Positions 1-64,000 of a stretch of DNA of 64,000 bases are shown one piece after another (position 1 is the stretch's first letter; each line of letters starts with the position of its first letter). Under the pieces are notes generated by a model that had not been told where the DNA came from, did not search any database, and was given only the letters and a program-made list of their open reading frames with translations. Origin of the DNA: a virus; the IMG/VR virus record IMGVR_UViG_3300042465_000293, positions 3,241 to 67,240 of that record; one strand, written 5' to 3'. Position numbers and translations under genes: made by a program.

Positions 1-996
1 CGATAGAACAAGCCTTCGCCTGTGCGTACGCTGTCTACGTTTTGCTCTTTACAGAAACCCAAGAGGGCAGACTTTACCTTGTCCATCTGTCCTTTGAGCT
101 TCTTCTCCTCAGTCTCGTAGGCCACACGCATCTCGTCGTGCTTGGCCTTCATCTTGAGGTACACCCTGACCAGCTTTTCGGGGGCTACGGCAGGGGTTGC
201 GGGGGTTGCTTCGTCTGTCACTTCGTTCTCCGTTTGTTGTTGGGGTTTTTATTATAGTGGCGTTTTACCAATTATTCAAGTATTTCTTTGTAAAGATCAA
301 CTATTTTTGAGTGAACGTCGATTTTATTATCTAATAAGTTGTAAACGTGTCTTTCTACACCTGACCCCACCAGTTGTACCACTGTAGAGGGGTGACGCTG
401 ACCCGAACGATGGACTCGGGCGTTGGCTTGGGCGTAAGTCTCAAGGGAGGATGTCGGCCCCCACCACACCACCGTATTGGCCGCTGTGAGGGTCACGCCG
501 TGCGCGGCGGCTTGTGGTTGGATGACAAGTACCTTGGTGCCGTTTGGCTCGGTCTGGAAGCGATTAAAGATGTCGGTGCGTTTGTGCACGGGCACATCGC
601 CACTGATCACCTCGGTTGTGTAGCCGTCAGCGTTGAGCTTGTCGGTCAGGATGCTGATCACATGCTTGAACGGCACGAACACAAGCACCTTCTGACTTGA
701 CTCGTCAATCACCTCGGTCAGCACGTTGTAGCGGTTCTTGATGTCGAACTCCAAGGTCTCGCCTGAGTCGGAGTACACCGCACCACAAGATATTTGCAGG
801 AGCTTGGACATGTTCACTGCGGCGTTGACCGATGTGATTTCTTCCCCTGCGGCTTGCACCACCATGCGACTCTTGAGCATGCCGTAGTAGCGTTCCTGTT
901 GCTTGGTCAACTCGACTCGGCGCTTGGTGTAGGTCATCTCAGGCAAGTCAAGGCACTCGTCCTTGGTGTACCTGATGGCGGGTTGCAAGCACTCGA
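1..996. repeat. Terminal redundancy from circular wrap, copy 1; same sequence as 63005-64000; unit genome 63,004 bp
   Basis: cgatagaacaagccttcgcc starts at 1 and at 63005; the ORF track repeats with offset 63004. Confidence 0.97.
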
Positions 997-1813
997 ACAC
1001 AGTTTGCGTTGCGGTCTCTTTGGCAAGCCAACGAAAGTTGTTGAGCTTGGTCATCACCATGTCGCGGAAAGTTGTGAAGAACTTGGGGACACCTTGTGGG
1101 TTGACTAATTTTGCAAGGCCATACGCATCGAGTGGTGACTGAGCGGCAGGGGTGCCTGTCATCATCCAAAGCCATGTCTCAGCCTTGACCAATGAGTTGA
1201 GCACCTTCCACCGCTTGGTCTGTACGTTTTTGTAGGCGTTTGCCTCGTCAATCACAATCAAATCGAAGCCGCCCTTGGCGATGTCCTCGGCGACGATCTC
1301 CACGCCGTCATAGTTGATGATCACAAACTCAGCGATGCCGTTGATGATGGCCTTGCGCTTTTCTTTTGCGCCATACGCTATGTCAACTGATCGGTGCATG
1401 GCGAACTTAAACAGGTCGGCTCTCCACGCTGAATCCATGATTGACAGAGGGCAGATCACAAGCACCCTGCGGATTCGTTTTTGTTTGAGGAGGTAGTCTG
1501 CCGCCCAAATGACTGACCCTGTTTTGCCTGTGCCTTGCTCGTTCAAACAGAACGCTCGGCGGTTCATTGTGAGGAATGCGGCTGTTGTCTTCTGATGGTC
1601 AAACGGCTTGTATTGGCCGGGCCAATCGTAGCGTCCCATGATGGGTGATGGCACGTTTTTTACACGTAGATTCTTGAGGACTTGCGCCTCATCTAACCCC
1701 CAGTGCACCAACACTTGGTTGTTTGGAAGTTCCCTACTTTTAGGGATAACTGTGGTGACGCGATGCGGGTTACGCAACGTCAACAACAGAGCTTTGTTGT
1801 CTATGATTTCCAA
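272..1813 (-). CDS. SNF2-family (SF2) helicase
   Basis: Walker A EQGTGKT, motif II DEAN, MTGTP, QANARVHRSGQ. Start placed at TTG 1813 because GGAG SD lies at 1820-1823; the ORF track starts at 1861. Confidence 0.92.
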   Translation of the reverse strand: MEIIDNKALLLTLRNPHRVTTVIPKSRELPNNQVLVHWGLDEAQVLKNLRVKNVPSPIMGRYDWPGQYKPFDHQKTTAAFLTMNRRAFCLNEQGTGKTGSVIWAADYLLKQKRIRRVLVICPLSIMDSAWRADLFKFAMHRSVDIAYGAKEKRKAIINGIAEFVIINYDGVEIVAEDIAKGGFDLIVIDEANAYKNVQTKRWKVLNSLVKAETWLWMMTGTPAAQSPLDAYGLAKLVNPQGVPKFFTTFRDMVMTKLNNFRWLAKETATQTVFECLQPAIRYTKDECLDLPEMTYTKRRVELTKQQERYYGMLKSRMVVQAAGEEITSVNAAVNMSKLLQISCGAVYSDSGETLEFDIKNRYNVLTEVIDESSQKVLVFVPFKHVISILTDKLNADGYTTEVISGDVPVHKRTDIFNRFQTEPNGTKVLVIQPQAAAHGVTLTAANTVVWWGPTSSLETYAQANARVHRSGQRHPSTVVQLVGSGVERHVYNLLDNKIDVHSKIVDLYKEILE

Positions 1814-1909
1814 TTCGTTCTCCAGCGCAAACGGCATAACGGAGCGAAGTGGGTGTCCCACTCGCTCGTCGCCGTCGAAGTTCTAATCTAACCGAACGCG
1901 CAGTGCGCG

Positions 1910-2209
1910 TCAAGCGGGTTTCTTCCCGCCTTTTTCTTTTGTGCTGTGACCGTTACGGGCACGGTTCTTTGAAGGCGAAACGATGCGCAGCCCGTCTTTG
2001 TTTGAGCCACCTTTGGATAACATCTTTACGTGGTCAATGTCTTTGCCTTCCCGCTTGTCAGCCTTGCCGTTGCCATTCGCATCGGGGGAACTGGCATCAA
2101 CTTTTCGACGAGCGCGTTGGCGCTCCATGCGGTCGGGGTGTTCGCCCCGTTCCTTTTGCTTTTGGTACTCGGCCTTGTAGGGTCGGGGGGATTTGGTGTA
2201 TGGCATCAC
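1910..2209 (-). CDS. Small HNH-type endonuclease
   Basis: DIDHVKMLSKGGSN...NRARN HNH-like signature. Confidence 0.7.
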   Translation of the reverse strand: MMPYTKSPRPYKAEYQKQKERGEHPDRMERQRARRKVDASSPDANGNGKADKREGKDIDHVKMLSKGGSNKDGLRIVSPSKNRARNGHSTKEKGGKKPA

Positions 2210-2418
2210 TGCTCCCTTGCTTTAAGCATTGCGTCTGCCATTTTGTATGCGTTGGTTGCATAAACTTCCAGTGGCACTTCGCTAACAATACCACGGCTAA
2301 CAATTGCTTGCATTGCGGCCTTTGCAAATTCGTCTCGTAGACGTTCAAATTCGTCAAGTTCCGTAGTCAAATCGTCCATAGCGGCGAGTTGTTCTTGCAT
2401 AATTTCGTGAGCGTTCAT
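2206..2418 (-). CDS. Hypothetical phage protein (LRDEFAKAAMQ ... AYKMADAMLKAR type)
   Basis: Overlap-coupled with the next gene; start trimmed to ATG 2418. Confidence 0.7.
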   Translation of the reverse strand: MNAHEIMQEQLAAMDDLTTELDEFERLRDEFAKAAMQAIVSRGIVSEVPLEVYATNAYKMADAMLKAREQ

Positions 2419-2420
2419 GA

Positions 2421-3101
2421 TCAGTCGTTCCTTCCGTTGTGTTGGCATGATAAAACAACACAGTGTCTCTTGCAAAGCCCTGACGTACGGGGGTTCCATA
2501 CGTTGGTCTCGTAAGCTCTTTTCATACGGCCATGGTCGCGGAGCCACTTCTCCCATAGCTTGGGCTCGTCCACGGCTCGGTCGTAGCTTGCCTTGGGGAA
2601 CTGCTTGGCGATGACAAACAACAGCCCACCCTTGACGCGCTTGACCTCGGGGAAGTGCTTGAATACGGCAAGCGCCATCAACTCAAGCTGTCCGGTGTCA
2701 GCGTATTTGGCACTCTTTCCGGTCTTGTAGTCAACCACCCGTGCAGTGCCATCGTCCTCAAGGATGATCAGGTCAGCGATGCCTCGCCACCACACGTTTG
2801 GGTCTTTGAATCCGCACGGCTCCAAGTCCTCGGTCAACCCCATCTCGTACTCACACAGCTTTTGGCCAGCGCGATGCTTGAGGTTATCCAATGAACTCTT
2901 AGCGTACGAGAACTGAGGGGGCAGGGGGGTGTCGTCACGTATGTATAGCTCAGCCGCCTCGTGAAAGGCGGTGCCGTAAATCAGGTGCTCTGCACCCTGA
3001 TCTTCTTGGAAGTCTTTGACAACCTTCAAGTGGTAGAACTTCTTTGGACACTGCTCGAATGTCTTGATCGACGAGAACGACCATGCGGGTATTTTTGTCA
3101 T
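2421..3101 (-). CDS. PD-(D/E)XK exonuclease (RecB/Cas4-like)
   Basis: WSFSSIKTFEQCP, GTAFH, RGIADL, VVDYKTGK, QLELMA, C-terminal Cys cluster. Confidence 0.88.
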   Translation of the reverse strand: MTKIPAWSFSSIKTFEQCPKKFYHLKVVKDFQEDQGAEHLIYGTAFHEAAELYIRDDTPLPPQFSYAKSSLDNLKHRAGQKLCEYEMGLTEDLEPCGFKDPNVWWRGIADLIILEDDGTARVVDYKTGKSAKYADTGQLELMALAVFKHFPEVKRVKGGLLFVIAKQFPKASYDRAVDEPKLWEKWLRDHGRMKRAYETNVWNPRTSGLCKRHCVVLSCQHNGRND

Positions 3102-3316
3102 GCTTTGCCTCTTGCTCGAATCTGTTCAGCAACTCCAGTACGTGGAAAACCATTGCAATTCCAATTTTCTGCAATGTCTGCGCAAGCCTCACGCTCTGCT
3201 TCTATTGCGCTGTTAACGAGCATCACCAAATGCGGGGTTGATACAGTCCACGTTGTGTAGTGCGTGTTCTCTTCCACCACTTTGCGCAACGCTTTAATAA
3301 TTTCATCTTGTGTCAT
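3098..3316 (-). CDS. Hypothetical phage protein (EREACA...IRARG type)
   Basis: 4-bp overlaps with both neighbours. Confidence 0.7.
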   Translation of the reverse strand: MTQDEIIKALRKVVEENTHYTTWTVSTPHLVMLVNSAIEAEREACADIAENWNCNGFPRTGVAEQIRARGKA

Positions 3317-3498
3317 TTCTTCATGTTCCTTACGAATACCGCAAACGATGCGGCGGTGTCTCCGAGCACTTTCATCTTGTCGAACTCTTTGGCAACTTCT
3401 TCAAGCGTTTGGTTGCGAACAACCTGCTGAAACGTAGCGGCAAACATCCGCTCCTTCGCGGTGTCAACGTAATCTTGGATGTCGTCATCGTCGGTCAT
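3313..3498 (-). CDS. Hypothetical protein
   Basis: Coupled ORF (MTDDDDIQDY...RNQTLEEVA). Confidence 0.7.
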   Translation of the reverse strand: MTDDDDIQDYVDTAKERMFAATFQQVVRNQTLEEVAKEFDKMKVLGDTAASFAVFVRNMKK

Positions 3499-3617
3499 TT
3501 GTAAACCGGCACAATGTCGCCGCCAAAGTCTGTTTGAACATTCTTGGCCTCACGCTCAGTCCAAAAGAACCGCGCTTCGTGCCTCTCTTTTACCCATACA
3601 TATCCAAACGGTTTCAT
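3495..3617 (-). CDS. Hypothetical 40-aa protein absent from the ORF track (MKPFGYVWVKERHEARFFW...)
   Basis: Fills the gap exactly with ATGA overlaps at both ends; GGAGG SD upstream. Confidence 0.7.
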   Translation of the reverse strand: MKPFGYVWVKERHEARFFWTEREAKNVQTDFGGDIVPVYK

Positions 3618-4123
3618 GGTTGACCTCCAAAGACAGAACCGATGATGCTTGTTGCCACTGCGTTCTTTGTAGCCGCCATAGACTTGGCAAGGTTGGCGCT
3701 GTAATCCATCTCCATTTGCTTAGGCTCAACCGACTGCCGTATTTCTTGTACCCGTTGTAAGCAGGTCAGGATGGCAAGTTTCTCTGCGTCATCGTACAGT
3801 GCGCCGGTTGACTCGTGGAGTAGCGCATCCTGCACCTGTTTGATTACGTCGAGCTTTTCGTTGATCAAACGGTCACGCCAATTTCGCGTTGCCCACTCTA
3901 TGAACACCTGTGCGGAAATGTCAGCGTTACCATCGAAATGCAACTCGTTGCCATTGAAGTCAAAGCGCCCGACTTCCTTACCATTCGGCCCATGGAATAC
4001 GATGTTATGGTTCTGTTTCTGCGCCCCAATCTGCACTGAGTTCAGCGTTTGGTTTGCCGTGTTGTTGATGAGATACGTGTTGGGGTCAACAGCCCCAATC
4101 TGACTCCATGTGTTGTTACTCAT
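3614..4123 (-). CDS. Hypothetical protein
   Basis: 169-aa ORF coupled to the polA stop codon. Confidence 0.7.
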   Translation of the reverse strand: MSNNTWSQIGAVDPNTYLINNTANQTLNSVQIGAQKQNHNIVFHGPNGKEVGRFDFNGNELHFDGNADISAQVFIEWATRNWRDRLINEKLDVIKQVQDALLHESTGALYDDAEKLAILTCLQRVQEIRQSVEPKQMEMDYSANLAKSMAATKNAVATSIIGSVFGGQP

Positions 4124-5949
4124 TAGCAGTCTCCATAAGATTTGCCACTGCCTGACTCACAGTTCACAGGCAGACCCTTTGCCCACTCGGGCACCCATCG
4201 CATGCACTCCTCAACATACTGCGTTGCGGGTACGACCTCAATATCTGGTACGCACACAGCAATCGCGTCATGCACAGTTAGCACAACCTTGTATCGCTTA
4301 CCGATCTTGAGCATCTGCTCAGCGATGATGCAACGTGCGATGGCTTGGCATACGTTCTCAATCACCTTGCCGCCGTAGATACGGGTGCGACCCTTGCGTG
4401 TCTTGTAATGGAACTCGATACCCTTGTCGGTTTGGTCGAACTTCAGGTCGTCGTAACGCATCAGCAGACCCGAGGGTAAGCGGATGGCAGTCTCACTCGG
4501 CACCACTTCAAGCACACCCCGGCGTCCGAGAGGTGCGGCCTCGCCCCTTGACATGTTTACAAGAGCGTTCTGAGCCTGTCGCCACAGCCTGACCACGGCA
4601 TCGTTGGTGCGTCGATAAATGTCGATGATGCGCCTTGCCTCATCAGTGTCCACCTCAGCGCCCATGCCCTTGAGTTGGGCTTGAAACTTCACAGCGCCCA
4701 TGCCGTAACCCGCGCCAAGGATTGTGGTCTTACCCACGAACCGCTCGTCCTTGCTGATCTCAAACTCGGGCTTGCCGTAGATAGCCGAGGCCATCTTCTT
4801 GTACACATCCTTGCCTTCAGCAAAAGCTGTTACCAAGTCATCTTGTTCCGACAGCCATGCCAGCACCCGCGCTTCGATCTGTGCAGAGTCAGCGTCAATG
4901 ATGGTGTAGCCCTCGGGCGCGATGATTGACTTCTTGAGCTTGTTGGCGTTGTTGCCACGGCTTGGCAAGTTCTGCATGTTGATCTTGTCGTCACCACCAA
5001 ACCGTCCAGTGTGTGCGGCGTAGTAACGAATCGGCACAGGCAACTTGCCGCGCTTGGAGATGTCGATGAACCGTTGGGTGCGTGTCTCCTCAAGCGTTGA
5101 CTTGGTGCCCAAGCGGGCGGCGACAAGTGTCTGCACCCTGACATCTTCATGGTCAGCAAGGGCTTTGAACTCCTCGTCACTCTTGGCGAACGCATAGGTC
5201 TGCTTACCCGTGGCAGGGCTTGTCTTCATTGGAGGCTCGACGCCGAACGAACGGAGCAGTTCAGCAAACTTCTCATTGCTCATCAGTTCAGTCTTGTCCA
5301 CACCCGAGGATGTCAACAGGTCTTCCTTCATCTGCTTGATGCCAATGAGGTGTTGTTGCAACATGTCGCCGTCCAACTCAAGCATGGGGTCGATGAACAT
5401 GCGCAGGGTCTGATCAATCACACGCAACTCTTGCTTGGGAAAATCTTTAGACAAGATGTTGAACAGTTGATACGTGAGTTCCACATCGTTGATGCAGTAG
5501 TCACCGTACCGTGCGAGTTCCTCGTCGCTGAAGTTCAGTCGTCTTTTGCCGAGGGCGTTAACGACTTCTGTTCCTTTTTCCCCGAGCCCATACCGCTCAG
5601 TAAGAGCTTTAAGCGAACCCCCAACTTCCACGCCGTGAAGGGCACGGCCCATACACAGAGTGTCAAGCCAACCCCGAGGATTAATACCGAAACGCCAAGA
5701 CAGGATAGCCCCGTCAAAAAGGGTGTTGTGCGCCAAGACAAACCCCCGCTCCCATTCAAAATTGCTCTGAAGCCACTGTTTGATTTGTTGATGTGTTCCA
5801 CTTGCCCACTCCGTTTCTTGGTTGTTTACTTTGACAGCCACGCCAATGACTTCAAATAAGTCAGAGCGCACGTATTCTTCGGTTGTAATCTTCGACAGCG
5901 AGAAGTCGCGGTCGTAGTACGTTTCAAAGTCAATTGTTATTAAGTTCAT
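4123..5949 (-). CDS. polA: Family A DNA polymerase with 3'-5' exonuclease
   Basis: ExoI IDFETY, HNTLFD, YCINDV; motif A DSAQIEAR, motif B KTTILGAGYG, motif C TVHDAI. Confidence 0.95.
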   Translation of the reverse strand: MNLITIDFETYYDRDFSLSKITTEEYVRSDLFEVIGVAVKVNNQETEWASGTHQQIKQWLQSNFEWERGFVLAHNTLFDGAILSWRFGINPRGWLDTLCMGRALHGVEVGGSLKALTERYGLGEKGTEVVNALGKRRLNFSDEELARYGDYCINDVELTYQLFNILSKDFPKQELRVIDQTLRMFIDPMLELDGDMLQQHLIGIKQMKEDLLTSSGVDKTELMSNEKFAELLRSFGVEPPMKTSPATGKQTYAFAKSDEEFKALADHEDVRVQTLVAARLGTKSTLEETRTQRFIDISKRGKLPVPIRYYAAHTGRFGGDDKINMQNLPSRGNNANKLKKSIIAPEGYTIIDADSAQIEARVLAWLSEQDDLVTAFAEGKDVYKKMASAIYGKPEFEISKDERFVGKTTILGAGYGMGAVKFQAQLKGMGAEVDTDEARRIIDIYRRTNDAVVRLWRQAQNALVNMSRGEAAPLGRRGVLEVVPSETAIRLPSGLLMRYDDLKFDQTDKGIEFHYKTRKGRTRIYGGKVIENVCQAIARCIIAEQMLKIGKRYKVVLTVHDAIAVCVPDIEVVPATQYVEECMRWVPEWAKGLPVNCESGSGKSYGDC

Positions 5950-6433
5950 CTTGCACCTGTGTTGTCGAGAAATACGAGTTCATCACTTCGCGGTAATCAA
6001 ATTCTTCGGTGAAGCAATCTTCGATGCTCACAAAGTCCAAGCCTGTCCGTACCACTGCATCGTTGTAGACAAACATGTGTGACGGCACTGACAATCGGTT
6101 GTGCACAAAGTCATGCCCATCGAGCGTAGCTCTCCACACACCGCTTGTCTTGACCTTCTCCGAGTCGGGTGCACGTGACTGCACCAAGCCCCAATACTTG
6201 AGGTGCCCGATAGAGTTCGAGCGCAACATGAACAGTGGCACGTTGTCACGTGTGTTGACCCATCCGTTCTCTGCACCCGCTGATACGCTCACGAGCCACG
6301 CCAGTGAACGCGCCATGCCGCCAGTCAGTTTGACCTTGTTGACTTTACCCCACCGATCACACACGGGGCAGTAGCCACCGTCTGATTCGATCATGTTGCG
6401 CCAGTTGTGACGCAGTGTTGCTTCTTCTGTCAT
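5930..6433 (-). CDS. Hypothetical protein with CxxC and possible winged helix
   Basis: GYCPVCDRWGK; LKYWGLV; AGGAG SD. Confidence 0.75.
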   Translation of the reverse strand: MTEEATLRHNWRNMIESDGGYCPVCDRWGKVNKVKLTGGMARSLAWLVSVSAGAENGWVNTRDNVPLFMLRSNSIGHLKYWGLVQSRAPDSEKVKTSGVWRATLDGHDFVHNRLSVPSHMFVYNDAVVRTGLDFVSIEDCFTEEFDYREVMNSYFSTTQVQDELNNN

Positions 6434-6454
6434 CTTCGTTCTCCTGTTATGTTG

Positions 6455-6772
6455 TTAAGACCACGAGCCGAGTTGCGTTACCTCGCGTAGCTTTTGTAGG
6501 TAATGCTTGGCTTTGCCACCGTCATCGCTCCCATCCTTGCGCCCTGCGCGTAGGCTGTACTTGATGATGTTGCCTTTGAGAAACCCAATGAATTCCTCGT
6601 GGGTCAACACCGCTTCCATCACCGCCCATGGTTGTATGGGCATGTCTTTGTAGTGTGTGCCACTAACTTGCATGTCATCTGCTTTCGCTTCCATCATTAA
6701 CACTCCGTCTTTATCAATGCGGGGGTCATAACATGCGCACCCCCGTTCTGCGCATCCTCGATCTGCGATCAC
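6455..6772 (-). CDS. DUF3310 / SaV-like protein
   Basis: VSGTHY...GFLKGNIIKYSLRAGRK...KAKHYL. Confidence 0.85.
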   Translation of the reverse strand: MIADRGCAERGCACYDPRIDKDGVLMMEAKADDMQVSGTHYKDMPIQPWAVMEAVLTHEEFIGFLKGNIIKYSLRAGRKDGSDDGGKAKHYLQKLREVTQLGSWS

Positions 6773-6793
6773 ATTAGTGCCTCCTCGTATTCG

Positions 6794-7039
6794 TCAATCG
6801 TTGTACTCGCGTTCGCGGTGTGCTTGCGTCCCCACTTCGCCAACTCTTTCGGGCACACCGTCCCGAAAGGCCAACTTGGATACGGCAATGATGCGTTCCA
6901 GTGTGACTTTGAATCGTGCGTTGTCATCAAGTGCTCGGTCGAGTTCTTGTTGCAGTCGTTCATTACGTGCCCTCATCAATCTGTTTTCACTTTCTAATTC
7001 AGCGACCATAAGGTCAAGGTTTCTTTCATCATCTGTCAT
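6794..7039 (-). CDS. Hypothetical coiled-coil protein
   Basis: ELESENRLMRARNERL; coupled to the upstream stop. Overlapping ORF 6769-6963 may also be partly coding. Confidence 0.65.
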   Translation of the reverse strand: MTDDERNLDLMVAELESENRLMRARNERLQQELDRALDDNARFKVTLERIIAVSKLAFRDGVPERVGEVGTQAHREREYND

Positions 7040-7230
7040 TACCGTAACTCCCCTTGCACCACACCCACTTCAAGCAGGGTGTACTTCTTAGTCGGGTCTT
7101 GGCTGTCGAGCGTTGCTTTGATGTGTTGTGCCGCTTGCCAGTCCTTGTATGCCATATTGTTGACAACACCGCTGTCGCTACCGTCCCAATAACCCCACAG
7201 GATTACCCACACTTTGTTTTCTTCAGTCAT
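7039..7230 (-). CDS. Hypothetical protein
   Basis: Coupled ORF with GGAG-AGAACGAA leader. Confidence 0.7.
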   Translation of the reverse strand: MTEENKVWVILWGYWDGSDSGVVNNMAYKDWQAAQHIKATLDSQDPTKKYTLLEVGVVQGELR

Positions 7231-7700
7231 TTCGTTCTCTCCACAATAGGGCGCATCCTGCGCTGTTTATATTCCTCGTCCACGATCTTGAATGCACGTT
7301 CCATGTCCTTGACTGTGATAGCGTCCATCTGTGCATCGTGTAACTCCATCAGGGTATTCAGGGCTCTCATCTCCGCAGACCGCAAGATAAACCGTCCATT
7401 CTCAGCGCCGCGCTTACCCACTGCATGCAAGGCATCAAGCCCCGTACTCACCTCTGTTGCGTAGTCACGACCAAACCCCATGCGATACAACGCTTCCACA
7501 AAGTTAGCCATGGGTATCAGCGTATCCATGTCTTCACGTGTTGCCTTGCCTTGCGTCAGGTTGGTCATGGCCATGTGGTTCTTGATCTTCAGGTCAATCA
7601 AGAAGTTGTCGTGCTTTGCCACGGGGGTCATGCTTTCAATGACGTACGCCATCGGATTCATGATCACCCCTTTGGGTCTGTACTTGCTACGCTTACGCAT
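7227..7700 (-). CDS. Conserved hypothetical phage protein (MRKRSKYRPK)
   Basis: 157-aa coupled ORF. Confidence 0.75.
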   Translation of the reverse strand: MRKRSKYRPKGVIMNPMAYVIESMTPVAKHDNFLIDLKIKNHMAMTNLTQGKATREDMDTLIPMANFVEALYRMGFGRDYATEVSTGLDALHAVGKRGAENGRFILRSAEMRALNTLMELHDAQMDAITVKDMERAFKIVDEEYKQRRMRPIVERTK

Positions 7701-7990
7701 TACATCTCACCGAGTAGGTGCCGCACGTGGTCAATGTTGTCTTCATTGATGACCATCGCAATGCCGCCCATGGCTTTGATGTTGTCTAAGTTCTTTTGCT
7801 GTAATGGTGTAGGCTTGTTCTTACCGGCCTTGCACTCGATACCAAAGAACTTGCCGTGGTAGCACCCAACAATGTCAGGCACCCCACTGCCGCCGTACCC
7901 GCCCGTGACGGGGTAGAAGTAATAGGCGCGGAGTTCCTTGAGAACAGCCACGACTTTCTTCTTGACTTTGACTTCGGGTGTATCAGCCAC
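7700..7990 (-). CDS. VRR-NUC domain nuclease / Holliday junction resolvase
   Basis: PEVKVK...GVPDIV...GIECKAG...PTPLQ. Confidence 0.88.
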   Translation of the reverse strand: MADTPEVKVKKKVVAVLKELRAYYFYPVTGGYGGSGVPDIVGCYHGKFFGIECKAGKNKPTPLQQKNLDNIKAMGGIAMVINEDNIDHVRHLLGEM

Positions 7991-8216
7991 GGCGCTTTCC
8001 TTTGTCGCGTGTCGCTATTTCGTGCAACGCTTCCTCGATAAAACCCATGTGATTGCCTGACCATGCGTCCCATGTTGCTGTGCGTTTTTGATTGATGGTC
8101 AAGTCACCGTTGGGGCTGTGCCGTAGCAATTCCCCCATGTCTTTACAGCTTGCTGTAAATTTCTTCGGTGCCTCTTGGTCGGGGCAGATTGTGTATGTGT
8201 AGGGGAGTTTAGCCAC
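7983..8216 (-). CDS. Hypothetical protein (MAKLPYTYTICP...)
   Basis: 3' part of ORF 7983-8525; GTG 8216 overlaps the stop of the upstream gene. Confidence 0.6.
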   Translation of the reverse strand: MAKLPYTYTICPDQEAPKKFTASCKDMGELLRHSPNGDLTINQKRTATWDAWSGNHMGFIEEALHEIATRDKGKRRG

Positions 8217-8568
8217 GGAACCACCCCTTGATACGTTGCCACAAAGTAGGCGGCTCGACCATGGTGATCTGCATTTCGGGCATGGGCGTGAGCGGGGGTA
8301 TATGTCGATCAACCCACTCGCCCGAGGGGGGCAGTGATGCCAGTTCCCCTGCCTTGACCCTGCGCGTACGCTTGGGAGGCGCACCGATGCCGTCCGTAGG
8401 ATTCGGCAGTTCACCAATCGAGCCAAGGCCACGTGCCTTGTTGAGTTGGTATCGGATGTTATACACAGCTTGTGGTTTGCATTTGATCTTTTCGATAATG
8501 GCTTTGTTGTTGTAGCCGCTATCAATCAGTGAGCGAATGCGCTGTGATGTGGTTGTCTTCTTTCTCAT
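8209..8568 (-). CDS. Putative helix-turn-helix DNA-binding protein
   Basis: N-terminal IRSLIDSGYNNKAIIEKIKCKPQAVYNIR resembles an HTH. Confidence 0.6.
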   Translation of the reverse strand: MRKKTTTSQRIRSLIDSGYNNKAIIEKIKCKPQAVYNIRYQLNKARGLGSIGELPNPTDGIGAPPKRTRRVKAGELASLPPSGEWVDRHIPPLTPMPEMQITMVEPPTLWQRIKGWFRG

Positions 8569-8616
8569 CTTCGTTTCCTTTTAAAGTTAGGTACGTGAAG
8601 CGCACGTACCAACGCA

Positions 8617-9096
8617 TCAAGATGTAGTCTCGGGTGCGTACACCCAATAAACATGACTTGATATTCGACGCCCGACACCCGCCACTTCTTGTGTTGGCGG
8701 TATACCACTCGTAATCATTAACACGGCAAGACGTTCCTTTACCCAGTTAGGTAGATCGTCCGACCGATCATAGTGACCGTTGATGTCTGAGTCAATACTC
8801 GACAACCCGAAACATAAAATATCTATCCCATCGGGAAAGACACTCACACGGTATATGTTGTCATCGTGTACTTTACTCATCACCATCTCAGGCAGTCGCC
8901 CTGCGCTTGCATGTTGGATGTCGTATTGCATCACCGTCCTGATCGCAACGTATTGATCTTCGGGTGCTATCTCCCCGTTGATTATCTTACGCACTGTCTT
9001 GTCAGGCGGCTCGACTGTATTCCAACCCATGTTTGCACGTGGGTCAGACCATCCGAGACTGTAACGCTCGGATGCTTTGTAGATGAGCTTGCTCAT
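8617..9096 (-). CDS. Hypothetical protein
   Basis: Coupled ORF; LPNWVKERLAVL...VAGVGRR resembles the C-terminus of the upstream gene product. Confidence 0.7.
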   Translation of the reverse strand: MSKLIYKASERYSLGWSDPRANMGWNTVEPPDKTVRKIINGEIAPEDQYVAIRTVMQYDIQHASAGRLPEMVMSKVHDDNIYRVSVFPDGIDILCFGLSSIDSDINGHYDRSDDLPNWVKERLAVLMITSGIPPTQEVAGVGRRISSHVYWVYAPETTS

Positions 9097-10040
9097 CTCT
9101 GCACCCAAAAGGTTGCGCTGTCAACACGTAAGCCCACACCATCCACGTAGTGACCATCGTCCACCATACTCAGGGCGGCAAGGTTACCCGCGACACCCTC
9201 GGGCAAGTCCTCCATCTTGTATGTCACCACAGGCATGTGTGCTTCGAGGCGTGAACGCTTGTTGGCATCCAGTACCTCGATGACATCACACACCATCTCT
9301 TCGCGGTGTATACGGACATTCACGTAGTAAGCGTGTAGGGCACGACCACGGGCAACCTGATCTTCGTTGTACTTCTCGCGCCACTGCACGATCTTCTCAC
9401 GGAAGTCTTCGGCCAAGAACTCGTAACCCACATCGAGCATGTGAAACAACTCATTGCGTAGGTGCACTGATTCGATCACACTACTACGCGCTTGGTATAG
9501 CTCAGACGATACGCCTTGCACAACCGATGAGAACTTACTACGCACTGCCTCAAAGGACATCGTAGCGCACTCAACTGGCGAGTAGGGGCGCATGTACTTC
9601 TTGACGTTCTTGATGGCGCGTTCGATACCCTCGGCTGTTGCCATGTGATACTGATCGTTGTCGTCACGGAACTTCTCGTTGTTGATCATCCGTGCATACA
9701 CCATGTACTTGCTGTCACCACCCTTGTTAGAGTAGTCACCGTACCCAACCTTCATCATGGCGTAGGCATGCCCATCCATGTACGCATAGAGTTCTTGCAT
9801 CAAGTTTACTGTGCCATGAAAGTTGTACTTCATGCGATTAGCCACACCGAACTTCACATGTCGGTTGACCTTGCGTATCTCGGCACAGAACTGCGCCACC
9901 TCACGCACCACAGGGATGCCATCCACCATGTGCCTCGGCGGGTCATCAGCGTTTATTGTCTCAACACTCTCGGCCATCTTGGTCAAGAGTTGCTTGGTCT
10001 TCTTCTCTATATCATCTACTCGTGTGTGGTCGTAGCTCAT
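9093..10040 (-). CDS. Hypothetical protein
   Basis: 315-aa ORF with GGAGG SD. Confidence 0.8.
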   Translation of the reverse strand: MSYDHTRVDDIEKKTKQLLTKMAESVETINADDPPRHMVDGIPVVREVAQFCAEIRKVNRHVKFGVANRMKYNFHGTVNLMQELYAYMDGHAYAMMKVGYGDYSNKGGDSKYMVYARMINNEKFRDDNDQYHMATAEGIERAIKNVKKYMRPYSPVECATMSFEAVRSKFSSVVQGVSSELYQARSSVIESVHLRNELFHMLDVGYEFLAEDFREKIVQWREKYNEDQVARGRALHAYYVNVRIHREEMVCDVIEVLDANKRSRLEAHMPVVTYKMEDLPEGVAGNLAALSMVDDGHYVDGVGLRVDSATFWVQR

Positions 10041-10041
10041 C

Positions 10042-10977
10042 TCATACCTCCTTCGTTTCGTACATGCCCAATGCTTTGTTCATCAGGCGGTTATAGGATG
10101 CGCGGATTGAACTCAAGTCGTTCTGCGATTCAATCTTGCGCTTGCCATCTATTTCGGCAATGACCAATGCCATGAGCGGGACACGCAGTGGATGCTCGGC
10201 CTCCTCCACGATCTGTCGCACCAATGTGTTTGGTATCTGATTGATGCCACCGTATGTTGAAGCATCTATGCCGTTGTCCTTGCACCATTCATTGATGGTG
10301 TTGCGATACTCGTGCTTACCGTTCCACGTGGTGTCGAGCATGGGTGCCAACGCCGCCGCTTGTATGTAGAACGCTTCGATACGCGCCTTCCATTGCTTCT
10401 TGAGTTCTTTATCCACAGTTGTCACCTCTACCTTGAATGCTTCACCAACACGTGTGAACGTGCCGTCCTCGTTTACTCTGAACTTCAGGCGTCTGCCGTC
10501 ATCCTTCGTAGCTTCTTTACGTGTGTAGTCCCACAGGTAGTGCGTCTTGGGCAGAGGGAAAGTCTCGTACCCTGTCGGTGTCTTGGCGCGTACCCAATGC
10601 TTGCCCTGTTGGTTGTACTGGAACGACACATCGCTCGGCAAGAACCACTGTAAGAACTTAAAGCGTGAGAACGGTACAGAGTTCTTCGTGCCGTTGCGTA
10701 TGTAGATGTAATCGCCATCAGCTTCACGCTTCCACATGATCGGTGCCATGTCTTGTTCGTACTGTGCATCGCCTCGACTGCTGTTGGCGAACATGGTGTT
10801 GCCGTAGTAGCCATCGAGTAGGCAGTAGGTCTCGGCATCCACCTTGCGGATGCGCTCCCACTTGCGGTTACGCTGACCGATAGGGCGGATATTGTCCTCC
10901 GCCTTGTGGTGCTTACTTACCACGGGCTTGGTAGCTTCGTACCATGCCACGACTTGGTTGAATGTATTGAATCTCAT
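10042..10977 (-). CDS. Hypothetical protein
   Basis: Long ORF; start trimmed to ATG 10977 (AAGGAAAACGAAG leader). Confidence 0.8.
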   Translation of the reverse strand: MRFNTFNQVVAWYEATKPVVSKHHKAEDNIRPIGQRNRKWERIRKVDAETYCLLDGYYGNTMFANSSRGDAQYEQDMAPIMWKREADGDYIYIRNGTKNSVPFSRFKFLQWFLPSDVSFQYNQQGKHWVRAKTPTGYETFPLPKTHYLWDYTRKEATKDDGRRLKFRVNEDGTFTRVGEAFKVEVTTVDKELKKQWKARIEAFYIQAAALAPMLDTTWNGKHEYRNTINEWCKDNGIDASTYGGINQIPNTLVRQIVEEAEHPLRVPLMALVIAEIDGKRKIESQNDLSSIRASYNRLMNKALGMYETKEV

Positions 10978-11006
10978 CTTCGTTTTCCTTTTATGGTTTA
11001 GTTTGG

Positions 11007-11204
11007 TTAAGCGCGTCTGTTCCACAGGCGCACTGCTTCGTCACGTGTACGCCCCATGCACTCGATAGGTTTGAGCAACGGCTTGCCCCCATCTTTGCAC
11101 CAGTGCAGTACCGATACAGAGAACACACCCGATGTCGAGTTGCGTTCACGTATTTCTACTTCGTGCCCACCACAGAATGGGCACGGTTTCATCTCATTGC
11201 TCAT
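11007..11204 (-). CDS. Lar-family restriction alleviation zinc-finger protein
   Basis: MKPCPFCGG...EAVRLWNRRA. Confidence 0.75.
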   Translation of the reverse strand: MSNEMKPCPFCGGHEVEIRERNSTSGVFSVSVLHWCKDGGKPLLKPIECMGRTRDEAVRLWNRRA

Positions 11205-12439
11205 GACCAGTCCTCCACGTGTACATACTTGCCCACATCAGGCACAGCATTCTTGTTACCTACGATGCACCACAACACAGGGCATGCCCACTGACCCCAC
11301 GAGCCACCGAGATAGCCGTCAGTCAACACCACCACAGCTTGCGGCTTCACACCATGCGCTGTCATGTACTCAGGCACACACTCCACGGTCGTACCACCAC
11401 CGCCTTCGGGCTTGGTCGAGCCGATGATGTTCTCCACCTCGGCACCCACGTACTTCTCATCAGCGCACACCTCGGTGTCCCAATACAAGAGCCGCACAGT
11501 CTCAGGTCGTACCTGATCACAGATACCCTTGACCTCGCCCAAGAACTTGGACAACTCACGCCCACCGATGGAGCCCGATGTGTCGATGGCAATGACCAAC
11601 TCACCCACCTGTTCGCTCACACCCGATGGCATGTAATAGCCCGATGACACGAACCTACGGTTGGGCCGCCGCCATGTTGAGTAGTCGCTACCCTGACATG
11701 TTGTGGAGATGAACTCACGCAGTGCTTCACGCCAGTCGATCTTGGTCTGCAACAAGTCATCGAACATACGATCACCACCCGAGCCGAGCTTGCCTGCCGC
11801 CAGTGCGCCCTGACGGATTGCTTCGTCAAGATCACGTGCTAACTGTTTACCCTGCTCAGGGGTCATGTCCTGCGCCCCCTCCCAATCGTGATCATCGAGA
11901 CCAGTGCCCGATGTGCCTGTGCCACCCGAGCCATTGCCTTGCCCGTCACCGTCACCACCCGTGCCGTCACCGTCACCTGACCCGGAATCGCCTTGCTCAT
12001 CCTTGAGTAACTTGTACACCTGTGCGCTGTCCATGCCACGGTATTTGGCATCACACAGTCCCACCTTGGGCATGACTGCAAACCCATCGGTGTTGTCATC
12101 GCTCAGCTTGATGTTGATCACGTAGTCGCATGCCATGTTCGCAAGCTGTGGGTTGTCATCGTATAGGTGACGCCACGTTGTGAGGTGACGATACAGTTTG
12201 TGGTAACACTCGTGCAACACGAGGAACCTAAGCTCAGCGTCGGTCAGGGTCTCGATGAACCCACGCCCATACATCTCATCACGCCCGTTGGTACATGCGG
12301 TGCGCACCTTGTCGTCCACGACACGTGAGCCGATCATGAGTACACCCGCCAGTGCTACATACTTGGGCGAGCCCATGATGTCCACCACCGCTTTGCTTAG
12401 TCGTTGTTCCGCAGTCAATTGTTTTCCAATCATTAACAT
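11201..12439 (-). CDS. Metallopeptidase-like + vWA domain protein (DUF2201-like)
   Basis: TACTNG, HECYH zincin motif, ACDYVIN, Gly/Asp linker, MIDAS DTSGS, GGGT, VLTDG. Confidence 0.88.
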   Translation of the reverse strand: MLMIGKQLTAEQRLSKAVVDIMGSPKYVALAGVLMIGSRVVDDKVRTACTNGRDEMYGRGFIETLTDAELRFLVLHECYHKLYRHLTTWRHLYDDNPQLANMACDYVINIKLSDDNTDGFAVMPKVGLCDAKYRGMDSAQVYKLLKDEQGDSGSGDGDGTGGDGDGQGNGSGGTGTSGTGLDDHDWEGAQDMTPEQGKQLARDLDEAIRQGALAAGKLGSGGDRMFDDLLQTKIDWREALREFISTTCQGSDYSTWRRPNRRFVSSGYYMPSGVSEQVGELVIAIDTSGSIGGRELSKFLGEVKGICDQVRPETVRLLYWDTEVCADEKYVGAEVENIIGSTKPEGGGGTTVECVPEYMTAHGVKPQAVVVLTDGYLGGSWGQWACPVLWCIVGNKNAVPDVGKYVHVEDWS

Positions 12440-12449
12440 GTTGTTCTCC

Positions 12450-13544
12450 TTACTTCTTGTCAGCGGCAAACATGTAGTTGTTTGCCATAGCCCATGCCGT
12501 GAACTTCTTGTTGGTCATGACCACAGACTGCTTGGCATACTTGGGGTTGCGCACACCGTTGGCGAACATACCCTGTGCCTCTTTGTCAAGGCGCACCATG
12601 TAGTCCATCCACGCATCAATCCAATCACGGTCGATCACAGACAATGAGCGATACACCACCATACATACAGCCGCCGCGCTGTCAGGCACCTTGGCATTCA
12701 TCGGGTCTTTCTTGATTGATTCGAGCGAGGGCAACTGATCAGCCAACTTCACGAACGCCATCAAGTCCATGGCACCGCGTTCACCGATAGTGCCCATCAG
12801 TAAAGCTGTCATAGTTTGATCGTCTACACCATGGCGGCCCTTGAGCCAATCAGATGCGGCTTCGAGTGAACGAGGCGTGACGAACGCAGTGCGCTGTTGC
12901 TTGGGGTGATAGATGTACGGATTCTGTTCGGGGTCTTTGACATCCTCGAACGAGTGGAACAACTGAGGGTTGTCCTTGCACCATCCAAGCAATGTGTGAT
13001 CGACACCGTTGTTGACACCCCACTCAATCCATTCCATGTTAGACGGCTTACGCGCTGTGACCACAGTCATGCGGTTACGTGCATGGGGAGGGAGCAGGTC
13101 GCCCACACCCTCTGCCCCGAGGTTGGTCGTGGCAAATCTAATAGACTTGTCTGTTAACGTGTAACCACCCATCTTGCCTTCGAGCAAGAGCCTGAGCATG
13201 GCGTTCTTCACGGCAGGGTTGGCCTTGCCGTACTCGTCAACCATGAGGATGATGTCTTTCCCTAAGTGCAGACCGAGTTCTTCGTTGGTCACGTAGCGTA
13301 CGTACCCTTGCTCGTCAATGGTCTGCAACTGAGGGATGGTGATGTCGCCCAAGTCTTTGGTCGTGCAGTCAAAGTAGCACATGATGTGATTCGGCAGTGC
13401 CTTGCCCAAGGTCTTGAGCAGGGATGATTTGCCTGTGCCCATGTGACCTTGCACGAGGATGGTGCGCTTGTTGCCACCGATACGGATGGCAGTCTCGATT
13501 TGGTCGAGGCCGAGAGAGTACATTGCGATTGCTTGATTAGCCAT
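12450..13544 (-). CDS. MoxR-like AAA+ ATPase
   Basis: Walker A GHMGTGKS, Walker B MVDE, ATTN, RNR, TPRS. Confidence 0.88.
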   Translation of the reverse strand: MANQAIAMYSLGLDQIETAIRIGGNKRTILVQGHMGTGKSSLLKTLGKALPNHIMCYFDCTTKDLGDITIPQLQTIDEQGYVRYVTNEELGLHLGKDIILMVDEYGKANPAVKNAMLRLLLEGKMGGYTLTDKSIRFATTNLGAEGVGDLLPPHARNRMTVVTARKPSNMEWIEWGVNNGVDHTLLGWCKDNPQLFHSFEDVKDPEQNPYIYHPKQQRTAFVTPRSLEAASDWLKGRHGVDDQTMTALLMGTIGERGAMDLMAFVKLADQLPSLESIKKDPMNAKVPDSAAAVCMVVYRSLSVIDRDWIDAWMDYMVRLDKEAQGMFANGVRNPKYAKQSVVMTNKKFTAWAMANNYMFAADKK

Positions 13545-13585
13545 GATATTTTCCTGTTGAGGTTTAGGTTAAGTTGTGGTTAGTT

Positions 13586-13602
13586 GTTATACGGTGTATA
13601 AC
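13586..13602. promoter_or_regulatory. Palindromic operator GTTATAC-N3-GTATAAC, copy 1
   Basis: gttatacggtgtataac, intergenic. Confidence 0.75.
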
Positions 13603-13615
13603 TTAGAAGCCGAGC

Positions 13616-14515
13616 TTAGAAGCCCAGTGAGGGCAGGTTGTCGATAGTCTTGCGAACTTCGTTCACCTTGCGTCTTGTCTCTGCACGCAGATACGGGTCT
13701 TCACGCAGAGCATCAGGTGTTATGCCACGCATCGCTTCATCGAGGTCACGCTGTGCGGCAATCATCACGGGGTCGCCTGTCACGTTGCATGCACCGAGCA
13801 ACTCGATGATGTCCGTCACGTTTGACACGAGTGAATCGCGGAACACCTTGCGGGTCATGTCGTCAGCGTAGTCGAGGCGTTCTGACATCTTTGTCAGTGC
13901 ATCGTGCGCTCTGCGCCACACGTCACCCATCGCGGCTTGTAGCTGTGTGGCGTAGTAACCCTCGTACTGAGAACGCAGGGCGTCTTCGGTCTCGTTGCCG
14001 ATGCTCACACGCCAGTCACCCGCATCAGGCAGGGGCATGTAGTTCATCTTGAATCGAAACTTAGAAGTCAAGCTGTCAGCGGATGGATACTCGTCAGCGT
14101 TGAACAAGTCACCGAGCTTGAGTTGGGCATTCTGAATCTCCCACGAGTACGCATCGAGGAACGCTTGCACGAGGCGTTGGTATTCGTTCTGTAACGCTGT
14201 CATTTCGCTGTGATACTTGAAGTATTGTGTTGTTGGCAACAAGCGCAGACCTGTGTCAGACCATGGCATGGTGCATGCGTAGTGCACGTTACGTGCATTG
14301 GCTGTGAACTTCTGCACCGCATCCAATTCGGCACAGTCACCGAGGAGTTTCTTGTGCACGTTGGCCACGCCCTTGTCAGCATGGTTGCTTGTGGTCACAT
14401 CTTGTGAGGCACGTTTGTCGAGCTTGCGCCCTGTCCATGTGCCGATGGATAGTTCAACGAGCATTGCCGCTGTTGAGATGGATGGCACCGCTGTGCCTGT
14501 CATTGAGTTTGTCAT
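13616..14515 (-). CDS. Conserved phage protein next to the AAA/vWA pair (DUF3150-like)
   Basis: MLVELSIGTWTGRKLD, PWSDTGLRLLP, YPSADSL, FRDSLV; context. Confidence 0.7.
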   Translation of the reverse strand: MTNSMTGTAVPSISTAAMLVELSIGTWTGRKLDKRASQDVTTSNHADKGVANVHKKLLGDCAELDAVQKFTANARNVHYACTMPWSDTGLRLLPTTQYFKYHSEMTALQNEYQRLVQAFLDAYSWEIQNAQLKLGDLFNADEYPSADSLTSKFRFKMNYMPLPDAGDWRVSIGNETEDALRSQYEGYYATQLQAAMGDVWRRAHDALTKMSERLDYADDMTRKVFRDSLVSNVTDIIELLGACNVTGDPVMIAAQRDLDEAMRGITPDALREDPYLRAETRRKVNEVRKTIDNLPSLGF

Positions 14516-14535
14516 GTCAGTTTCCTGTTAAGTTT

Positions 14536-14552
14536 GTTATACGGTGTATAAC
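14536..14552. promoter_or_regulatory. Palindromic operator, copy 2
   Basis: gttatacggtgtataac. Confidence 0.75.
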
Positions 14553-14594
14553 CTTGGGGTTAACCGACTGAGCGAATTCCCAGTCGATAAGTCT

Positions 14595-14623
14595 ATTGTA
14601 CCACATGCGGGTATCTAAGTCAA
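14595..14623 (-). promoter_or_regulatory. Sigma70 early promoter TTGACT-17-TACAAT with extended -10
   Basis: Near-consensus; shares gtcaagtgttttgtgatgtttt with the 15179-15207 promoter. Confidence 0.8.
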
Positions 14624-14643
14624 GTGTTTTGTGATGTTTTATA

Positions 14644-14853
14644 TCAGTTTGTACCTTTCTTTGTTGGTATCTCAGACTGCCAAATGCACTCGTTGATGTG
14701 CACCTTGCCTTTGGAATCGGTGTATGTCTCACCGCACCCTGCCGCCCATTCGAGAAGCAAGTAGGCAAAGAACAAGACCATTGCCGCACCGATGATGCCT
14801 TGAACAAGCCAGAGGACTAACGGCTTGATGTAACGTGTCCAAAGATGTTTCAT
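14644..14853 (-). CDS. Small membrane protein
   Basis: Hydrophobic helix followed by EWAAGCGE...NEC. Confidence 0.7.
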   Translation of the reverse strand: MKHLWTRYIKPLVLWLVQGIIGAAMVLFFAYLLLEWAAGCGETYTDSKGKVHINECIWQSEIPTKKGTN

Positions 14854-15089
14854 GTTGTCCTCTTGGGGTTGAGTTGTTTGAGCATGCTTGCATCGGTGAA
14901 CAGCATGTAGTTGGATTTGTTCATGGGGGCAACGGTGTGCTTGACTTGCTTGGCGGCTTTCTCACCGCAGTCGAGGCATGTGGTGTAGCCGATGCGAGAA
15001 CGTGCAGGGGCCACGCGCTGTGCGTAGCAACAGGTGCAAACAAGTTGATGGGCATGGTGTTCTCGGGTTGACTCTCGGGATTCTCTCAT
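14850..15089 (-). CDS. DksA/TraR-like C4 zinc-finger protein
   Basis: CTCC...ARSRIGYTTCLDCG; AGGAG SD. Confidence 0.6.
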   Translation of the reverse strand: MRESRESTREHHAHQLVCTCCYAQRVAPARSRIGYTTCLDCGEKAAKQVKHTVAPMNKSNYMLFTDASMLKQLNPKRTT

Positions 15090-15111
15090 GTGATGTATCT
15101 CCTGATAAGTT

Positions 15112-15128
15112 GTTATACGGGGTATAAC
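15112..15128. promoter_or_regulatory. Palindromic operator, copy 3
   Basis: gttatacggggtataac. Confidence 0.75.
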
Positions 15129-15178
15129 ATTGTTGGTGGTCTTGAACCTTCAAGACGCTTTATCAACCAACAGACTAT

Positions 15179-15207
15179 AGTATACCACGATGAACTGTCT
15201 ATGTCAA
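15179..15207 (-). promoter_or_regulatory. Sigma70 early promoter TTGACA-17-TATACT with extended -10
   Basis: Near-perfect consensus. Confidence 0.85.
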
Positions 15208-15430
15208 GTGTTTTGTGATGTTTTGTGTGTGATTATGCGGAGATGTGTAGTGTTCTTTAGAAAGGTAAATGTTCTTGTAATGTAGCTGTGCAAGTCCTTG
15301 ATGTTCCACAATGTTCTAAAAGTACCGTCAAAAAAGACACACCCCGACCCTTCCCGAACACGTGCCAACTTTTTAAAATCTGAGGGAAAAAAGCTGGCTG
15401 ATCAATTTATACCTTCGGACTCTTTTCCTA

Positions 15431-15727
15431 AAAACGAACATTACAAACAAACTATCTATCTATCTATTATCTTATTATCTAATGCACAAGATATTTTCTT
15501 TTGCCTCTCGGCAGGAGTTATCAAATGCCATCTAATGCAGTTTTATAATGTTCTTACGAAAACGAACATTGCAGGAACATTGCGGAACATTAGGGGGTAA
15601 AAACGAACATTAGGCGTTACAAAAAACATGTTAGCCATTTGAGCAAAACGAACAATGTAAACCCGACTAAAACGAACAATAGAACAATACTTAAAAACGA
15701 ACAATAGAACAAAGCCAAAAGCGAACA
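15431..15727 (+). repeat. Iteron-like AAAACGAACA repeats in an AT-rich non-coding region
   Basis: Exact copies at 15431, 15559, 15600, 15645, 15669, 15694, plus degenerate GAACA copies. Confidence 0.85.
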
Positions 15728-15734
15728 GTCTGCA

Positions 15735-15942
15735 CTCGTCGCCGCTTCAGGAACTGGTTTCGGGTGTTATACCGTGGATAACATGGAATATTTTGGGGTG
15801 CAAAGAATCAAGCGGCAGCTCGTGTGGTGTATCACACAGTGGCTTGTTATGGTGTGGTGATGAGCCAGTGGCTCACGGATCGGGCGCGTAATGCTCGTCG
15901 CCGCTTCAGGAACTGGTTTCAGATGTTATACCGTGTATAACA
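15735..15942. repeat. Two ~49-bp direct repeats (15735-15783, 15894-15942), each ending in an operator (copies 4 and 5)
   Basis: ctcgtcgccgcttcaggaactggtttc-N3-tgttataccgtg(g/t)ataaca twice, period 159 bp. Confidence 0.9.
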
Positions 15943-15958
15943 CCAAAAAATTTAGACG

Positions 15959-15995
15959 AAAAAAAACCCCCGACCAAAAGGTCAGGGGTTGGGGT
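15959..15995 (-). terminator. Rho-independent terminator after 16003-16506
   Basis: aacccctgacc-tttt-ggtcgggggtt plus T tract on the minus strand. Confidence 0.75.
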
Positions 15996-16002
15996 TGATC
16001 AA

Positions 16003-16506
16003 TTACTTGATCAGTGCTGAAGCAGACTTCAGATATTTCACCATCTCAGTGGCTGAGAACGTCACCGCTTCAGCCTTCTCTACTTTGTCAATCCATGCGG
16101 TCAGGTCACGCTTCAGGCGCGTTGCCATGTCGCTGACCTTCTTTGCACCGCGTTCGTCATCGGTCATCATTTCATCTTGCTCAGCCTTGCGAACGTGACT
16201 GGTGACCTTCACCAGCTTTGCACCAGTCTGCTGAACAATCCAACGCTTAGTGACCTTCTCCTCATCGCTCAGCGATGTTGTGGGCTTTGCCATGATAGCT
16301 TGCTCAGTCTTTGTGAAGCTGAGCAAGATCACGTTCTTTTTAAACGCATCGCGGTATTCTTTGTCACCGTCTAATGTCTCCGATGTCACGCCTTCAGCAC
16401 GCAAGGCGTCAGCCGCTTTCAACCAACGCTTCTGGACAGCCGTGTCAGCCTTCAGCGTGTCAACCACAGTAGTGATTGTCTCAGCGGATAATGTAAATGT
16501 AGCCAT
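16003..16506 (-). CDS. Hypothetical early protein, monocistronic
   Basis: 167-aa ORF with its own promoter, AAGGA SD and terminator. Confidence 0.8.
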   Translation of the reverse strand: MATFTLSAETITTVVDTLKADTAVQKRWLKAADALRAEGVTSETLDGDKEYRDAFKKNVILLSFTKTEQAIMAKPTTSLSDEEKVTKRWIVQQTGAKLVKVTSHVRKAEQDEMMTDDERGAKKVSDMATRLKRDLTAWIDKVEKAEAVTFSATEMVKYLKSASALIK

Positions 16507-16574
16507 GATAGTTCCTTTTAGGATTTACCGACTGAGTGCGCTACTTGTGTCCGCATTTCCCAACCGATGACTGA

Positions 16575-16603
16575 ACTTTAACAAAGCATGGTACGTTTGT
16601 CAA
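16575..16603 (-). promoter_or_regulatory. Sigma70 early promoter TTGACA-17-TAAAGT
   Basis: Consensus spacing, extended TG. Confidence 0.75.
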
Positions 16604-16636
16604 GGAATAGGCACGATTAAATAGAATCCGATACTT

Positions 16637-16653
16637 GTTATACCGCGTATAAC
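16637..16653. promoter_or_regulatory. Palindromic operator, copy 6
   Basis: gttataccgcgtataac. Confidence 0.75.
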
Positions 16654-16993
16654 ATCGCACCGAATCGAATTTAGCCCTATGGCTGACCCACCCGTACGCC
16701 ACCCCCCGCTGTATGGTTAAGAGTCCCTGTGGCTGCGTAGGTATGCTATTCCGCGCAAATACCCCCCACCCCCCTTAATTAGACTTGCCATTACTGTATA
16801 TCCATCCAGCTATACAGGAAACACCCCCCATGCAAAAAAGTGGTAACGCCTAAAAAATATACTTTAACTCCACGTAGAGACTACCCCCTATCATGTTTAT
16901 ACATAACACACGGGTACGTCTCCGCGGGTTACATAGGACTACCCCCCATAACATCTTTTAGGATACCTACGTGGCATAAATGCAGAGTCGTAT

Positions 16994-17021
16994 TTGACAC
17001 CACAAGAAAATCAGTTACTAT
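16994..17021 (+). promoter_or_regulatory. Putative promoter of the structural arm TTGACA-16-TACTAT
   Basis: Directly upstream of terS. Confidence 0.6.
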
Positions 17022-17036
17022 TACGCATCGGTCTAC

Positions 17037-17741
17037 ATGGACTTGCGCACAATGACACTTGAACTCATGCCAGAATTTGGGGTAGAGATCATCCCAGACA
17101 TTCCATACCTCGACCTGCGAGAAAGGGCCGAGGCTGCTTGCCGTTCCATTCTCTTATTAGAGGAACATGGGCTGGAGGTGCAAGAACCCAACGAGGAAGA
17201 TGCACAAGCTGCGGCTGTAATCACCACGGCGTACGCCAACAGCCCACACAATACAAGTAATGCAGTGTCAAATGCACGTGCGTCATCCCTGACGCCTGCT
17301 TCACTCCTGAATATTCGGTCGTATCTGGACGAATACGGCAGGGCTGTGGTCACACATGCCATTGAGGTGCGTCACATGGTGACAAACCGGTTGCTGGAAG
17401 AGTCCCAGAACCCTGACCCACGCATCAGAATCCGTGCACTGGAGCTTTTGGGCAAGCACAGCGACGTGGGGCTGTTCACCGACAGGTCAGAAGTGACGAT
17501 TACGCACCAGTCAACGGACGAATTGAAGGCACGGCTGCGTGCCAAGCTCCAAAGGCTCATCCAAAGACCAGATATGCCCACCGATGCGGTGGAGATTGGC
17601 GGGGATGTGATCGACGTGGATGCAGAAATGGGATTGAGCACCCCAAAAACACCCGTCGAAGCGGAAATATCACAAGAAATTGCAGAAAACGTGCAAAAAC
17701 CGGCTTTATATGAGCCGGAAAACGAGAATTTTGATGACTGA
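17037..17741 (+). CDS. Putative terminase small subunit
   Basis: Precedes terL; RIRIRALELLGKHSDVGLFTDRSEVT motif; true start may be 17052. Confidence 0.7.
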   Translation: MDLRTMTLELMPEFGVEIIPDIPYLDLRERAEAACRSILLLEEHGLEVQEPNEEDAQAAAVITTAYANSPHNTSNAVSNARASSLTPASLLNIRSYLDEYGRAVVTHAIEVRHMVTNRLLEESQNPDPRIRIRALELLGKHSDVGLFTDRSEVTITHQSTDELKARLRAKLQRLIQRPDMPTDAVEIGGDVIDVDAEMGLSTPKTPVEAEISQEIAENVQKPALYEPENENFDD

Positions 17742-19296
17742 AAGCACTTCTCTCAGTGCAGATGACTTCACAGAGGTCGAAATCCGGCTAATGCTGGACA
17801 ATATTGACGCTTATACGCCTGAAGAACAGGCCGAAATTGAGAAAATTGCAGACATTATTGACAGTCGCAAGACGGCAAAAGCATGTTTTGACGATCTGGT
17901 GGAGTTCTGCAAACACATGCAGCCAGACTACAAGGTGGGTAAACACCACCGCAGATTGGCCAATTTGCTGATGGACATTGCTGCGGGGAACAAAGACCGT
18001 GTGTGCGTGAACATGCCACCACGACACGGCAAGTCGCAGATGGTGTCTATCTATTTCCCGGCTTGGTTTCTGGGAAAATACCCGAACAAGAAGGTGCTGA
18101 TGGTCTCCCACACCACAGACCTCGCCGTGGACTTTGGCCGCAAGGTCAGGAACATCATTGACTCAGATGACTACAAACTCGTCTTCCCCAACGTCGGACT
18201 TGCCTCAGACTCAAAAAGCGCAGGACGCTGGAGCACAAGCGCCGGTGGCGAATACTTCGCCTGTGGTGTCGGCTCTGCTCTGGCTGGCCGTGGTGCTGAT
18301 TTGCTTCTTGTCGATGATCCTCATAATGAACAGGACATCATCAATGGAAACTTTGACGTATTCGACAAAGCCTACGAGTGGTTTACATACGGTGCCCGTA
18401 CTCGTCTCATGCCCGGTGGCCGCGTTGCCATTGTGCAAACAAGGTGGCATCAGAACGACCTGACAGGTCGCGTCACCAATGACATGCGGGCCAACGAGGG
18501 CTCTGATCAGTACGAGGTGATTGAGTTCCCAGCCATCGTGGACACGGAGCAGACAGACGGAAGCATTGTGCAAAAGCCGCTGTGGCCTGAGTTCTTCGAC
18601 ATGAAGGCGCTGCTGAGAACCAAGGCGTCAATGCCTACGTTCCAGTGGAATGCGCAGTACCAGCAGAACCCCACCGCAGAAGAAGCGTCGGTCGTCAAGC
18701 GTGACTGGTGGAAGCTCTGGGAGAAGGAAGACCCACCAATATGTGAGTACGTGATCATGAGTCTGGACGCGGCGGCTGAGAGCCACAACCGCGCTGACTT
18801 TACCGCCCTGACAACATGGGGCGTGTTCATGAACGACGAGGAAGGGTGCCACAACATCATCCTGCTCAACTCAATCAAAAAGCGGCTGGAATTCCCAGAA
18901 CTCAAAGAACTCGCGTATTCTGAATACCAAGAGTGGGAGCCAGATGCGTTCATCGTGGAGAAGAAATCTGCGGGTACGCAGCTTTACCAAGAGATGAGAC
19001 GTACCGGTATTCCTGTGGGGGAGTACACCCCGCACAGAGGTAGCGGAGATAAGCTGGCACGGTTAAACTCTGTGGCAGACATCGTGCGCTCTGGTTTGTG
19101 CTGGGTGCCTGACACCCGCTGGGCCGAGGAGGTCGTGGAGGAGATTGCAGGTTTCCCATTCATGAGTAACGATGACTTGGTGGACTCAACGGTCATGGCA
19201 CTGATGCGGTTTCGCCAAGGGGGCTTCATCCGATTGCCTTCTGACGAGCCGGATGAGATTCGATATTTCAAGTCCCGCAAGGGCGGATACTACTAA
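17734..19296 (+). CDS. terL: Terminase large subunit
   Basis: MPPRHGKS Walker A, LLVDDP Walker B, QTRWH, YQQNP, DDLVDS nuclease motif. Confidence 0.95.
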   Translation: MTESTSLSADDFTEVEIRLMLDNIDAYTPEEQAEIEKIADIIDSRKTAKACFDDLVEFCKHMQPDYKVGKHHRRLANLLMDIAAGNKDRVCVNMPPRHGKSQMVSIYFPAWFLGKYPNKKVLMVSHTTDLAVDFGRKVRNIIDSDDYKLVFPNVGLASDSKSAGRWSTSAGGEYFACGVGSALAGRGADLLLVDDPHNEQDIINGNFDVFDKAYEWFTYGARTRLMPGGRVAIVQTRWHQNDLTGRVTNDMRANEGSDQYEVIEFPAIVDTEQTDGSIVQKPLWPEFFDMKALLRTKASMPTFQWNAQYQQNPTAEEASVVKRDWWKLWEKEDPPICEYVIMSLDAAAESHNRADFTALTTWGVFMNDEEGCHNIILLNSIKKRLEFPELKELAYSEYQEWEPDAFIVEKKSAGTQLYQEMRRTGIPVGEYTPHRGSGDKLARLNSVADIVRSGLCWVPDTRWAEEVVEEIAGFPFMSNDDLVDSTVMALMRFRQGGFIRLPSDEPDEIRYFKSRKGGYY

Positions 19297-19305
19297 GGAC
19301 AAATC

Positions 19306-21726
19306 ATGGCAGCAACAGATTCAATGAGTAAAGGCTTGTACTCCGCACCGCAAGGTCTGGAGAGCTTGGGCGAGAGCATCGAGATGGAGATGGACGAGGA
19401 AACTGACTCGACCGTCAACATGCTGCCTGACGGCGGTGCAGAGATCATCATGGGCGAGGCCACAGACATAGAGGACGACTCTGACTTTGAGGCCAACCTT
19501 GCAGAGCACATGGACGAGGGCGTGCTGCACTCTCTGTCTAACGACCTGATTGAGTTGTTTGAAGCCGACATGGTGGCCCGCAAAGACTGGGCTGACACAT
19601 TCGTCAAGGGTCTGGAAGTGCTGGGCTTCAAGTACGAGGAGCGCACTGAGCCATGGGACGACGCCTGTGGTGTGTACTCCACAGTGCTGGCAGAAGCTGC
19701 GATCAGGTTCCAAGCTGAAACCATGAGCGAGACATTCCCTGCCGCTGGCCCTGTCAAGACAAAGATTCTTGGCAAGACCACAAAGGAGAAGGAAGAAGCT
19801 GCTGAGCGTGTCAAGAACGACATGAACTATCAGTTGACAGAGCGCATGGTCGAGTACCGGCCAGAGCATGAGCGCATGTTGTACAGCTTGGGCCTTGCAG
19901 GTAGCGCGTTCAAGAAGGTGTACTTCGATCCACTGCTCGGTCGTCAAGTCTCTATCTACTTGCCTGCTGAAGATGTTGTGGTGCCATACGGTGCGTCACA
20001 CATCGAGACCGCAGAGCGCGTCACTCACGTGATGCGTAAAACCAAAAACGAGATGGACAAGCTGATGGCCAGCGGGTTCTACCGCGACATCGACCTTGGT
20101 GACCCCCAGTCGTTCCCCACAGATGTGGAGAAGAAAAAGGCTGAAGAAGGCGGCTACACAATCCAGAGCGACGACCGCTACACGCTGCTGGAGATCAGCG
20201 TTGACATGCTGATTGAAGGTGTAGACGACGAGGAAGACGAGCTACCTAAGCCATACGTTGTGACCATCGACCGAGGCACAACTGAAGTGTTGGCCGTGCG
20301 CCGTAACTGGAAAGAAGAAGACCCGCTACGCTTGAAGGATGACCACTTTGTGCACTACGTGTATGTGCCGGGTTTTGGCTTCTATGGTCTGGGCCTTATC
20401 CACATCATTGGTGGCTACGCACGCGCTGGCACCTCAATCATCCGTCAGTTGGTAGATGCAGGTACGCTGTCAAACCTGCCGGGTGGTCTGAAGGCCCGTG
20501 GCCTGCGTGTTAAGGGTGACGACACACCGATCAACCCCGGTGAGTTCCGCGACGTGGACGTGCCAAGCGGCTCGATCAAAGACAACATCATGATGCTCCC
20601 ATACAAGGAGCCATCACAAACACTGCTTGCGTTGTTACAGCGCATCACCGAAGAAGGCCGTCGCCTTGGCGCAATCAGCGACATGAACGTGTCGGACATG
20701 AGCGCAAACGCGCCGGTGGGCACCACGCTGGCATTGCTGGAGCGCACGCTCAAGCCCATGGCGGCTGTACAAGCCCGAGTGCACTATGCGATGAAGCAAG
20801 AGTTCAAGCTCTTGAAGAAAATCATTGCAGAAGAAGCACCAGAGGAGTACAGCTACCAGCCTGAGACTGGCCTGTCCAGAGCCCGCAAGACTGACTACGC
20901 GATGGTGGATGTCATCCCCGTCAGCGACCCCAATAGCAGCACGATGGCTCAGCGTGTGGTGCAGTATCAAGCTGTGTTCCAGATGTCGCAGTCTGCTCCG
21001 CAGATTTATGACCTGCCCTATTTGCACCGTCAGATGATTGAGGTGCTGGGCATCAAGAACGCCGACAAGATTGTGCCAACGAGCGAAGATCAGAAGCCAC
21101 GTGACCCAGTGTCTGAAAACATGTCAGCGTTGGTGGGTAAGCCAATGAAGGCGTTTATCTATCAAGATCACGAGGCACACATTGCGACCCACACGTCGTT
21201 CATGCAAGACCCGATGATTGCGCAAACAATCGGCCAGAACCCACAGGCTCAGCAGATCATGGCTTCACTGCAAGCACACATCGCCGAGCACTTGGGTTTC
21301 AGCTACCGCAAACAAATGGAAGAACGCCTTGGTGTCACCTTGCCACCACCAGACGAGCCACTGCCAGAAGACGTGGAAGTTCAGTTGTCCAAGCTCATCG
21401 CCGATGGTGGCAAGCAGTTGGCCCAGCAGCACCAGCAGCAAGCAGCGCAGGCACAAGCCCAGCAGCAAGCCGCAGACCCACTGTTCCAGTTGGAGCAGGC
21501 CAAGGTCAAAGTGCAGGAGATGGAGGTCACTCGCAAAGCGCAGAAAGACCAGACCGACGCAGAGATTGCCGCAGCAAAACTCGTCATGGAGAAAGAGCGC
21601 GTGCAGATCGAAGCCGACAAGGAAGCCAATCGCGTCGAGGCACAAAAATCTCAAGCTCAGCAACGTCTGAAACTTGATGCACTCAAGGTGTTAGCCACAC
21701 CAAAATCCCAAGGGAAGAAGGAGTAA
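19306..21726 (+). CDS. Portal protein (P22-like, long Gln-rich C-terminal barrel)
   Basis: Follows terL; 806 aa; GSAFKKVY, GFYGLGL, C-terminal coiled coil. Confidence 0.88.
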   Translation: MAATDSMSKGLYSAPQGLESLGESIEMEMDEETDSTVNMLPDGGAEIIMGEATDIEDDSDFEANLAEHMDEGVLHSLSNDLIELFEADMVARKDWADTFVKGLEVLGFKYEERTEPWDDACGVYSTVLAEAAIRFQAETMSETFPAAGPVKTKILGKTTKEKEEAAERVKNDMNYQLTERMVEYRPEHERMLYSLGLAGSAFKKVYFDPLLGRQVSIYLPAEDVVVPYGASHIETAERVTHVMRKTKNEMDKLMASGFYRDIDLGDPQSFPTDVEKKKAEEGGYTIQSDDRYTLLEISVDMLIEGVDDEEDELPKPYVVTIDRGTTEVLAVRRNWKEEDPLRLKDDHFVHYVYVPGFGFYGLGLIHIIGGYARAGTSIIRQLVDAGTLSNLPGGLKARGLRVKGDDTPINPGEFRDVDVPSGSIKDNIMMLPYKEPSQTLLALLQRITEEGRRLGAISDMNVSDMSANAPVGTTLALLERTLKPMAAVQARVHYAMKQEFKLLKKIIAEEAPEEYSYQPETGLSRARKTDYAMVDVIPVSDPNSSTMAQRVVQYQAVFQMSQSAPQIYDLPYLHRQMIEVLGIKNADKIVPTSEDQKPRDPVSENMSALVGKPMKAFIYQDHEAHIATHTSFMQDPMIAQTIGQNPQAQQIMASLQAHIAEHLGFSYRKQMEERLGVTLPPPDEPLPEDVEVQLSKLIADGGKQLAQQHQQQAAQAQAQQQAADPLFQLEQAKVKVQEMEVTRKAQKDQTDAEIAAAKLVMEKERVQIEADKEANRVEAQKSQAQQRLKLDALKVLATPKSQGKKE

Positions 21727-21729
21727 TCC

Positions 21730-21930
21730 ATGGCCAAATCCGTCTTTGACGTGCTCATCATGAAACATGAGGAAGATGTAACTTCCGCAACCCAGTTCTT
21801 GGCAAACGGTGGGGCTAAAGACCTCGCTGAATACCGGGAAGTAGTAGGCAGGATTCGAGGTCTCCAGCTTGCTATTCAAACAACCAAAGACCTTTCGCGC
21901 TCTCAAATGGAAGAAGAAGATCATGAATGA
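21730..21930 (+). CDS. Small head-module protein
   Basis: YREVVGRIRGL; GGAG SD. Confidence 0.75.
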   Translation: MAKSVFDVLIMKHEEDVTSATQFLANGGAKDLAEYREVVGRIRGLQLAIQTTKDLSRSQMEEEDHE

Positions 21931-22303
21931 TCAAGTTGAAACCGCCGTGACTGACGAAGAAGTGGAAGCCCAGCTTCCAAAACCCGTTGGGTATCGGTTG
22001 CTTGTGGCACTGCCGCAGATTGAAGAAACCATCGGTGAAATAAAACTCTTTAAACCCAAGCAGACTATGCGTGAAGAACGCATCCTGTCTACGGTTGGGT
22101 TGGTGTTGGATATGGGCGACCAAGCCTATTCTGACCCCACACGTTTCCCAAATGGCCCGTGGTGCAAGGTGGGCGACTATGTTGTTTTCGCGTCATACAC
22201 AGGCACCCGTCTCAGTGTAAATGGCGTGGAGTATCGCCTGATGAATGACGACTCCATCGAGGCAGTCGTCGCCGACCCGCGTGGCGTTTCGCGTGCTGGA
22301 TAA
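21923..22303 (+). CDS. groES: GroES-like co-chaperonin
   Basis: PVGYRLLV, KVGDYVVFASYTG, EYRLMNDDSIEAVV. Confidence 0.85.
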   Translation: MNDQVETAVTDEEVEAQLPKPVGYRLLVALPQIEETIGEIKLFKPKQTMREERILSTVGLVLDMGDQAYSDPTRFPNGPWCKVGDYVVFASYTGTRLSVNGVEYRLMNDDSIEAVVADPRGVSRAG

Positions 22304-22313
22304 GGAGTAAATC

Positions 22314-23348
22314 ATGGCAATACAAAAAGTGGAGTTTGAGTTCCCCGATCCAGATAAAGAATCGGGTACCGCAGACTTTGTAGAAAAGAACGACGGCAGC
22401 TTTGCGCTGAAGGTCGAGGGACGCGCTTCGGATGAAGAAGCCAAGCGTGAAAAGTCCAAGGCGAAAGCCAAGGAAGACGATTTTGACATCGAGGTGGTTG
22501 ATGACCGCCCCGAGGAAGATCAAGGAAAGAAGCGTTCTAAGGCTCCTATGGAGCTTTCCGAAGAGGAAATGGACGAGTATTCCGAGAAGGTGCGAAAGCG
22601 CCTGCAACACTTTAGCAAGGGCTACCACGACCAGCGACGTGCAGCAGAGTCTGCTGCCAAGGAACGTGAGGAAGCGTTGCGCTACGCGCAGCAAATCGCT
22701 GAGGAGAACAAGAAGCTCAAGGGCACTGTCTCCAAGAACCAAGAAGCGATGCTGGAATCAGCCAAAAAAATGGCTGCTGCGGAGCATGACGAGGCCAAAG
22801 TTCGGTACAAAAAAGCCTACGAATCTGGTGAAGCAGACGCCGTAGTCGAGGCCCAAGAGGCACTAACTGCTGCAAAAATGAAGGTTGAGCGAGTAAACAA
22901 TCTCAAACTTCCTGCTTTACAAGAAGACGAGTATGATGTACAAACACAAACAACCGCCCCAGCACAGTCAGTTGATGACCGCGCCGTAAGTTGGCAACAA
23001 GCCAACAAATGGTTCGGAGATGACGATGAGATGACCAGTTTTGCGTTGGGGTTGCACCAAAAACTGGTCAAACAGGGCGTCAACCCGCGATCTGACGAAT
23101 ACTACGAGAAAATCAACTCTCGTATGCGCCAAGTGTTCCCAGAGTCCTTTGAGGGCGATGATGGACAAGAGGAGGTGACCGAAGAGCGTCGTCGCAAGAC
23201 GACAGTCGTTGCATCTGCTACTCGAAGTGTGTCTCCAAAAAAGATCACGCTGACGAAGACACAGGTTGCTCTGGCTAACAGGCTCGGAGTGCCACTAAAC
23301 GAATACGCCAAACAGGTTGCTATAGAATTGAGGAAACAAAATGGCTGA
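22314..23348 (+). CDS. Putative scaffolding protein
   Basis: Acidic coiled coil before capsid genes; C-terminal QVALANRLGVPLNEYAK. Confidence 0.7.
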   Translation: MAIQKVEFEFPDPDKESGTADFVEKNDGSFALKVEGRASDEEAKREKSKAKAKEDDFDIEVVDDRPEEDQGKKRSKAPMELSEEEMDEYSEKVRKRLQHFSKGYHDQRRAAESAAKEREEALRYAQQIAEENKKLKGTVSKNQEAMLESAKKMAAAEHDEAKVRYKKAYESGEADAVVEAQEALTAAKMKVERVNNLKLPALQEDEYDVQTQTTAPAQSVDDRAVSWQQANKWFGDDDEMTSFALGLHQKLVKQGVNPRSDEYYEKINSRMRQVFPESFEGDDGQEEVTEERRRKTTVVASATRSVSPKKITLTKTQVALANRLGVPLNEYAKQVAIELRKQNG

Positions 23349-23793
23349 GAACAGACTTAATCGTGAACTGGATACCCGTGAAAAAACGGCCCGCAAGAAA
23401 TCGTGGACTCGTCCCGAGACCTTGCCAACTCCTTTCCCGGAGGATGGCTATGAATTCCACTGGGTTCGCATCAGCACTCGCGGCGAATCTGACGCCATGA
23501 ATGTGTCCTTAAAACTGCAAGAAGGCTGGGAGCCCGTCAAGGCTGCTGACCACCCCGAGATTTTCGTTGCGGGCGTCGAAAACGACCGCTTTAAAGAGAA
23601 CATCGTGATTGGTGGTTTGATGCTTTGTAAAACCCCCACTGAATTTGTTAAGGATCGTAATGAATGGTTTAACCACCAAGCATCGTCCCAGATGAAAACA
23701 GTTGACAACAATCTCATGCGCGAAAATGATCCCCGTATGCCGCTCTACAACGAGCGCAAAACTACGGTGTCTCGTTTTGGCAACGGTACTTAA
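23341..23793 (+). CDS. Conserved head-module protein
   Basis: WVR...EGWEPV...GGLMLCK; synteny. Confidence 0.75.
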   Translation: MAENRLNRELDTREKTARKKSWTRPETLPTPFPEDGYEFHWVRISTRGESDAMNVSLKLQEGWEPVKAADHPEIFVAGVENDRFKENIVIGGLMLCKTPTEFVKDRNEWFNHQASSQMKTVDNNLMRENDPRMPLYNERKTTVSRFGNGT

Positions 23794-23811
23794 ATTTTTT
23801 AGGAGCTTCAT

Positions 23812-24420
23812 ATGGCTTATCCCACGGTAGACGCCCCCTACGGGCTAAAACCTGTAAACCTAATTGGTGGACAGGTATTTGCGGGCGCAACCCGCTTGAT
23901 GCAAATTGCGAGTGGCTATGCCACCAGCATTTTCTATGGTGACTTGGTAAAACGAGTTGCTGATGGCACTATCGAAAAAGACACGGGCACCACAACTGCC
24001 ACGCCTTGCGGTATCTTCTTGGGCGTTCAGTTTACTAACCAGTCAACTGGTCAAGTCCAACAACAACAGTACTATCCAGCCAGCCAAGCAATCGCTTCGG
24101 GGACAAAAATCTTCGCTGTGGTCGCTGATGATCCTGATACGCTGTTCCAAGTAGTCTCTTGTTCTTCAGGCACAACTGTGGCTGGAATGGGCATTTCTGC
24201 TATTGGTAATAACATTGCTTTGATTCAAAACGCTGGCTCTACCACCACTGGTAACTCAGCAGTAGCTATTGATGAAGGCACTCAAAACACTACCAATACG
24301 CTGCCTATCCGCATCATTGATGTGGTTCGTGAGACAGCAACAGGCTCTGATACATTTGTTGAGTTTATCGTCAAGATAAATGCAACTATGCACCAGTACA
24401 ACAACTCAACCGGTGTATAA
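23812..24420 (+). CDS. Putative capsid decoration / cement protein
   Basis: APYGLKP, IFYGDLV, DDPD; directly before the major capsid gene. Confidence 0.65.
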   Translation: MAYPTVDAPYGLKPVNLIGGQVFAGATRLMQIASGYATSIFYGDLVKRVADGTIEKDTGTTTATPCGIFLGVQFTNQSTGQVQQQQYYPASQAIASGTKIFAVVADDPDTLFQVVSCSSGTTVAGMGISAIGNNIALIQNAGSTTTGNSAVAIDEGTQNTTNTLPIRIIDVVRETATGSDTFVEFIVKINATMHQYNNSTGV

Positions 24421-24431
24421 GGAGCTAAATC

Positions 24432-25340
24432 ATGGCTATTTCACGCGCACAACTACTTAAAGAACTGCTCCCCGGCCTAAACGCCTTGTTTGGTTTGGAG
24501 TACAAAAAGTACGGCGAAGAGCACAAAGAGATTTTCGAGACCGAAACCTCTGAGCGTTCTTTTGAAGAAGAAACCAAGTTGTCTGGCTTCAGTGCCGCTC
24601 CAGTGAAGAATGAAGGTTCTGCATTGGCGTACGACAACGCGCAAGAAGCGTGGACTGCACGTTACGTGCACGAAACCATTGCGATGGGTTTCTCTCTGAC
24701 CGAAGAGGCTATCGAAGACAACTTGTATGACTCGTTGTCCGCTCGATACACCAAGGCTTTGGCTCGCGCCATGGCTTACACCAAGCAAGTTAAAGCTGCT
24801 TCGATCTTGAACACTGCCTTTACTGGCGGCCCCACCTACGGTGACGGTCAAGTTCTGTGCTCGACAGCCCACCCTCTGGTGTCTGGTGGTGTTAACAGCA
24901 ACCGTCCTACTGTCGCTGCCGACTTGAATGAGACTTCCTTGGAAGCCGCTGTCATTCAGATCGCTGGTTGGACAGACGAACGTGGTCTGTTGATCGCTGC
25001 TCAGCCTAAGAAACTGATCGTCCCCCCAAGCCTGCAATTCGTTGCAACCCGTTTGTTGGAAACCGAACTCCGCGTCGGTACAGCTGATAACGACATCAAC
25101 GCGCTCAAGAACAACAGTTCTATCCGCGAAGGTTACGCTATCAACCACTACCTGACAGACAACAACGCATGGTTCTTGATGACTGACGTGCCTAACGGTT
25201 TGAAGCACTTTGTTCGTAGCCCATTGCAAAATGGTATGGACGCTGACTTTGATACCGGTAACAGCCGTTACAAGGCCCGCGAGCGTTACAGCTTCGGTGT
25301 TTCCGACCCTCTGGGTATCTTCGGTTCTCCCGGCGCTTAA
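24432..25340 (+). CDS. Major capsid protein
   Basis: MAISRAQLLKELLPGLNALFG, PKKLIVPP, RERYSFG; strong codon bias; terminator follows. Confidence 0.9.
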   Translation: MAISRAQLLKELLPGLNALFGLEYKKYGEEHKEIFETETSERSFEEETKLSGFSAAPVKNEGSALAYDNAQEAWTARYVHETIAMGFSLTEEAIEDNLYDSLSARYTKALARAMAYTKQVKAASILNTAFTGGPTYGDGQVLCSTAHPLVSGGVNSNRPTVAADLNETSLEAAVIQIAGWTDERGLLIAAQPKKLIVPPSLQFVATRLLETELRVGTADNDINALKNNSSIREGYAINHYLTDNNAWFLMTDVPNGLKHFVRSPLQNGMDADFDTGNSRYKARERYSFGVSDPLGIFGSPGA

Positions 25341-25358
25341 TATTTCTTTGGAAATAGT

Positions 25359-25389
25359 GAAAAGGGGCTCTTGTGGCCCCTTTTCTTTT
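25359..25389 (+). terminator. Rho-independent terminator after the capsid gene, overlapping a TTGTGG-17-TATATT promoter (25371-25399)
   Basis: gaaaaggggc-tcttgtg-gccccttttc-tttt. Confidence 0.8.
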
Positions 25390-25405
25390 GGTGTATATTG
25401 CTTTC

Positions 25406-25488
25406 AATCCGGGCTTTCCGGTGCATCAAACTGTCCCGGCAGACGACATACCGATTGATGCACTTAACTTGTATGTAAGGAACCTATC
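25406..25488 (+). ncRNA. Candidate structured cis-regulatory leader RNA (double pseudoknot)
   Basis: Four complementary segment pairs in ~70 nt; the last abuts the SD. Confidence 0.55.
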
Positions 25489-26028
25489 ATGGCACGCACT
25501 ACGTTTCAAGGCCCAGTTCGCTCGTTGGGCGGCATCTATCAACAAGGCCCCGCCTCTGTTGTTGAAATTACAACCAGCACCACACTGAGCCCCGAAGCTC
25601 ACGGCGGTCGTATCATTTCTGTCGGTGGCTCTTTGGCCGCTGCACTCACATTGACGCTCCCCACGATCAATGTTTCGACCAACCCGACCACGTCTGGCCC
25701 CGGTCAAGACCCCAATACACTGAACAACGAAGGCGTTGTCTACACCATCTGGGTTCCCACTACCATCTCCACCAGTTCGTTGAAGATTGGTACTAACGGT
25801 ACTGACAAGTTTATTGGTTCGGTAATTTCCGTGGACACCGACACCTCTGACGCAGTGGTAGGCTTTACCGCTGGTGCAAGCGACGACTTTATCAACTTTA
25901 ACGGCACCACCACTGGCGGCGTAGCAGGCACATGGATTCAGATCGTTGCTGTTGCTGCGCTGAAATACATGGTTACCGGCAATGTGTTGGGCTCAGGCAC
26001 TGTCGCTACACCGTTTGCCACTTCCTAA
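25489..26028 (+). CDS. Putative virion structural protein
   Basis: MARTTFQGPVRS; Thr/Gly-rich beta protein after the capsid gene. Confidence 0.75.
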   Translation: MARTTFQGPVRSLGGIYQQGPASVVEITTSTTLSPEAHGGRIISVGGSLAAALTLTLPTINVSTNPTTSGPGQDPNTLNNEGVVYTIWVPTTISTSSLKIGTNGTDKFIGSVISVDTDTSDAVVGFTAGASDDFINFNGTTTGGVAGTWIQIVAVAALKYMVTGNVLGSGTVATPFATS

Positions 26029-26036
26029 TCAACCCA

Positions 26037-26056
26037 AGGGGCTTCGGCCCCTGTTC
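26037..26056 (+). terminator. UUCG-tetraloop hairpin (weak terminator or stabiliser)
   Basis: aggggc-ttcg-gcccct-gttc. Confidence 0.55.
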
Positions 26057-26071
26057 TAAAGGAGATTGATT

Positions 26072-26545
26072 ATGGGTATGCAATATGATGTTAAGTCGCA
26101 ACACGCGGCTACCTCTGGCTTGATGGTTCCGTTTCGTACTCGTTTAAAGGGCGCGGTAATATTCCCTTTCAGCGGTGCTACGGGCTACTCGGCTTTTGTT
26201 GATAACACCTCGATTGCCGGTACGTACACACGCGCCACAACCACCGCAACTGTAACCGCAGCAAATCACGGTTTGTCTACGGGTCAGTGGGCGTATTTGG
26301 ATTGGGATTTGACCGACAACCCCTACCAAGTGACTGTGACAAACTCCAACGTCTTTACGGTAACTGTGGCTGATTCAGGCGCAGCAAGCGGTAGCGTGAC
26401 TGTGTACAACAAGATGTTGCTTCAGGCCGATGCCTCAAATGCAACGGCGTACACGATGGTGATACCCGGTGAAGGCATTTTGGTTGATAACGGCATTCGG
26501 GTGTTTTTGGCAGCAAGCATTCACTGCACGGTGTTCTATGGCTAA
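26072..26545 (+). CDS. Putative virion protein
   Basis: MQYDVK...IPGEGIL...TVFYG with internal ATVTAANHGL beta domain. Confidence 0.75.
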   Translation: MGMQYDVKSQHAATSGLMVPFRTRLKGAVIFPFSGATGYSAFVDNTSIAGTYTRATTTATVTAANHGLSTGQWAYLDWDLTDNPYQVTVTNSNVFTVTVADSGAASGSVTVYNKMLLQADASNATAYTMVIPGEGILVDNGIRVFLAASIHCTVFYG

Positions 26546-26792
26546 GAAGACCCCCTCCCTTGCTGTTGGTCGTGGCGAAAAGCTGCCTGCTTCCAAGGGG
26601 GCGGGTCTGACTGCCAAAGGCCGTGCCAAGTACAACGCTGCAACCGGCAGCAACCTCAAAGCCCCGCAGCCGCAGGGTGGCAAGCGCAAGGACTCGTTCT
26701 GCGCACGCATGAGTGGTATGCCGGGGCCGATGAAAGACGAGAAGGGTAAGCCCACTCGTAAAGCCGCTTCACTTGCGAGATGGAAATGTTAG
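26538..26792 (+). CDS. Small basic protein (DUF6321-like)
   Basis: GLTAKGRAKYN...NLKAP...SFCARM...LARWKC. Confidence 0.75.
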   Translation: MAKKTPSLAVGRGEKLPASKGAGLTAKGRAKYNAATGSNLKAPQPQGGKRKDSFCARMSGMPGPMKDEKGKPTRKAASLARWKC

Positions 26793-27028
26793 ATTTAAAC
26801 ACGGCATGGTCAGCAATCCTATCCTTAGTGATCGGATTGTTTGGCTATATGATGAATGAGAAGTTCAGGGAACTGACTCGCATCACGATCTTGCTGAACA
26901 AAACCCGTGAGGAGGTTGCCCGTGATAACGTCACTCAAGCAGAAGTGGATCGAATTACAAACCACATTGACCAACGCTTTAACAAACTTGAAGCAAAAAT
27001 TGACCAGCTTATTCAAGCGGGGAGATAA
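26780..27028 (+). CDS. Small membrane / coiled-coil protein
   Basis: N-terminal TM helix; LLNKTREEVA...LEAKID. Confidence 0.7.
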   Translation: MEMLDLNTAWSAILSLVIGLFGYMMNEKFRELTRITILLNKTREEVARDNVTQAEVDRITNHIDQRFNKLEAKIDQLIQAGR

Positions 27029-27034
27029 ATAATC

Positions 27035-27307
27035 ATGTCAAATGGAAACCCTACACCGCCACCAGCACCCCCACCACCCAGAAGTGAAGGCACCCCAAAT
27101 TTTGGGGAACCATCGTCACTCGGCAGAAATCTTCGTGATGCTGTAAGTATTCCGATTGGTGGTGGAACATTAGAACCCGCTAAAGTGGGTAAAGGGTACG
27201 GAGTTAGGTGGACTAAAAAATTTAATGAAGGTGGCAAAGTTGGTTCTGCTTCTAAGCGTGGAGATGGTATTGCTCAACGCGGTAAAACTAAGGGCAGGTG
27301 TTTGTAA
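27035..27307 (+). CDS. Small basic protein (GG-motif family)
   Basis: FNEGGKV...RGDGIAQRGKTKG. Confidence 0.7.
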   Translation: MSNGNPTPPPAPPPPRSEGTPNFGEPSSLGRNLRDAVSIPIGGGTLEPAKVGKGYGVRWTKKFNEGGKVGSASKRGDGIAQRGKTKGRCL

Positions 27308-27741
27308 TGCCCAGCACGAGTAAGAAGCAACACAATTTCATGGCGGCTGTGGCTAACAACCCAAAGTTTGCTAAGAAAGTAGGCGTCCCACAGTCCGTGG
27401 GTAAAGACTTTAACGAGGCCGATAAAGGTCGCAAATTTTCTAAAGGTGACGATATGAAAAAGATGAATATGGGTGGGTACGCAGACGGTGGTATGACCAT
27501 GGTCAAAAAAGGCGACAAAATGGTTCCCAGCTTTGCTGCTGATGGCGTTGGCAAAATGGCCAAGGGCGGCATGGCTAAAGGCAAAATGCCAGCAGCTTTG
27601 GCTAAGCATGCAGGTATGCCAGCTTCCAAGGCTCACAAAGGTCTGAAGGCTGGTGGCAGTGTCACTCGCGCCGATGGTTGTGTGACCAAGGGCCATACCA
27701 AGGGTAAACAAATCACCATGCAGAAAGGTGGGATGTGCTAA
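27307..27741 (+). CDS. Small Lys/Met/Gly-rich protein
   Basis: MPSTSKKQHNFMAAVANNPKFAKKVG; several xxGG motifs. Confidence 0.75.
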   Translation: MPSTSKKQHNFMAAVANNPKFAKKVGVPQSVGKDFNEADKGRKFSKGDDMKKMNMGGYADGGMTMVKKGDKMVPSFAADGVGKMAKGGMAKGKMPAALAKHAGMPASKAHKGLKAGGSVTRADGCVTKGHTKGKQITMQKGGMC

Positions 27742-28019
27742 TGAAAAAACGTAAATTCAATGATGGTGGCATTTATACCGCCGAGATGGGGAAACCCCCA
27801 CAAGACATCGACGGTGGGTCTGCGCCCATGAAAAGACCGATGCCTAAGTCGCCTATGGCTATGAAGAAGCCTATGCCTAAAAAGCCCATGCCTATGGCTC
27901 CCAAGCCCCGTAGCGTGCCTCCTGAAGCACCTATGATGCCCGGCATGAAAAAGGGTGGCGCTGTAAAAGGCAAGACCAAAGGCACTCAGGTCAAAATGAA
28001 GCGCGGCGGAAAGTGCTGA
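27741..28019 (+). CDS. Small Lys/Met/Pro-rich protein
   Basis: Coupled ORF; KKPMP repeats; FNDGG, MKKGGAV. Confidence 0.7.
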   Translation: MKKRKFNDGGIYTAEMGKPPQDIDGGSAPMKRPMPKSPMAMKKPMPKKPMPMAPKPRSVPPEAPMMPGMKKGGAVKGKTKGTQVKMKRGGKC

Positions 28020-28020
28020 T

Positions 28021-28341
28021 ATGAGAGCCAGTCGCGGTATGGGTATTATCAACCCAGACAAAATGCCCAAAGCCAAGGTAAAGAAGCGCCGTGACAACAC
28101 GGACTTTACCGAGGATGGGCAGGTGCGCCAGCGCCGCGACAACACGGACTTCACTGAGTATGCCGAGGGTGGAAAAGTCAATGCTGCTGGTAACTACACC
28201 AAGCCCAGTCTGCGCAAGCGGATTGTGTCTCAGGTAAAAGCCGCAGCAACGCAGGGCACAGGGGCTGGCCAGTGGTCAGCCCGTAAAGCACAGCTTGTGG
28301 CTAAGAAGTACAAAGCTGCTGGCGGTGGGTACAGGAACTGA
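28021..28341 (+). CDS. Small basic protein
   Basis: MRASRGMG; duplicated RRDNTDFTE; GQWSARKAQL...YKAAGGGY. Confidence 0.75.
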   Translation: MRASRGMGIINPDKMPKAKVKKRRDNTDFTEDGQVRQRRDNTDFTEYAEGGKVNAAGNYTKPSLRKRIVSQVKAAATQGTGAGQWSARKAQLVAKKYKAAGGGYRN

Positions 28342-28342
28342 C

Positions 28343-28576
28343 ATGAAAGCCCCCCAGCAATCCCTGAAAGACTGGGGCGACCAGAAGTGGCGCACCAAAA
28401 GCGGCAAGCCGTCTTCAAAAACAGGTGAGCGTTATTTGCCGGAAAAGGCTATAAAATCGTTGAGTCCTGCCGAGTACGCGGCTACTACAAAAGCTAAGCG
28501 GGCTGGTAAGGCAGCGGGCAAACAATTTGTTGCCCAACCTAAAACGATTGCAAAGAAAACAGCGGGGTATCGGTAA
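28343..28576 (+). CDS. Small basic protein (DUF5872-like)
   Basis: QQSLKDWGDQKWRTKSG...ERYLP...KQFVAQP. Confidence 0.75.
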   Translation: MKAPQQSLKDWGDQKWRTKSGKPSSKTGERYLPEKAIKSLSPAEYAATTKAKRAGKAAGKQFVAQPKTIAKKTAGYR

Positions 28577-29533
28577 ATGAGCACTTCAGGCACCTCCGGC
28601 TTCAACCTCGAATTTACAGAGATTGCTGAGGAATCGTGGGAGCGTGCTGGCCGCGAGATGCGTACAGGTTATGACCTGCGCACCGCACGTCGCTCCATGA
28701 ATCTGATGACCATCGAGTGGCAGAACCGTGGCATCAACATGTGGACGATTGAGCAAGGGGTGATCAACCTCGTGCAAGGCGTTAACACTTACGCACTGCC
28801 CAACGACACCATTGACTTGCTGGAGCATGTCATCCGTACAGGTGCCGGTAATGTGTCTACGCAGTCAGACCTCTCAATCACGCGCATCAGTGTCTCCACG
28901 TACGCGACGATCCCAAACAAGTTACAGCAGGCACGCCCAATCCAAATTTGGATTCAGCGTATGTCGGGCCAAGAAAGTCTGACTGCTGGCCTGTTGTCCT
29001 CCACCATTACCTCAACTGCTACTACCATCACTCTGAGTGACGTAACGGCCCTGCCAGCGGCGGGTTTTATCCGTCTGGACAGTGAAATCATCAGCTACGG
29101 CTACATTACGACTGTTGTGGGCAGCACGCAAGGAACGCTCTCTAACTGTGGCCGTGGCCAACAAGACACCTTCCCTGCCGCGCATACTGCTGGAGCCTCA
29201 GTTTATTGGCCCCAAGTGCCCGCTGTGACCGTCTGGCCAACCCCAGATCAAGGCACCGCAGCCTCGCCCTATTACCAGCTTGCTTACTGGCGTATGCGCC
29301 GTATTCAGGATGCTGGAGCGGGTGTTGAGACCGCAGATATGAATTTCCGCTTTTTGCCCTGCGTAGCGGCTGGCTTGGCCTATCACATTGCCATGAAGGT
29401 GCCTGAACTTGCGCCGCGCATCCCAATGTTAAAAGCCGCATACGACGAACAGTTTGACTTGGCAGCAGGAGAGGATAGAGAAAAGGCTGCGATTCGGTTT
29501 GTGCCGCGTCGCTCCTACATTGGGGGTGGCTAA
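28577..29533 (+). CDS. Putative head-tail adaptor with inserted beta domain
   Basis: ARRSMNLMTIEWQNRGINMWT; RFLPCVAAGLAY; insert with RGQQDT..AAH. Confidence 0.7.
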   Translation: MSTSGTSGFNLEFTEIAEESWERAGREMRTGYDLRTARRSMNLMTIEWQNRGINMWTIEQGVINLVQGVNTYALPNDTIDLLEHVIRTGAGNVSTQSDLSITRISVSTYATIPNKLQQARPIQIWIQRMSGQESLTAGLLSSTITSTATTITLSDVTALPAAGFIRLDSEIISYGYITTVVGSTQGTLSNCGRGQQDTFPAAHTAGASVYWPQVPAVTVWPTPDQGTAASPYYQLAYWRMRRIQDAGAGVETADMNFRFLPCVAAGLAYHIAMKVPELAPRIPMLKAAYDEQFDLAAGEDREKAAIRFVPRRSYIGGG

Positions 29534-29922
29534 TGGGTAACCGTTTTGCCTCCGGCAAGATTGCGATTGCAATCTGCGACCGTTGCGGATTTCAATTCCG
29601 TTTGCGCGAGTTGCGCGAACTGATCATCAAGACAAAGCAGGTCAACATATTGGTCTGCAAATCTTGTTGGGAACCTGACCAGCCGCAGTTGCAACTGGGT
29701 ATGTATCCGGTGGATGATCCGCAAGCATTGCGGAACCCACGTAAGGATAATACGTACTACCAGTCGGGTACGACCGCAACTGGGTCGATTGGTGAAGGTA
29801 GTCGGAACATCCAATGGGGCTGGGCTCCAGTAGGAATGTCCCGTAATTTTGATTCTGAACTCACACCAAATAACTTGGTGGGAATCGGACAAGTTGGTAC
29901 AGTAACGGTTGTGATCACATAA
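29533..29922 (+). CDS. Zinc-ribbon protein of the neck module
   Basis: ICDRCGF...VCKSCWEPDQPQL...DPQALRNPR. Confidence 0.75.
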   Translation: MGNRFASGKIAIAICDRCGFQFRLRELRELIIKTKQVNILVCKSCWEPDQPQLQLGMYPVDDPQALRNPRKDNTYYQSGTTATGSIGEGSRNIQWGWAPVGMSRNFDSELTPNNLVGIGQVGTVTVVIT

Positions 29923-29932
29923 GGAGTTCAAA

Positions 29933-30121
29933 ATGGCGTATACAAAATCTGCTGATGGCATCGCTAAAAAAGGCAAGACCGAAGGTAAAAACCTTGGTAA
30001 CAGTGGCCCTGCGGTTGGCATCCAAACTGGTGGTACGGGCAAAGGCGGCGGCAAATCTAACACCGACATGAAGTCGATGGGCCGTGGCTTGGCAAAAATT
30101 GCAGCACAAAAGCGAGGTTAA
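29933..30121 (+). CDS. Small basic protein
   Basis: ADGIAKKGKT; MKSMGRGLAK; AGGAG SD. Confidence 0.7.
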   Translation: MAYTKSADGIAKKGKTEGKNLGNSGPAVGIQTGGTGKGGGKSNTDMKSMGRGLAKIAAQKRG

Positions 30122-30123
30122 TC

Positions 30124-30387
30124 ATGGCTACATACAGCAAGAAAATGATGGGTAAAGAAGTTGGCGCTGCCAGCGTTTACGCTGAGCCGCACACAATGAA
30201 GGGTAAAGCCGTCAAGATGTCAAGCAACCCCGGCAGCGGCCCAGACCACAGCAAAGCTGACACTGTGAACATGTCTGTTGGAACCATTTACAAGCGCGAT
30301 GATGCTGGCCCAAAAACCAGCGGCATTAAAATTCGCGGTACTGGCGCAGCCACCAAAGGCGTAATGGCTCGCGGCCCAATGGCCTAA
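30124..30387 (+). CDS. Small basic protein
   Basis: IRGTGAATKG C-terminal motif. Confidence 0.7.
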   Translation: MATYSKKMMGKEVGAASVYAEPHTMKGKAVKMSSNPGSGPDHSKADTVNMSVGTIYKRDDAGPKTSGIKIRGTGAATKGVMARGPMA

Positions 30388-30397
30388 GAGGTAGCGC

Positions 30398-31033
30398 ATG
30401 AACTACACCGAGTTGTGCACCAACATTGAGAACATCTGCGAGAACGAGTTTTCTGCGCAGGAGTTGGCTATGTTCACCGAGCAGGCTGAGCAGAAGATTT
30501 ACAACACGGTGCAGATTCCTGCAATTCGCAAGAACGTAACAGGAGCAATGACGGCTGGTAACAAGTACCTCCAGATTCCGTCTGACTTCCTCTACGTTTA
30601 TTCGCTGGCCGTGATCAAGTCCGATGGCGAGTATTGCTACTTGATTGACAAGGACGTGAACTTTATCCGCGAAGCGTACCCACGGGATGTAACTGCCACG
30701 CGCACAACCCCCAAGTATTACGCCATCTTTGACGCTTCCGCATTTATTGTTGGCCCCACACCTGATCAGTCGTACAGTGCCGAGTTGCACTACGGCTATT
30801 ACCCCGAGTCCATTGTCACAGCAGGCACTACGTGGCTGGGCACTGAGTTTGATTCCGCTCTCTTGAACGGCGCACTGATTGAGGCTATCCGCTTCATGAA
30901 GGGTGAGCCTGACATGATCGCGGTCTACGAGAAGTTGTACGTTCAGGCAATTGGCCTCTTGAAGAATTTGGGTGACGGTAAGCTACGTACAGACACGTAT
31001 CGCACTGTTCAAGTCCGCAATCCAGTAAGTTAA
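30398..31033 (+). CDS. Putative head-tail connector / tail tubular A-like protein
   Basis: MNYTEL...QAEQKIY...PKYYA...GPTPD...LLNGALIEA. Confidence 0.7.
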   Translation: MNYTELCTNIENICENEFSAQELAMFTEQAEQKIYNTVQIPAIRKNVTGAMTAGNKYLQIPSDFLYVYSLAVIKSDGEYCYLIDKDVNFIREAYPRDVTATRTTPKYYAIFDASAFIVGPTPDQSYSAELHYGYYPESIVTAGTTWLGTEFDSALLNGALIEAIRFMKGEPDMIAVYEKLYVQAIGLLKNLGDGKLRTDTYRTVQVRNPVS

Positions 31034-31043
31034 GGAGTAAGAA

Positions 31044-31478
31044 ATGGCAATCACACAAGCAATGTGCACCTCATTCAAAGTTGGCATTCTCAGCGCCGAT
31101 TTTGATTTTGATACAGGCACAACTCAAGTTTTTAAAATCGCGTTGTTTACGTCAGCGGCTACGTTGAGCGCAGCTACGACTGCATACAGCACATCCAACG
31201 AAGTCACCGGCACCGGTTACTCTGCGGGTGGCAACATCCTAACGGTCAGTCAAGTACCCACGTCTTCGGGCACCACAGCGTTTATTGACTTTGCGGACAC
31301 CACATGGTCAACCGCTACGATCACTGCGCGTGGCGCGTTGATCTACTTGGCCAACGGTACAACCAACCCTGCGGTTGCTGTGCTGGACTTTGGCGGTGAC
31401 AAGACTTCTACCGCTGGCAACTTCACCATCCAGTTCCCTGCCGCAGACGCGACCAACGCGATCTTGCGCATCGCCTAA
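31044..31478 (+). CDS. Virion / tail protein
   Basis: FKIALFTS...EVTGTGYSAGG...ARGALIY...VLDFG. Confidence 0.7.
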   Translation: MAITQAMCTSFKVGILSADFDFDTGTTQVFKIALFTSAATLSAATTAYSTSNEVTGTGYSAGGNILTVSQVPTSSGTTAFIDFADTTWSTATITARGALIYLANGTTNPAVAVLDFGGDKTSTAGNFTIQFPAADATNAILRIA

Positions 31479-31491
31479 CAGCGGTGAGTAG

Positions 31492-32394
31492 GTGGCTGAT
31501 GCAAAGGTAGCCTTTGAAGGTTGGGGTGCCTCGGGCGTTGCTTGGGGCTCCCAAGGGTGGGGTGTCGGCCATTCAGATGTAACTGCTACCGGCGAGGTCG
31601 GTACAGTTGCTGTCACCGCAGACGCAAACGTCTACCCCTCGGGCCTTGAGGCTACGGGTCAGGTAGGCACAGTTGTTGTTGCTGCTGACGCAATCGTAGA
31701 TGTTTCTGGGGTCTCCGCAACGGGGGCCATAGGCACGGTCACTGTCGTAGCCACCGCCGTGGTTTTCCCCACGGGTGTAGAAGCAACTGGGTTTATTGGT
31801 GCTGTTGACGTTACAGGCGATGCCATTGTGTACCCCTCGGGGCTACAAGCCACGGGCCAAGTTGGTACTGTGGTGGTTCAGGCAGATGCCATTGTCCAAG
31901 TTACAGGGGTGGATGGCACAACCCAGCTTGGCACCGTACAGGTCTCTGGTACAGCCAATATCTTCCCCACAGGGGTATCTGCCACAGGCGAAGTAGGTAC
32001 TGTTACCATCGTTGGTGAAGCGGTTGTTACCCCCACTGGCGTGTCTGCCACAGGCGAGACTGGCACCGTTACAGTCGAAGGTATAGCCAACGTATACCCA
32101 ACGGGCGTAGAAGCTACCGGCGCAGTAGGCCAAGTATCTTTTGCCTTGTCGATTGTTGTATCCGTTACGGGCGTATCGGGCACAATGGAGCTTGGCAACG
32201 TAACCGTTGCAGCGGGCGCAACAGCTACTCCAACTGGGGTTTCCGCCACGGGTGAGATAGGACAAGTAAATGTTTGGGGTCAGATAGATGACGGACAGTC
32301 AGCAAACTGGCAAAATATCAACGATGCTCAAACACCCACATGGGTTGTTGTGAGTGATACGCAAACTGCGGGCTGGCAACAAGTTGTCACATAA
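31492..32394 (+). CDS. Repetitive beta-strand tail-associated protein
   Basis: About ten ~20-aa repeats of type PTGVSATGxVGTVTV. Confidence 0.75.
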   Translation: MADAKVAFEGWGASGVAWGSQGWGVGHSDVTATGEVGTVAVTADANVYPSGLEATGQVGTVVVAADAIVDVSGVSATGAIGTVTVVATAVVFPTGVEATGFIGAVDVTGDAIVYPSGLQATGQVGTVVVQADAIVQVTGVDGTTQLGTVQVSGTANIFPTGVSATGEVGTVTIVGEAVVTPTGVSATGETGTVTVEGIANVYPTGVEATGAVGQVSFALSIVVSVTGVSGTMELGNVTVAAGATATPTGVSATGEIGQVNVWGQIDDGQSANWQNINDAQTPTWVVVSDTQTAGWQQVVT

Positions 32395-32406
32395 GAGGGT
32401 AAACAG

Positions 32407-35400
32407 ATGACCACACAATACACACCAACGCTTAAATTGGCGCTCCCCGTCACCGGCGAACTCTCTGGTACATGGGGCGATGTTGTTAACGACAACATCA
32501 CTTCGATGATTGAGCAAGCCATTGCTGGCCTTTCGACAATCAATACTTGGACTGCCAACGCCCACACGTTGACCACAGCCAACGGTACGACCTCTGAGTC
32601 GCGTTGTGCCATGCTTGTTGCAGCTACTGGCGCTGGTGGTACGGCCCTTACTGGCGCTGGTGAAATTATCTGCCCAGCCGCAGCCAAGCTCTACGTGATG
32701 CAGAACACCACGGCTTTCGTTGTTACCCTGAAGACCTCTGCCGGTACAGGTGTGGCAGTTGCTGCTGGCAATACTGCGTTCTTGTTCTGTGACGGCACCA
32801 ACGTCAACTCTTGCGTGACGACCATTGTTGATGGCAACATTACTGGCAATTTAACCGTAGGTGGTAATGCCACGATCAACGGCAACACCACGCTGGGTAA
32901 CGCCACAACCGACACTATCACTGCTACGGCACGATTCAACACTGACTTGTTACCCTCGACTGACAACGCTCGTGATCTGGGCTCTGTTGCTAACTCGTGG
33001 AAAGACTTGTACATCGACGGTACAGCGTATCTCGCTCTTGTGGACATCAACGGCGGCACGATTGATGGTGTGTCGATTGGCGCAACAACTGCGGCCACGC
33101 TCATCAACGTAGACAACCTGCGTCTTGATGGCAACACTCTGTCTTCAACTGACACCAACGGCAACGTGGTGATTGCCCCCAACGGTACAGGCGACGTTCA
33201 ACTGGACGCTGACACAGTGCGTGTTGGTGACTCTGGCGCTGCTGCTACCCTGACATCTAATGGCGCAGGCGCTCTCACGGTAACCACCGGTGGTGCTGCT
33301 GACCTCACGCTGTCTACCAACTCAGGCACGACCTCTGGCACGATCACAATTGCGAATGGTGCAAACGGCAACATTACCCTGACCCCTGACGGTACAGGCG
33401 ACGTGATCTTGTCTGCTGACCGTGTACAGATCGGTGACTCAAACACTGACACTACCCTGACCACCAACGGTACGGGTAACTTGAACCTGACCACTAACAA
33501 TGGCACAAACTCTGGCACGATCCAAATTGCCCAAGGTGTTAACGGCAACATCACGTTGACTCCCAACGGCACAGGCTCTGTGTCGATCAGCAAGCTGTAT
33601 TCGTCTGGCAACACCACGCTTGGTGCTACATCTGCCAATACATTGTCTGTTGCTGCGACTATCACCAGCAACTTGATATTCACTGACAATACTTACGACA
33701 TCGGAGCGTCTGGCGCAACTCGCCCTCGCAACTTATATCTTGCAGGTGATGCAACAATTGGTGGTTCCATCGTAGCTACGACGCTTGACCTGACCAACCT
33801 TGAAGTGACAAACATCAAGGCCAAGGACGGCACAGCAGCAATGACTATTGCTGATTCAACTGGTGCGGTTGCTGTGTCTACCAATATGACGATTGGTAAT
33901 GCAACATCGGACACATTGACTGTTACCAGCACAGTCACCAGCAATCTGATCTTCACTGACAACACTTACGATATTGGTGCTTCAGGTGCAACTCGTCCTC
34001 GCAACCTGTACTTGGCAGGTTTGCTTACGATGGGCGGCGCTTTGACAGTCAACGGCAATACCACTCTTGGTGATGCGGCAGGTGACACGTTAACTATTAA
34101 CGGCACCGCAGTCAGCATCCCCAACAGCTTAAACTTTGACAGCAATACTCTGTTCATCGACGCCACCAACAACCGTGTTGGTGTCTTGACCAATGCACCG
34201 GATTACGAATTGTCAGTGGTCGGTTCTGTTAGTCTTGGGAGTGTTGGCGCTAATCTTGGTGTGATTATCACACCGATTACCTCAACGGCGCTTCCAAGTT
34301 CGTCAGTTAAGAGCATCATTACGGGCCTTAACAGCGGGTTTGGATACGCCGCTGGGTCGCTGTATATTCAACCCCGCACGGGCGTTGGCGCGGTATTGGT
34401 ACTTGGTACTGAAGGCGTTGAGAGAGTGAAGATTGGTAATTCCGAAGCAATATTTAACGACCCCGGCAACGATGTTGACTTTCGTGTTGAGTCGGACAAC
34501 AACACCCACATGTTTTTTGTAGACGCCAGCACTGACCGAATTGGCATCAACGACTCTACGCCATCGTATCAAATGGATTTTGGTGGTGGCACTACTGTCA
34601 GCCGTCGCATTCAGTTGCAACGTGGTTCTGACGACGCCAACCAAAATATGTTGCTTGGTTGGAGCGGTATTGACGTGACTCGCACCAGCAACGTGATTGC
34701 TGACGCACAATCCACATTTTCTATTAACCAAGTCGCATCAAACGCCACTCGAAATGTACTTTATGTCAATACTGATGGCGGTATTATTCTTAATGAAGAC
34801 GGGTACGATTCGGATTTCCGTGTTGAGTCCGACAACCGCACACACATGCTGTTTGTGGATGCGGGTACAGATCAGGTCATAATGGGTCAAAGCACCCCAC
34901 GAGCAAATGCAACACTGACTCTTAGTTATTCGGGGGCCAGTTCGGGCAATAATGCGCAACTCAGTATTGATGCAAACGCAAATAGCGGCACGGGGCAGGC
35001 TGTTATGGAGTTGCTTGCTGGCTCTGGTAGCACTAACCGCGCTTCTCGTATTAACTTTTTGAACGGTGTTGCCAGTACAACCACCCCTCGCTGGACACTG
35101 ATCAACGATTATGATCAGAACGGCACCAACGAGCTTCGCCTGATAAATGCCGCAACTTATTCTATGATGGAGTTTACCCAGTCGGGTGGGGTGGTGTTCA
35201 ACGAGGGCAGTAACGATCTTGACTTCCGTGTTGAATCTGACGGCACCACCCACATGCTGTTTGTGGACGCAGGAAACAACCGTGTTGGCGTGGGCCTCAG
35301 TAGCCCCGGCTCTACCTTCCACGTTGGCGGCACAACAAGCGACAACATAACTGCCGCCGCTGCGATTGCAAAAATTACAGGCACGGGCTTGGATGGCCTT

Positions 35401-36222
35401 GGTTTTGGAACCTTCGCGTCTTCTCCATTCCCGTCATGGATTCAATCCGGGTACATGGGCAACGGATATTCTCCTGAGTTCAACGGCGGATATGCTCTGC
35501 TTTTAAACCCCGCTGGATCGGCTGGCGTAGGGGTTCGCAGAACCAGCGCAAGTTATCCCCTCCATGTGGGCGGTTCTGCCGCGATTGAAGATGCGTCTGC
35601 CCCCGTCCTGTATTTTATTGACACGGGGAACTCTACCAGCGAAATGGGTGTGTCAGGCTCGGGGGCAGGGCTGGATAACGTCTACATAGCCGGATACAAC
35701 GCAAGGACGACCAGTACCTACGATTTTCGGATTACTGGCGCAAACGGCAACATTAACACCCGCGCCAATCTTTCCGTGGGGGGTGCGCTGTCAAAGGCTT
35801 CTGGCTCGTTCCGAATTGATCACCCGCTGCCTTCATTGAATGAAACGCATCACTTAGTGCATTCGTTTGTTGAAGCCCCACAAGCAGACTTGTATTACCG
35901 TGGCAAAGTTGCCCTTGTAAATGGTCGCGCAACGGTCAACATTGACCAAGTTGCAGGCATGACGGAAGGTACGTTTGTTTTGCTTAACCGTGAAGTTCAG
36001 TGCTTTACAAGCAACGAAACCGATTGGGATGCAGTCCGTGGTTCAGTGTCTGGGAACATCTTGACCATTGAATGTCAAAACCAGTCTTCCACTGCAACGG
36101 TCTCTTGGATGGTTGTGGGTGAGCGTAAGGACAAACACATGTATGACACCGACTGGACTGACGTTAACGGCAAAGTTATTGTCGAACCCCTTAAACCGGC
36201 TCCAGAGCCTACAACCCGTTAA
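32407..36222 (+). CDS. Tail fibre / receptor-binding protein
   Basis: 1271 aa, Thr/Gly/Asn-rich; internal repeats; C-terminal SFRIDHP...LVHSFVEAP domain. Confidence 0.85.
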   Translation: MTTQYTPTLKLALPVTGELSGTWGDVVNDNITSMIEQAIAGLSTINTWTANAHTLTTANGTTSESRCAMLVAATGAGGTALTGAGEIICPAAAKLYVMQNTTAFVVTLKTSAGTGVAVAAGNTAFLFCDGTNVNSCVTTIVDGNITGNLTVGGNATINGNTTLGNATTDTITATARFNTDLLPSTDNARDLGSVANSWKDLYIDGTAYLALVDINGGTIDGVSIGATTAATLINVDNLRLDGNTLSSTDTNGNVVIAPNGTGDVQLDADTVRVGDSGAAATLTSNGAGALTVTTGGAADLTLSTNSGTTSGTITIANGANGNITLTPDGTGDVILSADRVQIGDSNTDTTLTTNGTGNLNLTTNNGTNSGTIQIAQGVNGNITLTPNGTGSVSISKLYSSGNTTLGATSANTLSVAATITSNLIFTDNTYDIGASGATRPRNLYLAGDATIGGSIVATTLDLTNLEVTNIKAKDGTAAMTIADSTGAVAVSTNMTIGNATSDTLTVTSTVTSNLIFTDNTYDIGASGATRPRNLYLAGLLTMGGALTVNGNTTLGDAAGDTLTINGTAVSIPNSLNFDSNTLFIDATNNRVGVLTNAPDYELSVVGSVSLGSVGANLGVIITPITSTALPSSSVKSIITGLNSGFGYAAGSLYIQPRTGVGAVLVLGTEGVERVKIGNSEAIFNDPGNDVDFRVESDNNTHMFFVDASTDRIGINDSTPSYQMDFGGGTTVSRRIQLQRGSDDANQNMLLGWSGIDVTRTSNVIADAQSTFSINQVASNATRNVLYVNTDGGIILNEDGYDSDFRVESDNRTHMLFVDAGTDQVIMGQSTPRANATLTLSYSGASSGNNAQLSIDANANSGTGQAVMELLAGSGSTNRASRINFLNGVASTTTPRWTLINDYDQNGTNELRLINAATYSMMEFTQSGGVVFNEGSNDLDFRVESDGTTHMLFVDAGNNRVGVGLSSPGSTFHVGGTTSDNITAAAAIAKITGTGLDGLGFGTFASSPFPSWIQSGYMGNGYSPEFNGGYALLLNPAGSAGVGVRRTSASYPLHVGGSAAIEDASAPVLYFIDTGNSTSEMGVSGSGAGLDNVYIAGYNARTTSTYDFRITGANGNINTRANLSVGGALSKASGSFRIDHPLPSLNETHHLVHSFVEAPQADLYYRGKVALVNGRATVNIDQVAGMTEGTFVLLNREVQCFTSNETDWDAVRGSVSGNILTIECQNQSSTATVSWMVVGERKDKHMYDTDWTDVNGKVIVEPLKPAPEPTTR

Positions 36223-36239
36223 CCTAAAAGGAAATTATC

Positions 36240-36575
36240 ATGTCTCAAGTAACTCTCACATGGGCCGTCAACAACATGACCCGCGTTCTCAATGACGGCT
36301 TCGTAATCGTCGTTGACTGGTCTTGCACTGCATCCGCTACGGGCGTTCAGGGTGCATTTTATGGTGGCCAGTCTACCTACACCAACAACCCTGATGAACC
36401 CGGCTTCATTCCCTACGACCAACTGACCGAAGCTGAAGTTTTGGGCTGGGTCTACGCAGGTCTGGGCGATCAGAAGGCCGAGATCGAGGCTACGTTGACT
36501 GCCAAGGTTCAAAAGCAGTTGAACCCCACAACTGCGCAGGGCGTGCCTTGGAATCCAGCCCCTGCTGCGGCATAA
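36240..36575 (+). CDS. Tail-fibre-associated protein
   Basis: FIPYDQLTEAEVLGWV...GVPW; follows the fibre gene. Confidence 0.7.
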   Translation: MSQVTLTWAVNNMTRVLNDGFVIVVDWSCTASATGVQGAFYGGQSTYTNNPDEPGFIPYDQLTEAEVLGWVYAGLGDQKAEIEATLTAKVQKQLNPTTAQGVPWNPAPAAA

Positions 36576-36629
36576 TGTTTAGGGGGTTACGCCACTGCCC
36601 CATTTCAGTGGCATTTTGAAAGAAATGAT

Positions 36630-36866
36630 ATGAGCGAGAAAAAAACAGCCTCAGTCACGATTGATGGTAAGACGTACACCGAAGACCAACTGACTGATCA
36701 ACAAAAAGTAATGGTCAATCATGTGGCTGATCTTGACCGTAAGTTGGCTTCGGCCCGCTTCAACGTGGATCAATTGCAAGTTGGGCGCGATGCGTTTTTT
36801 AGTTTGCTCAAACAGTCTTTAGAGGCTCAAGATGAAGCTACAGAAACCGCCGACAACGCTGCCTGA
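36630..36866 (+). CDS. Small coiled-coil protein, possible fibre chaperone
   Basis: VTIDGKTY...NHVADLDRK. Confidence 0.7.
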   Translation: MSEKKTASVTIDGKTYTEDQLTDQQKVMVNHVADLDRKLASARFNVDQLQVGRDAFFSLLKQSLEAQDEATETADNAA

Positions 36867-37044
36867 CGGCACGATAGAAGCAGCCCACGAGGTGGAGGCC
36901 GTGTGTCTCCACTGTGGTTACGACTTGGATGAGGCGGAGCTTGCCGCCGACACCTGCTCTGATTGCGGCAAACCGCTGGAGTTGAAGCAGAACGTGGCCA
37001 TCCAAGTAACAACACTGCCCCCGATGTTTGGCGGCGTAATGTAA
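36832..37044 (+). CDS. Small C4 zinc-finger protein
   Basis: CLHCG...CSDCG. Confidence 0.6.
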   Translation: MKLQKPPTTLPDGTIEAAHEVEAVCLHCGYDLDEAELAADTCSDCGKPLELKQNVAIQVTTLPPMFGGVM

Positions 37045-37055
37045 AGAAAGCCCCA

Positions 37056-37670
37056 ATGAGTGACGAGAAAGCCCTTGGCGTACTGGATCGGGTGCTGTCG
37101 TATGTAGACTCCCCATTCAAGCTGATCGCTATTGTGGTCATGGCTGTCGTCACCTTTGCGGGCTATCTGTTTTGGCAGAACCAATCGTTTCTGCTGGCCG
37201 CTTACCAAGAGCAAAAAAGAATGCCTACCATCCACGAAGAACGTGTGGATGATGCAGCTTCGGTACTGTTCAAACAGACTGATGCCAAGTTCGTAGCCAT
37301 ATTCAAAGTCAACCCCATTCTTGGCACCCGTGTGTTGCACCGCTTGTACACCAAAGACGGACGCAGCAAAGAACTCGAAGGTATAGATGTCGGCCTGTTT
37401 ACAACCAACCACTCAAACAACAACGATGTGGTAAAGCTGATGGCAGGCGAGATCACGTGTGGAAACTACCTACGCCCCCAGAGTGAACTGGGCATCTGGT
37501 ACATCGCACAAGGCGCAAACTACACATGCAGGGTGGCCGTGCCCCCTGACCGCAGCCGGTTCATTGGCCAGATTACCGCAGGTTGGGGCGCACCACCTGA
37601 CAACTTAGAGCACATCATCTCCATGATGGAGATTGCAGCGACCATACTGGTCAAGAAAGGTGGAGCATGA
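37056..37670 (+). CDS. Single-TM membrane protein of the lysis cassette
   Basis: TM LIAIVVMAVVTFAGYLFW, then a soluble domain with two Cys; precedes holin and endolysin. Confidence 0.65.
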   Translation: MSDEKALGVLDRVLSYVDSPFKLIAIVVMAVVTFAGYLFWQNQSFLLAAYQEQKRMPTIHEERVDDAASVLFKQTDAKFVAIFKVNPILGTRVLHRLYTKDGRSKELEGIDVGLFTTNHSNNNDVVKLMAGEITCGNYLRPQSELGIWYIAQGANYTCRVAVPPDRSRFIGQITAGWGAPPDNLEHIISMMEIAATILVKKGGA

Positions 37671-38125
37671 TTGGACTTGACGCACTTTTAAATGTCGGTG
37701 GCAAGCTCATCGACAAACTGATTCCCGACCCAGAGGCCAAAGCGCGAGCAACGGCTGAACTTGCAAAGATGGCGCAGGACGGTGAGTTGGCAAAGATGGC
37801 CAACGAGACCAAGCTGGTGGAGTTGATGAACGCCAATACCGACAGCGCTCGGGACATGAACGCCAAGGTGCAAGAATCAGCAAACGCTTCTTGGCTGGCC
37901 AAGAATACCGCTTATGCGCTGGACATTGGCATCGTGTCAGCCACCATCTTTTTGGCTTGGTTTGCGTTTATAAAGGGCGTGCCTGATGCCAATAAAGAAC
38001 TGGTTTACATGGCCCTTGGCTCTCTCATTACCATGAGCGGTACTATCCTGAATTTTCACCGTGGAAGCTCGCAGGGTTCTAAAGACAAAGCCAACGAGAT
38101 ACAAAAACTCAAGGATACAAAATGA
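37667..38125 (+). CDS. Holin (GTA/3TM-like)
   Basis: GGKLIDKLIPDPEAKA; two C-terminal TMs; GSSQGS. Confidence 0.75.
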   Translation: MIGLDALLNVGGKLIDKLIPDPEAKARATAELAKMAQDGELAKMANETKLVELMNANTDSARDMNAKVQESANASWLAKNTAYALDIGIVSATIFLAWFAFIKGVPDANKELVYMALGSLITMSGTILNFHRGSSQGSKDKANEIQKLKDTK

Positions 38126-38586
38126 ACTTGACCACGAACTTCTCCTTGCATGAACTCACCAAAAGTGAGACTGCATTGCGTCACGACATGGACAACACGC
38201 CGAATGAGGCACAGACTGCCAACCTGAAGATGCTGGCTGAGCAGGTGCTTCAGCCCGTGCGTGACCACTACGCCAAAGGCGTCAAGGTCAATTCTGGATT
38301 CCGTCATCCCGAGGTCAACGCCAAAGTAGGCGGCTCTCGCACCTCTGACCACTGCAACGGCATGGCCGCAGACATCGAGATTCCGGGGGTACCGAACCAT
38401 GAGCTTGCCGAGTGGATTAAATCAAATCTCTCCTATACACAACTGATCCTTGAGTTTTATACTCGTGGTGTACCGGATTCAGGTTGGGTGCATGTGTCCT
38501 ACGACCCTGCAAACCTGAAAAAGCAGGACTTGACCGCCGTAAAAGAGGGCGGAAAGACTGTCTACTTGCCGGGGCTACATGCGTAA
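38122..38586 (+). CDS. Endolysin, peptidase M15A family
   Basis: NFSLHEL, SGFR, VGGSRTSDH, AADI, WVHVSY. Confidence 0.9.
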   Translation: MNLTTNFSLHELTKSETALRHDMDNTPNEAQTANLKMLAEQVLQPVRDHYAKGVKVNSGFRHPEVNAKVGGSRTSDHCNGMAADIEIPGVPNHELAEWIKSNLSYTQLILEFYTRGVPDSGWVHVSYDPANLKKQDLTAVKEGGKTVYLPGLHA

Positions 38587-38595
38587 GGTGACGGC

Positions 38596-40698
38596 ATGCC
38601 ACTAAAGAAGATACTGCTCAAGCCCGGTGTAAACCGTGAGAACACGCGATACACCAACGAAGGGGGCTGGTACGAGAGCGAGAAGATTCGCTTTCGTCAA
38701 GGCACGCCCGAGAAGATCGGCGGCTGGACACGTATCTCCTCATCCACATTTCTGGGCATCTGCCGTTCCCTGTGGAACTGGGTAACCCTTGGTGGTATCA
38801 ACCTGATTGGCGTTGGCACCAACCTCAAGTTCTATCTTGCAGCAGGCGGTATCTACAACGACATCACACCGTTCCGTGATCAGGTCACATTGACCAACCC
38901 GTTTGAAACCTTTGTCGGTTCTCCGATTGTGCAGGTGACTGATGCCAACGGTGGTTACATTGACGGCGACTTTGTGTCGTTCTACAACGCAACAGCCGTG
39001 GGTGGCCTGACCATCTTTGGTCAGTACGAAATTACGGTCACTGGAGCTACTACATACACCATCACGGCAAGCTCAAACGCTTCGTCGAATGCTGTGGGTG
39101 GCGGAACTGTGTATGCGCTGTATCAAATCAATGTTGGCCCTGCGTATGTGGTGCCGTTGGTAGGCTGGGGTGCTGGCCCTTGGGGTGCTGGCCCTTGGGG
39201 TATTGGTGAAGCGTCCACGGACGCCATCCGTTTGTGGAGCCAACAGAACTACGGCGAAGACCTGATCTTTGGCCCACGGGAAGGCCCAATCTACTACTGG
39301 GATGCAACGTCTGGGTACACCCCAATTACGTTCTCTGCTACGGTGGCAAACCCCACGGTGATTACTGCCGCTGCTGAATACGCTAACGGTACGCCCCTTC
39401 GCTTTGCGCCTGACGCTGGGTCTACGATGCCTGTGGGTATTCTTCCCGGTGAGATGTACTACGTACGCAACGCCGCAGGTTCGTCATTCAATATCTCACT
39501 GACCCCTTCAGGTGCGCTCATCCAAGTCACCGTTGCGGCTGTGGGTAACTGCCGTATCCTGTCAAACGGGTACAAGCTGGCTGACTTTGGAAGCGCAACA
39601 GACGTACCAATCGAGCAAAATTATTTGCTGGTGTCCGACATCAGCCGCTTTGTGTTTGCGTTTGGTTGCAATGACTATGGCTCAGCCACTGTTGACCCGA
39701 TGCTGATTCGCTGGTCTGACCAAGAAGACCCGTTCAACTGGACACCCGCATCAACCAATCAAGCAGGCTTCTTGCGTTTGTCTCGCGGCTCTGAGATCGT
39801 CACAGCCACTCAGTCACGACAAGAAGTTTTGGTGTGGACAGATGCCGCACTGTATTCGCTTCAGTACGTGGGTGCACCGATTGTCTGGGGTGCTCAGCTT
39901 GTCGGAGAAAACATCTCTATCGTGGGTCAGAACGCCGTGTCGTACGCCACGGGCGTGGCCTATTGGATGGGCAAAGACAAGTTTTACAAATACGATGGCC
40001 GCACGCAAACGCTCAACTGCGACTTGCGCCGCTACGTGTTTGAGGACATCAACACCTCGCAGTACGCGCAGGTGTGCTCGGGCACCAACGAAGGCTTCAA
40101 CGAAGTCTGGTGGTTCTACTGTTCTGCTAACTCAACTGACATTGACAAGTACGTGGTCTACAACTACATGGAAAACGTGTGGTACTACGGCAATCTGGCC
40201 CGCACCGCATGGCTGGATTCTGGCCTGCGTGACTACCCGTTGGCTGCTACGTACTACAACAACCTTGTGAACCACGAAGATGGGTTGGACGACAACGCCA
40301 CGGCCACCACGCTGCCAATCGTATCGTCTATTACTTCTGCACAGTTTGATTTGGACGATGGCCACAACTTCATGTTTGTGTGGCGTGTCTTGCCTGACGT
40401 TACGTTTGAGGGTTCTACGGCAACCCCGCCCAGCGCTACGATGTACCTGCTGCCGTTGAAAAATTCTGGCTCTGGGTATTCGGTCAACTCAGCGACGGAC
40501 GCTAATCACTCTGTGGCCAACGATAGTTTTGCGACCGTCACACGGATTGCCACCTTGCCGGTAGAAGAGTTCACCGGGCAGATTTTTACTCGGGTGCGCG
40601 GTCGTCAGATGTCCATTAAGTTTGAGTCCACCGAATTGGGTGTGAATTGGCAGTTGGGCTCACCTCGTATTGACATGCGTTCGGATGGCCGTCGATGA
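38596..40698 (+). CDS. Tail tubular B / nozzle (P22 gp10-like) protein
   Basis: KPGVNRE, RFRQGTPEKIGGW, IRWSDQE, RVRGRQ..DGRR; size and position. Confidence 0.75.
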   Translation: MPLKKILLKPGVNRENTRYTNEGGWYESEKIRFRQGTPEKIGGWTRISSSTFLGICRSLWNWVTLGGINLIGVGTNLKFYLAAGGIYNDITPFRDQVTLTNPFETFVGSPIVQVTDANGGYIDGDFVSFYNATAVGGLTIFGQYEITVTGATTYTITASSNASSNAVGGGTVYALYQINVGPAYVVPLVGWGAGPWGAGPWGIGEASTDAIRLWSQQNYGEDLIFGPREGPIYYWDATSGYTPITFSATVANPTVITAAAEYANGTPLRFAPDAGSTMPVGILPGEMYYVRNAAGSSFNISLTPSGALIQVTVAAVGNCRILSNGYKLADFGSATDVPIEQNYLLVSDISRFVFAFGCNDYGSATVDPMLIRWSDQEDPFNWTPASTNQAGFLRLSRGSEIVTATQSRQEVLVWTDAALYSLQYVGAPIVWGAQLVGENISIVGQNAVSYATGVAYWMGKDKFYKYDGRTQTLNCDLRRYVFEDINTSQYAQVCSGTNEGFNEVWWFYCSANSTDIDKYVVYNYMENVWYYGNLARTAWLDSGLRDYPLAATYYNNLVNHEDGLDDNATATTLPIVSSITSAQFDLDDGHNFMFVWRVLPDVTFEGSTATPPSATMYLLPLKNSGSGYSVNSATDANHSVANDSFATVTRIATLPVEEFTGQIFTRVRGRQMSIKFESTELGVNWQLGSPRIDMRSDGRR

Positions 40699-41039
40699 TT
40701 GTCACTTCTGAGTTTGAACTTCAGCGCATCTCGCCGCCTGCACTGCCGCAAGCGCCGGAGGACTACCAGCGCCAATATCAAGATCAGTTGAACAGCGTGC
40801 TGCGCCTGTACTTTGTACGGCTACAAAGCATTGTGGGGCAGTTGGAGACCGGGGGCGGCATCATCCCGCCAACGACCGTGTACACGGTGGCAGCACTACC
40901 CAGCGCCGCAACTTCTGGCATGGGGGCACGCGCATTTGTGTCTGATGCCAACGCAACCACTTTTGCATCCACTGTGGCCGGTGGCGGGGCAAATAAGGTA
41001 CCTGTGTACTCGGATGGGGTCAACTGGAAGATCGGGTAG
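40695..41039 (+). CDS. Virion-associated protein
   Basis: LRLYF; TVAALPSA...AFVSDA...PVYSDGVNWKIG. Confidence 0.7.
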   Translation: MIVTSEFELQRISPPALPQAPEDYQRQYQDQLNSVLRLYFVRLQSIVGQLETGGGIIPPTTVYTVAALPSAATSGMGARAFVSDANATTFASTVAGGGANKVPVYSDGVNWKIG

Positions 41040-41059
41040 TAACAACGCACTGCTTGACG

Positions 41060-41088
41060 TTGATTTGGCTTGCGCCGTAAGAGATACT
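41060..41088 (+). promoter_or_regulatory. Possible internal promoter TTGATT-17-GATACT before the ACP gene
   Basis: Lies in the 77-bp gap, the only sizeable gap in this part of the operon. Confidence 0.4.
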
Positions 41089-41116
41089 ATGCGTCCCTCT
41101 TTACAAAGGTGCGAAC

Positions 41117-41398
41117 ATGAACGAACTTGAACTTTTTAACCGGTTAGCGCGTCACGTGCGACCCGCGTTTACCAACTACGTACCCATCGAAACGATGGAC
41201 ATCCCCTTCCCCGAAACGGGTCTGGACAGCATGGATGGGCTGATGATGCTCATCTACTTGGAAGACATCTACGGTCTGGACGATGAAATTGCCAAGCATT
41301 TCACGTTTGGCTCCCCTGCTGAACTGATGGTGCAGGTGCATCAGCATAAGACTCAAGAACCCGAGTCGGTTGACGCTGCGATGGAGTTGGTGCAATGA
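41117..41398 (+). CDS. Acyl carrier protein-like protein
   Basis: 93 aa, acidic; GLDSMD phosphopantetheine-Ser motif then LEDIYGL; coupled to the ketosynthase gene. Confidence 0.8.
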   Translation: MNELELFNRLARHVRPAFTNYVPIETMDIPFPETGLDSMDGLMMLIYLEDIYGLDDEIAKHFTFGSPAELMVQVHQHKTQEPESVDAAMELVQ

Positions 41399-42513
41399 TC
41401 GCTCTGACCCACACCCGAACCATATCCACAGAAGCCACAGAACTGCTTGAGGACATTTCTTTTCCTCAGAAGGTACATTGGCTACCCGAGACCTACGCTC
41501 GCGTCTCTACGGGGCTGTTTTACCCCCCACATCGGCTTGCTGAGAAGGTGCTTGACCCCACCTTGATTCAACTCTTGCGGGATACCCCATCCAAAAAGAC
41601 GGCGTTTATCTTGGCGGCGGGCAACGCCCACTTCGCTGGCGTACCGGCAAACCCCCGCAACTCCCGTCTGTCATATCAGTACAAACCCTTACCTTTGACA
41701 TTGACGCAGGTCTACGCCAGCCGTATCGCCCAAGCGTGCGGGGCGTCTGATCACATCGTGACCGACTCTACGGCCTGCGCATCCAGCCTCAAGGCACTCA
41801 TGGACGTGCAGACCCTGCTGAACTTCTACGGGTTTACCCGAGTAGTCGTCTTGTCCGTGGAGGACGCCGTATCAAATCTGGTACTGGAATTCTTTGGCGA
41901 GACCAAGGCATGCCTGACCGCTAAGCGGGAAGCTGAGGAGGGCATCGTTCCGTCTGCTTTTGACTCCAAGAACGGTAGCTTTCACGTTGGGCAAGGCGCG
42001 GTCTTTGCCGTTTTTGAGTCTGGTGAGGGGATGGCCTTGTCAGGGTTTGCACCTCTGGCCAAACTCATGGGGGCGTACACCGCCAGCGAGCCATGCACCA
42101 ACGCTCTGGGTCAACTCGATTCTGGGCTCGGTTTTGTCAAAGCAGCGCAAGGGGCAATTGAAGTTGCGGGTATATCCGCCAACGATATACGCATCGTCAA
42201 GACTCACGGGACTGGGACATTATCCAATAACGTGTCAGAACGTAATGCGCTATCACAAATTCTCCCGGATGGCTTCGTTGCCACTTCCTATAAACCTGTC
42301 ATTGGGCATACAATGGGAGCCAGTGGGCTGCTGGAAACTGCGCTCTTGGTTGACTCTTTGCGGGAAGGAACCATGCCAGCGATTAAAAACCGAACCGAAG
42401 AAGACCATGTGTTCTTATCGGAGCCCCTACCGACCCCTGAAGGATTGGTGCTTAGCCTCGCGGCGGGCATGGGGAATGTTTATTCAGCCGCAGTGCTGTC
42501 CGTAGGAGCCTGA
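41395..42513 (+). CDS. Beta-ketoacyl-ACP synthase (FabB/FabF-like)
   Basis: Cys-His-His triad motifs TACASS, THGTGT, IGHTMGASG; GQGA; GMGN. Confidence 0.9.
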   Translation: MIALTHTRTISTEATELLEDISFPQKVHWLPETYARVSTGLFYPPHRLAEKVLDPTLIQLLRDTPSKKTAFILAAGNAHFAGVPANPRNSRLSYQYKPLPLTLTQVYASRIAQACGASDHIVTDSTACASSLKALMDVQTLLNFYGFTRVVVLSVEDAVSNLVLEFFGETKACLTAKREAEEGIVPSAFDSKNGSFHVGQGAVFAVFESGEGMALSGFAPLAKLMGAYTASEPCTNALGQLDSGLGFVKAAQGAIEVAGISANDIRIVKTHGTGTLSNNVSERNALSQILPDGFVATSYKPVIGHTMGASGLLETALLVDSLREGTMPAIKNRTEEDHVFLSEPLPTPEGLVLSLAAGMGNVYSAAVLSVGA

Positions 42514-42515
42514 CC

Positions 42516-42971
42516 ATGCAGCTTGTAGATAGCAACAAAGAAGAATTAGACACCTCCACCATCATTGCACGTGCTGTGGGGGAAGCCAAAGATGCAGGTC
42601 AGTTACCTAAAAACGTGACCCTGCAAGCGGCTATCCTGTCGGTTATTGCCGAAGGCTCCATGCCCAACACCAAAGTTGAGCAAATTGGCAACACTGTGTT
42701 CATGTCGCATTACAGCGAAGACGGTAAAGAAGTTGCCATGCGTGCGTTTAACGCGGATACTGCGCGGAACTATTTGGAAAGCTCCATCAAGTACGTCAAA
42801 GCATTGCCGGAACAGGGAGTTGAGCGCATGACCAGCGATTTCTCCGACAAGAAGATTTTGCAGTTGTTCAACACAATCGCTCGCCGCCCCGAACTCCAAG
42901 AGTGGGGCATGCAGGTGTATAAATTGAACACAGGTGCCATGCGTGCATACGTTGTATTGAAGGGTGCGTAA
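42516..42971 (+). CDS. Hypothetical protein between ketosynthase and first ejection protein, possibly acyltransferase-like
   Basis: 151-aa alpha/beta ORF coupled to the next gene; function inferred from position only. Confidence 0.6.
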   Translation: MQLVDSNKEELDTSTIIARAVGEAKDAGQLPKNVTLQAAILSVIAEGSMPNTKVEQIGNTVFMSHYSEDGKEVAMRAFNADTARNYLESSIKYVKALPEQGVERMTSDFSDKKILQLFNTIARRPELQEWGMQVYKLNTGAMRAYVVLKGA

Positions 42972-45900
42972 TGGGTGCAGTTGCTGATTTTGTTGGGGAT
43001 GTAATCGGCGCAGTTGGCGATGCCATCTCATCGGTAGGTAAAGCCGTTTTTAAACTGGCAGATTTTGTCGTTGACAAGATCATCGACCCTGTTCTTTCAA
43101 CAGTCAGCAACGTCATTGAGGCAGCACTTGATAATCCACTAAAAACAATTGCACAGGTTGCCCTCGTTGCCACAGGTAACGCATGGGCGCTCCCACTTGT
43201 CGAAGGTGCAGACGTTGCCGCAAAAGGTGGTGATCTGGGCGATGTGTTGAAAGCCACAGCCAAGGCGTATGTAGCCCAAGAGATCGGTTCCTATGTTGGC
43301 GGCAAAGCCACTACCGCAGTAGCCAAAGCTACTGACAGTGCCATTGCAGGTCAGATATTTGGTAGTGGTGCAGCCGCTGCGTCTGTTGCAGTTGTAACCA
43401 ATCAAGACCCCCTCAAAGCGTTTATCTCTGGCGGTGTGGGTGCGGCAACCGGCGCAGTGCTGGGTAAAGTTGATGAGATGACAGGGGGTAAATTTAAAAC
43501 GCTACCTCCTACTGCACAGGCGGCTATCCAGTCAGCCATCACAGCGCAGATTACAAACAACCCCAACCCCACTGCTGCCATCATGGGCAGCATCATCTCT
43601 GCTTCTGGCATTGTGACGGACGCAATTAAGTCGTTTGATCCTGATGGTACAAAACTTGACGCCACTCAGCGCACCATCTTGACCGATGTGCTCATGGGTA
43701 CAGCCACTGCCGCGCTGACTGGTGGTAAAGCGTCCAACGTCATTCAAGCCGCCATGATGAAAGCAGGCGCTAAAGCTCTGGGCGACATGACCACGAGCGC
43801 GTTTAAAACAGCTACCGGTGAAACTACAAAGGCTTACGCAGCCGCTGACGCAGCCGCAGGTAAAGTAGATGCAAACATCGAAGCGCAAAAAGCCGCAGCA
43901 TGGGAGTACAACAATAACGCCACGCAACTGCAAGAGCGGATAGCAGAACAAAACAGACTTAGCGACGCATACAACGCCGCAGTCAAAGCGTTTGACGCCG
44001 ACCCAACTGAAGAAAACGGTAAAGCCGCAAACGCTGCAATTACCAAGTACAACGAGTACGTCACAGCGTTGAACAAAGATTACAACGAGACGTACAAACC
44101 ACGCCTTGATAAATATGGCGGGGAGTTAGACACATTGAAGCAGCAACATGCGGTGTTGACTGGCGACTACGAAAAGGCTATGCAAGCGTTTGGCACCAAG
44201 ACAGATAAATTGTCTGATGCGCTTGACCCCATCTACCGTACAAGTAATCGTGCGTTTGTGGAGGCAATGGATACAAACTTCAATGCTGACCAATACCGCA
44301 AACTTAACGGACTTGGCGCGGATGTTGATGTCTACGATCACTACTTGTCCAAGGGCCAATTTGAAGGTGCGCCAACAAACAACAAAGCCGCTGAGACAGT
44401 AATTGCAACAGAACGTACACGACTGATTACTCAGGCGCTGGAAAGCAAAGGCGTGACTCTGGCCACGGCTGACCCTGCCATGGTGTCCAAGATGCTGGAC
44501 AACATCGACAAGAACTACGGCAACAATGTTTCAGCACTTAAAGCTGCGTCTATTCAAGATGTGATCAACGGCAACATCACGTCGGTCAATCAGTTGGTAA
44601 GTGACCAACGAAACGGTGTTCTAAGAGTTGAAGTTGCCGGTAGTTCTTACGGTGAATGGCAAAAGCCTTCGTCCGACAGATTTACATTACCTGCGGGTAT
44701 GAAACTGGCTTCGTATGCAGCGTTTGATAGTGGTCGAGCCAGTCTGGTATACGACAACAAAGGAGCCCCCGTATGGATCGAAGCCGACCCCAGCACTGCT
44801 GTGGCAACGTGGAATCCAGCGACCGGCAACTATGAACTCCCGCCTGTCACGATAATAGGCAAGAAGCCTACTGAGCAAGAAAAAATTATTGCCATGGCCG
44901 AATTGGGCGGCTCGGCTGCTGTCAACGGTGTCGTGAGTGATGCCATGATCAACGCCGCCAAAACGGTCGTTGGATGGGCACAGCAGACGGGTAGTTCCAC
45001 ACTGATCAACACCACAGCCAACGTGCTGAAAGCTGGTGGTGGTTTCCTTGAATCTATTAACGGTATATCTGTGTTGTTTGGCTCCGCACCAAAAGACACA
45101 CAGTTGGGCAAGTTTTCAAACGCTCTGAATGATCTTGGCAAAGCAAGTAATACTGCGGAGTACCAAGCTGCCGTCAAAAACATGAACGCTATGATTGGCG
45201 ATGCCAAAGGCGTTGGCGGCACGCTCAAAGCAATCTACGGTGCATTCAAGTCTGCCCCACTGCAATTCGTTGCGGAGTATGTCGGCGTTGAAGGTATCCA
45301 AGAAATTGCACCGCTTCTTATCGGCGGTGTTGTTGCCTCGGGTGCCAAAGGTGCTGCGGCTGCGTTGAAGTACGGCCAAGCGGTTGCCGCCAGAATGGGT
45401 AGTACCGCAGGTATGACCGCAGGCATCATGACTGATATTGTTGAGTCGGCTGGCGGTGCCGCGACCGGTGCGTATAACGAAGCGTACAAGACTGCAATTA
45501 AAGTGGGTAAGTCTCCAGCAGATGCCGACAAGATTGCCATGGAGATTGCGCAACGCCAAGCGTTTGTTGCTGCGGCTACTACTGCCGTGTCGATGGGTCT
45601 TGGTGGTGCAGCCCTTGAGAAAGCTCTTTTAGGTAGGTCTGGTACAGGACTCGGCGATGCGTTGCAAACCCTTGGCGACTTTGCCAAGACCGGCACAAAG
45701 ATAGCCATCAAAGAAGGTACTTCCGAAGCTGGCGAGGAAGGTATTACGCAAGCTGCACTGGAAGGTCAACTGTACAAACTTGACCAGACCCGTGATGTTG
45801 CCAAAGAAATCACGCAGGCTGCGGCGTTTGGTTTTATTGCAGGTGGCCCTATTGCTGGTGGTGCGTATGCCGCAAGTCGTACCGGAGATGTCATCTCCAA

Positions 45901-48349
45901 CGCTGTTCAAGGTAACCCACAGATCGCCAATATTCTGGAGACCAACAAGGGTAATCCTGCCGCCGCTGCTACTGCACTGGCCAACTTTGGTGTCACGGAT
46001 AACACCATCAAGTCCAACTTGATGAACACCATCGACAATGCCAACTACACCAGCAGTGACGAAGCTGCTACGGCACTGGCTAAGCGTGAGGACTACACAT
46101 ACTCTGATGCAGATGTCAAAGCACTGACAGGTCAAGGCACCGATCTTACGTTGGCAAGTCGTACCGAGGCGTATGTTGACCCACGAGTGTTTGACCTTGC
46201 TGAAGTTAAAGCCGCTGCCGCTGCTGAAGGCTATACGCTCACAGATGAAGAAGCTGCCAAACTGGTTGGTCAGAAAGATGAAGCTGCGGCGGTTACTGCG
46301 GCACGTGCCGAATTTGACCCCAAGGCAACAACCTACGACGAGGCAAAAGGATTCCTGACCTCTCAAGGCTACACACCTACTGCGGATGAAATCAAACAGT
46401 TTGTTGGCAACACTGCGGAAACAAAAGCGCAAACAGACGCAGCGGCCTATGTAAACCCACGTCAGGTTACCGAAACCGAAGCACGCAAGTACCTTACTGA
46501 TCTTGGGTACAAACCTACTGATGCCGAGGTCAAACGATTTGTCGGTCAGGTCAATGAAGCTGATCAAGCCAAAGCTATTAGCGAATATGCCGACCCCCGT
46601 ATGGTCGATGAAGGTGAAGTCAAGGCTGCGTATGCTGCACTGGGATTAAATAAGCCTACCGCTGACGACATTAAGAAACTGATGGGTCAGTACGAGGAGA
46701 CTGGACTTACAGCCAAAGCAACCGACTACTTACCAACGGCTCGATTAAATTCGATCATGTCACAGCTTGACGCGATGGCTGCTGGCGGCGTCAGCCAAGA
46801 AGCGTTGGATGCAATCAATCTGGTTAAGAAAGATTTGGCCAGCCAGATCAAAGACCTCGGCTTCAAGATGGACGAGCAGACTGGTAAGTTGACCGATGCA
46901 CTCACCACGACTGAAACCAATATCTTGACAAAGATTGCCGCCAACGAGAAGGCTGGCATGACTCGGGATGTGGCTACACAAAAAGCGATTGGTGATGTTG
47001 CTACTGAACTTGGCACTACAAAAGATGACATCCTCAAACGAATTGGTACTACCGAGACCAACCTGACCAAGACCATCGACACTCTGAGTAAAGATGTTGG
47101 TGCGTTGAGTACCAAACTTGGCGATGTTGAGACCAACATCCTGACCAAGATGGCCGAGTACGAGAAGGCAGGTATTGGCCGTGATGAGGCTTTATCTAAA
47201 GCGATTGATGCCGTTGCCGCTGACCTTGGCACCACCAAAGCAGACATCCTGACAAAGATTGGCAAGACTGAGGAAACTCTTAAAGCCGATGTTGGTAAAG
47301 TTGAAACAAACCTTGGCACCAAGATTGCCGAGTCTGAAGCAGCCGTTCTTAAAGCGTTGGGTTTGACCGAGACAAAGCTGAGCGAAGAAATCTCAGGGGT
47401 CAAAGAAGACTTGACGACAAAGATTGGTGACGTTGAAACCAATGTGCTGTCGCGCATGGCCGAATACGAGAAGGCTGGTATTGGACGCGATGAAGCCTTG
47501 GGTAAAGCAATCGACGACGTGGCTGCCGATCTTGGCACCACACGCACTGACATCCTTACACAGATTGGTAAGACTGAAGCCAACATCAAAGCTGATCTGG
47601 CCAGCGCCAAGACTGAATTAAAGACGGACATTGGCACCGCCAAGACTGAACTAAAAGGCGACATTGCTACTACCAGAAAAGAAATTCTGGACAGAGCGGC
47701 TGAGTACGAAAAGGCTGGTATTGCACGCGACCAAGCACTTGCACTGGCACAAGCGGACATGGCCAAGACTTTGGGTCAAGATACTCAGAAAGCCACGCAG
47801 TCTGATCTGGATGCAGTGATCAAGATGCTGGAGACTCAAGGTGCATACGACCAGCAGTACGACTACAACGGCGACAAGGTAATTGACCAAAAGGACAAAG
47901 TTGCGATTGAGACCTACCTCAAGTCACAGGAAACAGCTTACAAGCCAGACACCGACGACCCGTTCAAGTACGACCCCGCCGCAGGGTCTAAGTGGGCACG
48001 CACAGGTGTGTTCAAGACTGTGGCAGACGAAGCTGAGGCAACCCGTAAAGCGCAAGCTGACGAAGCCGAGCGCACTCGCCAAGCCCAAGCTGCCGCTGCA
48101 CTCAAGACCCAGCGCATGGGCAATCTCAATACCCTGACCAGCATGCTGGGTCAGGCAGAAGACACCAAAGGCCAGCAAGTTACGGTAAAAGCTGCCGATC
48201 CCGCAAAGATTGGGTACATTTATGACTGGAACAGCATTTTCGCCAATCCATCGCAGGAAAAGTTGTTTGCCTCTCCGTTTGCACAGGGCGGCATGGTGAA
48301 CGGTTCTGAAGATGTAAACGAAGAATTGCTCAAGATATTGAAAGGTTAA
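42971..48349 (+). CDS. Large internal virion / ejection protein
   Basis: 1792 aa, Ala/Gly-rich; amphipathic N-terminus; helical repeats; EF-hand-like DYNGDKVIDQKD. Confidence 0.7.
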   Translation: MGAVADFVGDVIGAVGDAISSVGKAVFKLADFVVDKIIDPVLSTVSNVIEAALDNPLKTIAQVALVATGNAWALPLVEGADVAAKGGDLGDVLKATAKAYVAQEIGSYVGGKATTAVAKATDSAIAGQIFGSGAAAASVAVVTNQDPLKAFISGGVGAATGAVLGKVDEMTGGKFKTLPPTAQAAIQSAITAQITNNPNPTAAIMGSIISASGIVTDAIKSFDPDGTKLDATQRTILTDVLMGTATAALTGGKASNVIQAAMMKAGAKALGDMTTSAFKTATGETTKAYAAADAAAGKVDANIEAQKAAAWEYNNNATQLQERIAEQNRLSDAYNAAVKAFDADPTEENGKAANAAITKYNEYVTALNKDYNETYKPRLDKYGGELDTLKQQHAVLTGDYEKAMQAFGTKTDKLSDALDPIYRTSNRAFVEAMDTNFNADQYRKLNGLGADVDVYDHYLSKGQFEGAPTNNKAAETVIATERTRLITQALESKGVTLATADPAMVSKMLDNIDKNYGNNVSALKAASIQDVINGNITSVNQLVSDQRNGVLRVEVAGSSYGEWQKPSSDRFTLPAGMKLASYAAFDSGRASLVYDNKGAPVWIEADPSTAVATWNPATGNYELPPVTIIGKKPTEQEKIIAMAELGGSAAVNGVVSDAMINAAKTVVGWAQQTGSSTLINTTANVLKAGGGFLESINGISVLFGSAPKDTQLGKFSNALNDLGKASNTAEYQAAVKNMNAMIGDAKGVGGTLKAIYGAFKSAPLQFVAEYVGVEGIQEIAPLLIGGVVASGAKGAAAALKYGQAVAARMGSTAGMTAGIMTDIVESAGGAATGAYNEAYKTAIKVGKSPADADKIAMEIAQRQAFVAAATTAVSMGLGGAALEKALLGRSGTGLGDALQTLGDFAKTGTKIAIKEGTSEAGEEGITQAALEGQLYKLDQTRDVAKEITQAAAFGFIAGGPIAGGAYAASRTGDVISNAVQGNPQIANILETNKGNPAAAATALANFGVTDNTIKSNLMNTIDNANYTSSDEAATALAKREDYTYSDADVKALTGQGTDLTLASRTEAYVDPRVFDLAEVKAAAAAEGYTLTDEEAAKLVGQKDEAAAVTAARAEFDPKATTYDEAKGFLTSQGYTPTADEIKQFVGNTAETKAQTDAAAYVNPRQVTETEARKYLTDLGYKPTDAEVKRFVGQVNEADQAKAISEYADPRMVDEGEVKAAYAALGLNKPTADDIKKLMGQYEETGLTAKATDYLPTARLNSIMSQLDAMAAGGVSQEALDAINLVKKDLASQIKDLGFKMDEQTGKLTDALTTTETNILTKIAANEKAGMTRDVATQKAIGDVATELGTTKDDILKRIGTTETNLTKTIDTLSKDVGALSTKLGDVETNILTKMAEYEKAGIGRDEALSKAIDAVAADLGTTKADILTKIGKTEETLKADVGKVETNLGTKIAESEAAVLKALGLTETKLSEEISGVKEDLTTKIGDVETNVLSRMAEYEKAGIGRDEALGKAIDDVAADLGTTRTDILTQIGKTEANIKADLASAKTELKTDIGTAKTELKGDIATTRKEILDRAAEYEKAGIARDQALALAQADMAKTLGQDTQKATQSDLDAVIKMLETQGAYDQQYDYNGDKVIDQKDKVAIETYLKSQETAYKPDTDDPFKYDPAAGSKWARTGVFKTVADEAEATRKAQADEAERTRQAQAAAALKTQRMGNLNTLTSMLGQAEDTKGQQVTVKAADPAKIGYIYDWNSIFANPSQEKLFASPFAQGGMVNGSEDVNEELLKILKG

Positions 48350-48351
48350 TC

Positions 48352-49293
48352 ATGGCAGACGATACTGATTTCAACTCGTATTACGGAGATGACTCCGACG
48401 ACTTCTACGCCACTGGTAATAACACCATACGTGACGCATACACCACGGAAGATTATGACTGGACGCAGTTTGATACTGCCACGGAAAACTATCTCAAGGA
48501 AAACTACCCTGAGTTGGCAAAAGACGCTTCTCTGTTTGATCAGGTAGGTGGAGCATTTCGGAAGTTGGGCACCTCGGCGTTTAACAACCTTAAAAATGCG
48601 TTCACTGATCCTAAGACTGGGGGCACAAACTGGCGTAACGTAGCTGCTGCCGCAGGTGGTTTGTATGGTTTGTATCAAAGCCAACAAGCTCCTGAGAAGA
48701 CTGGCTACCAAGGCGGCATCCCCAAGTACGAAGCGGTGCGTGAAAAGGTGGCCAACACCTATGACCCTAACCGCCGTCCGGGTAGCTCGGCGCAAGAGTA
48801 TTTCACCAAAACTCGTTTTGTTGCACCAGAAGGTGCCGAGGCTGCTCGTACTACTGCCAAGGAAGAAGCCGCAGGTCTGGAAGCCATAAACAAATCCAAC
48901 CCCGCACGCCAAACCCGTCCTGTCTTGCAGGCTGGCGCAGAGAAGAAGGAAGAAAAGAAAGAGGAAGTCAAACCCGCTTCGTCTGTTATCAAAGACTTGC
49001 CGGTGCCGAAATACGCATCCGGTGGTATTGCAGAGATGGCGCGAGGCCGATATTTAAGTGGCGCAACAGACGGTATGGCTGATAAAATTCCAGCACGAAT
49101 TGGTGGAAAACAGGAAGCTAAATTAAGTCATGGTGAGTTTGTTATCCCCGCAGATGTTGTTGGTCACCTCGGTAATGGAAATTCCGAAGCAGGTGCACAG
49201 CGCCTGTATGCAATGATGGACAGAATTCGTAAAGCTCGCACCGGCACGACCAAGCAGGGCAAGCAAATTAACCCCGATAAATTTTTAGCGTAA
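48352..49293 (+). CDS. Internal virion protein
   Basis: DGMADKIPA...LSHGEFVIPADVV..LGNGNSEAGA..LY.MM..IR. Confidence 0.7.
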   Translation: MADDTDFNSYYGDDSDDFYATGNNTIRDAYTTEDYDWTQFDTATENYLKENYPELAKDASLFDQVGGAFRKLGTSAFNNLKNAFTDPKTGGTNWRNVAAAAGGLYGLYQSQQAPEKTGYQGGIPKYEAVREKVANTYDPNRRPGSSAQEYFTKTRFVAPEGAEAARTTAKEEAAGLEAINKSNPARQTRPVLQAGAEKKEEKKEEVKPASSVIKDLPVPKYASGGIAEMARGRYLSGATDGMADKIPARIGGKQEAKLSHGEFVIPADVVGHLGNGNSEAGAQRLYAMMDRIRKARTGTTKQGKQINPDKFLA

Positions 49294-49305
49294 GCGAGGT
49301 AAGAC

Positions 49306-50229
49306 ATGGCAACAGCAGCATCTTCTGGAACTACCGGGGCTAAAACGACCACGGCTACCGCCGATACCGGAGTCGGGCAACAGACGGGCACCGAATCCTC
49401 GCTTTCCAACTGGGCGGGGCCATATGTCACGGACATGCTGGGTCGCGGTCAAGCACTGGCCAACCAAGACTACCAAGCCTACGGAGGCCCGCTGACCGCT
49501 GGGGAGTCTGATCTTCAAAAAACGGCGTTCCAAGGAATTGCTGGGCTGACTATTCCTACGGAACAGATGGGTGCATTTACCCCTCAAAAGTTCAGTGCAC
49601 AGGCCGCACAAGACTACATGAATCCATACTTGACTGCGGCACTTGACCCGCAGATCGAGGAAGCCAAACGCCAAGCGCAGATTCAAAACTTGGCCAATCG
49701 CGCTTCAGCAACCAAAGCTGGCGCGTTCGGTGGTGGTCGCGGTGCTTTGATGGAGTCTGAGAATCAGCGGAACATGTTGCAAAACCTCGCTGGCATTACC
49801 GGCAAGGGCTACTCGGATGCCTATTCGCAGGCAATGAATCAATTTAACGTCGAACAAGGCCGTGGACAAACAGCGCAAGACGCCGCCAACACCTACGGTC
49901 TGGCCGCACTTCAGAAACAAGGCGAAGCTGGCCAAGTCCAACGTGACATTGAGCAACAAGGCATCACTGCGGATGTCAAAGAATTTGAAACCCAACGTGA
50001 GTTCCCGTACAAACAGGTGCAGTACCAGCAGTCTTTGCTTCAAGGTTTGCCCCTTGCTGCGCAAACTTACTCATACTCACAACCCAGTGCGCTGTCGAAC
50101 ATTCTCAGTCAGGGTGGTGGCCTTATGGACTTGTACGACCGTATCTTTGGTACGGCTCCTGCCGCTCCTGCCGCTCCTGCCGCTCCTGCCGCTCCTGCGG
50201 CCCCCGCTGCTCCTGTAGTCCCCGGTTAA
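49306..50229 (+). CDS. DNA ejection / pilot protein
   Basis: YMNPY, AGAFGGGR, Gln-rich; C-terminal (PAA)n. Confidence 0.7.
   Translation: MATAASSGTTGAKTTTATADTGVGQQTGTESSLSNWAGPYVTDMLGRGQALANQDYQAYGGPLTAGESDLQKTAFQGIAGLTIPTEQMGAFTPQKFSAQAAQDYMNPYLTAALDPQIEEAKRQAQIQNLANRASATKAGAFGGGRGALMESENQRNMLQNLAGITGKGYSDAYSQAMNQFNVEQGRGQTAQDAANTYGLAALQKQGEAGQVQRDIEQQGITADVKEFETQREFPYKQVQYQQSLLQGLPLAAQTYSYSQPSALSNILSQGGGLMDLYDRIFGTAPAAPAAPAAPAAPAAPAAPVVPG
50155..50214 (+). repeat. In-frame 9-bp tandem repeat (gctcctgcc) encoding APA
   Basis: Four exact units plus degenerate ones. Confidence 0.9.
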
Positions 50230-50238
50230 GGAAAAAAT

Positions 50239-52146
50239 ATGCAGATGCCAAACGCTTCACCTCAAGGTATTGCAGGACTCATGCAACAACGTCCGCAAGC
50301 ACCCCAGATGCCCACTCCCGGAAAAGCCAGCCCCATGGCTGGACTGGGAAGTGTGGAAGACCGTGTTAACGCATACAAGGGCGACACCAAGCCGTTGGAA
50401 AAACGCTATGCAATGACGCAAGACTTGCTTGATCTGCTGGCACTTCAAAAGATCAAATCAGACAAAGATGCCGCCGCTCGTGACATGCAGTTAAAGATGG
50501 CTCAGCAAAGCGCCGAAAGCGGCCAAGCCAACATGACTGTGGCACAGCAACGCGAGCAAGAGGTTGCCGAGTTGACTAAGAACGAGCTTGCCCAACAGCG
50601 CGGTGACACTGCACAACAGCAGACCCAGCAACAGCAAGACAAGATGAAGCAAATGATGGGCGGTATTGCCGCCGCTCCCGGTGCCGCTATGGCTGCACAA
50701 CCCAAGGCTATGGCCGCTGGTGGCATCGTTGGATACGCTGATGGTGGGGCAGTTGGTTACGCTGGTGGGGGTGAAATCCTTGACCAAGCTCGTGAGCGCC
50801 GTAAAGCCGCCCAGCAAAAAGTGTATTCCTATGGCTTACGCCAACGGCAACAAGACCCCGAAGGTTACCAAGCCGCGCAAGCTGAGTTGCAGGCCGCGCA
50901 AGCCGCGCTACAAGCCGCCGAAAAAAGCTACGCCGCTGAGATGTCTGCCGCAGGTATAGACAAACCCATCTCTGCCGCATCACCTATGGGTGCCGTTGGT
51001 CGGTTTGAAAAGGCACAAGCCCCTGCCGCCGCCCCCGTGTCCGAAGCGCAGGCAACTGCCGCTGCTGGCCCTCAAGCTGCCGTACCGCCTGCTGACAAGT
51101 TACCGCCTGCAAACGTAGTTGCTGCTGCGCAAGGTGCACCTAAGCCTCCTGCTCCACCTGCTCCACCCAAGCCTCCTGCACCCCCCGGTATTGCGGGTTT
51201 ACCCGGAGCCGCTGGTGCTCCCCCACAAGTACAGCCCGGCGTTGTTGGCCCTGCCAATGACTTTGGTACAAAACTGCAAGCCGCTGCGCTCAAGAACGCA
51301 GAGATTGATCCTGTCGCTCGTCAGCTTTCTGAAGAAAAGCGTGTTGAAGCACGTACGGCACTTACACCAGAACAACGTGGTGTGTATCAAGAAGGCATCG
51401 GCGGTCTCCAGAAGTTCTACGATGAACAGTACGACCCTGAACGCTTACGTAGAGAAGGTATTAAACGCTCTTTGATTGGTGCGGGTGGTCGTCGCTACGG
51501 TGAGTTTGCTGCTGGCGCAGAAGCTGGCATGGGCTACGACGATAGGATGCGTGCTGCCAAGCTCAAAGAGTTTGGAGACATCCAAGGTGCCAAGACAGGA
51601 CTGATTGGTATTGATCGCGCAAACGTCAAGGGCGCTATTGACGCAGGTTCAAAAACATACGAGCAGTCCAGCATGAGCCAACGTCAGGGTCTGGAGTCTG
51701 GCCGTGGTTTGTACGGTGAGGATGTCAAGTCCCGTGACACCAAGTACAGCGTTGATGTGGGTTCCCGTGATAAAGCACTTGACCGTGAGATTGAAAGACT
51801 TAAAGTCAAAGCGCAGCAGGATGCAACTGCCGCATCACGTGAGAGCTTGTCATACGACAAGGCTCGTACGGTCTACTCGGCCACGCTTGGTAAAGTTCAA
51901 GAACTTGAGCGCCGCCTTGACGACGACTTTACATCTCGTAACGGCATGTTGCTCATGGCAGAGCAGTCAGGCAAAATGGATGCTGCGCAGAAAAACCAAT
52001 TGGAAACTGCAAGGATTCAACACCAACAAGCGAAAGCAAAAATCCGTAAGGAATTGGAGCCGGTGCTTGAATCAGCGCGTCAGAAACTTGGTGTGTCATC
52101 GACTGATGGGTTCGGCGATATGAAAAAAGTAGAATCCAAAAAATAA
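50239..52146 (+). CDS. Internal virion / ejection protein
   Basis: Gln/Ala/Pro-rich coiled coil; tandem xAxGG motifs. Confidence 0.7.
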   Translation: MQMPNASPQGIAGLMQQRPQAPQMPTPGKASPMAGLGSVEDRVNAYKGDTKPLEKRYAMTQDLLDLLALQKIKSDKDAAARDMQLKMAQQSAESGQANMTVAQQREQEVAELTKNELAQQRGDTAQQQTQQQQDKMKQMMGGIAAAPGAAMAAQPKAMAAGGIVGYADGGAVGYAGGGEILDQARERRKAAQQKVYSYGLRQRQQDPEGYQAAQAELQAAQAALQAAEKSYAAEMSAAGIDKPISAASPMGAVGRFEKAQAPAAAPVSEAQATAAAGPQAAVPPADKLPPANVVAAAQGAPKPPAPPAPPKPPAPPGIAGLPGAAGAPPQVQPGVVGPANDFGTKLQAAALKNAEIDPVARQLSEEKRVEARTALTPEQRGVYQEGIGGLQKFYDEQYDPERLRREGIKRSLIGAGGRRYGEFAAGAEAGMGYDDRMRAAKLKEFGDIQGAKTGLIGIDRANVKGAIDAGSKTYEQSSMSQRQGLESGRGLYGEDVKSRDTKYSVDVGSRDKALDREIERLKVKAQQDATAASRESLSYDKARTVYSATLGKVQELERRLDDDFTSRNGMLLMAEQSGKMDAAQKNQLETARIQHQQAKAKIRKELEPVLESARQKLGVSSTDGFGDMKKVESKK

Positions 52147-52155
52147 GGAGTAAGC

Positions 52156-55100
52156 ATGCCGCTGTACCAGATCACCGGCCCTGACGGTAATCTCTATGAG
52201 ATCGAAGGGCCAGAAGGTGCAACTCGTCAGCAGGTGATTGCTGCTGTTCAAAAGCGTATGTCCTCCCAAGAGGACACGAATCTTGAGTCGCGTCTGCAAC
52301 AGCTACGCGCCGAGCGTGAGGAATTGCTCAAGCCAAAACCTACTGTTGGTGGAAGCATTAAAGAGTTTGGCAAGGGGTTGGTTCCCGGTGCAATTAACTT
52401 GCTTGAGACAGCAGGTACTGGTATCAGCGCGTTGTTGCCCGACGATACTGAGAAGGCCGCACGTGAGAAAATTAAAGAGCTTGCTGGTATTGCCAAGAAG
52501 CCTTTTGAAGCTGGCGCTGGGTATGAAGATTCAGTAATGCGCAAGTTAGGTGAGGGCTTAGGCTCTACCCTGCCGTTCTTTGCCGCTGGCCCACTTGGTT
52601 TGGCTGGCCGTGTTGCCGCTGGTGGTCTTGGCGTTGCCGCTGGCGCTGGTGAAGCACGTGAGTCTGCCGAAGCCAAAGGTGCTACGGGTGAAGAACGACG
52701 TTTGGCTACACAACTTGGTGCACCTACTGGTTTGCTTGACTTACTGGCACCGCAGATTAAACCATTTAAGAGTATTGTAGGTACTGCATTTGCACGTGGT
52801 GGCGTTGAGGGTGCAACCGAAGCGGCACAGAAAGTTGCCCAGAACTTAATTGCCAAGGGCGTCTACGACCCCCAGCAGGAAATTCTTGTCGGGTCTGGCG
52901 AAGAAGGCGCGTATGGCGCTGGAGTCGGTGCACTGGCCAGCTTGATCATTGACATGACCATTGGCCGTAAGGCTCGTCGCGCATCGTTGGGGCTTGATAA
53001 AGAAGCGCCCGAGGAAAAAACTCCTGATGCTTTACGGTTGACGGGGGAAGCTCCGTTTACCCCTGTGGGTTTACCTGACGGCTCAGTAGCAATGACCCGT
53101 GAGGACTTGGCCGCATACGAAGAATCAAAGTTTAAAGACAAGTACGCCCCACAAGATGCGGCACCGCGCTTGCGTGAAAAAGACACCGTAGGAACTCAGG
53201 GTGAGTTGTATCCAAGTGAGCGAGATAGCGCCCTCATTCAACTATCTCAGATAGAAGGGCCACAGCGCCAAGCCCCCGCAGACTTTGAGTTGGAGATGCA
53301 AGAGGCACCCCGTGGAGTACAGCAAGAACTTGACTTGCAACCACGGATTGAACGAGATACCCAAACACGTGACATGATTGACGATCTGGAGGAAACCCAA
53401 CAGATTGAAGAACTGTACGCAAAAGATGAGCGCGAAGCTGCCAAGATCAGAGCGGAAAAAGAACGTCTGAAGTTTGAGTCTGACCTTGCCGAATTGACTG
53501 GTAGGGTAGAGCGCAAACAGGAAAAAACAAGCGCGGATAACCGCCTTCAAATCCTACTGCCGATTGTTGAAGCTAAAGCCAACAACATCCGCAAAGTATT
53601 TGTGCAAGCTCTCAAGCGTGAAGGGTTCACCAATCCTAACCTGACCGAGCGAGAACAAAAACTCATTAACCGTGCCTACGACATTCGTTTGGCTGAAGAA
53701 CCTGCGGTTGAAGCTGAGCCGGTAATAGAAGCCTCCGAGGAGCAAAAGAAAGAACTGCGATCCATCGAGTCGCTCATTCCTGAGAAGAAGTCACAGCGTG
53801 AACCTGAACAGATGGGTTTCCCGGGCATGGGTAAGCCGAAGGGTGCCGCACCCCAAGCCTTCTCTGAGGAGGAGCTTGCATCCCAAGAAAAACCATTTGC
53901 TACGGTGCTGACACCCGAGGTATTGGCCAAGGCTGGCCTACCAAAACAATCTGGTTTCTACAAGCAGTTGCTCAACTTAGACATGGCTGATGCCGTTCAA
54001 CAGCCTACGGTTGCTCACATCTTCGGGCGTATTCGTGAGAATCCCAACTTATCCACATCTACTAAAGATGCGGTTGAGAACTTAGCAATGCAAGCGTTTG
54101 GGGGTCTGGCCAAACAAGGTGACATGTTTGTACCCGCTAAGCCAATTAAGGCTGCCAAGGAGGGCAAGAAAGATGCGACTGCAACAAAACCCGCAGCCGG
54201 AAAACCCGCTGAACGAGGACGTGATAAGGACGCAGGAGATGTCGCTGGAGGAACTGGAACTCGCACTGAAGATCGCAAACCAAGCGGTGCAAAGGACGAG
54301 CGCACTGGAGCCCCTGCTGATACCAAGCGAACTGAAACACCTAAGCCCACTGGACTGGGAGATCGTGGGAAACCTACTGGTGACACTGGAGTGCGAAAAG
54401 GCGTGGAGCCTACTACACTAAAGAAGGCCAAGCCAGAAGCCAAGCCAGAAGCCAAGCCAGAAGCTAAACCCGAAGTTAGGGGTAAACCCGAAGCCAAAAC
54501 TGATAAGCCTCAACCCAACGCAAGTCTTGGTGCATACGGCCAAGTAATGGAAGCTGAGAGCCGGTCTGATGCGCTCGACTATTTGGCCTATGACATGTAT
54601 GTGGCCATGTTTGAGAAGCACAAACTGCTGACTCGCATCAACAAGCTCAACGACATTACTGCACAGTTGCGCAACGGCATTCCCGTTGACGATATTGCTT
54701 TTGGTCGTGAAGGTACAACCTCTATCGTCCCGTTGAGTGGCGGCAAGTATGCCAAAGCGTTCTACGAATCCCTGTCGGCGGCTGACAAGCGGGCGTTAGC
54801 CAAGAAGATGTCAGACTACTTTAATAAGTCTGAAGCAGAGGTGCGTCGAGGCTCTACCCAATTCAATGTCCAACAAGAGTTGTCTCGTGCTACCAAAGAG
54901 CAGATGGACGGTGAGCAACTTGAACTCTCTCGTGATGCAGTAGTGTTGGCACTGCCTTTGCACCCTGCCATCCGTAAGGCGCTGAAAGCTGGTGATCTGC
55001 GTGGAGCCCTGACTATGTTGGGCTCGCAGAACCTTGGCCGTGCATCCGAAGTCGCCAAGAAATTGGCTGGCGCGATGGGCAAAACCAAAGTTGAATTAGA

Positions 55101-58100
55101 GCCTATGCTCCTCAACGCCGAGGACATTCCAGTCGCTGGCCTGTACGACCCTAAGACAGACACCATCAAGCTGGACGCGGAGGAAGGTTTAAACCTTCAC
55201 GTGCTATTACATGAATCGGTACATGCCGCTACATCACATGTCATAGATAACAAGTCACACCCTGTAACTAAACAACTTACAGAGCTTTACAACAATGTCA
55301 AAGACTCGCTGGACACAGCGTACGGCGCACAGTCTTTGGATGAGTTTGTTGCCGAGGCTTTCAGCAACCCTGAGTTCCAGCAACAGTTGGCGGCAATCAA
55401 TCCCAAGGGTGAGGCAATCACTGCATGGCAACGCTTCATGCACGCCATCCGCAACTTTGTGCGGTCAATCATGGGTAAAGAAACCAAGGGTATGGGCTCC
55501 GCACTCGACGCCTCTGATTCGTTGATCAACACCATCTTGTCGCCTGCACCTGAATCTCGTGAGGCAGGCTCGTTGTTCTCAGCATCGTTGCTGGGAAAAA
55601 GCTCCGCAGTCTTCAAGACCTTGGACAACCGAATCCTGTCGCTACCGGCGCTGGACAACAAGATCGTTGGTGGCATCTATGAGTTGTTCCGTGAGGGTGT
55701 GCCCTCTGCTGTTCAGAAGTTGGTGCGCCGTAGCTTGCCGCTCAATGCACTGACTGAGGTTGCAAAAGAAGACATCCCCATGGCACCCAAGCTCGATGAG
55801 TTGGAGAAGCGTTGGGGCGGTGCAATCGACAAGCGCAAGCGTGCGACCGAAGCCACCATGAAGCGCATCCAGAACTGGGTAAAGGGTAACCCCGAGAAAG
55901 AAGTTATCCTGAACGATGTCATCGCTACCAGCACGCTGGAGCAGGTTGACCCATCTAAGTCCCGTGATGATTACAAGGGCAAGCAATCCGAAAGCGGTGC
56001 CGATAAACAAAAGATTTGGGATGAGTTGCAACCACAGTGGAACAAGCTCGGCCCCGAGGGTCAGAGTGTCTACAAACAGATGCGCGACACGTACGCAAAA
56101 ACGTACGACGATTTACTTGACTTGATGTTCAACCGCATCGACAACTCAGTGGAGAACAAAGAAGATGCCAAGAAACTCAAGACTGAGATTTACCAGCGTC
56201 TTGCCACCAAGGGTAAGATCGAGCCGTACTTCCCCCTGACACGTAATGGTGACTACCGCTTGTCGTACGACGGCAAGGGTCGTGATGGCAACTTGGAGCA
56301 CTTCGTCGAACACTTCGAGACTTCGGTTGAGCGTGAGCGTGCGATCAAAGAGTTGGAGAAAGAAGGCGGTGTCAAGAACATCCAGCGATTCAAAGGTGGC
56401 TCCAAGCGCACCTACAAAGATGCACCTCCTACCTCGTTCGTGAACTCTATCTTGCGAACACTTGAAGCCAACAAAGTTGATCCAGAAGTCACCGATGAGA
56501 TCATGCGTACGTTCTTGTCAACGCTTCCTGAGTCGTCGTTTGCCCAAGCGTTCCGCAAGCGTAAGAACACGCCCGGCTTTAGCTTTGATGCACCCGCCGC
56601 TTTCTTTACACGCTCCATGGGTATGGCACACCAACTGGCCAACCTTGAGTACAGCGGCAAGATGTACCAACTGCGCGACGAGATTGACAAGCACGTCAAG
56701 GAAAAGAACAACACCGAACGCGCCCGTGGGCTGGCCGACGAGTTGAACAGCCACATCCAAACGCTGGTCAGTCCTGACATCGCCCCATGGTCTAAGGCTT
56801 TGACATCCACCGCTTTTGCATGGACGCTGGGCTTTAACGTATCGTCTGCCGTGGTCAACATGTCGCAGGTGCCGTTGGTGCTGATGCCTTACCTTGGTGG
56901 TAAGTACGGCTACTCCGAAACCACGAAAGCCATCGGCTCAGCTACCAAGTTGTTCTTTGGTAGTGGCCTCAAGCGTAACGCAGAAATGTCTGTGCCCACG
57001 GCTGACGGCAAGTCTAAGATTGAGATAAGTGCTGGCTTCTCGCTGGACAACTACGACTTTGATGCCAAAGACACGCCGCCTGAAATCAAACGCCTCAAAG
57101 AGTTGTCGCAGATGGCTGAAGACTACGGTCTGCTGAGCCGCTCAATGACGCATGACATCTTGGACATGGACGAGAAGTCTACGCCTTTGAACCGTGTGAA
57201 CGCATGGTCTGGTTTCATCTTCCACCATGGCGAGCGCATGAACCGCCAAATCTCGTTGATCGCATCCTATGAGCTTGAGCTTGATCGGATGACCAAGGAA
57301 GGTAAGAAGATTGACAGTGCCGCACGCACCGAGGCGGCCAAACGCGCAATCCAAACCACCGAACTGCTGAACGGTGGTGCATCGGCTGGCAGTGCGCCGT
57401 TGCTCGCAAAGAACTCAATTGGCAAGATCATGTTCATGTACAAGCGGTACGGTGTTTCCATGTACTACATGATGTTCAAGACGGCCCGTGAAGCCATGAA
57501 GTCTGAGGACAAGAAAGTCCGTGAAGCCGCCATGCGTCAGATCGTTGGCATCTATGCCTCCGCTGGCATGATGGCTGGGGTGCAGGGTCTGCCGATGTTC
57601 GGTATCTTGGCCGCTGTCTACAACTTGTTCAAGGGTGATGATGAGGATGATGCTGAAACCGCTGCCCGTAAGTATCTCGGTGAAGGTCTGTTCAACGGCG
57701 CGGTCAACTACCTGACTGGTACGGCTGTCGCCAACCGTATTGGCTTGTCTGACCTGCTGATCAACAGCACCGGATACCGTGAGCAAGACAACGCAGTGCT
57801 GGCATTCTTGCAACTCATGGGTGGCCCAGTCTATGGCGTAGCCGACCGGATACAGCAAGGTGTCAAGTTGATCAATGAGGGTGAGACTGAGCGCGGCTTG
57901 GAGCGTATGCTCCCCGCAGGTATTGCCAACGGCTTCAAGGGTATCCGCTTTGCAACCGAGGGTGCCAATACCCTGCGTGGTGACCCGATCACCGGTGAGA
58001 TGCACCCTGCCAATGCGTACGCTCAGATATTTGGGTTTGCGCCTGCCGAGTACACCCGCCAGTTGGAGATCAATGCGTCTCTCAAGAACATTGAGCGCCG

Positions 58101-58371
58101 TGCTACCAAGGAACGTACCAAGGTGTTGCGCGACTACTACATCGCCGCACGAAACGGTGACGCAGATGGCATGAGTGATGCACTGGACGACATGTTTAAG
58201 TTCAACAAGTTGCACCCTACGGCGGCAATCACAGCCGAGACTGTCCAGAACTCAATGGCGCAACACATGAAGACATCGCAGGAGATGTACCACGGTGTGA
58301 CTCTGAACAAGAAGCTCCGCCCTGAGTTGTTACAGAACGCGGCTGAGTACGACAACGGGTTGCTGGACTGA
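52156..58371 (+). CDS. Large polyvalent internal virion protein with zincin metallopeptidase-like domain
   Basis: 2071 aa; GLYDPKTDTI...LLHESVHAA...DEFVAEAFSN; YFPLTR; KPEA repeats. Confidence 0.75.
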   Translation: MPLYQITGPDGNLYEIEGPEGATRQQVIAAVQKRMSSQEDTNLESRLQQLRAEREELLKPKPTVGGSIKEFGKGLVPGAINLLETAGTGISALLPDDTEKAAREKIKELAGIAKKPFEAGAGYEDSVMRKLGEGLGSTLPFFAAGPLGLAGRVAAGGLGVAAGAGEARESAEAKGATGEERRLATQLGAPTGLLDLLAPQIKPFKSIVGTAFARGGVEGATEAAQKVAQNLIAKGVYDPQQEILVGSGEEGAYGAGVGALASLIIDMTIGRKARRASLGLDKEAPEEKTPDALRLTGEAPFTPVGLPDGSVAMTREDLAAYEESKFKDKYAPQDAAPRLREKDTVGTQGELYPSERDSALIQLSQIEGPQRQAPADFELEMQEAPRGVQQELDLQPRIERDTQTRDMIDDLEETQQIEELYAKDEREAAKIRAEKERLKFESDLAELTGRVERKQEKTSADNRLQILLPIVEAKANNIRKVFVQALKREGFTNPNLTEREQKLINRAYDIRLAEEPAVEAEPVIEASEEQKKELRSIESLIPEKKSQREPEQMGFPGMGKPKGAAPQAFSEEELASQEKPFATVLTPEVLAKAGLPKQSGFYKQLLNLDMADAVQQPTVAHIFGRIRENPNLSTSTKDAVENLAMQAFGGLAKQGDMFVPAKPIKAAKEGKKDATATKPAAGKPAERGRDKDAGDVAGGTGTRTEDRKPSGAKDERTGAPADTKRTETPKPTGLGDRGKPTGDTGVRKGVEPTTLKKAKPEAKPEAKPEAKPEVRGKPEAKTDKPQPNASLGAYGQVMEAESRSDALDYLAYDMYVAMFEKHKLLTRINKLNDITAQLRNGIPVDDIAFGREGTTSIVPLSGGKYAKAFYESLSAADKRALAKKMSDYFNKSEAEVRRGSTQFNVQQELSRATKEQMDGEQLELSRDAVVLALPLHPAIRKALKAGDLRGALTMLGSQNLGRASEVAKKLAGAMGKTKVELEPMLLNAEDIPVAGLYDPKTDTIKLDAEEGLNLHVLLHESVHAATSHVIDNKSHPVTKQLTELYNNVKDSLDTAYGAQSLDEFVAEAFSNPEFQQQLAAINPKGEAITAWQRFMHAIRNFVRSIMGKETKGMGSALDASDSLINTILSPAPESREAGSLFSASLLGKSSAVFKTLDNRILSLPALDNKIVGGIYELFREGVPSAVQKLVRRSLPLNALTEVAKEDIPMAPKLDELEKRWGGAIDKRKRATEATMKRIQNWVKGNPEKEVILNDVIATSTLEQVDPSKSRDDYKGKQSESGADKQKIWDELQPQWNKLGPEGQSVYKQMRDTYAKTYDDLLDLMFNRIDNSVENKEDAKKLKTEIYQRLATKGKIEPYFPLTRNGDYRLSYDGKGRDGNLEHFVEHFETSVERERAIKELEKEGGVKNIQRFKGGSKRTYKDAPPTSFVNSILRTLEANKVDPEVTDEIMRTFLSTLPESSFAQAFRKRKNTPGFSFDAPAAFFTRSMGMAHQLANLEYSGKMYQLRDEIDKHVKEKNNTERARGLADELNSHIQTLVSPDIAPWSKALTSTAFAWTLGFNVSSAVVNMSQVPLVLMPYLGGKYGYSETTKAIGSATKLFFGSGLKRNAEMSVPTADGKSKIEISAGFSLDNYDFDAKDTPPEIKRLKELSQMAEDYGLLSRSMTHDILDMDEKSTPLNRVNAWSGFIFHHGERMNRQISLIASYELELDRMTKEGKKIDSAARTEAAKRAIQTTELLNGGASAGSAPLLAKNSIGKIMFMYKRYGVSMYYMMFKTAREAMKSEDKKVREAAMRQIVGIYASAGMMAGVQGLPMFGILAAVYNLFKGDDEDDAETAARKYLGEGLFNGAVNYLTGTAVANRIGLSDLLINSTGYREQDNAVLAFLQLMGGPVYGVADRIQQGVKLINEGETERGLERMLPAGIANGFKGIRFATEGANTLRGDPITGEMHPANAYAQIFGFAPAEYTRQLEINASLKNIERRATKERTKVLRDYYIAARNGDADGMSDALDDMFKFNKLHPTAAITAETVQNSMAQHMKTSQEMYHGVTLNKKLRPELLQNAAEYDNGLLD

Positions 58372-58372
58372 T

Positions 58373-58403
58373 AAAAAAACCCCCGCTTGTGACGGCGGGG
58401 GTT
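58373..58403. terminator. Terminator at the convergence of the two arms; U tract on the minus strand
   Basis: aaaaaaacccccgc-ttgtgacg-gcgggggtt. Confidence 0.85.
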
Positions 58404-58446
58404 AAATCTCTTTTCAAGGAGAAACGAAGTGACAGGCAACCTGTCG
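58373..58446 (-). ncRNA. Predicted trans-acting anti-RBS small RNA (~75 nt)
   Basis: Promoter TTCGCA-17-TAGTAT (58480-58452), 5' hairpin GACAGG/CCUGUC, core CACUUCGUUUCUCCUU, intrinsic terminator. Confidence 0.6.
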
Positions 58447-58457
58447 GGGCGATACTA

Positions 58458-58721
58458 TCACAACCTTCTCCAAATGCGAACCCCCCAGTAGCCACCTTCA
58501 ATACCCGGGCGGTAGTGGACAACCCACTCCCATTGACTTGTTATCTGGTGAACCTGTCTGACGAGTTCCAACGTATTTACGCAAGGAATGAACACAGAGG
58601 CACCCGCTGGAAACTTGTCCCAGCGGACAACGATACGCACCCCATCGGGTGCGAGATCGTCAAGCCTGACCCTGTTTCTCGAACAGCGCGGCGGTTGTCG
58701 CCAGAGCTTGCTCAGTTTCAT
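58458..58721 (-). CDS. Small conserved protein (WDKFPAGASVFIPC...GVRIWR)
   Basis: Last gene of the replication arm; start uncertain. Confidence 0.7.
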   Translation of the reverse strand: MKLSKLWRQPPRCSRNRVRLDDLAPDGVRIVVRWDKFPAGASVFIPCVNTLELVRQVHQITSQWEWVVHYRPGIEGGYWGVRIWRRL

Positions 58722-61515
58722 CGTCCATAAACCCTGTGCAATCCAACACTAAAACATCGGTGGGGGGCATGTTGATGTGGGTGCCCTTACCGAGTCGAAC
58801 CTTGGCTTTGACTGCCTTGGTGCTTCCCGTTTTCAGACCGTCAACAAACCCTGCGTAGTTGATCTGTTGCTTGCCGCACCATGCCTTGAGGGGCTTGATC
58901 AGCAGGTACAGCTTCTTTACGTCATACTCATACCTCGCAACAAACTGACCACGAGGAGAACTGTCGGGCACCACGATCTTGTCGAGTGAGCCAGCAGTAT
59001 TCCGTGCATCTTCTGTTGACGTGATGCGGAGCATGTTGTTGTAGTTCTCGGCCATGTAGTCAGTCAGTTGGGCTTCGACGTTTACATTCATCTCACCCAC
59101 CATGACTTTGGCATCAGCCATCACTTTGACAATCCACTGCACAATCGGTGCAATCTGCCAAGTGATCAGACCAGCTTTCTTGAGCAACATCAAACCTGCA
59201 ATGGTGCGTGAAGCCAAGGCAGACCAATAGCGATTCTCAGCAGACAAACTCGACGCCGCATCAAGTTTGCGTTGCACTGTCATGGCAAGTTCTTTGACCG
59301 CATCCAAGTTGTTCAGGATGTACTGGATGTAGACCACACCCGCATGCCCAAAGTTTTCCTTGATGTCGGTGCTGAATACATCGGTCTCGGACTTGGTAGC
59401 AAACTTCACAGGCTCAACTCGGTACTCCAACACACGCTGAGCTTCCGCTTGCGGCAGAGCTTTGAACAGTGCGATGCGTTCAAGTATTGAGGTGTTACCC
59501 GTGGTGCCGAACAGAGTCTTCCAAGGCTTGCCACGTACGCGCTCGACGTTGCCTTTCGGCCCCATGCGGTTGCGTTGCAGACCACTCGGCAGTTGGTACG
59601 CCCAGTCAGACAAGTCTTGCGGCTTGGTGTTGGTCATCTCGTCCATGTAGCAGACGATGTTTTTGTACACCTCGGCACGGTTCATCTTTGAGTTGAACGT
59701 GTCACGCTCTTGCATCACCAACAGGTCGGGGTCACCCCAAATAGATGCACCTGCGTACATGGCAGTGGTCTTACCCAAACCGGAGCCCTTGCTCCATGCG
59801 TGAAAGGCGGCGGCGTTGATCGGCTGAAACTCCATCAGGACAGAGCCCAGCGACAGCCCAAACATGAATTGGTGCAACTCCATGTTCGGTTGGTTGTAGA
59901 ACTCCATGGTCTGCTTCCACTTCTCCAACGAGCCCTTGGCCTTGAAGATCGGGAACAGCCCCACGGTAGCGGCAGAGGGTGAACTCACCTCAACACGGTC
60001 TTTGAAAACTTCCATGTTGCCAATGACGAACGACTCGTGTTTGTCGTCCTTCCACCCAAATTGCCGACATGCTTCGTCGGCTTCAGAATTAAACTGTAAC
60101 TCGTTTACCCATCTCATCGTGTACTCCATCAGTTCTTGTACGTTCAGGACTGCTACACCCTGTGCCGCAAGTTGTTTGCGAAACTCATCCTTCGTGCCCA
60201 CAGCAGTCAACGGCAACGTGAACTCACGTACGCCATCCTTTGGCAAGTGCAAACGCATCACCAATGACTCACCCGCTTCGGGGTCTTTGACGCGCCGTAT
60301 GACGTACAGGTCATTGAAATAAACCATCACGTCTTTGTCTTCACCCTCGGCATTCTTGGAATGCTTAAACACACCACCACTCTTACCCCTGAAGAATGGG
60401 TGCGGGTACTTGGGAATCGTGTAACGAATCGGCGTAGCCGCAGTTACGTCCAGTGGTTTTTGAATGACGATGTTGTCGGACTCGTCAGCTTCCTCTACCT
60501 CACGCCCAAGAGAGATCGGTGACTTGATCTTGTTCCAGTGCTTGCACTCGGGGCAGACACCTGCGCGGTACTCGTCAAAACGTGTGCACAGGTATGGGCC
60601 TTTGATCAGGTCAACCTTCTGCTCGGTTCCTTCGGGGGTGTACTCAGGGTGCTTGAGAGAAATCTTGTGGATTGCTTTACCACCATCAACACAGAACTTG
60701 GCAATCGACAACCCCGCCCTCCACAGAGGCTCAGAGATGTTTGGCTGGTTGTTGACAACTTCTTTGAGTTGTTCGCACCCAGTGCCGCTCATGGTCTTGA
60801 TCAGAATAGTCTTGAAGCGACTCACGAAACTGCCCGACAGGGCTTGCATCATGGCATCCTGCTGTTGCGGCATGTACTTCTTCGGAGGCACCAAGATAGA
60901 TGAGTCGTCACCCATGAGGTCACGGAACACGTCAAACTCAACGGGCGCACCTGCTTCCCCCACAATATGCACGAGGGCAGGGGGGTTAGGCTTATGGTTG
61001 TGCGTATTGGGTACTCGCAACACACGCGCCGCATCTGCCGGTACAGCAGGGTCATTGCGCATCCCCTGCTTTGCACACAAGCGTTTGAATTGCTCAGCAA
61101 CAGGCACCCATGTTTCACGTGAAACAGGAGCGGTCAGTGGCCAGTACACATGGATACCACGCCCCGAATTTACGATGGTCGGGCGCGGTAGCTTCAGTTC
61201 TTTACAGAACGTGCGTAGTGCGGCAAGAGCTTCGCTCTGTGTCGCGTAGTCTTTTGTTGGCCCACAGTCAAGGTCAAGAAAGAATGATCTAAGTTGTTTT
61301 ACGTTGGGTGCCTTGCGAGACCCAGCTTGGTCAAAAGTGCCCAACGCAAAATAAGCGTCATACCCTTCAGCATCTAAATTGTGAGCAGCATGGATTGCGG
61401 CATCAAGGTTGTCGTAGAACTTCTGTACCTTGCGTTCATCGGATAGCCGATATGCAAATATGCAGTAGTGCCCTTCGTCCCCCAGTACCGACTCCAGAAA
61501 TTTTTTTGTTTCCAT
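58660..61515 (-). CDS. Primase-helicase (AEP/RepB-like primase + DUF927 + P-loop helicase)
   Basis: FFLDLDCG, SGRGIHVYW, RVLRVP, Cys cluster, GSGLGKTT, MDEMTN. Confidence 0.88.
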   Translation of the reverse strand: METKKFLESVLGDEGHYCIFAYRLSDERKVQKFYDNLDAAIHAAHNLDAEGYDAYFALGTFDQAGSRKAPNVKQLRSFFLDLDCGPTKDYATQSEALAALRTFCKELKLPRPTIVNSGRGIHVYWPLTAPVSRETWVPVAEQFKRLCAKQGMRNDPAVPADAARVLRVPNTHNHKPNPPALVHIVGEAGAPVEFDVFRDLMGDDSSILVPPKKYMPQQQDAMMQALSGSFVSRFKTILIKTMSGTGCEQLKEVVNNQPNISEPLWRAGLSIAKFCVDGGKAIHKISLKHPEYTPEGTEQKVDLIKGPYLCTRFDEYRAGVCPECKHWNKIKSPISLGREVEEADESDNIVIQKPLDVTAATPIRYTIPKYPHPFFRGKSGGVFKHSKNAEGEDKDVMVYFNDLYVIRRVKDPEAGESLVMRLHLPKDGVREFTLPLTAVGTKDEFRKQLAAQGVAVLNVQELMEYTMRWVNELQFNSEADEACRQFGWKDDKHESFVIGNMEVFKDRVEVSSPSAATVGLFPIFKAKGSLEKWKQTMEFYNQPNMELHQFMFGLSLGSVLMEFQPINAAAFHAWSKGSGLGKTTAMYAGASIWGDPDLLVMQERDTFNSKMNRAEVYKNIVCYMDEMTNTKPQDLSDWAYQLPSGLQRNRMGPKGNVERVRGKPWKTLFGTTGNTSILERIALFKALPQAEAQRVLEYRVEPVKFATKSETDVFSTDIKENFGHAGVVYIQYILNNLDAVKELAMTVQRKLDAASSLSAENRYWSALASRTIAGLMLLKKAGLITWQIAPIVQWIVKVMADAKVMVGEMNVNVEAQLTDYMAENYNNMLRITSTEDARNTAGSLDKIVVPDSSPRGQFVARYEYDVKKLYLLIKPLKAWCGKQQINYAGFVDGLKTGSTKAVKAKVRLGKGTHINMPPTDVLVLDCTGFMDDETEQALATTAALFEKQGQA

Positions 61516-61548
61516 AGCCGCCAGTTGTTAGAGTGAATGAGATAACCG

Positions 61549-61578
61549 AAAAGAAAGGGTGGGGAGCGACCCCACCCT
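61549..61578 (-). terminator. Intrinsic terminator between SSB and primase genes
   Basis: agggtgggg-tcgct-ccccaccct-ttctttt on the minus strand. Confidence 0.75.
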
Positions 61579-61586
61579 AAAACAAA

Positions 61587-62531
61587 TCAGTCGTCCCAAT
61601 CTCCAACGATGTCGCTCAACTCAGACTTCGGCTCAGCGGCAGGTGCAGACTTCTTGGTAACCTTGATTGGTTCAGGCACTTCTTCAGCCTCAACCTTCTC
61701 AGCTTTCGGCGCAGTCTTGGCAACGATCTTCTCGTAGGCAGGGCCATCTTCTTGCTTGGCCAACTCACCCATTGGCAACGTACCCTTTGGTGCAGGAATC
61801 ACGCCGTCCATCTGCGATACGTTCAAGGTGATTGCCTTGATGGTGTCAGGGTGGTTTTGCAACTTCACTGCGGTTGCGAGTTCTTCTTCCTCAAGCGCAC
61901 GGACAGGGCTGAACACCAACTTGGGAGTGGCGCTGTCGATGTCAAAACGCATCTCGGTCACGATAGAAATCGCGGGAGTGTTGTACGCCTTGAGGTGACG
62001 ACCATAGGCTTGCAGTGGCATCTTCTTACCCTCTGCATCACCGAACACAGATGTTGATGGCAGTGTGATCTGATACACGGCTTCTTTGTGCAACTCGCCA
62101 TCGAGCGCCACGGCTATACGCTGTTGGAAACGGCAAGCACGTGTGTCGCCTTGACCGGAGCCCTTGATGTGTTGCTTGCAGTCTTTGCAGAACTTGGCTT
62201 GACGCTGATCTTCAGGTACTGCCTTGTCAGGGGTTTGTGTGTCACTTGACCAGCACGTGGGCTTCGTCTTCGCGCCCTTGACATAGGTGCCTTCAAAGAA
62301 CATACGCGACACAGGTGCGGCGTTGATCAAGATGACTTTCATTGAGCGTTCTTCGCTCACACGAACTTCTTTGCCACCGACAAACTCACGGAACGCACCA
62401 CCTTCGATGCTGATACGCTTGTTGCCACCTGCACCACCAGCGAGGGTGCTTGTCAGGTTGTCTTCGATGCCGCTCAGCAATGCGAGGGCGGCGTTGTTGG
62501 GTTTGCCAAACAGGGTCATTTCGTTACTCAT
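61587..62531 (-). CDS. Putative ssDNA-binding / annealing protein
   Basis: KRISI, PTCWS, CKDC...GSG...RACRF; acidic-aromatic C-terminus DIVGDWDD. Confidence 0.7.
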   Translation of the reverse strand: MSNEMTLFGKPNNAALALLSGIEDNLTSTLAGGAGGNKRISIEGGAFREFVGGKEVRVSEERSMKVILINAAPVSRMFFEGTYVKGAKTKPTCWSSDTQTPDKAVPEDQRQAKFCKDCKQHIKGSGQGDTRACRFQQRIAVALDGELHKEAVYQITLPSTSVFGDAEGKKMPLQAYGRHLKAYNTPAISIVTEMRFDIDSATPKLVFSPVRALEEEELATAVKLQNHPDTIKAITLNVSQMDGVIPAPKGTLPMGELAKQEDGPAYEKIVAKTAPKAEKVEAEEVPEPIKVTKKSAPAAEPKSELSDIVGDWDD

Positions 62532-62545
62532 TTTCGTTTCTCCAG

Positions 62546-62809
62546 TTAAATATCTTCGTCAGGGTTGTTGAATGCCAATTCAAGTTGAACAGGCAGTTTG
62601 GGGTCTACGGCTTTTGGTGCTTCCGGTTCGTCCTTGGGTACGCTTGAAAGGGCTTTGACCACCGCAGGTACGTTAAAGCGGTATGTGTTACCGATCTTTA
62701 GATACGTGTCTTTGGGGATGTAGCCCTGTCGTACCCATGCACGAACAGTCGATACCGAAACCGTAAACTGTTTGGCCAAGTCTTCGATTGGCACAAATGG
62801 TTCACTCAT
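62546..62809 (-). CDS. MerR/excisionase-like HTH DNA-binding protein
   Basis: IEDLAKQFTVSVSTVRAWVRQGYIP...IGNTYRF. Confidence 0.8.
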   Translation of the reverse strand: MSEPFVPIEDLAKQFTVSVSTVRAWVRQGYIPKDTYLKIGNTYRFNVPAVVKALSSVPKDEPEAPKAVDPKLPVQLELAFNNPDEDI

Positions 62810-63225
62810 TACTTTCTCCTTACGGTTATGGTGTACTCGCTATCCACGTTGAGTCCCGGTGGTAACGTGTCAGGATTGGCCTCAAGGAACTCTTTGAGGT
62901 TGGTTTGATGTATGCGCTCATGCAGTAACTGCGGCGCATTGTGCTCAACGATGAACTTGTGCATCGACTCCCAGTCGTTTGTCCAATAGTTCACCTTGAC
63001 GGTGCGATAGAACAAGCCTTCGCCTGTGCGTACGCTGTCTACGTTTTGCTCTTTACAGAAACCCAAGAGGGCAGACTTTACCTTGTCCATCTGTCCTTTG
63101 AGCTTCTTCTCCTCAGTCTCGTAGGCCACACGCATCTCGTCGTGCTTGGCCTTCATCTTGAGGTACACCCTGACCAGCTTTTCGGGGGCTACGGCAGGGG
63201 TTGCGGGGGTTGCTTCGTCTGTCAC
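62809..63225 (-). CDS. Conserved replication-module protein (partial second copy at 1-221)
   Basis: LVRVYLKMK...SVRTGEG...DWESMHKF...PPGLN; GTG start with GGAG SD. Confidence 0.8.
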   Translation of the reverse strand: MTDEATPATPAVAPEKLVRVYLKMKAKHDEMRVAYETEEKKLKGQMDKVKSALLGFCKEQNVDSVRTGEGLFYRTVKVNYWTNDWESMHKFIVEHNAPQLLHERIHQTNLKEFLEANPDTLPPGLNVDSEYTITVRRK

Positions 63226-64000
63226 TTCGTTCTCCGTTTGTTGTTGGGGTTTTTATTATAGTGGCGTTTTACCAATTATTCAAGTATTTCTTTGTAAAGA
63301 TCAACTATTTTTGAGTGAACGTCGATTTTATTATCTAATAAGTTGTAAACGTGTCTTTCTACACCTGACCCCACCAGTTGTACCACTGTAGAGGGGTGAC
63401 GCTGACCCGAACGATGGACTCGGGCGTTGGCTTGGGCGTAAGTCTCAAGGGAGGATGTCGGCCCCCACCACACCACCGTATTGGCCGCTGTGAGGGTCAC
63501 GCCGTGCGCGGCGGCTTGTGGTTGGATGACAAGTACCTTGGTGCCGTTTGGCTCGGTCTGGAAGCGATTAAAGATGTCGGTGCGTTTGTGCACGGGCACA
63601 TCGCCACTGATCACCTCGGTTGTGTAGCCGTCAGCGTTGAGCTTGTCGGTCAGGATGCTGATCACATGCTTGAACGGCACGAACACAAGCACCTTCTGAC
63701 TTGACTCGTCAATCACCTCGGTCAGCACGTTGTAGCGGTTCTTGATGTCGAACTCCAAGGTCTCGCCTGAGTCGGAGTACACCGCACCACAAGATATTTG
63801 CAGGAGCTTGGACATGTTCACTGCGGCGTTGACCGATGTGATTTCTTCCCCTGCGGCTTGCACCACCATGCGACTCTTGAGCATGCCGTAGTAGCGTTCC
63901 TGTTGCTTGGTCAACTCGACTCGGCGCTTGGTGTAGGTCATCTCAGGCAAGTCAAGGCACTCGTCCTTGGTGTACCTGATGGCGGGTTGCAAGCACTCGA
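63005..64000. repeat. Terminal redundancy, copy 2 (includes the 3' part of the SNF2 helicase gene again)
   Basis: Same sequence as 1-996. Confidence 0.97.
63255..63283 (-). promoter_or_regulatory. Sigma70 promoter TTGAAT-17-TATAAT for the SSB/primase operon (also at 251-279)
   Basis: Consensus -10, 17-bp spacer, overlaps the helicase stop. Confidence 0.75.

Follow-up and report, generated by a model that had tools for sequence, protein, structure and literature searches.

A conserved, doubly pseudoknotted mRNA leader upstream of a cement/spike-type virion gene in lake and ocean phages

The locus considered here lies within a 64,000-nt stretch of viral DNA, hereafter the window, which is part of a 67,240-base IMG/VR virus record. 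A gene for the major capsid protein, identified by matches of its product to the major head protein family PHROG phrog_371 (E 4.4e-21) and to the Pfam family Phage_capsid_4 (E 1.1e-13), is followed on the same strand by a short intergenic region and by a gene for a capsid accessory protein, and the intergenic region holds a terminator, a promoter-like site and a structured leader that serves the downstream gene (Table 1). The intrinsic terminator after the capsid gene had already been claimed by an earlier, sequence-only reading of this DNA, and our scan detected it as well.

Table 1. Features of the capsid-cement intergenic region and its flanking genes, in coordinates of the window
Feature	Position	Strand	Basis
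Major capsid protein gene, 302 aa, upstream neighbour	24432-25340	+	PHROG phrog_371, Pfam Phage_capsid_4
Intrinsic terminator after capsid gene (stem 25359-25385, then T run)	25359-25389	+	Scan: 11 pairs, 6 G-C, loop 5
Promoter-like site, TTGTGG (25371-25376)-17-TATATT (25394-25399)	25371-25399	+	Sequence; start predicted at about 25406, inferred
Helix A, 5' strand (5' tail)	25409-25413	+	Pairs with 25435-25439
Helix B, 5' strand	25421-25429	+	Pairs with 25455-25463; MAFFT covariation, RNAalifold
Junction A between helices B and C, unpaired	25430	+	Invariant column, 125 sequences
Hairpin C (stem 25431-25433 with 25440-25442; 6-nt loop holds A 3' strand 25435-25439)	25431-25442	+	Alignment columns
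Junction A between C and D arm	25443	+	Column conserved in at least 90%
D arm (closing pair C25444-G25453; loop holds D 5' strand 25446-25451)	25444-25453	+	Parser and MAFFT
Junction A between D arm and helix B	25454	+	Invariant column
Helix B, 3' strand	25455-25463	+	As for helix B 5' strand
Helix D, 3' strand, directly before Shine-Dalgarno	25471-25476	+	Own-versus-foreign partner test
Shine-Dalgarno AAGGA (25477-25481) and start codon ATG (25489-25491)	25477-25491	+	Sequence, ORF list
Capsid accessory (cement or spike-like) gene, 179 aa, served by the leader	25489-26028	+	ORF list, AlphaFold2, DSL-LC04 counterpart

The protein encoded by the downstream gene matches no PHROG and no Pfam family above the cut-off. 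Its AlphaFold2 model is all-beta and of moderate confidence (pLDDT 69.8), and the best match among solved structures is the capsid spike of Pseudomonas phage Pa223 (9ny6_C, E 1.3e-4, TM 0.40), while the matches among structure models of viral proteins are uncharacterised proteins. The positional counterpart of this gene in the lake phage DSL-LC04 is annotated as encoding a 'cement protein', which shares only its first 12 residues with the protein encoded in the window.

The sequence-only reading had described the region between the terminator and this gene as a leader RNA with four interlocked helices that would be unlikely to arise by chance. All four pairings were found in the sequence at the positions given in Table 1, namely CCGGG with CCCGG (helix A), GUGCAUCAA with UUGAUGCAC (helix B), CUG with CAG (helix C) and ACAUAC with GUAUGU (helix D), the last of these just before AAGGA. 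The expectation about chance was likewise borne out: among 20,000 mononucleotide shuffles of positions 25406-25481 (76 nt), none holds crossing helices of at least 5, at least 9 and at least 6 bp, and a perfect helix of at least 9 bp alone occurs in 135; moreover, homologous leaders carry compensatory changes in all four helices, as set out below. The nested folding energy of the single sequence is unremarkable in comparison with shuffles (MFE -19.3 kcal/mol, z = 0.15), and this lack of a nested-folding signal is accounted for by the crossing of the helices, since the folding program is blind to pseudoknots.

For the comparative analysis, the capsid protein and the downstream protein each served as the query of an IMG/VR search that yielded at least 600 stretches, and two more searches used distant versions of the downstream protein. 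The matches listed comprise 303 loci, in 232 of which the downstream gene is present; the 218 of these that contain the gene start together with at least 110 nt upstream of it collapse into 171 unique leaders. The motif could be parsed in 169 of these 171 unique leaders of related phage contigs among the matches listed, the exceptions being a different leader (L041) and one with mismatches in helix B (L150). A structure-blind MAFFT alignment of 125 leaders (A3) places the core of the motif well and misplaces the 5' strand of helix A and the 3' strand of helix D, and for this reason helices A and D were tested by a sequence-anchored comparison of own with foreign partner strands. In addition, two covariance models were built, R1 from helices B and C, and R2 from helices A and D of 19 close relatives. 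As a general model R2 was rejected because it is too narrow, with matches in 67 of 100 loci at E<=1 and with helix D badly aligned in distant clades, and it was used for helix A only.

In the MAFFT alignment of 125 leaders, all nine pairs of helix B change on both sides, and 95.9% of its cells are paired. When helices B and C are taken together, 96.8% of cells are paired, as against 62.5% in shuffles, and the covariation score of 0.857 falls to at most 0.145 when the partners are slid by 1-3 columns. RNAalifold, when run on the same alignment, independently yields exactly these two helices. The outer pairs of helix C are fixed (C-G in 125/125 and G-C in 124/125 sequences), and its middle pair flips from U-A to A-U in 33 of the 125.

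The 3' strand of helix A was defined by a sequence anchor, as the five bases that immediately precede the 3' strand of helix C. In 160 of the 169 parsed leaders, a Watson-Crick-perfect partner for it is present in the same leader, at most 25 nt upstream of helix B, as compared with 270 of 22,122 cross-comparisons with foreign partners (1.2%), and the matched strands fall into eight sequence types, one of which is a complete flip. On the R2 alignment, 99.7% of the cells of helix A pair. Changes affect both strands at four of its five pairs, with no one-sided change at any, and sliding the partners leaves no more than 57.5% paired; this alignment was fitted to helix A and is thus biased towards it. 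The pairing of the loop of hairpin C with the 5' tail resembles kissing loops. The leaders that lack helix A (L201-L204) have a UUCG/UUCA-like C loop, and in them the motif comes directly after a G+C-rich hairpin, a configuration that fits an end-related or structural role of helix A. In one clade an additional hairpin lies between the -10-like box and helix A, so that helix A is not always located at the very 5' end of the leader. Furthermore, a local hairpin able to compete for the 5' strand of helix A is present in 60 of 162 leaders, which belong to only some freshwater types, and is found in 2/42 and 0/14 leaders of the two main marine types. The linkers between helices A and B (6-13 nt) and between B and D (6-9 nt) are variable in both length and sequence.

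With respect to helix D, the six bases that the conserved NGA follows were defined as its 5' strand. In 107 of 169 leaders, the interval from helix B to the ATG contains a perfect 6-bp partner for the leader's own strand, versus 4.1% for foreign strands. Twelve distinct complementary versions of this helix were observed, with changes on both sides at every position. The helix ends 0-5 nt upstream of the Shine-Dalgarno sequence and, in 100/100 leaders in which both A and D could be placed, 9-16 nt upstream of the ATG. The canonical helix D is absent in 62 of the 169 leaders, all of them from low-G+C marine clades. In 19 such leaders the D-loop sequence CUCC could pair with GGAG of the Shine-Dalgarno sequence, and in 41 others the D-loop sequence GCCR could pair with UGGC at the start codon and codon 2; each of these is a 4-bp pairing that is not significant alone, and we estimate that a tail as long as this would by chance offer some 4-bp match. 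If real, these marine pairings would imply that the ribosome site is occluded rather than presented.

The four interlocked helices described earlier can now be refined into one ordinary helix and two loop-to-tail pseudoknots that are arranged around a sequence-fixed junction. The predicted fold is a three-way junction whose joining strands are single unpaired A residues (25430, 25443 and 25454). In this predicted architecture, the first arm is the 9-bp helix B; the second is the 3-bp hairpin C, the loop of which is almost wholly paired with the 5' tail in helix A; and the third is a loop closed by a C-G pair and paired with the 3' tail in helix D. The columns that are invariant among the 125 aligned leaders are A25430, C25431, G25433, C25435, G25442, G25453 and A25454, and G25439, C25440, A25443 and C25444 are conserved in at least 90%. 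In 169/169 parsed leaders the D loop is flanked by a C, in part imposed by the way the parser was built, and by a G that is independent of the parser. Helices A, B and D are free in sequence, and only the junction and helix C are fixed; such freedom is as expected of a self-contained fold, in which the three junction A residues presumably make tertiary contacts. Moreover, G-U pairs greatly outnumber A-C mismatches (59 versus 5 among 1,497 cells), an excess that points to constraint on RNA of the + strand. Together, the comparative data establish the stretch from about 25406 to 25476 (about 70 nt) as a conserved cis-acting 5' leader of the cement/spike-type gene mRNA, with a doubly pseudoknotted fold predicted from covariation.

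The R1 model detects a single copy of the motif in the window (73.7 bits), the next best match with filters off having 11.1 bits (E 4.6), and it detects exactly one match per locus in 100 loci (430,799 bases). The model also matches the cultured SAR11 phage (Pelagibacter phage) HTVC023P before gp41 (61.8 bits) and the lake phage DSL-LC04 before the annotated cement gene (56.3 bits); in HTVC027P there is a weak match at the expected place (22.1 bits), where a divergent form is recognisable by eye. A pattern scan of IMG/VR that does not depend on any protein returned at least 120 stretches, and 80 of the 80 loci listed are R1 matches. From this sample, 77 unique leaders were parsed, one cut-off match being unparsable; helix A is perfect in 75 of the 77, and a protein starting with MxxTTFxGP follows the motif in 70, with near-variants of this N-terminus in the other 7. 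The downstream ORFs in the pattern sample, with cut or broken ones excluded, range from 121 to 315 aa. A scan of prokaryotic assemblies (596 billion bases) with the same pattern yielded 67 loci; 19 of them are strong R1 matches, of which 18 adjoin an ORF of the MxxTTFxGPV type or a capsid homologue. The exception, L315, is a likely false match. The labels of the metagenome-assembled genomes span unrelated phyla and one archaeon, and the sequences were accordingly taken as mis-binned phage contigs from which no host was drawn.

All verified copies of the motif precede genes of the MxxTTFxGPV virion family or its near-variants, and none of them precedes a metabolic or transport gene. This association withstands rearrangement of the locus. 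Insertions of ~0.8-2.2 kb after the capsid gene (12/80 loci; L078) leave the motif attached to the downstream gene; for the 207-aa ORF that the insertion in L078 contains, Pfam gave no match. In L345, where the gene order is reversed, so that the cement gene comes first and the capsid gene follows at a distance, the motif is still found beside the cement gene. Roseobacter phage CRP-902 keeps the gene with the motif reduced to a deletion remnant, and the motif was not found in Planktothrix phage Pag-Yong1. The carriers of the motif are a very abundant group of lake and ocean phages. Across these carriers, the downstream proteins diverge to as little as 39% identity and even have swapped C-terminal domains, and only the first ~12-15 residues are common to all of them. 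The third positions of codons 2-15 vary freely (1.3-1.97 bits), which rules out that the conserved N-terminal codons are part of the RNA structure; hence, the shared N-terminus is a feature of the protein and not of the RNA, and it is probably a capsid anchor.

As for transcription, the sequence-only reading had endowed the leader with its own promoter. The hexamers TTGTGG and TATATT are indeed present with a 17-nt spacing at the place that it had named; the promoter scan of positions 24000-27000 called no site, as this one scores 8/12 and the cut-off was at least 9/12. Among the relatives, 63 of 160 leaders reach a score of at least 8/12, as against 16% of shuffles, and in those 63 the -10-like hexamer ends 5-11 nt before helix A. 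Many other relatives possess a -10 box with five of the six bases and a poor -35 element that overlaps the T run of the terminator, and in a few, TTGAC(A/G)-17-TATGGT sites are clearly recognisable 15 nt upstream. That the leader has a promoter of its own, partly conserved among the relatives, is plausible on these patterns, although of all the elements in the sequence-only reading the promoter is the weakest. The scan found no terminator after the motif that would release a small RNA. Contigs from RNA libraries of relatives span the leader (X1, 25371-25482; X2, 25305-25482; X3, 25381-25482; X10, 25370-25468), these being assembled contigs with shares of at most 0.15 in which starts, ends and strand are invisible and admixture of DNA is possible. 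In the main text of the HTVC027P transcriptome paper, no gene-level data for the cement-type gene were found.

With regard to function, the part of the sequence-only reading that stands is that of a structured cis element in the leader of the downstream virion gene, an element that has been preserved through compensatory changes and occurs in single copy. Tentatively, and with a confidence somewhat short of even, we propose that the leader is a self-contained, cis-acting module for translation and mRNA stability. Under this proposal, transcription would start at the leader's own promoter, a few bases upstream of helix A, and the whole leader would collapse into one compact knot, such that no single-stranded 5' end or A/U-rich stretch would be left for RNases that depend on the 5' end. 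The Shine-Dalgarno sequence and the AUG would be held in a fixed and insulated context at the 3' edge of helix D, resulting in stable, high and reproducible translation of a protein that is required in capsid-like amounts, and the outcome would be the same for messages from the leader's own promoter and for those that arise when transcription reads through the capsid terminator. Equally, the invariant junction and helix C could serve for recognition by a protein or a ligand. Several observations count against the module, namely the marine leaders without helix D, the clade with an extra 5' hairpin, the relatives that lack the motif (L041, CRP-902 and Pag-Yong1) and the promoter score of 8/12.

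The main alternative is a translational operator whose invariant junction and helix C would be recognised by a phage protein, conceivably the cement protein itself, the capsid protein or a different late protein. Once bound, this protein would stabilise the knot, repress translation and so match the output of cement protein to capsid assembly, as in autogenous control. We consider this rather unlikely, even though the attachment of the motif to one gene family across deep divergence is the usual pattern of autogenous leaders, for which T4 gene 32, the E. coli alpha operon with S4, rpsO with S15 and the P22 scaffold provide precedents. The distribution of constraint would also suit a bound protein, being limited to the junction A residues and to the C-G and G-C pairs of helix C, with the other helices free to vary. 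In all clades helix D contacts the region where the ribosome binds, and in some the contact may be with the Shine-Dalgarno sequence or the AUG itself. Nevertheless, tertiary contacts within the fold could account for the invariant pairs as well, and the N-terminal peptide of ~12-15 residues is not basic; given that this peptide alone is common to the carriers, the encoded protein is a poor candidate for the binder. The sequence-only reading had left riboswitch, ribozyme and protein-binding element side by side, and the first two of these are disfavoured by the strict tie of the motif to one structural gene family (169/171 leaders in the protein-based sample and 77/77 in the pattern sample, including the seven with near-variant N-termini), along with the small number of conserved unpaired bases. 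A riboswitch, in which the junction would bind a small molecule or ion and thereby stabilise helix D and alter access to the ribosome site, could account for a compact pseudoknotted fold with an invariant junction that ends at the Shine-Dalgarno sequence, and the alternative hairpin for the 5' strand of helix A (60/162 leaders, in some freshwater clades) could act as the switch. That hairpin is clade-specific, however, the canonical helix D is missing in 62/169 leaders, the conserved unpaired bases come to one A per junction strand, and neither the confinement of the motif to one structural gene family nor the lack of a match to any Rfam riboswitch family is in line with this explanation, which we regard as improbable.

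Still less probable is a self-cleaving ribozyme or an RNase-processing element that would free the cement message from read-through transcripts of the capsid gene. Small ribozymes are common in phage DNA, the size and double-pseudoknot topology of the motif are like those of small ribozymes, and its position just after a possibly leaky terminator would suit such a role; yet no Rfam ribozyme family matches, and the order of the helix strands (A5'-B5'-C5'-A3'-C3'-D5'-B3'-D3') is not one known from HDV-like, twister, twister-sister, pistol, hatchet or hammerhead ribozymes, nor from riboswitch folds. Furthermore, the conservation of a -10 box just upstream would make a cut unnecessary, and the motif occurs as one copy per genome before one gene, with natural variants that lack helix A or D persisting. 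The least probable of the explanations, in our assessment, is put-like processive antitermination acting on RNA polymerase, or another non-translational role including action in trans. The location of the motif, which immediately follows a promoter-like site and opens a long series of virion genes on the + strand, would be appropriate for antitermination, whereas the tight, conserved spacing to the Shine-Dalgarno sequence and ATG and the pairing of helix D with the translation start region are both unneeded for an action on the polymerase; a trans-acting small RNA, for its part, would lack a following terminator for its release.

A bolder extension, that the knot is a sensor and so a new class of translational switch, or else a bacterial counterpart of the nuclease-resistant RNAs of viruses, is doubtful in our estimation, but if either were true it would represent a new class of functional RNA with a fold not previously described. 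The natural compensatory variants of every helix, together with the variants that lack A or D, make both the structure and the role directly testable.

No Rfam family accounts for the leader; a match to one was what, according to the sequence-only reading, would have removed its novelty. A search of positions 24800-26000 of the window with Rfam 15 (4227 models) produced no match at the gathering threshold; eight matches have E<=10, the best with 20.2 bits against a threshold of 50, and the matches are located on the terminator. Similarly, in 16 diverse relatives (67,365 bases), Rfam 15 gave two unrelated matches at E<=1, neither of which lies on the motif. No description of the motif was found in searches of the literature on pelagiphage pseudoknots and broader topics. 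A 2023 catalogue reports 8,495 candidate RNAs from intergenic regions of IMG/VR (PMC10690425), and the supplementary files of that work may contain a nested version of the motif. A passage of the same article indicates that Rfam has no model for the leader pseudoknot of T4 gene 32 (PMC10690425).

Among the known systems, the nested double pseudoknot of the E. coli alpha operon (rpsM), which binds S4, and the pseudoknot operator of rpsO, controlled by S15, are like the motif in that each is a cis-acting leader that reaches the ribosome-binding site and serves one operon. They differ from it in that there is no similarity of sequence or model and in the order of the helices, the motif being a three-way junction with two loop-to-tail pseudoknots; furthermore, the gene served here is a phage structural gene. 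As in autogenous operators, the structured leader abuts the translation start region, and the knot ends at the Shine-Dalgarno sequence. The leader pseudoknot of T4 gene 32, an autogenous translational operator, shares with the motif its location in a phage mRNA leader, its 5'-proximal position and its association with one gene; however, it consists of a single H-type pseudoknot and an unstructured A/U-rich stretch, whereas the leader described here is folded throughout. The exonuclease-resistant xrRNAs of flaviviruses are similar in size (~70 nt). They too are compact, mechanically tough folds built on a three-way junction, and their two pseudoknots engage the 5' end, a loop and the 3' tail. 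Their partners are swapped relative to those of the motif, in which the 5' tail pairs with the hairpin loop and the junction loop with the 3' tail; moreover, xrRNAs reside in viral 3' UTRs and the motif in the 5' leader of a bacterial mRNA, and the resemblance is topological only, with no Rfam match.

The preQ1-II, SAM-II, SAM-V and guanidine-III riboswitches are, like the motif, small pseudoknotted leaders that end at the Shine-Dalgarno sequence, and SAM-V is also present in marine genomes of the SAR11 type. In contrast to these riboswitches, the motif is confined to the leader of a structural gene, its conserved unpaired bases are far less numerous, and its verified copies lack the association with genes for metabolism or transport of a ligand that marks pseudoknot riboswitches. 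In most members of the motif, the Shine-Dalgarno sequence appears to lie outside helix D, which abuts it or ends up to ~5 nt away, and the possible CUCC:GGAG pairing that would bury it is confined to 19 of 169 leaders. The motif constitutes a new RNA family, and its general kind, that of the structured, pseudoknotted mRNA leaders with control over translation, is already known.

The motif keeps its place next to the cement-type gene even where the capsid gene has been separated from it. In 12 of 80 loci (the phage contig locus L078 and 11 others), the stop codon of the capsid gene is separated from the start of the cement gene by 781-2157 nt, and the motif in loci with an insert after the capsid gene still adjoins the cement gene. 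The insert of L078 contains an ORF of 207 aa, for which a Pfam search returned no match and which is suspected, from its sequence, to be a homing-endonuclease-like gene. In L345, a prokaryotic assembly contig, the order is reversed relative to the usual one, with the motif and cement-type gene placed upstream of a distant capsid homologue (38.6% identity).

The cement-type proteins encoded behind the motif range in size from 121 to 315 aa and, as the comparison of phage DSL-LC04 with the window illustrates, have only the N-terminal MxxTTFxGPV(R/K)S in common, the remainder being unrelated or highly divergent. They look like a conserved capsid anchor combined with exchangeable outer domains.

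Coordinates of the features discussed
Feature	Record	Coordinates	Strand
Insert after the capsid gene	L078	2436-3218	
Region of reversed gene order	L345	424-2678	
Cement-type gene	L313 (phage DSL-LC04)	2902-3354	
Cement-type gene	window	25489-26028	+
Alternative hairpin of helix A 5' strand and linker	window	25409-25421	
Start of gene behind motif lacking helix A	L201, L202, L204	1501	
Remnant-like leader	L312 (Roseobacter phage CRP-902)	2880-2935	

With respect to helix A, which joins the 5' tail to the loop of hairpin C, its 5' strand can pair instead with the adjacent linker in 60 of 162 leaders, forming a local hairpin in the window and at the same place in relatives (e.g., CCGG...CCGG or CUGG-GAAA-CCAG). 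This hairpin is confined almost wholly to the CCGGG and UCGGG leader types and part of the CUGGG type; it may represent an intermediate in folding or serve as a switch. A motif form without helix A is found in L201, L202, and L204, about 85 nt upstream of the gene start; hairpin C has a UUCG/UUCA-like loop that lengthens its stem, and a G+C-rich hairpin lies directly 5' of the motif, with no obvious -10 box in between.

The clade around L074 (L072, L080, L164, L165, L177, and relatives) carries an extra hairpin of variable size between the motif and a -10-like box (GTAGTATGAT or TATAGT), in the region 20-80 nt upstream of helix A. Judging from this arrangement, the RNA 5' end in this clade is not located at helix A.

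At the opposite end, in the marine 'AAGCC' clade (L226, L239, L241, L251, L254, and relatives), a small local hairpin within the last ~25 nt before the ATG holds the Shine-Dalgarno sequence. Its stem covaries by eye (AUUUCC/GGAAAU, AUUUUC/GAAAAU, AUUAAG/CUUAAU); the D loop AAGCCAA is conserved, with no clear pairing partner.

Phage-module contigs among the prokaryotic assembly matches (L314-L380) sit in MAGs whose labels include Chitinophagales, Dehalococcoidia, Ignavibacteria, Paceibacterota, and Nitrosopumilales, and in L343 the module lies within a 1.1-Mb 'chromosome' record. These placements likely reflect mis-binned or mis-joined phage DNA.

Among named phages, the leader of Roseobacter phage CRP-902 (CUGAC-AAUAGCCAAGAC) resembles a marine form of the motif in which helix A and helix C have each lost their 3' strand by deletion, and the gene behind it retains a MATST start; by this resemblance, the leader is an apparent remnant of the motif.

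Follow-up and report, generated by a model that had tools for sequence, protein, structure and literature searches.

An early operon in the phage DNA analysed here (the window, a stretch of 64,000 nucleotides) ends in a short unit whose minus strand is complementary to ribosome-binding sites of the same genome. What is this unit, and which mRNAs would it meet? A preliminary description took it for a small RNA (sRNA) with its own promoter, directed against the Shine-Dalgarno (SD) regions of seven early and replication genes, and all the coordinates and strings on which it drew are present in the sequence. Only a few phage base-pairing RNAs that regulate the phage's own genes are known, mostly from temperate model phages. 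After comparison with related loci I consider it probable that the early operon encodes at its 3' end a conserved regulatory RNA of the antisense type, most likely a primary sRNA that would exert feedback by pairing with start regions.

Results

Anatomy of the unit and its operon

The operon begins with a promoter at 63283, followed by a 138-aa gene, a gene for an HTH protein, a 314-aa gene, the primase gene, an 87-aa ORF and finally the RNA element (Table 1). This element is a 73-nt unit on the minus strand (58445-58373), directly preceded by the TGA stop of the 87-aa ORF; it opens with a 5' hairpin, continues with a CU-rich anti-Shine-Dalgarno stretch and closes with a U7 terminator. The layout of hairpin, seed and terminator described earlier is thus borne out, and comparison with 97 related loci finds the unit conserved. 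A scan of the genome found only one such unit. The RNA from 58445 to 58372 folds at -28.9 kcal/mol (z = -4.34), a value equalled by 1 of 200 shuffles. According to the fold and the unpaired probabilities, a CU-rich stretch stays single-stranded and a hairpin forms at the terminator, with the 5' hairpin in addition. The seed comprises the 3' arm of that hairpin and the single-stranded CU-rich linker. Across 64 unique RNAs the mean unpaired probability of CUCC is 0.72, and since it is at least 0.5 in 51 of the 64 the seed should be accessible. The terminator (58403-58373), which follows the seed directly, is the sole strong minus-strand terminator past the operon and is shared by the parental mRNA and the RNA; it also lies after the convergent plus-strand gene for a 2071-aa protein. 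The RNA of about 73 nt may be made as a primary sRNA, or it may form the 3' end of the mRNA of the primase operon.

Table 1. Features of the RNA unit, its operon and the predicted target start regions, in window positions.
Feature	Position	Strand	Basis or property
Predicted RNA of about 73 nt	58373..58445	minus	sequence, fold, conservation
5' hairpin GACAGG-TTG-CCTGTC	58431..58445	minus	starts 7 nt past the -10 element
String CACTTCGTTTCTCCTT	58431-58416	minus	sequence
Antisense seed CTGTCACTTCGTTTCTCCTT	58416..58435	minus	complementary to and co-varying with start regions
Intrinsic terminator	58373..58403 (stem 58403-58378, T7/U7 58379-58373)	minus	terminator scan
Extended -10 element TGATAGTAT (TGn + TAGTAT)	58452..58460	minus	sequence and conservation
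-35-like hexamer TTCGCA, 4/6	58475..58480	minus	sequence; within coding sequence
Conserved 87-aa ORF, last gene of the operon	58458..58721	minus	overlaps primase stop; codon-like variation in alignment
Sigma-70-like promoter TTGAAT-17-TATAAT	63255..63283	minus	10/12 match, best in the scanned 8 kb
Primary predicted target, 138-aa first gene, SD to codon 2	63219..63235 (GTG 63225-63223)	minus	17/18 complementary
Second predicted target, 314-aa gene start region, GGAGAAACGAA	62533..62543	minus	11-nt perfect match
Candidate target, 167-aa gene upstream of polA	6434..6445	minus	-22.9 kcal/mol, second-best duplex
Candidate target, 119-aa gene start region	8569..8580	minus	-18.9 kcal/mol
Candidate target, 311-aa gene start region	10978..10990	minus	-17.8 kcal/mol
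Weak candidate target, 63-aa gene start region	7231..7242	minus	-19.3 kcal/mol
Weak candidate target, SNF2 helicase start (TTG)	1814..1823	minus	-14.3 kcal/mol

An alignment of 34 sequences of the 87-aa protein, whose ORF lies downstream of the primase gene, contains 10 invariant residues, and no family in Pfam or PHROG matches it. Its AlphaFold model has a mean pLDDT of 84.6; a Foldseek search of the PDB gave a best E of 0.21, the weak matches including R3H/KhpB-like and IF3-like structures, and a wide VIA-align search gave a best Z of 5.4, which is within noise. The 314-aa gene had been called SSB, an assignment that the family searches do not support: it has no Pfam match and its PHROG match is of unknown function. 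The phage had also been said to possess no evident repressor or integrase. Pfam matches to integrases or resolvases are indeed absent from the genome, but the target operon itself includes a gene for an HTH protein.

A conserved -10-like element

TAGTAT (58457-58452) is preceded by TG-A, and with this TGA (58460-58458) the 87-aa ORF ends. All 62 aligned sequences share the string TGATA. In 71 unique sequences the hexamer that follows TGA has T at position 1 and A at position 2 throughout (71/71 each), A at position 5 in 58 and T at position 6 in 67, while positions 3 and 4 vary. This pattern matches the distribution of information established for sigma-70 -10 elements. The hexamer TTCGCA stands 17 nt from TAGTAT; its variation among relatives follows the codons of a G-V-R-I/F-W motif, and thus its conservation alone is uninformative. 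A generic promoter scan did not call the site at 58480-58452, because it matches at just 8 of 12 positions, and called two promoter-like sites on the plus strand, at 58429-58458. What speaks for a promoter is the extended -10 element together with its conservation: of the promoter proposed at first, a conserved -10-like element overlapping the stop codon stands, but the -35 is poor.

Conservation across related loci

The comparison set comprised 98 related loci (IMG/VR contigs and the window), of which one was too short and 97 could be assessed. TGA followed by TA is found after the small ORF in 89 loci; CUCC follows within 95 nt in 87 of those, and all features are present in 80. A T-run of at least five after the terminator stem likewise occurs in 80 of the 89 element-bearing loci. 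The eight loci that lack the unit always end the ORF with TAA or TAG; the conserved TGnTAnnnT overlapping the stop co-occurs with the unit in 89 loci, and both are absent in 8. Non-coding positions are retained at primase identities down to about 50%.

The 5' hairpin varies in a compensatory manner among relatives (GACAT..ATGTC, CAACAAG..CTTGTTG, GGTGGC..GCCACC) and is missing in L018, L058, L064 and L065. The sequence GACAGG..CCTGTC is itself widely conserved, beyond its pairing, and is also a palindrome at the DNA level. Folding energies do not favour the minus strand, which is better in 22 cases, with the plus strand better in 36 and 6 ties. In L009 and L019 the G-U pairs had seemed to point to the minus strand, a reading that I dropped. 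RNAalifold, run on a non-structural MAFFT alignment, returned only five pairs, which join the CU stretch to the arm of the terminator.

A blastn search of 57800-59200 against cultured phages gave no match. With primase as a tblastn query, the best match was Pseudomonas phage Rollin at 29% identity, and the phage collection searched yielded no close cultured relative. A search of genome contigs with the primase alignment yielded one 7.7-kb MAG contig at 50% identity, which gives no reliable host. Among sequencing runs that contain parts of this DNA, six entries with small shares (0.05-0.10) came up, none recorded as RNA and all of them Logan contigs of probable DNA origin; four that were aligned to the window gave short contigs from relatives, for the most part less than 95% alike.

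Start regions complementary to the seed

On the minus strand the pattern GGA[GA]A{1,3}CGAA and its variant match only at 63235, 62543, 10988, 8578, 7242, 6444 and 1823, each site lying directly upstream of the start codon of a minus-strand gene (sites at 231 and -461 are copies from the record's terminal overlap). The single plus-strand match, at 58418, is the RNA locus itself. Within the 9 nt that precede the start, CGAA is present in 7 of 34 minus-strand genes versus 1 of 46 plus-strand genes. ATC before the start was considered as a late-gene signature and dropped, being no clear class mark (8/46 plus-strand, 4/34 minus-strand genes).

All seven sites that had been listed as targets exist, but by energy only the 138-aa and 167-aa start regions are outliers; the 314-aa start region is distinguished by its perfect match, and the others merge into a continuum of SD-containing start regions. 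The duplex with the 138-aa gene is the best among 80 start regions, and the 13-nt exact match reported at its GTG start is part of a longer one with a single bulge. In a complete genome of 96% identity the exact 11-mer occurs only at the first gene and the RNA locus. Among the further candidates, the 167-aa homologue in G004 keeps the motif with one A more, and the 119-aa homologue in G003 has a start region with a 10-nt perfect match to the different seed of G003. The start of the 311-aa homologue in G001, GAGGGACGAGA, forms 11 pairs with the seed TCTCGTCTCTC, one of them G-U, as read by eye. The homologues of these last two genes show what appear to be lineage-matched start regions. For the 63-aa gene no homologue was found in G001, G003 or G004, and the helicase motif is kept in near relatives and does not follow the seed in L034, L035 and L036.

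How far does this complementarity exceed chance within one genome? I compared the seed with 400 shuffles that kept CTCC, and repeated the test keeping TCTCCTT. The best duplex reaches -25.9 kcal/mol against -21.0 +/- 2.3 in shuffles (16/400 as good), and 8 start regions lie at or below -18 kcal/mol against 3.4 +/- 2.3 (22/400 as many); when TCTCCTT was kept, 25/400 and 51/400 did as well. A shuffled control of the kind suggested in the preliminary description yields a modest excess of targets (16 to 51 of 400 as good), together with a strand preference that no shuffle attained: minus-strand genes are favoured over plus-strand genes by -2.81 kcal/mol (0/400). Start-region pairing is likewise better on the minus than on the plus strand (Mann-Whitney p 0.0018, n = 34 and 46). 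The seed thus prefers early (minus-strand) to late (plus-strand) start regions, and the idea of a seven-gene regulon is partly supported, with a within-genome shuffle p of about 0.04-0.13.

Covariation of seed and start region

In the window's own type CGAAGTGACAG pairs with CTGTCACTTCG. Relatives carry other seeds, with compensatory changes against the start region of the 138-aa gene in L020/L021, where CAT in the seed faces the ATG of the target and 17 of 17 positions match, in L054 (19/19, with two linked changes) and in L055 (14 nt, flank included). At the homologous position of the 314-aa gene, lineage-specific matches occur in L112 (13 nt), L031 (11), L077/L079 (11) and L061, L072 and L074 (10). 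L034 has a 12-nt match that includes one G-U, the 11-nt matches of L077, L079 and L086 lie in the 5' flank of the SD, and L098 sets AGTT opposite AACT. Over 25 seed clusters the longest complementary match averages 9.84 nt for cognate and 8.62 nt for non-cognate combinations, the cognate value being reached in 0 of 20,000 permutations. Duplex energies on the candidate start regions agree (cognate -19.4, non-cognate -16.7 kcal/mol; 0/20,000 permutations, also when double-centred), and by this measure 8 of the 25 seeds rank their own locus first.

The pattern is not uniform. The most distant clusters (L082, L088, L103, L108, L111) have no cognate excess in match length or duplex energy, L023, L028 and L062 retain an uncompensated A-C facing the start codon, and in L036 a 12-nt match adjoins the -35 element, outside the mRNA. 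Between the window and G004 the U-run differs by one base, and the start regions show no matching change. Read by row, a matrix of four genomes gives every seed its best early set within its own clade, and the columns are not cleanly diagonal; duplexes computed there with the whole RNA core including the hairpin are noisy and long, and seed-only analyses were used instead. Taken together, the comparisons show that the seed co-varies with a start region of its own operon, belonging either to the first gene or to the 314-aa gene, the kind of covariation in relatives that had been named as a check on the original proposal.

Comparison with known RNAs

At gathering thresholds no Rfam family is found in the whole window. 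A permissive search of 58340-58500 gave 27 rows at E <= 10, none of them a c4 family, from a library in which the presence of the c4 model is unconfirmed. The best match is RF02278 (Betaproteobacteria_toxic_sRNA), full-length and on the minus strand, at 34.7 bits and E 8e-6, below the gathering score of 50 bits. Eleven relatives' loci were searched: L012, L002 and L024 score 36.7, 35.7 and 31.7 bits, and the remaining 8 gave no match at E <= 0.1. RF02837 anti-hemB also stays below its gathering score of 49.5 bits (window 28.3, L002 29.1, L032 25.8). The sub-threshold full-length matches lie on the minus strand only, and all are to anti-SD sRNA families. The first hairpin of the RF02278 model does not form here, where its pairs would be non-standard, and the phage RNA has the extra 5' hairpin. 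In the literature, covered at the level of titles and abstracts with selected passages, I found no description of this RNA or of any anti-SD sRNA that ends a phage primase operon.

The closest analogues are OppZ/CarZ, DapZ, P1 c4 and the Burkholderia RF02278 sRNAs. The c4 RNA and its target share one operon, in which c4 lies upstream of the target; it is processed from a precursor and has an immunity role in a temperate phage. The RNA described here, unlike c4, lies at the 3' end of its operon, in a genome without an integrase or resolvase match. According to the review PMC12197685, c4 of phages P1 and P7 binds around the RBS of a phage mRNA and blocks translation; the likeness is that of a phage-encoded RNA complementary to the RBS of a phage gene.

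OppZ and CarZ of Vibrio cholerae are autoregulatory sRNAs derived from 3' UTRs (Hoyos et al. 2020, as summarised in the review PMC9438474). As portrayed there, they resemble the present RNA in lying at the 3' end of a polycistronic operon with a terminator in common and in pairing with a start region of their own operon; their negative feedback needs full-length transcription. In silico the translation initiation regions of both the first cistron (17/18) and the 314-aa cistron (11/11) pair here. OppZ is cut by RNase E and promoterless in that account, whereas the conserved -10-like element here suggests a primary transcript; it targets an internal cistron through Rho-dependent termination, whereas the main predicted target here is the first cistron (PMC9438474). 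The phage RNA further differs from OppZ/CarZ in being phage-encoded, in having other early genes as possible targets and in showing no sequence relationship. The same source gives DapZ of Salmonella and MicL as sRNAs whose promoter is embedded in the upstream ORF, and the candidate promoter at the end of the upstream ORF gives the phage unit a DapZ-like layout; DapZ is described as bacterial and as regulating unrelated transporter mRNAs rather than its own operon (PMC9438474).

The RF02278 'toxic small RNAs' or double-hairpin RNAs are betaproteobacterial (Burkholderia ncS03/05/27/62), and the features given in PMC5688073, about 60-90 nt in length, CU-rich unpaired stretches complementary to the RBS and a terminator hairpin, are shared here. 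They are there characterised as chromosomal and multi-copy, with metabolic genes as targets (PMC5688073), which sets them apart. PreS/LPR1 of phage lambda, in the account of the preprint 10.1101/2024.10.31.621285, is a base-pairing sRNA that tunes the infection cycle and, like the RNA predicted here, is phage-encoded; it acts on host dnaN and alaS and activates dnaN, whereas the predicted aim here is the phage's own early start regions.

Discussion

Can the observations be explained without a separate sRNA? One alternative, which I consider unlikely, is that the anti-SD stretch works only as part of the 4.9-kb operon mRNA, folding back on the first-cistron start or pairing with sister transcripts after processing. 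No strong terminator occurs from the 87-aa ORF to 58403, so the RNA sequence must belong to the operon transcript; moreover, the best target lies within that operon and the -35 element is weak. However, if no promoter were needed, the conservation of TGA with TAnnnT and its strict co-occurrence with the unit (89 versus 8 loci) would have no obvious reason. The hairpin 6-9 nt past the -10 element suits the protected 5' end of a primary transcript, and the motif is also found at start regions outside the operon. I give very little credence to a functional plus strand, whether as the RBS of a 20-codon ORF at 58429 or as a start-region mimic or decoy on read-through late transcripts. That ORF was rejected, since only 33 of the 71 unique elements have a start codon at SD spacing and the resulting ORFs range widely in length, from 4 to 100 codons. 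It is true that AAGGAG lies 7 nt ahead of GTG, that promoter-like sites were called at 58429-58458, that the hairpin folds about equally well on this strand and that a mimic would also predict covariation. Yet the plus-strand mirror of the hexamer has A at its second position only if position 4 is T (32/71), leaving a -10 element without its A in 39 of 71 sequences, and it is on the minus strand alone that a T-run follows the terminator stem across all lineages and that the sub-threshold Rfam matches fall.

It would be quite surprising if the sequences acted at the level of DNA, with the inverted 17-19-bp copies at the operon ends serving as operators for the HTH protein or as partners in recombination or gene conversion. 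The invariant core is the exact complement of the SD, the covarying bases fall between SD and start codon, the motif recurs at within-operon start regions distant from promoters, G-U pairs and bulges are tolerated, and the shared sequence has no dyad symmetry of its own. These points have to be set against the position of the two copies, which flank a 4.8-kb module encoding the HTH protein, the palindromic GACAGG..CCTGTC with its conserved sequence, and the L036 match beside a -35 element instead of mRNA. Finally, the unit might have no specific function, being a CU-rich pre-terminator spacer with chance SD matches, conserved by linkage to neighbouring genes. The within-genome target excess is borderline and an SD pairs with any CUCC-containing RNA, but two measures put cognate above non-cognate pairing in every one of 20,000 permutations, double compensatory changes occur, and non-coding positions outlast the divergence of the primase. 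This explanation is already disfavoured, and its chances are slender.

How, then, might the antisense RNA that I prefer operate? Most likely, a primary sRNA of about 73 nt would start from the extended -10 promoter (TGnTAnnnT) overlapping the stop of the last ORF, and the full operon mRNA would also carry the RNA sequence as its 3' UTR. The CU-rich seed and the 3' arm of the 5' hairpin would pair with the SD-to-start region of the first gene and the 314-aa gene, and probably with that of a few other early genes that share the SD-spacer motif, possibly with some role for Hfq. Such pairing would occlude the 30S binding site, and the outcome may be a shut-off of early protein synthesis or a delayed negative feedback, comparable to OppZ/CarZ autoregulation and P1 c4. 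An early-to-late switch, as first suggested, is a reasonable inference, and I see no evidence for the carrier state suggested with it. Since the best target is in the RNA's own operon, an autoregulatory loop explains the findings no less well than a regulon-wide switch would.

A broader version is conceivable, although I hold it to be somewhat doubtful. Throughout this uncultivated phage group (primase identity down to about 50%), one anti-SD RNA might be a class-specific translational off-switch, the early genes carrying in the spacer between SD and start a lineage-specific 'address' that the seed tracks (GGAGAACGAAG here, GGAGAGACC in the L035/L043 clade and a CGAGA form in L054/L057). If so, one RNA could switch off a mosaic of early mRNAs that changes between lineages and spare the late mRNAs, and the 5' hairpin, whose 5' arm copies the first codons of the target, would be a strand-displacement gate.

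Conclusions

A prediction from sequence only has gained strong comparative support, as an RNA family in about 90 environmental phage contigs, and the natural compensatory mutations are a ready-made mutational series. The seed changes in step with the RBS of the first genes, which points to a brake on early translation through RNA feedback. If confirmed, this would bring into phage replication operons both autoregulation by a 3' UTR, as in OppZ, and a promoter embedded in an ORF, as in DapZ, and would supply a compact, programmable pair of seed and start region. The multi-gene version would open to test how phages keep early and late translation apart without a protein factor.

A predicted RNA unit at the end of the primase operon

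The last minus-strand operon comprises, in order, a 138-aa gene, an 87-aa HTH gene, a 314-aa gene, a 951-aa primase and an 87-aa small ORF that overlaps the primase stop. Directly after the small ORF lies a predicted minus-strand RNA with a 5' hairpin, a CU-rich seed complementary to the Shine-Dalgarno (SD) sequence, and a terminator. A -35-like TTCGCA, a 17-nt spacer and TAGTAT stand upstream of it, and because the spacer ends with the TGA of the small ORF, the hexamer becomes an extended -10 element (TGnTAGTAT). After the hairpin come CACTTCGTTTCTCCTT, a linker rich in A and U, and a terminator ending in seven U. For the 74-nt RNA the predicted folding energy is -28.9 kcal/mol (z -4.3). The CU stretch is accessible in predicted folds (mean unpaired probability of CUCC 0.72 over 64 unique RNAs), and the hairpin/CU-motif/terminator unit occurs once in the genome. 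The 3' arm of the hairpin belongs to the antisense stretch and the 5' arm copies the first codons of the predicted target.

Features of the operon and its surroundings
Feature	Position	Strand	Remark
Operon promoter, sigma-70-like, strong	63283-63255	-	TTGAAT-17-TATAAT; 10/12 match
CA-rich (AAC)n tract	63236-63250	-	precedes SD of first gene
138-aa first gene	62809-63225	-	GTG start
Terminator-like hairpin, T-rich tail	61556-61578	-	between 314-aa gene and primase
Small ORF	58721-58458	-	87 aa
Predicted RNA unit	58445-58373	-	
5' hairpin	58445-58431	-	7 nt downstream of -10 hexamer
2071-aa virion-arm gene	52156-58371	+	

The source record (67,240 nt, rated 100% complete; the window is its bases 3241-67240) has a terminal overlap of 4,236 nt, so that sites 231 and 63235 stand in identical context. 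Since window 1-996 repeats 63005-64000, the true genome is about 63.0 kb (about 63,004 bp), circular or circularly permuted in the assembly. The 238-aa ORF at 63276-63992 corresponds to the C-terminal portion of helicase gene 272-1861. The minus-strand arm, which encodes an SNF2 helicase, PolA, a prim-pol/DUF927 primase and an HTH protein, runs from about 16,700 down to 1 (= 64000) and onward to 58458; the structural genes occupy 17,037-58,371 on the plus strand, and the arms meet convergently at 58372-58457. The last plus-strand gene stops 1 nt ahead of the A-run of the shared terminator, and the C-terminal 700 residues of its 2071-aa product match PHROG 10089, 'DarB-like antirestriction' (E 5e-82). 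The 138-aa gene matches PHROG 13900 (E 2.7e-18), whose annotation, 'minor head protein', is odd for a position amid replication genes. The terminator-like hairpin within the operon may make expression of the primase partly independent of the first three cistrons. Pfam gave no integrase or resolvase match in the window, and no close cultured relative was found by blastn of 57800-59200 or tblastn of the primase against a cultured-phage collection.

Conservation and strand

Two IMG/VR scans with the primase yielded relatives at 97% down to 50% identity, making a set of 98 loci including the window, one of them too short. The small ORF ends in TGA followed by TA in 89 loci; CUCC lies within 95 nt in 87 of these, and 80 have every feature. 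In all eight loci without the RNA unit the small ORF stops at TAA or TAG. Among 71 unique sequences, the hexamer after the TGA has T1 and A2 in all, A5 in 58 and T6 in 67, with positions 3 and 4 free. Sigma-70 -10 elements preceded by TG are known to be conserved in this pattern. The opposite-strand hexamer has its key A in only 32 of the 71. Nucleotide and protein alignments of relatives show the small ORF to be a real coding sequence, so the preliminary description was accurate in placing the predicted promoter within the last replication gene, at its 3' end; all its strings and coordinates also proved correct against the sequence.

The small protein measures 73-100 aa in relatives, has invariant P-D-G, W, S-x-F and G-x-R-x-W-R, and occurs even in clades without the RNA unit. 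It belongs to no Pfam or PHROG family. Its AlphaFold model (pLDDT 84.6) shows a beta-alpha-beta-beta core. Fold searches with this model gave nothing significant (best Foldseek E 0.21, VIA Z 5.4), and R3H/KhpB-like and IF3-like folds among the weak matches are only a hint.

The conserved -10 pattern, together with a U-run following the stem in every lineage, is found on the minus strand only, and the full-length, sub-threshold Rfam matches at the locus lie on that strand as well; hairpin energies do not discriminate between strands. A plus-strand mini-ORF at 58429 was rejected as not conserved (start codon in 33/71, length 4 to 100 codons). That the paired sites are instead a DNA operator is unlikely, for the core that never varies complements the SD, the bases that covary fall between SD and start codon, and internal cistrons carry the motif too. 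A mechanism working purely in cis from the 3' UTR is a serious variant of antisense pairing by a separate short RNA.

Covariation of seed and start region

Within the window, the 138-aa first gene offers the best predicted target: its start region is complementary at 17 of 18 positions, 13 of them contiguous across the GTG. Co-variation in relatives had been put forward as a check, and the two sites do change together. In L020 and L021 a target ATG faces CAT in the seed (17/17); in L054 target CGAGATG pairs with seed CATCTCG (19/19); in L055 the pairing (14) reaches into the 5' flank; and L112 keeps a 13-nt match to the 314-aa gene start region despite loss of CUCC from the seed. In further loci the seed fits the start regions of the same locus through flanks specific to the lineage (L034, L036, L061, L072/L074, L077/L079/L086, L098/L099). 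Two tests on 25 seed clusters, with 20,000 permutations each, agree: the longest complementary match averages 9.84 nt for cognate and 8.62 nt for non-cognate pairs (0/20,000 permutations as high), and duplex energy over candidate start regions -19.4 against -16.7 kcal/mol (0/20,000, also after double-centring). By energy, the top-ranked locus is the seed's own for 8 of the 25. There are counter-examples: no cognate excess is seen in the most distant clusters (L082, L088, L103, L108, L111), an A-C opposite the start codon is kept in L023, L028 and L062, and the difference in U-run length between the window and the related genome G004 lacks a counterpart in their targets.

Number of targets

The motif GGA(G/A)A(1-3)CGAA, spanning SD and spacer, occurs at seven minus-strand sites, each directly ahead of a start codon, and once on the plus strand, at the RNA locus. 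The duplexes that stand out are those with the 138-aa (-25.9 kcal/mol) and 167-aa (-22.9) start regions; the other five sites grade into the continuum of ordinary SD-bearing start regions. Among 400 seed shuffles retaining the SD complement, none equalled the preference for early over late genes (0/400); the best value, second-best value and count of good targets were equalled in 14-51/400, depending on measure and control.

In complete or long related genomes, two more of the listed targets have homologues whose start regions fit a seed that differs from the window's. In G003 the start region of the 119-aa gene homologue matches that genome's seed over 10 nt, and in G001 that of the 311-aa gene homologue, GAGGGACGAGA, appears to match its own genome's seed. 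In a four-genome matrix of seeds against early gene sets, each seed's best set is its own clade's; read by column it has no diagonal pattern, and the effects amount to just 1-2 kcal/mol. Compared across relatives, changes in the seed are not tracked by the helicase start region. G004 (L118-L121, 96% identical) carries the motif on a partly different gene set, with the exact 11-mer solely at the first gene and the RNA locus. Its homologue of 13616-14515 has AAGGAAACGAAG before the ATG and the window gene has no motif, which indicates a mosaic distribution among early genes of close relatives. Thus, of the seven-gene regulon claimed in the preliminary description, two targets are well supported and two to three more are plausible, but the number seven is not established.

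Proposed mechanism and relation to known RNAs

Host RNA polymerase would transcribe operon and short RNA alike; the short RNA, or the operon's own 3' end, would accumulate, pair both with the first cistron, at -12 to +5, and with the 314-aa one, and block 30S binding. Binding probably nucleates at the accessible CU stretch, the hairpin being opened afterwards. Because the 138-aa and HTH genes share one base, the block would spread to the latter by translational coupling. The CAACAACAAAC-like CA-rich tract, with homologous sites in most relatives (L002-L062), may act as a translational enhancer or as an Hfq distal-face (ARN)n site; by sequence, this tract and the A/U-rich linker and U-tail of the RNA are compatible with Hfq dependence.

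In distant clades (L077-L087, L098, L099, L075, L078) the 5' hairpin loop holds a second anti-SD-like motif, such as CCACCTCC or TCTCTCC, and these RNAs with two CU-rich sites resemble the Burkholderia double-hairpin and Neisseria NmsR sRNAs. In L047-L051 an AGGAG further downstream (CTCCTTAGAGGAG) is the predicted partner of the CUCCU seed, which would leave the anti-SD self-sequestered in that clade; the L050 seed has an unpaired probability of 0.22.

The best Rfam matches of 58372-58447 (minus strand), both sub-threshold, are the betaproteobacterial sRNA families RF02278 and RF02837, which hints faintly at a betaproteobacterial host. The RF02278 threshold was reached neither in the window nor in any of the 11 relatives' loci searched; what is shared with these Burkholderia RNAs, as outlined in PMC5688073, is the anti-SD principle and a weak model match. 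The proposed autoregulation from the 3' end of an operon is like that of OppZ/CarZ, and the predicted layout with a promoter at the stop codon like that of DapZ, as far as PMC9438474 sketches them. The unit also recalls c4 of P1/P7 in the outline of PMC12197685. It is classed here as a new family within a known kind of RNA.
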